Source of the DNA: Nitrospirota bacterium
GTDB lineage: Bacteria > Nitrospirota > Thermodesulfovibrionia > Thermodesulfovibrionales > BMS3Bbin05
DNA length: 17,061 bases
Direction: 5' to 3'
NCBI GenBank assembly: GCA_020351835.1
Contig: CP070669.1
Coordinates: forward strand, 2,107,918-2,124,978
A model generated the notes under the pieces. It made no database searches and was not told the DNA's origin. It was given only the letters and a program-made list of their open reading frames with translations. Made by a program: the position numbers and the translations under genes. Positions 1-17,061 of the stretch are shown piece by piece (the stretch's first letter is position 1; every line of letters begins with the position of its first letter).

Positions 1-2830
1 ACGATTCGGCCTTAGCGTAAGCTATACCGAAATCCGCGTCGATCCCCATCACCTCTCCTGTAGACTTCATCTCGGGGCCGAGGATAGTATCGACATTAGA
101 GAACCTGTCGAAAGGAAAGACAGCCTCCTTCACGGCAATATGCTCTATGACAGGGTCATTAACAAGTCCCAGGTCCTTCAGCTTTCGTCCGGCCATTACC
201 TTAGCTGCCATCTTAGCAAGCGGTATCCCCGTAGCCTTGCTCACATAGGGTATGGTCCTTGAAGCTCTCGGATTGACCTCAAGAATGTAAATATCATTAT
301 CCTTCACGGCGAACTGGACGTTCATCAGGCCTATTACTCCAAGTTCCATGGCAAGCTCTCTGGCCTGTTTCTTTATCTCTTCGACCACCGGTGTCCCGAG
401 CGAATAAGGAGGTATTGAGCACGCCGAGTCACCTGAATGCACTCCCGCCGCCTCGATATGCTCCATGACTCCTCCGATGATGACATCATCTTCATCCGAC
501 AGAGCATCCACATCTACCTCGGTAGCATCCACTATATATTTATCCACAAGTACAGGATGTTCGGGGGAGGCCTTGACTGCCCTTTGCATATAATCTATAA
601 GGGATGCTTCATCATAAACTATCTCCATCGCCCTCCCGCCCAGCACATAAGACGGTCTGACCATACATGGATAACCTATCTCAGAAGCCACACTTACCGC
701 TTCATCAGAGCTCATTGCTGTTCCACTGTCGGGCTGTTTAAGTCCCAGCTTGTGCAGGAGATCTTTGAACCTCTTACGGTCCTCTGCTCTGTCGATGGCA
801 TCTGGAGGTGTGCCAAGTATCTTTACCCCTTCCTTTTCAAGAGGGACGGCAAGCTTAAGAGGTGTCTGCCCTCCGAACTGCACTATTACGCCCTCGGGCC
901 TCTCGACCTCTATTATGTTCATTACATCCTCAAGCGTAAGCGGTTCAAAATATAACCTGTCGGATGTATCATAATCCGTACTGACAGTTTCCGGATTGCA
1001 GTTGACCATTATTGTCTCGAAGTCCTCTTCCTTAAGTGAGAAAACGGCATGTACACAGCAATAGTCGAACTCTATCCCCTGCCCTATCCTGTTAGGGCCG
1101 CTGCCGAGTATCATTACTTTCTTCCTTTCTGAAGGTAACGATTCACATTCTGTGACAGGGGTCTGCGCTTTTTTGCCTTTCAGTATGCTCCTGAACGGCT
1201 TTTCATAAGTGGAATAAAGGTACGGTGTGTACGCTTCGAACTCGGCGGCACAGGTATCGACCATCTTGTAGACGCCTCTCATGCCGGCAGACGCTCTGGC
1301 GCCGCGTATATCTTTCTCTTCAACACCTACCAGCTCAGCTATCCTTCTGTCCGAAAATCCCATGGACTTTGACTTAAGAAGCATATCGCGGTCTTCCATG
1401 ATCCTGTTCCCCTTCTCAGAGATTATCGCTTCGAACTCTACTATCTCGCGCATATTATTAAGGAACCATGGATCGATCATCGTTATCTCATATATCTCGC
1501 CAATGTTCATTCCACGACGGATAGCCTCAGCTACATACCATATCCTGTCGCTGTTAGGCACCTTCATCTTCTCCCTCAGTTCCTCATCGTCACAGTCCCT
1601 GTTCTCCAACCCATAGCTATCCAGTTCGAGGCTCCTTATTGCCTTTTGAAATGACTCCTTAAAAGTCCTTCCTATTGACATGACCTCACCTACGGACTTC
1701 ATCTGGGTCGTAAGCGTCGGGTCGGTCTCCGGGAACTTCTCGAAAGCGAAACGGGGCACCTTGGTCACTACGTAATCTATGGTAGGCTCGAAGCTCGCGG
1801 GGGTCTCTCTCGTTATATCGTTCTTTATCTCGTCAAGGGTAAGCCCTATCGCAAGCTTTGCCGCGATCTTAGCTATGGGGAAACCCGTCGCCTTTGAAGC
1901 AAGCGCTGAGGATCTCGACACACGCGGGTTCATCTCAATAACTACCATCCTGCCGTCCTCAGGGTTAAGGGCGAACTGTATATTACTGCCCCCGGTATCC
2001 ACTCCTATCTCCCTTATGATATCTATAGATGCATCCCTCATCCTCTGATACTCTTTGTCACTCAGGGTCTGTGCCGGGGCAACGGTTATCGAATCACCGG
2101 TGTGAACACCCATCTGGTCAAAATTCTCTATAGAACAGATGATGACGACATTATCGGCATTGTCCCTCATTACTTCGAGCTCGAACTCCTTCCATCCTAT
2201 AATGGATTCTTCAACAAGTACCTGACTGACAGGGCTGAGCTTAAGGGCGTTCTCAAGCAACACTTTATACTCTTCCATATTGTATGCAACGGCCCCTCCG
2301 GTACCTCCCAGCGTGAACGCCGGCCTTAATATAGCAGGGAACCCTATCTTGTCGATTATATCCATACCATCATCCATCTTCTCCACAGCCGCTGACACAG
2401 GCAGGTCAAGACCTATCTTATACATCGCATCCCTGAACAGGTCACGGTCCTCTGCTTTCTTGATGGCCGGAAGCTTCGCCCCGATAAGCTCTACCCCGTA
2501 TTTATCAAGGACACCTCCTTCGGACAGTTCTACGGCGAGATTAAGTGCGGTCTGGCCTCCCATCGTGGGCAGAATAGCGTCAGGCCTTTCCTTCTCTATA
2601 ATGAGCTCAAGTATCTCTTTCGTTAAGGGCTCAACATATGTTGAATCTGCCATCTCGGGGTCGGTCATAATTGTGGCCGGATTGGAGTTCACCAGTATCA
2701 CCCTGTAGCCCTCTTCCCTGAGGGCCTTGCAAGCCTGTGCGCCCGAGTAATCGAACTCGCACGCCTGACCTATCACGATCGGCCCCGACCCGATTATAAG
2801 AATGTTTTTTATGTCATCTCTCTTAGGCAT
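1..2830 (-). CDS. carB: Carbamoyl-phosphate synthase large subunit; C-terminal end lies beyond the left window edge (~943 codons present)
   Basis: Absent from the ORF track because it runs off the edge. The minus strand is open from the ATG (complement of 2828-2830). It reads [70 protein letters not shown]..., the canonical CarB N-terminus. The second ATP-grasp half is visible ([25 protein letters not shown]...). At the left edge the frame reads ...[44 protein letters not shown]. The + strand ORFs at 437-2708 are antisense shadows. Confidence 0.95.
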
Positions 2831-2841
2831 ATATCCTTCTG

Positions 2842-3447
2842 TCAGGTCTTCACCACATAACTGTTCAGAGTATCTACCACTTTTTTTGCCTCGGCATCGG
2901 AAGTAGTCGTGAAAACGACCTGATCGCTGTCTGCAAAGCGGGCAACTACGTTATAGAACTCCTTTACCTCTCCAAAGCCCGGGATCACAGTCCCGTGCTG
3001 AAGCGCTATCTTCTCTACCACGGCCACGCCATCAGGGTTTTCGGGCTCTATCCTTATATATTCGACATCGAACTGTCTTAGTTCGCTAAAGTCTTTTCCA
3101 ATGACCCTGCTTCCCAGGTTCCTTTTAAGGGTAAGAGTGACGACACCTGACCCCTTGTCGACCTCGGTAATAAGAACGGGGGCCTTGAATATGAACGTCC
3201 GGGACAACGGGAATATTATCACAAATATGACCGCTGCAACCAGGTAATGTATAAGACCGATCTCTCCAAGAACAGCCATAGAAATGAGATATATAACGAT
3301 AAACACAGCCGACACAAAACTTGAAGCGAGTTCCTTATTGAATATACCGCTATGAAGGACACTGCCCCTGTCCACCTTAAACGATGATGTCTGAAGCATT
3401 ACACTGTCCGCTCCTGTCCTTATCTCATGTCCTCCTTCAAGTCCCAC
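2842..3447 (-). CDS. Hypothetical two-TM membrane protein inserted between carA and carB
   Basis: A 201-codon ORF fills the whole carA-carB gap, 6 nt after the carA stop and 11 nt before the carB start. The start in the track is GTG (complement of 3445-3447), preceded by AAGGA 9 nt upstream. An alternative ATG lies at 3397-3399. Two adjacent hydrophobic helices ([20 protein letters not shown] / [19 protein letters not shown]) are followed by a ~115-aa soluble domain. I recognise no family motif. Confidence 0.6.
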
Positions 3448-3453
3448 CGGGTT

Positions 3454-4578
3454 TTATCCTTTCAAGATCAACTCTTTGAATCTGTTGAATATATGCGAGG
3501 AATCGTGAGGGCCCGGGCCAGCCTCGGGATGATGCTGCACTGAAATGACAGGGAGTTCCACATGCTCCATGCCTTCCTCGGTACCGTCATAAAGGTTCCT
3601 GTGTGTAAGCTTTACTTTATCCCCGAGGCTCTTTATATCAACGCAATAGTTATGGTTCTGGGAAGTTATCTCAACTCTTCCGGTTGCAAGGTCCTTCACG
3701 GGATGGTTCCCGCCATGGTGGCCGAACTTCAATTTATATGTATCTCCGCCCATAGCAAGACCGAGGATCTGGTGTCCCAGGCATATACCGAACACCGGTT
3801 TCTTACCCAGAAGTTTTTTTGCATTTTCTATCCCGTACTTAACAGCTCCGGGATCACCGGGGCCGTTGCTCAAAAAGACCCCGTCGGGATCCATCTCCAG
3901 AACTTTGTCTGCCGGCGTCCTGGCCGGAACGACCTTGATATCGAAACCGGCATCATTCATGTGACGCAATATGTTCAGCTTGACCCCGAAATCATAAACT
4001 ACCACTGTGGGTAAGCGACCCTTGTTGCTCTTGTCTTCCGATCCATGCTCCCACCTCCAGACGCTTTCATGAGGATTATACTCTTTTTTTGACGTTACCA
4101 GCTCGACAAGATCAACCCCGTCTATGCCGGGATGCTGTCTGACCTTATCTAACAGGTACTCGGGCTCTGATCCCGTTGATGAGATAACACCCATCTGGGC
4201 GCCGTTATCCCTGATATGTCTCGTGAGCGCTCTGGTATCTATCCCCTGAATGCCTACTATTCCGTTGTCCTCAAGATATTGTCCGAGCGAACCCCTGGAG
4301 CGCCAGTTGCTCGGATACTCGAGGTACTCCTTTACGATAAATCCCTCGACCTTAGGACCACCTATCGATTCGATGTCCTCCTCGTTAACCCCGTAATTAC
4401 CCATCTGAGTATAGGTCATAGTTACTATCTGCCCCTTATATGAGGGATCGGTAAGGATCTCCTGATAACCAGTCATGGATGTATTGAACACTACCTCTCC
4501 TATGGTCTCTCCGAACGCGCCGAAGGGCTCTCCATCAAATACTGTACCGTCCTTAAGTACCAGACAGGCCTTCTTCAT
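3454..4578 (-). CDS. carA: Carbamoyl-phosphate synthase small (glutamine amidotransferase) subunit
   Basis: 374 aa. The N-terminus LVLKDGTVFDGEPFGA...GEVVFNTSMTGYQEILTDPSYKGQIV is typical CarA. The class-I GATase triad context is present: GICLGHQ (nucleophile Cys) and VQHHPE. A 4-nt ATGA overlap with the upstream pyrC stop (4575-4578). Confidence 0.97.
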   Translation of the reverse strand: MKKACLVLKDGTVFDGEPFGAFGETIGEVVFNTSMTGYQEILTDPSYKGQIVTMTYTQMGNYGVNEEDIESIGGPKVEGFIVKEYLEYPSNWRSRGSLGQYLEDNGIVGIQGIDTRALTRHIRDNGAQMGVISSTGSEPEYLLDKVRQHPGIDGVDLVELVTSKKEYNPHESVWRWEHGSEDKSNKGRLPTVVVYDFGVKLNILRHMNDAGFDIKVVPARTPADKVLEMDPDGVFLSNGPGDPGAVKYGIENAKKLLGKKPVFGICLGHQILGLAMGGDTYKLKFGHHGGNHPVKDLATGRVEITSQNHNYCVDIKSLGDKVKLTHRNLYDGTEEGMEHVELPVISVQHHPEAGPGPHDSSHIFNRFKELILKG

Positions 4579-5870
4579 CTCTCATCCACCATGAGGTCGT
4601 GAACTTTCCCCTTGCATAAGGTCATTACCGGCCTCCCCTTTAATATCATGCCGTTAAAAGGCGTGTTCTTTCCCTTTGATAAGAATCTATCGCAGTCGAC
4701 CTCGAACTCTGCTTCTCTGTCCACGATAACTACATCGGCATCTGATCCCTCGCTCAACGTTCCCTTATTCAATCCAAGGATAGACGCAGGCGACAGAGAC
4801 ATCTTTGATACCAGTCCGTTCATATCCAGTACACCTTGCACAACGAGTCCGAGGCTCATTGACAGGGCCGTCTCGAGACCCGATATCCCTGGGGCGGCCT
4901 TATCGAACTCGCAAAGCTTCTCATCCTGATGATGGGGAGCATGGTCCGTAGCTATAACATCTATTGTTCCATCGGAAAGGCCTCGTTTTATAGCTTCCAC
5001 ATCCCTATCGGTCCGGAGAGGAGGATTGACCTTTGCAAAGGTGTTATATCCCATTGCCAATTCTTCTGTGGTCGTGAAATAGTGAGGACATGTTTCCGCA
5101 GTAACGTTTATTCCATCGCTTTTTGCCCTTCTGACCGCCTCCACCCCCTCTTCTGTTGATATATGCGCAATATGCAGCCTTCCTCCGGTAAGACCGGCAA
5201 GATCGATGTCCCTTTTTATCATGATTATTTCGGCTTCGCGGGGTATTCCCTTTAATCCGAGAAGGTTAGACAACCTTCCCTCGTTCATTACGCCATCCGC
5301 CGACAGCGAACTATCCTCTGCATGAGATATTACCGGCGTGCCGAAGACCTTGGTGTACTCAAGTGCCCTTCTCATGATCATGCTGTTCATTACCGGACGG
5401 CCGTCATCAGAGAAAGCAATACATCCGGCATCGAACATCATCCCCATCTCCGCAAGTTCGGCACCTTCCTGTCCCTTGGTTATTGCTCCTATCGGATACA
5501 CATAACAGGACCCTTCGGCAAAGGCCTTCCTCAGGATGAACTCCGTAACGGTCTCATTATCATTTACCGGTTTTGTATTAGGCATGCAGCATACTGAAGT
5601 AAATCCCCCCCTTACAGCGGCCAGTGTACCGGTCCGTATCGTCTCCTTATACTCGAAGCCGGGCTCCCTAAGATGAACGTGCATGTCAACAAGACCAGGC
5701 ATTACGTAAAGACCTGACGCATCTACTATCCTGATCTCAGGATCGTTGGCCTTTACCTTTATGTTCTTCCCTGTCTTTAATATTGTACGGCCCTCGACAA
5801 GCAGGTCACCTTTGGAATCCAGTCCCTGCGAGGGATCTACGATATGCCCGTTCCTGATAAGAACCTTCAT
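4575..5870 (-). CDS. pyrC: Dihydroorotase (amidohydrolase superfamily)
   Basis: 431 aa. Metal-binding motifs [10 protein letters not shown] and ATDHAPH are present, and the length matches the long-type DHOase of pyr operons. It overlaps pyrB by 4 nt (5867-5870). Confidence 0.94.
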
Positions 5871-6802
5871 TGCTCTTTCTCCTTTGACCTGCCCAGGAGA
5901 TAAATAACGGCCATCCGTACGGCAACACCGTTCGTCACCTGCTCAAGAATGACCGAACGCTCATCATCAGCCACCTCCGATGCGATCTCTATGCCTCTGT
6001 TCATCGGTCCCGGATGCATCACTATAGCCTCAGGATCCGCCATATTCAGTCTTTCACGTGTAAGGCCCCAGAACCTGGAATACTCATCGCTTGACGGGAG
6101 GAACCCTCCTCCCTGTCTTTCCCTCTGTATCCGAAGCATCATTATCACATCAGCTCCCTTTAGCCCTTCATCCATGTCATAATGGATATCGATACCCTCT
6201 TCGTTTATATGAGAAGGCACGAACGTGGGAGGGGCTATAAGTCTGACCTCGGCACCGAGCTCCCTGAGGCAATATATGTTCGATTTGGCAACCCGGCTGT
6301 GAAGGATATCACCTACTATGGCTATCTTTAGCCCTTCGATCTGTGTCTTATGCTCCATGATCGTAAATGCATCGAGGAGGGCCTGGGTCGGATGTTCGTT
6401 TATCCCGTCACCTGCATTAAGTACCGATGCATCAGAGTGCTGAGCTATAAAATGCGGTACGCCGCTTGAGGCATGGCGTATTATTATGTAATCAACTCCA
6501 TATGACTCGATAGTAGCGATAGTATCCAGAAGGCTCTCTCCTTTTACCACGCTGCTTGTAGGGACAGAAAAGTTCACAACATCGGTGCTCAATCTCTTTG
6601 CAGCAAGCTCAAAAGATGTTCTCGTCCTTGTCGAAGGCTCGAAAAAAAGATTGAACACCGTTCGTCCGCGAAGGGCCGGGACCTTCTTAATGTCACGCTT
6701 CAGAACGTCCTTAAAACCCGAGGCCGTTTCAAGAACAAGGGATATCTGCTCTCTGGTCATTCCCCTTATGCCAAGAAGGTCCTTTTGTCCAAGCGAGCTC
6801 AC
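5867..6802 (-). CDS. pyrB: Aspartate carbamoyltransferase catalytic subunit
   Basis: 311 aa with the ATCase signatures [21 protein letters not shown] and HPGPMNRG. It overlaps the pyrR stop by 4 nt (6799-6802). Confidence 0.97.
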
Positions 6803-7347
6803 TCTTCACCCTCTGATCTTTTCAATATTACCTCGTCCTTTCCTGCATCTTCCTTGAACACAACCTCTATCGTTTCGTTCTTTGAGGTCGGGATATTCTT
6901 CCCGGCATAATCAGCCCTTATCGGAAGTTCTCTGTGTCCACGGTCTATCAATACCGCAAGCTGAATTACCGCGGGCCTGCCTATGTCCATCAATGCGTCC
7001 ATAGCCGCTCTTATGGACCTGCCGGTAAAAAACACGTCATCTACAAGGATGACTACCTTTCCGTTAATATCGAAAGGGACATCGGTCCTTCTTATCCTCG
7101 GCTGCTCGTCCCGTATGTCCAGGTCATCCCTGTACATCGCTATGTCAAGAGTGCCGACCTGTACTTTCTGCCCCTCTATCAGATCTATCCTATCGGAGAG
7201 CCTCCTCGCCATATGAACCCCTCCCCTCTGTATACCGATCAGGCAGACATCCACAACCCCCTTATTGTTCTCTATTATCTCGTGCGCTATTCTGGATATA
7301 GCCCGTTCCATGTCGCTCTTGTCCAGCAGTATTTTAGGATCTGTCAT
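6799..7347 (-). CDS. pyrR: Bifunctional pyrimidine operon attenuation regulator / uracil phosphoribosyltransferase PyrR
   Basis: 182 aa, collinear with Bacillus PyrR as I remember it: [12 protein letters not shown], the PRPP-binding loop [21 protein letters not shown], and [26 protein letters not shown]. It is the first gene of the operon. Confidence 0.93.
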
Positions 7348-7380
7348 AGGTCATTCCCCGATCAATAAAGGTCTTTGGAC

Positions 7381-7413
7381 AAAAAAAAACCTTTCCCCGA
7401 TCAGAGGAAAGGT
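7381..7413 (-). terminator. Intrinsic terminator / attenuator hairpin in the pyr leader
   Basis: The minus strand reads A-CCUUUCC-UCUGAUCGG-GGAAAGG-UUUUUUUUU. This is a 7-bp stem (7390-7396 / 7406-7412), a 9-nt loop and a 9-U tract (complement of 7381-7389). It lies 34 nt upstream of the pyrR ATG and downstream of the promoter at 7494-7522, so it sits inside the leader. It would also stop read-through from nadA. Confidence 0.8.
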
Positions 7414-7454
7414 CTCGTTATTATCTTTTTTTCCAACAGTATCTCCTTTACCTT

Positions 7455-7474
7455 ATTAGCCGCGCGGGACTAAT
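7455..7474 (-). promoter_or_regulatory. Candidate PyrR-binding loop (anti-antiterminator hairpin)
   Basis: The minus strand reads AUUAG-UCCCGCGCGG-CUAAU, with a perfect 5-bp AUUAG/CUAAU stem. The core AGUCC-CGCGC-GGCU has the same flanks and length as the remembered PyrR site AGUCC-AGAGA-GGCU, but the central 5 nt differ. It sits between the promoter and the terminator, as in Bacillus-type pyr leaders. Confidence 0.45.
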
Positions 7475-7493
7475 TTAAAAGTAATGCTTGTCT

Positions 7494-7522
7494 ATTAAAG
7501 CATATCCGGAAGAAATTGTCAA
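7494..7522 (-). promoter_or_regulatory. Sigma70-type promoter of the pyr operon
   Basis: On the minus strand: TTGACA (complement of 7517-7522), a 17-nt spacer, then TTTAAT (complement of 7494-7499). It lies between the nadA stop (7559) and the leader hairpins. The predicted transcript start is near 7487, giving a ~140-nt leader. Confidence 0.6.
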
Positions 7523-7558
7523 AAAAGACATACTCCGGTCGAGATACAGTTTTGATGG

Positions 7559-8542
7559 TCAAACGATCGCCAGCATCTTGTCGAGTGCCTCTTTGGCGGG
7601 GACCCTGATATCCTCGGGGACCTTGATAACATTTACCATGTTCTCAAGGGCGTTCACGACACTTTCAAGACGCGTCTTCTTCATGTTAGGACATATCATG
7701 TCCTTTCTCAGCGGGTGGAACATCTTCCCGGGGTTCTCTTTCCCTAGCCTGTACATCAGGCCTACCTCCGTACCCACTATGAACTCTTTAGCATCAGATC
7801 CCCTGGCAAACCTGAGCATCCCTGAAGTGCTCGTTACATGATCGGCGGCCTCACAGACCTCGAGCCGGCATTCCGGATGTGCCATCAGGACCGCATCAGG
7901 ATGGTCAGCTCGCGCTTTCTCAACATCCTTTACAGTGATCCTGTCATGTACATGGCAGAAACCATCCCATGCAATGATCTTCTTGCCGGTGTTCCTGGCC
8001 GCCCACATTGACAGGTTCTTGTCCGGTATGCAAATGATCTCCTCCTGCGGGATGGATTCAATGACCTTAATTACATTTGATGACGTGCAACATATATCAC
8101 TCTCGGCCTTGATGTCCGCTGTTGTATTAACGTAGGTCACTACCGCCGCATCAGGATATTTCTCCTTTATATCCCTCAGGGTAAAATCGTGGGGGAAAAC
8201 GAAAGCCGGCTGCTCAGTATAACCCGGGAAGTTCTTCCATACCTTCCTCTCACCCCTTACTCTGATCATATCTGCCATGGGGCAGTTCGCTTCAAGTTCC
8301 GGAAGCAATACCGTTTTATCGGGAGAAAGGATCGAAGCGCTCTCAGCCATAAAATTGACACCGCAGAACACTATTACATCGCAGTCCACCCCGGCGGCCT
8401 GCCTTGACAGCTCAAGAGAGTCGCCAGTAAAGTCCGCTATGTCCTGAACCTCGTCCCTCTGGTAATTATGCGCAAGTATAACGGCGTTGCGCTTTTTCTT
8501 CAAACTGATGATCCGGTCCTGGAGAACTGCGATATCGGTCAT
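7559..8542 (-). CDS. nadA: Quinolinate synthase
   Basis: 327 aa. NAVILAHNYQRDEVQDIADFTGDSLELSRQA, FCGVNFMAESA, CPMADMI, YVNTTADIKAESDICCTSSNV, PDKNL and MAHPECR are the NadA three-domain repeat signatures, including the Cys ligands of the 4Fe-4S cluster. The start codon directly abuts the stop of the upstream transglycosylase gene (8543). Confidence 0.93.
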   Translation of the reverse strand: MTDIAVLQDRIISLKKKRNAVILAHNYQRDEVQDIADFTGDSLELSRQAAGVDCDVIVFCGVNFMAESASILSPDKTVLLPELEANCPMADMIRVRGERKVWKNFPGYTEQPAFVFPHDFTLRDIKEKYPDAAVVTYVNTTADIKAESDICCTSSNVIKVIESIPQEEIICIPDKNLSMWAARNTGKKIIAWDGFCHVHDRITVKDVEKARADHPDAVLMAHPECRLEVCEAADHVTSTSGMLRFARGSDAKEFIVGTEVGLMYRLGKENPGKMFHPLRKDMICPNMKKTRLESVVNALENMVNVIKVPEDIRVPAKEALDKMLAIV

Positions 8543-9247
8543 CTAAAAGCTTTCATCCGTGAACTCAAGGGGGGTGTCAGTAAAGAGAAGCGTGCCGTCG
8601 CTCAGAACGATCTTGAATATCGGCCTGGATATGGCGTCTTTTTTCATCGGCACATAGCTGAACCTTTCCTCACCGCCGTACAGTGCCAGTATCTTTCTTA
8701 CATATTTGTATGTCTCCGTGTTCTTCGAGAAGTTTACTTTCTTCATCACCCTCGTAGGTCCGGCGTTGTATGCGGCAAGGGACTTTCGAAGGTCCCCCTT
8801 GAACATGTCAAGAAGCATCCTGAAGTATCTTACCCCTCCGGAAATGTTCTCCTCAGGGTCGAACGGATCACTAACAGAAAGGGATTTGGCCGTCATAGGC
8901 ATAAGCTGCATCAACCCCATTGCACCCTTTGAGGAGATCGCCTCGGGATACCAGTTCGATTCAACCGTGATCATGGCCCTTATGAGCTCGGGGTCTACGG
9001 AGTATTCTTCAGCTAATCTTTTGGCAATGGGGAAATATTTACCTACGTTCTTATAGAAATTGCCCTTCACCAAATTAAGGCTGTTTGAAGCGTACTGCTT
9101 GGACCTGGATAAAAGGCTTGCACTACCTTCATAAGGGATATCCGAGTACACTATAACACCTTCAGCATTCTCGTACCTGTAAATATCGGCTGTTACCGGA
9201 CTACATAATGATAACAATACAATTAAAAGAATAGAGCTCCTCAACAT
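8543..9247 (-). CDS. Secreted soluble lytic murein transglycosylase (SLT domain) flanked by DUF4124-like segments
   Basis: 234 aa. Signal peptide MLRSSILLIVLLSLCSPVTA. The SLT catalytic core is ITVESNWYPEAISSKGAMGLMQLMP...AYNAGP. An N-terminal DIYRYENAEGVIVYSDIP and a C-terminal IFKIVLSDGTLLFTDTP both resemble the DUF4124 motif. Confidence 0.85.
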   Translation of the reverse strand: MLRSSILLIVLLSLCSPVTADIYRYENAEGVIVYSDIPYEGSASLLSRSKQYASNSLNLVKGNFYKNVGKYFPIAKRLAEEYSVDPELIRAMITVESNWYPEAISSKGAMGLMQLMPMTAKSLSVSDPFDPEENISGGVRYFRMLLDMFKGDLRKSLAAYNAGPTRVMKKVNFSKNTETYKYVRKILALYGGEERFSYVPMKKDAISRPIFKIVLSDGTLLFTDTPLEFTDESF

Positions 9248-9253
9248 ACTGTG

Positions 9254-9282
9254 ACTATAGCACTATCAGATAAATAAGTCAA
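9254..9282 (-). promoter_or_regulatory. Sigma70-type promoter placed for a leaderless transcript of the transglycosylase gene
   Basis: On the minus strand: TTGACT (complement of 9277-9282), a 17-nt spacer, then TATAGT (complement of 9254-9259). Six nt (CACAGT) follow, then the ATG (complement of 9245-9247). No Shine-Dalgarno sequence is present. Confidence 0.5.
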
Positions 9283-9346
9283 TATTTACAATGTGTTATG
9301 GCACCGATATTAAAGCCGGCCCGCTTAAAGGCAACAAGGGGAACTT

Positions 9347-9634
9347 TTAGTGACCTTTTGAAGCATTTATCCTGATAAGAAACACCAGTTCCCCGGCCGA
9401 TTCCTTCGTATCGATCATCTCATGGCCATACCTTCCGGCAAAGGATATCATATCAGCTTTCGATCCCGGGTCCGATGAAATAATCTTAAGGACCTGACCA
9501 TCTGCCATTTGCCCTATCTCCTTTTTAGCACTGAGTACGGGTATGGGACAGTTGAACCCCTTAACATCTAAAGTTCTGTCAGCCCGGTGTTCTTCCTTTA
9601 GTTCATCTGGTCCATTATCTTTATCAATATCCAT
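9347..9634 (-). CDS. TusA/SirA-family sulfur-carrier protein with ~20-aa acidic N-terminal extension
   Basis: 95 aa. LDVKGFNCPIPVLSAKKEIGQMADGQVLKIISSDPGSKADMISFAGRYGHEMI matches the TusA fold signature, with the CPxP active-site Cys followed by xSDPGS. The RBS AAGGGG lies 7 nt upstream of the ATG. Confidence 0.8.
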   Translation of the reverse strand: MDIDKDNGPDELKEEHRADRTLDVKGFNCPIPVLSAKKEIGQMADGQVLKIISSDPGSKADMISFAGRYGHEMIDTKESAGELVFLIRINASKGH

Positions 9635-9683
9635 TAATTACCCCTTTGTCACAGGATAAATCATAATTCTATTCAGGACCAAA

Positions 9684-9711
9684 TTGCAATTCATCTGCAA
9701 TTGATTATAAT
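9684..9711 (+). promoter_or_regulatory. Candidate sigma70 promoter in the divergent intergenic region
   Basis: TTGCAA (9684-9689), a 16-nt spacer, then TATAAT (9706-9711) on the + strand. The -35 lies inside the 10-bp perfect palindrome AATTGCAATT (9682-9691). ATTATAAT is itself palindromic, so a -10 hexamer also reads on the minus strand toward the TusA-like gene. Confidence 0.4.
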
Positions 9712-9777
9712 TCAGATCAAAACCCATAAATACATTTGTCTTGACAAGCCATTGATCTTTCATGTAAAAGTAATAAC

Positions 9778-10086
9778 ATGAAAAGATATAAATCACTTAT
9801 ACCGCTACTCCTGGTCAGTATATTCACTTTTTTTGTTATCGTGCCGGTCAATATTGCTGAGTCAGGTGATGACTGGAAGGATGAACTGAGAGAAGTATGC
9901 TCAAAGGTCCAGATAGCGGATGAGCTCAGTATCAAGGAGCTTCAGGACCTCATAGCTCAGGCAGATGAGCTGACGATCAAGATAAGCACATCAGGGGACA
10001 GAAGGATGAAGATATTCGTGATGAGACTTCAGAAGTGCAAGTCATTTTTTGAGTTTACGATAGAGACAAAAGAGCCAAAGAAGTGA
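9778..10086 (+). CDS. Small secreted hypothetical protein
   Basis: 102 aa. Signal peptide MKRYKSLIPLLLVSIFTFFVIVPVNIA. The mature part is acidic and helical-looking with two Cys. I recognise no family motif. It is convergent with the RCC1 gene, with stops 14 nt apart. Confidence 0.5.
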   Translation: MKRYKSLIPLLLVSIFTFFVIVPVNIAESGDDWKDELREVCSKVQIADELSIKELQDLIAQADELTIKISTSGDRRMKIFVMRLQKCKSFFEFTIETKEPKK

Positions 10087-10100
10087 ACCTGCCGTGTCTG

Positions 10101-11726
10101 TTACTGGGTGCCTATACCACCGACAACAATTGAAGAGTACTTACCTGCAGATACGTCACTTACGACAGATACATCCCACATTCTGACCGGTGCAGGCTTG
10201 ACAGGCTGGTCATGCAGGTCCTTACCCCATACCCATGTAGTCCCGTCGTTCATAAGTGCCAATGTATGATACATACCGGCCGAAACCTTCTTAATACTTC
10301 CTACCCCCGGTATCTTAAAGGCTACCGAACCGTTTGCGTCCTTTTTCCCGAGCTGACCGAACTCATTGCCTCCCCAGGCCCAGACCGAACCGTCCTTCTT
10401 AAGAGCTACGGTATGATAAAGCCCTGCCGATATCCCTATCATCCCTGACAGGCCTGGAACCTTAATTGGCGATGTCCTCATCTTTCGTGACCTGTCCCCC
10501 AGTATTCCGTTAATGTTCCAGCCCCAGGCCCAGACCGAACCGTCAGAACCCTGCGCTACCGTGTGGTGAAGTCCGGCCGAGGCGTTCTTTATGCCTGTAA
10601 GTCCCTTTACATTCACCGGGGCCTCCCTTGATCTAGTCGAACCGTCACCCAACTGCCCCTGGACATTCCATCCCCAGGTGAACACTGATCCGTCCTGCTT
10701 TACGGCCACATTATGGAACATTCCTGCATCTACAGAAACTATGTTATTCAGGCCTTTCACTTTGACAGGTTCATTACTGTCCCTGGTCGACCCGTTACCA
10801 AGCTGACCGTAAGAGTTACCGCCCCATGCCCACACGGACCCGTCAGCGCTGAGAGCTATTGTATGGTACATGCCTGCAGAAACATCCGTTACCCTCATCA
10901 GGTCCTTCACCAGCACCGGGATCTTACTGTCTATGTTGTCGCCGTTGCCAAGCTGTCCACGGTTGTTGCGCCCCCATGTCCAGGCCGATCCATCTGATTT
11001 GATGGCAACAGAATGGTCTACTCCCGAAGCGACACTGATCACGTCTTCCATTCCGCCGATAGGCAAAAGGCCCTCCCTGCTATTATTGCTCCCATCTCCC
11101 AACTGTCCATATTCGTTAAGGCCGCCTGTCATCACCGCACCGGCGACTGCTTTTTTAGGCATCCAGCTCGAACGGACCGGCCACAGGAACTTGTAACTGC
11201 AGGCTGACATATAGTCTATTGTCATCTCTCCGGATGCGATATCAAGGATCCATACGTAGTCGATTATATCCCTGCCGGTAGACGCCGACCAGTAAAAATG
11301 GTTCTGTACACCGTCAAAGGGATGTCCAACCTGAAGAGCAGGATAGAACTTTGACCTGTCTATAAGGGTCTGAAGCTCGTTTATCGCCGGGAGCCTCCAG
11401 TCCGTATATCCGAAATTAGGTCTTATACCGCTGTTCATCTCCTGGATGTACTGTCTGGCACCAAGCCATGGAAGAGGAAGTTTGTGTATATTGGCGTCCT
11501 TCATCCATATAAGCCCGGTATCCCTGTCGAGTACGGTACCGTCCCCATTGTCCGCGAACCTGTGAGAGGTGCCGGAAGAGACCTTTTGAGTGCTTTTCTT
11601 AGACTGAACCTTGCCGGTCTTCTTCTCTGCAGCTGTAGATTGGATTGCAAATGTAAGCGAAAAGAACACGATGGTGACCATGCAGATAAACCTGATCAAA
11701 GGGATTTTTCTTTCGATATCAATCAT
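10101..11726 (-). CDS. Secreted DUF1566 (Lcl C-terminal-like) + RCC1-repeat beta-propeller protein
   Basis: The ORF in the track extends to 11810. I place the start at the ATG at 11724-11726 (MIDIERKIPLIRFICMVTIVFFSLTFAIQSTAA, a signal peptide), because the upstream 28 codons span a terminator-like hairpin and look non-coding. DUF1566 signatures: FADNGDGTVLDRDTGLIWMKDAN, WRLPAINELQTLI, FYWSAS, LWPVR. These are followed by ~7 RCC1 blades with YGQLGDGS / RGQLGNGD / YGQLGNGS / QGQLGDGS / FGQLG turns. Confidence 0.85.
   Translation of the reverse strand: MIDIERKIPLIRFICMVTIVFFSLTFAIQSTAAEKKTGKVQSKKSTQKVSSGTSHRFADNGDGTVLDRDTGLIWMKDANIHKLPLPWLGARQYIQEMNSGIRPNFGYTDWRLPAINELQTLIDRSKFYPALQVGHPFDGVQNHFYWSASTGRDIIDYVWILDIASGEMTIDYMSACSYKFLWPVRSSWMPKKAVAGAVMTGGLNEYGQLGDGSNNSREGLLPIGGMEDVISVASGVDHSVAIKSDGSAWTWGRNNRGQLGNGDNIDSKIPVLVKDLMRVTDVSAGMYHTIALSADGSVWAWGGNSYGQLGNGSTRDSNEPVKVKGLNNIVSVDAGMFHNVAVKQDGSVFTWGWNVQGQLGDGSTRSREAPVNVKGLTGIKNASAGLHHTVAQGSDGSVWAWGWNINGILGDRSRKMRTSPIKVPGLSGMIGISAGLYHTVALKKDGSVWAWGGNEFGQLGKKDANGSVAFKIPGVGSIKKVSAGMYHTLALMNDGTTWVWGKDLHDQPVKPAPVRMWDVSVVSDVSAGKYSSIVVGGIGTQ
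10372..10544 (-). repeat. In-frame blade repeat inside the RCC1 gene (exact 23-bp copies one blade apart)
   Basis: CCCCAGGCCCAGACCGAACCGTC occurs exactly at 10372-10394 and 10522-10544. The copies are 150 nt (50 codons, one RCC1 blade) apart, and both encode DGSVWAWG. Confidence 0.9.
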
Positions 11727-11755
11727 TTTTATTAGCTCAATACCCTTGTTAACAC

Positions 11756-11786
11756 AAAAACCGGCTTTATTGTAATGAAAGCCGGT
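11756..11786 (-). terminator. Terminator-like hairpin in the 5' leader of the RCC1 gene
   Basis: The minus strand reads ACCGGCUUU-CAUUACAAU-AAAGCCGGU followed by UUUUGUGUU. This is a 9-bp stem (11760-11768 / 11778-11786), a 9-nt loop and a T-run that includes the last stem base. No upstream minus-strand gene exists for it to terminate, because the neighbour is divergent. Confidence 0.45.
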
Positions 11787-11932
11787 CGTCAATATCAAGC
11801 GCTCATACATAAGAGTTCCCTATTAGTTCATAAACAACTTTACAATTAAGTTAACGATATGATAGTCTGATGAGTTTTTACGATCAGTCTTTGATTTTAC
11901 CCATTTAACTACGATCTGAGAGGGAGTTTATT

Positions 11933-13357
11933 ATGACAATCAAATCTAAGTACTCTCCATTAATCGCGATCATCTTCTTTCTGGCCATCGGTGTTAATTT
12001 CGCATTCGCTGCTAATATGAGCGAGGACTTCGCATTTAAGATCTCGTTAGAGAACCACCTGGAGAAGAGGCTGAAACACATAATCACCGAGATCACCGGA
12101 AGCGACAGGGGTGTCATCATAATCAATGCCGATATCGGCACGGTCAAGGGCGGTGATTCCAACAAAGGAAGTATAACAAAGAAAAAGAGCCAGGATGCGC
12201 TAGTATTGCCCGGAGTTCCGGTAAAGAAAGAGTTCGGTACGGGCCTTAAGGAGACTGCTGAGCTTCTCTTCCCCGGAGCGGGCGGCAGTAAATATAAGGT
12301 AAACAAAATGAGCGTCTCCATATGGCTTGATAAAGGGCTTTCACAGTCAATTGTAGACCTTGTAGATAACCTTGCAAAGCAGGTTGTCGGTTACAACGAG
12401 ACGAGAGGGGATAAGGTTGAAATAGTTCCGATCGACTTCAAGGGAGAGAAGTTCTACTGGTCCTCGATATTCTATCCCAAGAACCTTTTCATACTAGCAC
12501 TTGGCCTTGCGGCGGCCCTTTTCTTTCTCGCTGGAGCGTCGTTCCTGTCGGACCCTCTTAAGAACCTTTCAAACGCAATTGCTTCGGTCGACTGGGACCA
12601 GGTAAGGGGCGCAAACGCAGGGATAGAAGCATATAGCCCCAGCTACGAGATGGAAGAACCCGGAATAAGCAGTGATATTACTGGAGCATACGATGCAGGC
12701 GAGCAGCAGCCTTTCTCTTTCATATCCGAGAGAGACCTCTCTAACCTGTCATATCTTCTTAAAGACAGATCGGCTGAGGATATAGCAACGGTAGCTAACT
12801 TCCTCGAGATAGATCTGGCGGCAAAATTGCTCGAATCTTTCGGCACGGATGAACAGGCAGAGGTTGCCCTGCACCTTAGCAATGAGAAGGTCGACCCGGA
12901 CGGGGTAAAGAAGCTCGAGTCCGAGATAAGAGAACAACTAAGCTACGTTGTCGGGGGAGAGAGGAAGTTCATATCGCTCATGAGACTTTCGGATGATGAT
13001 GTCAGGGAAAAGGCTATGGGCATGATGGAGCAGAAGGACAGGGATACCGCATCCCGACTGAAGACCAGGGTAAAGAGCTTCGATGATACAATATCAGATC
13101 TTCCGGCACAGGGCATAAGGGCACTTTACAGAAGGACCAACCCTCTCATCTTCGCGCAGATCGTAAAAGGCTCGTCAGATAAGGTAATAGAGAAGATCCT
13201 GGGATCGCTCAGTGAGGGCGCGGTCGAAAGGCTCAAGCAGGAGATGGAGCTCAGCCAGCCTCTTTCACCCGGACGCCTTCGCAAAGAAAGAATAAACCTC
13301 ATGATGCGCCTTGCAAGCCTTATGGATGAGGGAGCAATAGAAGGAGTGAACAACTGA
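11933..13357 (+). CDS. Membrane-anchored FliF/YscJ-like ring-building-motif domain fused to FliG-like middle and C-terminal domains (putative minimal rotor protein)
   Basis: 474 aa. The RBS AGGGAG lies 6 nt upstream. aa 9-27 is a signal/TM1 segment (PLIAIIFFLAIGVNFAFAA). aa 28-184 is a periplasmic alpha-beta-beta-alpha-beta pattern like the FliF/SctJ RBM: LENHLEKRLKHIITEITGSDRGVIIINADIG ... KMSVSIWLDKGLSQSIVDLVDNLAKQVVGYNETRGDKVEIVPIDF. aa 185-205 is TM2 (LFILALGLAAALFFLAGASFL). aa ~268-316 (LLKDRSAEDIATVANFLEIDLAAKLLESFGTDEQAEVALHLS) parallels the FliG middle domain. VVGG (aa 339-342) parallels the FliG Gly-Gly hinge. aa 383-470 (FDDTISDLPAQGIRALYRRTNPLIFAQIVKGSSDKVIEKILGSLSEGAVERLKQEMELSQPLSPGRLRKERINLMMRLASLMDEGAI) is collinear with the FliG C-terminal domain, remembered as FEDI..LDDRSIQ..LREVD...LALALKGAS.ELKEKIF.NMSKRAA..LKEDME..GPVRL.DVEEAQQKI..IIRRLEE.GEI. 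Confidence 0.75.
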   Translation: MTIKSKYSPLIAIIFFLAIGVNFAFAANMSEDFAFKISLENHLEKRLKHIITEITGSDRGVIIINADIGTVKGGDSNKGSITKKKSQDALVLPGVPVKKEFGTGLKETAELLFPGAGGSKYKVNKMSVSIWLDKGLSQSIVDLVDNLAKQVVGYNETRGDKVEIVPIDFKGEKFYWSSIFYPKNLFILALGLAAALFFLAGASFLSDPLKNLSNAIASVDWDQVRGANAGIEAYSPSYEMEEPGISSDITGAYDAGEQQPFSFISERDLSNLSYLLKDRSAEDIATVANFLEIDLAAKLLESFGTDEQAEVALHLSNEKVDPDGVKKLESEIREQLSYVVGGERKFISLMRLSDDDVREKAMGMMEQKDRDTASRLKTRVKSFDDTISDLPAQGIRALYRRTNPLIFAQIVKGSSDKVIEKILGSLSEGAVERLKQEMELSQPLSPGRLRKERINLMMRLASLMDEGAIEGVNN

Positions 13358-13358
13358 T

Positions 13359-14135
13359 ATGGATTTTATGACTATCATAGGACTGCTCCTCGGCGGCGCA
13401 ACGGTTTATCTCGTAATGCTTCAGGGAAATATTCTTGACATGGTACTTAACCCTGTCGCCGCACTGCTCGTGTTTGGAGGAACTTTCAGCGCTACACTAA
13501 TAGCATATCCGTGGGACCTTATAAAGCAGACCGTTCCATCTTTCAGACTTATGTTCTTCCCTAAGAGGAACACATATGAATATCTTGAGGAGGTCGTTGA
13601 GTCGATGACCTCATTGGCAGAGAAGGCGAGAAGACAGAGCATAGAAAGCCTTCAGGGAGACCTTGGCAAGATAGAGAGCAAGTTCTTTTCGCATGGCATG
13701 CAGATGGTTATAGATGGCCTGGACCCGGCCATAGTCAGGGATAACATGGAAAAAGAGATCCTGTATACCAGACAGAGCTTCCAAAAAGTGTGCGGAGTGT
13801 TCCGTACAATGGCAACACTTTCTCCGATATTCGGGCTTCTCGGTACCCTCATAGGAATAGTCGGGGTCCTCCGCAATCTTGCTGACCCTGCATCTATGGG
13901 AAGCAATATGGCAATCGCTATAACGACCACATTTTATGGTATATTCGCCGCAAACTTTCTTTTTCTGCCGATCTCCATAAAGCTGAACGAACACAGTGAA
14001 CGGGATGTCCTGATCAAGGAACTTATAGCAGAAGGCATTATTGCCATTCACAGCGGTGACCTGCCGCTCATAGTCAGGAAGAAACTCAACGCATTTCTTT
14101 CATCCCACATAAGGGAAAAAAGCGAAAGCAAATAA
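13359..14135 (+). CDS. motA: MotA/PomA-family stator A subunit (4 TM, large TM2-TM3 cytoplasmic loop)
   Basis: 258 aa, collinear with PomA/MotA. TM1 is IIGLLLGGATVYLVML and TM2 is VAALLVFGGTFSATLIAY. A ~95-aa cytoplasmic loop contains SLAEKARRQSIESLQGD and VIDGLDP. TM3 (TLSPIFGLLGTLIGIVGVL) and TM4 (MAIAITTTFYGIFAANFLFLPIS) carry the two conserved Pro residues. The C-terminus is IAEGIIAIHSGDLPLIV. The start is 1 nt after the upstream stop. Confidence 0.92.
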   Translation: MDFMTIIGLLLGGATVYLVMLQGNILDMVLNPVAALLVFGGTFSATLIAYPWDLIKQTVPSFRLMFFPKRNTYEYLEEVVESMTSLAEKARRQSIESLQGDLGKIESKFFSHGMQMVIDGLDPAIVRDNMEKEILYTRQSFQKVCGVFRTMATLSPIFGLLGTLIGIVGVLRNLADPASMGSNMAIAITTTFYGIFAANFLFLPISIKLNEHSERDVLIKELIAEGIIAIHSGDLPLIVRKKLNAFLSSHIREKSESK

Positions 14136-14818
14136 TGCTCCTTAAGCGTATCTATTCCGACCAGCACAGAAAAAGGTCGAGCCCATTGTGGCTCATCATA
14201 TTCTCCGACATGAGCACTAATCTCATGCTCTTCTTCCTTATACTCTTCGCCATGACAAGGATGAGCGATCCCGAGAGGCAATTGATGATAGAGGGAATGG
14301 AGCATGCGGTAAGCGATGAGGTAAGGAAGACCGAGCTTAAAGGAGAAAAGCTCCTGAGGCAGATCAAGGATGAAGATGCCATCAGTAACCTGCGGAACGC
14401 AATAACATACGGCAAACTGGCCGGCCACGCAAAACTGGAAGTTGACGAGAACGAGGTAAAGGTCACACTGAACCTGCCGCGTTTCTTTTCTATCGGAAGT
14501 GCGGAACTGAACGACAATATTACCGATGCACTGTCAAGTCTTGCGGAGCCTCTGAGCCGCTTTCCTAATGACATTGTCATAGAGGGCCATACCGATAACG
14601 TGCCTGTAAGGGGCGGGAGATACCGATCGAACTGGGAGCTGTCCGTAGCTCGCGCGGTGAGCGTTATAGATTTCTTTACCAAAAGGGGATTATTGCCGGA
14701 ACAGCTAATATCAGCAGGGTACGGTGAGTACCACCCTGCATACCCTAACGACACTGAAGATAACAGGTCGCGCAATCGACGGATAGAGATCAACATAATA
14801 AGGAAACAGAGGCTATAG
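14135..14818 (+). CDS. motB: MotB-family stator B subunit with OmpA-like peptidoglycan-binding domain (channel Asp present)
   Basis: 227 aa. TAATG overlap with the motA stop. The N-terminal TM (WLIIFSDMSTNLMLFFLILFAM) carries the conserved Asp, D25, codon 14207-14209. The OmpA-like C-terminus is IVIEGHTDNVP...SNWELSVARAVSV...GYGEYHPAYPNDTEDNRSRNRRIEINI. Confidence 0.9.
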   Translation: MLLKRIYSDQHRKRSSPLWLIIFSDMSTNLMLFFLILFAMTRMSDPERQLMIEGMEHAVSDEVRKTELKGEKLLRQIKDEDAISNLRNAITYGKLAGHAKLEVDENEVKVTLNLPRFFSIGSAELNDNITDALSSLAEPLSRFPNDIVIEGHTDNVPVRGGRYRSNWELSVARAVSVIDFFTKRGLLPEQLISAGYGEYHPAYPNDTEDNRSRNRRIEINIIRKQRL

Positions 14819-14822
14819 CTAT

Positions 14823-15473
14823 ATGCTATCTTTTACTAAACTTATAATAGCTTCAGAAAGGGACCGCGATGACAGCTCGCTCTGGATGCTTCCCTACAGT
14901 ACCCTGATGCTTATACTGCTCATTTTCTTTGCAATCCTGTTTGTTGATTCATATAAGCAGTCAATAGACTATGAGATGGCTATTGCTGAACTTGACGATA
15001 CGAACGAAGGCCTGAAGAAAGAGATAATCCTTGCCAAGAACATGCAGAAGTATATAAACGATAATAATATGAACGATATCGCGGAGATTAAAGTATCGGC
15101 TCGTTTTATAAAACTTGACCTCAAAAGCCCGGCTCTGTTTGAAAGCGGTTTGGCAGACCTTAAACCGGGTATACTGCCTCTGTTCAGAGAGCTAGCGGAT
15201 AACCTGAAGAATGTAGATAACACTGTCGTGGTAGAGGGCCATACCGATAACATCCCTATACATAACAGGTTCTTCGATTCGAACTGGGAGCTTTCATCTG
15301 CCAGGGCATTCAGTGTATTATATTTCCTTATAAATAAAGAGATCGATCCGGAAAGACTTATTGCCCACGGTTTCGGCGAGTTCAGGCCGATCTTTTCGAA
15401 CGATACAGCGGATAACAGGGCTCGTAACAGACGGATCGAGATCACTATCATAAGGAAGGGTAGAGAAGCATGA
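14823..15473 (+). CDS. Second MotB-like/OmpA-like stator B paralog lacking the conserved channel Asp
   Basis: 216 aa, starting 4 nt after the motB stop. The TM LWMLPYSTLMLILLIFFAILF aligns position-for-position with the canonical YADxMTxLLxFF motif, but Thr27 (codon 14901-14903, ACC) sits where the Asp should be. The OmpA-like domain is intact: VVVEGHTDNIP...SNWELSSARAFSV...GFGEFRPIFSNDTADNRARNRRIEITI. Confidence 0.85.
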   Translation: MLSFTKLIIASERDRDDSSLWMLPYSTLMLILLIFFAILFVDSYKQSIDYEMAIAELDDTNEGLKKEIILAKNMQKYINDNNMNDIAEIKVSARFIKLDLKSPALFESGLADLKPGILPLFRELADNLKNVDNTVVVEGHTDNIPIHNRFFDSNWELSSARAFSVLYFLINKEIDPERLIAHGFGEFRPIFSNDTADNRARNRRIEITIIRKGREA

Positions 15474-16768
15474 GGAAGATAGCGGTCATACTTGTGCTCT
15501 TAATGAGCTTTTCATCGTCGGCTGATGCCATTACTGCCCGACAGCTGGAGAAGGTAGAGGAACTCAAGACAGAGGCTTTAGAGCTGCTTCGCAAAAAGGA
15601 GTTCGATAAAGCTGTCCCGGTCCTGAATGAGATACTCGCAATAGACCCTCTTGAAAAGACAGCTAACAGGTACCTTAACCTTGCCAAGCAACAGGCGATG
15701 GAGCCTTTCTGCCAGGAGGCGGCCGAGGCTTTCATGAAAGATGATTATGCCAGCGCTATAGACTCATGGGAAAAGATATTAAGGATGAACCCTGGGGATC
15801 AAAGGTTCTCACGCCTGATAGAGATCACAAAGAACCTCGTCTCTGACAAGACCATCGATGAGATGTATTCGCGTGCGAATGACTTTCTAGAAAAGGGCGA
15901 CAGGAACTCGGCTGCCAATGAGCTCGAGAAGATCCTTTCCATTAAACCTTACGACCGGCGTGCACGAGAAATGCTTGCCAAGGCCAAACAGTCGGTCTCA
16001 AGCGCAAAGACCAAGAAACACTACGATCAGGCTGACCAGTATATGAAGCAGAAGAAATACGACCTGGCCATAGAGGAGTGGAACAAAGTACTCGCGATAG
16101 ATGACAGCCAGCAAGCCGCAAAAAGGCTTATTGCATCGGCCATAAGAGAGAAGATACAGATACAGTACTCCGAGGCTGAGAAACTTTACAGGAAGGGCGA
16201 TTACCTTTCCGCGCGCGACAACTACTACAAGATCCTGGTCGATAATCCGACCGATCTTGATGTAAAGACGATCATATCCAACCTTGACGATACCACAAAG
16301 ATCGTAAACCGGATGGATGAAAGAGGAAAGGCTTACGATATCATGAGGACCTCTCTATCCAACCATATAGCGATAGACGGCAACAAGAAAGCGGCCGTAG
16401 CTGCTGCATGGTACGCAGTACAGATAGACCCCCAGAACACTACGGCACTTGCTATCAAGAACTACATGGAAATGAAGTATGCAACTCTCGTAGCTACAAT
16501 GGAACCCCCTATTGGTTCTATGAACATAATCGACCAGTATCTGTTCGCCGCCCTTAACCACATATATGAGGGGCGCTATGATATGTCGATACAGGAAACT
16601 GGGATAGTGATAGCGCTCGACCCGGACAGCCTTCTCGCATGGAAAAGGCTCGGATCGGCTTACTTTGCGATGGGAGAGAAGAAGAAGGCGCGTAATGCGT
16701 GGCAAAGGGCGCTGAAGATAGACCCCAATGATAAAGAGCTGAAACAGTTCATTAAACAGGCAAAATGA
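15470..16768 (+). CDS. Secreted tetratricopeptide-repeat (TPR) protein
   Basis: 432 aa. ATGA overlap with the upstream stop. Signal peptide MRKIAVILVLLMSFSSSADA. Repeated TPR signatures include EFDKAVPVLNEILAIDP, DYASAIDSWEKILRMNP, DRNSAANELEKILSIKP, KYDLAIEEWNKVLAID, DYLSARDNYYKILVDNP, and LGSAYFAMGEKKKARNAWQRALKIDPND. Confidence 0.85.
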   Translation: MRKIAVILVLLMSFSSSADAITARQLEKVEELKTEALELLRKKEFDKAVPVLNEILAIDPLEKTANRYLNLAKQQAMEPFCQEAAEAFMKDDYASAIDSWEKILRMNPGDQRFSRLIEITKNLVSDKTIDEMYSRANDFLEKGDRNSAANELEKILSIKPYDRRAREMLAKAKQSVSSAKTKKHYDQADQYMKQKKYDLAIEEWNKVLAIDDSQQAAKRLIASAIREKIQIQYSEAEKLYRKGDYLSARDNYYKILVDNPTDLDVKTIISNLDDTTKIVNRMDERGKAYDIMRTSLSNHIAIDGNKKAAVAAAWYAVQIDPQNTTALAIKNYMEMKYATLVATMEPPIGSMNIIDQYLFAALNHIYEGRYDMSIQETGIVIALDPDSLLAWKRLGSAYFAMGEKKKARNAWQRALKIDPNDKELKQFIKQAK

Positions 16769-17061
16769 TGACAAACACAAAATTACTATATAGACTTCTG
16801 CTTTTGGTCCCGGTCGTTATGTTCACGATATCCGTTACCGGCAATGTATCGGCTGCAGACAAGAAAGATTGTCTTGAATGCCATGGAGCCATGACCAAGG
16901 CGACAATAGTGCACAAAGCTATCGATAAAGGGTGCAACTCCTGTCACGGCAACTCACACGCAGGCGGATCGCCGCAGCTTGCACTTAAAGGTGACCAGCC
17001 CAGGCTCTGTTATGACTGTCATAGATCCGGTCAGTTCAGAAAGAAGCACCAGCATGTGCCA
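16765..17061 (+). CDS. Multiheme c-type cytochrome (N-terminal 99 codons; continues beyond right edge)
   Basis: Not in the ORF track because it runs off the edge. The ATG at 16765 overlaps the TPR stop (ATGATGA). Translation: MMTNTKLLYRLLLLVPVVMFTISVTGNVSAADKKDCLECHGAMTKATIVHKAIDKGCNSCHGNSHAGGSPQLALKGDQPRLCYDCHRSGQFRKKHQHVP. This gives a signal peptide plus three CxxCH heme-binding motifs (CLECH, CNSCH, CYDCH) within ~50 residues, with spare His for bis-His ligation. Confidence 0.85.
   Translation, partial: MMTNTKLLYRLLLLVPVVMFTISVTGNVSAADKKDCLECHGAMTKATIVHKAIDKGCNSCHGNSHAGGSPQLALKGDQPRLCYDCHRSGQFRKKHQHVP

Follow-up and report, generated by a model that had tools for sequence, protein, structure and literature searches.

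The flagellar stators MotA5MotB2 and PomA5PomB2 (PDB 6YKM, 6YSF, 6YSL, 8BRI and 8UCS) are the closest described relatives of the locus presented here. Further ion-driven motors of 5:2 stoichiometry are ExbB5ExbD2-TonB, TolQ5TolR2-TolA and the Zorya complex ZorA5ZorB2, in all of which a B-type helix carries a conserved Asp. This residue is documented for MotB, TolR, AglQ/S and ExbD, and the C. jejuni MotB variant D22N (PDB 6YKR) has been described as a protonation mimic. In the solved stators and 5:2 motors the positions of the two B chains are not equivalent. Current models for MotAB, ExbBD, TolQR and Zorya assume two equivalent ion-binding aspartates which alternate. To our knowledge the conserved Asp is found in every B subunit that has been characterised. 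Similar to our locus in gene content is the gliding motor AglR-AglQ-AglS of Myxococcus xanthus, which likewise combines one MotA-like protein with two MotB-like paralogs, and where the pairing of the B subunits, as homo- or heterodimers, is an open question as well (PMC9389320). Both AglQ and AglS are described with the conserved Asp, unlike the second MotB protein reported below. AglQ and AglS are TolR-like and have no OmpA-like domains, and we know of no FliG-like partner for them.

The window, a stretch of 17,061 nucleotides from a Nitrospirota bacterium, contains a cassette of five forward-strand genes which looks like a minimal rotor–stator module outside any flagellar gene cluster, a setting that the first-pass annotation had overlooked. 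The cassette starts with a FliF-FliG fusion protein, a putative rotor ring subunit of 474 amino acids (positions 11933 to 13357). It is followed by a stator A subunit of the MotA/PomA type (258 amino acids, 13359 to 14135), by two MotB paralogs, MotB-1 (227 amino acids, 14135 to 14818) and MotB-2 (216 amino acids, 14823 to 15473), and by a protein of 432 amino acids which matches Pfam TPR families and whose N-terminus resembles, by eye, a signal peptide (15470 to 16768). The genome encodes UCG78113-UCG78117, of which UCG78114, UCG78115 and UCG78116 are the three stator proteins of the window. The genes are tightly packed. The stop codon of motA overlaps the start of motB-1 (TAATG), a spacer of only 4 nt lies between motB-1 and motB-2, and the stop of motB-2 overlaps the start of the TPR gene (ATGA), so that the first-pass annotation was right in calling the motB genes adjacent and coupled. 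When the operon was scanned for promoters and terminators, the promoter-like matches to the consensus were all weak, and no noteworthy terminator was seen inside it.

The MotA channel is intact. The whole protein can be aligned with solved MotA and PomA (E = 1.5e-48), its nearest relatives are flagellar MotA, PomA and MotP, and it has the conserved prolines of the transmembrane (TM) helices as well as Thr163 and Thr191, which correspond to the proton-path residues T164 and T192 of C. sporogenes. MotB-1 shows all that is expected of a B subunit, that is, a TM helix with Asp25 (GAC, 14207-14209), a plug region (Pfam MotB_plug, 38.6 bits at a cut-off of 24), an OmpA-like domain (63.8 bits) and a gene located after motA; its TM helix has a mean pairwise identity of 0.80 across cassettes. 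In these features the cassette agrees with the flagellar stators, and its MotA and MotB proteins are much nearer to the flagellar type than to ExbBD, TolQR or Zorya. MotA scores only 22 bits against TolQ, where the cut-off is 221, and TonB-, TolA- and ZorCD-like genes are absent. The ZorB profiles match both MotBs weakly, at 78 bits or less, which reflects generic similarity. Zorya or another known defence system was ruled out, as neither MotA nor the neighbouring proteins had a PADLOC match and no ZorA match was found. What sets the cassette apart from the flagellar stators is that two different B genes accompany each MotA and that one of them lacks the Asp.

This second B protein, MotB-2, carries Thr27 (ACC, 14901-14903) at the position of the channel Asp. 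The two paralogs are 37% identical over their full length (BLASTP, E = 6e-45), and the alignment pairs FSD of MotB-1 (LWLIIFSD25MSTNLMLFF) with YST of MotB-2 (LWMLPYST27LMLILLIFF). In comparison with solved MotBs, phmmer places slwmlpYSTlml on deWLATFSDTIT (6ysf) and on esWLVPYADILT (6ysl). When a profile of the 39-sequence MotB-2 family was compared with 28 canonical MotBs by hhalign, the TM segment aligned without a gap at a probability of 100% and Thr27 fell on the invariant Asp. Open reading frames, codons and alignments thus agree with the initial reading of the sequence, which had described MotB paralogs in tandem with Asp in one and Thr in its place in the other, and the profile alignment brought no shift of register.

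MotB-2 lacks the Asp (Asp32 in E. coli) but shares with MotB/PomB subunits a homologous TM helix and an OmpA-like domain. The Pfam OmpA domain spans positions 1-98 of 98 in both paralogs (E = 9e-19 for MotB-2). In the AF2 model of MotB-2 (pLDDT 82) the TM helix lies at 22-44 and is followed by a short conserved plug-like helix predicted at 48-57 (SVEYExA). The best Foldseek matches of the periplasmic domain are MotS, PomB and MotB with target-normalised TM-scores of 0.8-0.86; the periplasmic fold is thus shared with the flagellar stators, and the claim of an intact OmpA-like domain is confirmed. In the family alignment T141, D142, N154 and R161 of this domain are invariant, as are W21, M22 and P24 of the TM helix, and the helix retains the MotB signature W-x-x-P-Y-x-[T/N/D]-L-M-x-x-L-x-I-F-F. 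The TM helix and the OmpA domain of MotB-2 are equally conserved (0.65) and the linker is less so (0.47), in statistics that take in many closely related metagenome sequences; in the cassette set the helices of both paralogs are more conserved than the linkers. Such conservation of the MotB-2 helix is as expected for a helix packed within a protein pore.

Five-gene cassettes of this kind, consisting of the FliF-FliG fusion, MotA, MotB-1, MotB-2 and a periplasmic TPR protein, occur in Nitrospirota and Elusimicrobiota. A metagenome scan with a profile of the fusion protein located them far more specifically than the MotB-2 profile. The latter, run against a genome collection, responded to generic OmpA motifs; Elusimicrobiota cassettes were among the matches listed and close Nitrospirota relatives were missed among them. 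Our set comprises 39 cassettes, three of the loci being from one contig, and each of the 39 has a single MotA and two B genes. The fusion gene adjoins MotA-MotB1-MotB2 in every complete cassette, and in those complete cassettes that were examined the TPR protein directly follows or precedes the genes of the stator. The B genes are often translationally coupled, with overlaps of 1-4 nt in L002, L007, L087, L090-L092, L095 and L128. The B1-B2 spacers of the Elusimicrobiota-type loci measure about 60-150 nt; coupling is therefore not universal.

Wherever the N-terminus of MotB-1 is readable (34 read automatically and one more by hand), the channel residue is Asp, and the 36 codons recorded for it are without exception GAT or GAC. 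In MotB-2 the corresponding residue is Asn (21 of the 39 cassettes), Thr (15) or Asp (3); altogether three to four cassettes (L007, L010, L011 and L120) have a MotB-2 that keeps the Asp. The loss of the Asp is therefore limited to one paralog and recurrent. With regard to the asymmetry between Asp and Thr, which the first-pass annotation had proposed to look for in orthologous operons, we find that the asymmetry as such is kept but is not strictly one of Asp and Thr. Nitrospirota encode the Thr by ACC and the Elusimicrobiota-type group by ACT, and MotB-2 proteins sharing 91% identity can differ in having AAT (Asn) or ACT (Thr) at this site. Synonymous codon use is no guide to selection on the Thr, because all Nitrospirota copies have ACC. 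No correlation was seen between the channel residues of MotA and the state of MotB-2 (Asp, Asn or Thr). About 140 B subunits were placed in a neighbour-joining tree, which we used qualitatively, its resolution being too low to date the duplication or to count the Asp losses exactly. Two proteins considered as B-B fusions, P0121 and P0137, are in fact of a different type with an OmpA domain and a MotB-like part. In our view, the evolutionary pattern favours a B subunit which is free of the carboxylate yet structurally constrained, and both a heterodimer with MotB-1 and separate homodimeric units would fit it. The first-pass annotation had named a heterodimeric B core having one ion site, a non-conducting anchor and a competitor as possible roles.

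The putative rotor partner is a membrane-anchored FliF-FliG fusion and not FliG on a full basal body as in flagella. Pfam detects YscJ_FliF_C, FliG_M and FliG_C. The AF2 model has an N-terminal signal or TM helix, an RBM-like domain in the periplasm whose motif has the order alpha-beta-[insertion 72-118]-beta-alpha-beta, then the second TM helix (185-206) and the middle and C-terminal domains of FliG (266-466). Foldseek supports this arrangement with matches to FliG MC (E = 4e-9) and to the RBM3/collar of the FliF MS-ring (E about 2e-3, probability 1.0). The protein accordingly comprises FliF RBM3 with a collar-like insertion, a TM segment and FliG middle and C-terminal domains, and the Gly-Gly hinge is present. 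These are the domains also found in the FliF MS-ring with FliG, including engineered FliF-FliG fusions (PDB 8Z4D). The cassette protein differs in being a natural single polypeptide of about 475-590 amino acids with a single RBM-like motif, from which RBM1, RBM2 and FliG_N are missing. The equivalent of FliG Arg281 is lost and the charges of the torque helix are altered. On the stator side Arg90 of MotA is retained as Arg91 and Glu98 is replaced by Gln99. Unlike in flagellar stators, both Glu98 and Arg281 equivalents are therefore gone.

Could the substitution in MotB-2 be an artefact or a lesion? The register could be wrong and another acidic residue occupy the channel position, or MotB-2 could be a decaying, pseudogene-like copy. 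The MotB-2 of the window indeed has an Asp41 (FVDS) near the periplasmic end of the helix. However, phmmer, BLASTP and hhalign yield one and the same register, Asp41 lacks conservation, and in 111 of 116 close MotB-2 homologues the 24-residue TM window contains neither Asp nor Glu; Asp41 as a substitute is thereby ruled out. In these 116 homologues, which reach down to about 47% identity, the channel position is Thr in 112, Ala in 3, Asn in 1 and Asp in none. The Thr is thus lineage-wide and goes beyond chance, a strain-specific lesion is ruled out, and the suspicion that orthologues of MotB-2 generally carry Asp is contradicted. As MotB-2 is moreover conserved over its whole length in proteins of 100% to about 45% identity, and its peptidoglycan-binding motifs are invariant, we consider an artefact or a lesion hardly credible. 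It is also very improbable that we are dealing with a usual flagellar stator operon which contains one further MotB paralog, as in the redundancy of MotAB/MotCD or MotAB/MotPS, and which serves a normal flagellum encoded elsewhere in the genome. The kinship of the cassette MotA to flagellar MotA, PomA and MotP would agree with it, and ordinary MotAB pairs are present on some Nitrospirota contigs (L019, L056). Yet the cassette brings its own fusion protein without FliG_N and RBM1/2, and its rotor–stator charge pair is unlike that of flagellar controls. Neither the window nor the flanks of related loci contain any other flagellar gene, be it for export gate, rod, FliM or FliN. The scores of all cassette proteins fall far short of the cut-offs of the NCBIfam flagellar equivalogs, namely MotA with 183.7 against 340, MotB-1 with 142.3 and MotB-2 with 149.3 against 283, and the fusion protein with 48.5 against 226.7 for FliG (TIGR00207) and 22.5 against 129.75 for FliF (TIGR00206). 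Furthermore, homologous motAB and fliG genes have been reported in Elusimicrobiota without flagella and flagellar structural genes, and one survey notes them as unexplained.

A further explanation would leave MotB-2 outside the MotA pentamer, as a MotB-derived, membrane-anchored scaffold which binds peptidoglycan, for example for the TPR protein or for the ring of the fusion protein. The absence of the defining Asp, the overlap of motB-2 with the TPR gene, a MotB_plug score of 21 bits, which is below the Pfam cut-off of 24, and the NCBI annotation, which reads only 'OmpA family protein', would be in line with such a role. A simple lipid anchor, however, should be less constrained than a helix that keeps the MotB signature, is conserved like the OmpA domain and aligns without a gap to canonical MotB, and we hold the scaffold to be improbable. 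Unlikely, but less so, are two kinds of stators, a conducting and torque-generating MotA5(MotB-1)2 and a non-conducting MotA5(MotB-2)2 which would still dock on the FliG-like ring as well as on peptidoglycan and serve as a brake, bearing, scaffold or competitor. MotB-2 has the TM helix, the plug-like helix and the peptidoglycan-binding domain that this would take, Asn at the channel site mimics a protonated, locked state, and the Asp in some lineages (L007, L011, L120) fits the ancestry of an independent functional stator. On the other hand, the two B genes occur together in each of the 39 cassettes, and it seems wasteful to make a constitutive brake along with the active subunit from overlapping genes. 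In addition, no separate regulation of motB-2 is visible, and the free interchange of Asn and Thr suggests that neutrality is needed rather than a tuning for locking.

We therefore tentatively prefer, with slightly less than even confidence, to regard MotB-2 as a real, selectively maintained second B subunit without carboxylate which is most likely paired with MotB-1 in one MotA pentamer. In favour of this view are the agreement of the alignments on Thr27, the loss of the Asp in one paralog only, the single MotA beside two often coupled B genes, the intact MotA channel, the constrained TM helix and the MotB/PomB-like model of MotB-2, as well as the D22N form as a protonation mimic and the unequal places of the B chains in solved stators. 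Such a stator could work as follows. One MotB-1 helix and one MotB-2 helix would form the two-helix axle within a single MotA pentamer, and each of the two proteins would be anchored to peptidoglycan through its OmpA-like domain. Ions would be bound and released by Asp25 of MotB-1 alone, and the neutral Thr or Asn of MotB-2 would resemble an Asp that stays protonated all the time. In this case the MotA ring would consume one ion per 72 degrees and not one per 36 degrees, and would push against the FliG-like part of the fusion protein. Against this proposal speaks that in canonical motors neutralisation of the Asp abolishes function and that D32N is also dominant-negative, and we know of no single-Asp stator that has been shown to work. 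Another point against a single axle is the Asp kept in a few MotB-2 proteins, as the ancestral state could have been two independent homodimeric stators. We note that the D22N and E. coli D32N mutants replace the carboxylate by a neutral residue as MotB-2 does, many orthologues of which carry the same Asn. These mutants are, however, laboratory constructs that alter both B chains and do not function, whereas the substitution in the cassette is natural, concerns one paralog and is selectively maintained.

It is possible, if rather unlikely in its entirety, that the cassette encodes an undescribed rotary machine independent of the flagellum. A ring of fusion subunits would be turned by stators with a MotB-1/MotB-2 heterodimer as axle and a single ion-binding carboxylate, that is, by a natural 5:1:1 motor which uses one ion per 72 degrees. 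The TPR proteins, in some lineages together with outer-membrane and surface proteins, would link this machine to an envelope function. The stator of the cassette may be an ion-driven motor unit that by nature has only one ion site. If true, a stator with one permanently neutral axle helix would directly test the need for both sites, the ratio of ions per step and the use of the built-in asymmetry of the B chains. The occurrence of a FliF-FliG fusion with stator proteins and no flagellar genes nearby also bears on the roles of rotors and stators outside flagella and on the minimal size of a rotor–stator module. A literature search turned up no account of the cassette or of the Asp asymmetry, and nothing directly relevant on Asp-less MotB paralogs, single-Asp heterodimers or ExbD1/ExbD2 precedents. 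According to one survey, rotor proteins are present in 11% of non-motile species.

Upstream of the cassette, on the reverse strand, the window encodes a divergently transcribed protein with an RCC1-repeat beta-propeller and an Lcl_C domain (Pfam; 10101 to 11810). The same neighbour is found at L001, L002, L004, L089-L092 and L094; it is conserved in Nitrospirota cassettes only and absent from the Elusimicrobiota-type loci.

The two motB paralogs lie in a cassette of five closely spaced genes on the + strand (11933-16768 of the window). In order these code for a 474-aa protein (11933-13357; GenBank 'hypothetical protein'), MotA (13359-14135; MotA/TolQ/ExbB family), MotB-1 (14135-14818; MotB), MotB-2 (14823-15473; OmpA family protein) and a 432-aa TPR protein (15470-16768; TPR protein) with a signal-peptide-like N-terminus as judged by eye. 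The junctions are TGAtATG, TAATG, a 4-nt spacer between motB-1 and motB-2, and ATGA, and a terminator scan inside the operon found nothing convincing. The proteins are deposited as UCG78113-UCG78117, from a Nitrospirota MAG.

The first-pass annotation had proposed that MotB-1 carries the channel aspartate and that MotB-2 has threonine at the same site. Both codons are confirmed. Asp25 of MotB-1 (...PLWLIIFSD25MSTNLMLFF...) is encoded by GAC at 14207-14209 and Thr27 of MotB-2 (...SLWMLPYST27LMLILLIFF...) by ACC at 14901-14903. The paralogs are 37% identical over their full length, and their pairwise alignment places Thr27 on the channel Asp, as does phmmer against the solved MotB chains of C. 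sporogenes and B. subtilis. In a profile-profile comparison, 39 MotB-2 relatives align with 28 canonical MotBs without a gap across the helix, and Thr27 stands opposite the sole invariant Asp. A register shift that would make Asp41 the substitute acid can be rejected, since the three alignments agree, Asp41 is peculiar to the window sequence and the helix lacks any acidic residue in 111 of 116 relatives. The Asp/Thr pair is real and, as far as we found, unreported: our literature search retrieved no paper describing the cassette or an Asp-less MotB paralog.

Nor is the threonine a strain-specific loss. Among the 116 nearest database relatives of MotB-2 with an intact N-terminus (100% to ~47% identity), 112 have Thr at this position, three Ala, one Asn and none Asp. 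In a profile search covering 1.84 billion cluster representatives the Thr type makes up one or two 50%-identity clusters. It is adjoined by a broad MotB-2-like set (W-x-x-P-Y-[AG]-x-L-M-T) with Asn (14 representatives) or Asp, and the MotB-1-like representatives (I-W-L-T-I-Y-S-D-x-x-T-N-L-M-L-F-F) all have Asp. Two further proteins from this search (P0121 and P0137, 432-473 aa) represent a distinct double-anchor MotB architecture, in which a MotB-like transmembrane helix with Asp stands between two OmpA-like domains.

We tabulated 39 cassettes with two B genes; three of these loci (L004, L005, L096) share one contig. MotB-1 has Asp in all 34 automatically read loci and in another one where an ORF-start miscall was recovered by hand, the residue being unread in the other four due to frameshifts or ORF miscalls. 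MotB-2 has Asn in 21, Thr in 15 and Asp in three cassettes, and a further Asp is found in L011, a locus ending before the fusion gene. Between Elusimicrobiota-type MotB-2 proteins of 91% identity AAT (Asn) and ACT (Thr) are exchanged (L114 versus L110 and L102), so that the two residues look interchangeable at the channel position. Thr has at least two origins, its codon being ACC in Nitrospirota and ACT in the Elusimicrobiota-type group. The asymmetry thus persists in orthologous operons, in the general form of Asp in MotB-1 and a neutral residue in MotB-2 in most lineages, but not strictly as Asp and Thr. We note that all Nitrospirota copies examined (the window, L002, L004, L087, L090-L092, L095, L128) encode this Thr by ACC; no synonymous variation was seen at this codon despite divergence to ~48% protein identity.

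Apart from the channel residue MotB-2 is intact. It matches Pfam OmpA along the full domain and the peptidoglycan-binding motif residues are invariant in the family alignment. In the AF2 model a transmembrane helix (22-44) is followed by a short helix (48-57) at the plug location, and the modelled periplasmic domain has MotS, PomB and MotB as closest structural matches. Mean pairwise identities across cassettes for MotB-1 and MotB-2, respectively, are 0.80 and 0.65 in the transmembrane helix, 0.44 and 0.47 in the linker and 0.65 in the OmpA domain of both, values which are indicative only because the sample is skewed to one clade. W21, M22 and P24 are invariant in the MotB-2 family; such constraint would not be expected for a helix serving merely as a lipid anchor. 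The MotA partner is unremarkable at the positions that matter. Solved MotA and PomA can be aligned to it along its entire length, its Thr163 and Thr191 are the counterparts of T164 and T192 in the proton path of the C. sporogenes protein, and both conserved transmembrane prolines are kept.

The 474-aa protein upstream of motA contains, in Pfam order, the C-terminal part of the FliF/YscJ domain, FliG_M and FliG_C. Its AF2 model (pLDDT 74.6) begins with a signal or transmembrane helix and a periplasmic alpha-beta-beta-alpha-beta ring-building motif, split by a highly conserved insertion of low confidence (72-118) with an invariant L-P-G-x-P...G. These are followed by another transmembrane helix (185-206) and by the FliG middle and C-terminal domains with a Gly-Gly hinge. 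Foldseek gave two separate matches, one to FliG MC (E = 4e-9) and one to the RBM3/collar region of FliF MS-rings (E ~2e-3, probability 1.0). Thus the protein is a natural FliF(RBM3)-FliG(MC) fusion; it is devoid of RBM1/2 and FliG_N and may form a ring. In both Nitrospirota and Elusimicrobiota it is kept beside the stator genes. The setting of the MotB pair is a self-contained rotor-stator cassette, more unusual than the first-pass annotation recognised.

Charged residues of the rotor-stator interface were compared at the rotor-facing site of MotA (residues 91-99, about 13629-13655, + strand) and at the FliG-side site of the fusion protein (residues 429-437, about 13217-13243, + strand). The Arg90 equivalent is retained in MotA as Arg91. 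Four of five flagellar control MotAs have Glu at the Glu98 position, where most cassette MotAs have Gln, Ala or Ser and one (L010) has Glu; MotA also shows a new conserved Glu96. In the fusion protein Arg281 has given way to an invariant Gly, Asp288 to Gln and Asp289 to Glu (E. coli numbering). With the equivalents of Glu98 and Arg281 both replaced, one charge pair is gone from both sides and the other is kept. This paired change would fit MotA and the fusion protein being partners.

What could a MotB without the channel Asp do? In solved stators the two B chains are non-equivalently placed within the A pentamer, and an Asn mutant at the channel Asp has been interpreted as a protonation mimic. 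In the cassettes Asp is never lost in MotB-1 and MotB-2 usually has Asn or Thr; in MotB-2 the MotB-type helix is constrained and is kept along with the plug-like helix and the peptidoglycan anchor; and a single motA accompanies two B genes which are always together and often overlap. Most simply, this pattern would be explained by a MotA5-MotB1-MotB2 unit that has a single ion site, a reading to which we give slightly less than even chances. Such a heterodimer is plausible, if unproven. The neutral MotB-2 residue would pass each MotA interface with no protonation required, so that the unit would consume a single ion per 72 degrees.

The main rival is that MotB-2 assembles into non-conducting units of its own, acting as brake, bearing or scaffold, which we regard as unlikely, though to be taken seriously; the Asp kept in a few MotB-2 lineages is compatible with separate units and with the heterodimer alike. 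An anchor working independently of MotA is improbable, as it fits the conserved MotB-2 helix poorly. That the cassette encodes an ordinary flagellar stator is largely excluded and very improbable: every cassette protein scores far lower than the NCBIfam flagellar equivalog cut-offs, and neither the window nor the flanks of related loci contain any other flagellar gene. An artefact or lesion, likewise largely excluded, is scarcely credible given the 116 relatives. Zorya was also ruled out for the cassette. A preprint on magnetotactic Elusimicrobiota describes motAB and fliG homologues in genomes without flagellar structural genes and terms their role unclear, and 11% of the non-motile species in a survey of flagellar loss are noted as having rotor proteins.

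On long contigs of three Nitrospirota relatives a 474-488-aa protein, MotA, MotB-1, MotB-2 and a 432-aa TPR protein are encoded in the same order, usually with an RCC1/Lcl_C gene upstream. In the window this neighbour, an RCC1-repeat beta-propeller protein with Lcl_C domain (10101-11810, - strand), is divergent from the cassette; it is kept in L001, L002, L004, L089-L092 and L094 and not in Elusimicrobiota-type loci. The matches listed from a genome scan include cassettes in Elusimicrobiota MAGs, one of them Ca. Obscuribacterium magneticum, and a metagenome scan with the fusion-protein profile yielded 51 loci. The Asp/neutral pair extends over a two-phylum family of Nitrospirota and Elusimicrobiota. 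Elusimicrobiota-type neighbours (L104, 757-5736 and 10325-13206; L113, 11891-13348) are a T9SS-sorting-like fn3/CHU_C surface protein, an 842-aa protein with TPRs and weak TraF_2 outer-membrane-barrel matches, a dCache histidine kinase and multi-REC or REC-GGDEF regulators, which hints at an envelope-spanning, c-di-GMP-linked function. In L004 (12230-16950) type II secretion/type IV pilus-like genes (T2SSF, N_methyl pseudopilins) and multihaem cytochromes adjoin the Nitrospirota cassette, and multihaem cytochrome/OmpA genes and a sigma54 two-component pair lie near those of L001 and L002. The L001 cassette (7033-10624 of a 2.35-Mb long-read contig) is in pieces from apparent frameshifts, which are probably assembly errors and not pseudogenes.

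The remaining genes of the window are housekeeping genes unrelated to the cassette, among them nadA, a lytic transglycosylase gene and tusA; five ORFs of 89-201 aa (437-2708, + strand, and 2842-3447, - strand) have no Pfam match. On the - strand pyrR (6799-7347), pyrB (5867-6802), pyrC (4575-5870) and carA (3454-4578) have overlapping coding regions, and upstream of pyrR there is a PyrR-binding leader (7382-7485, - strand; Rfam 54.7 bits, gathering score 54).
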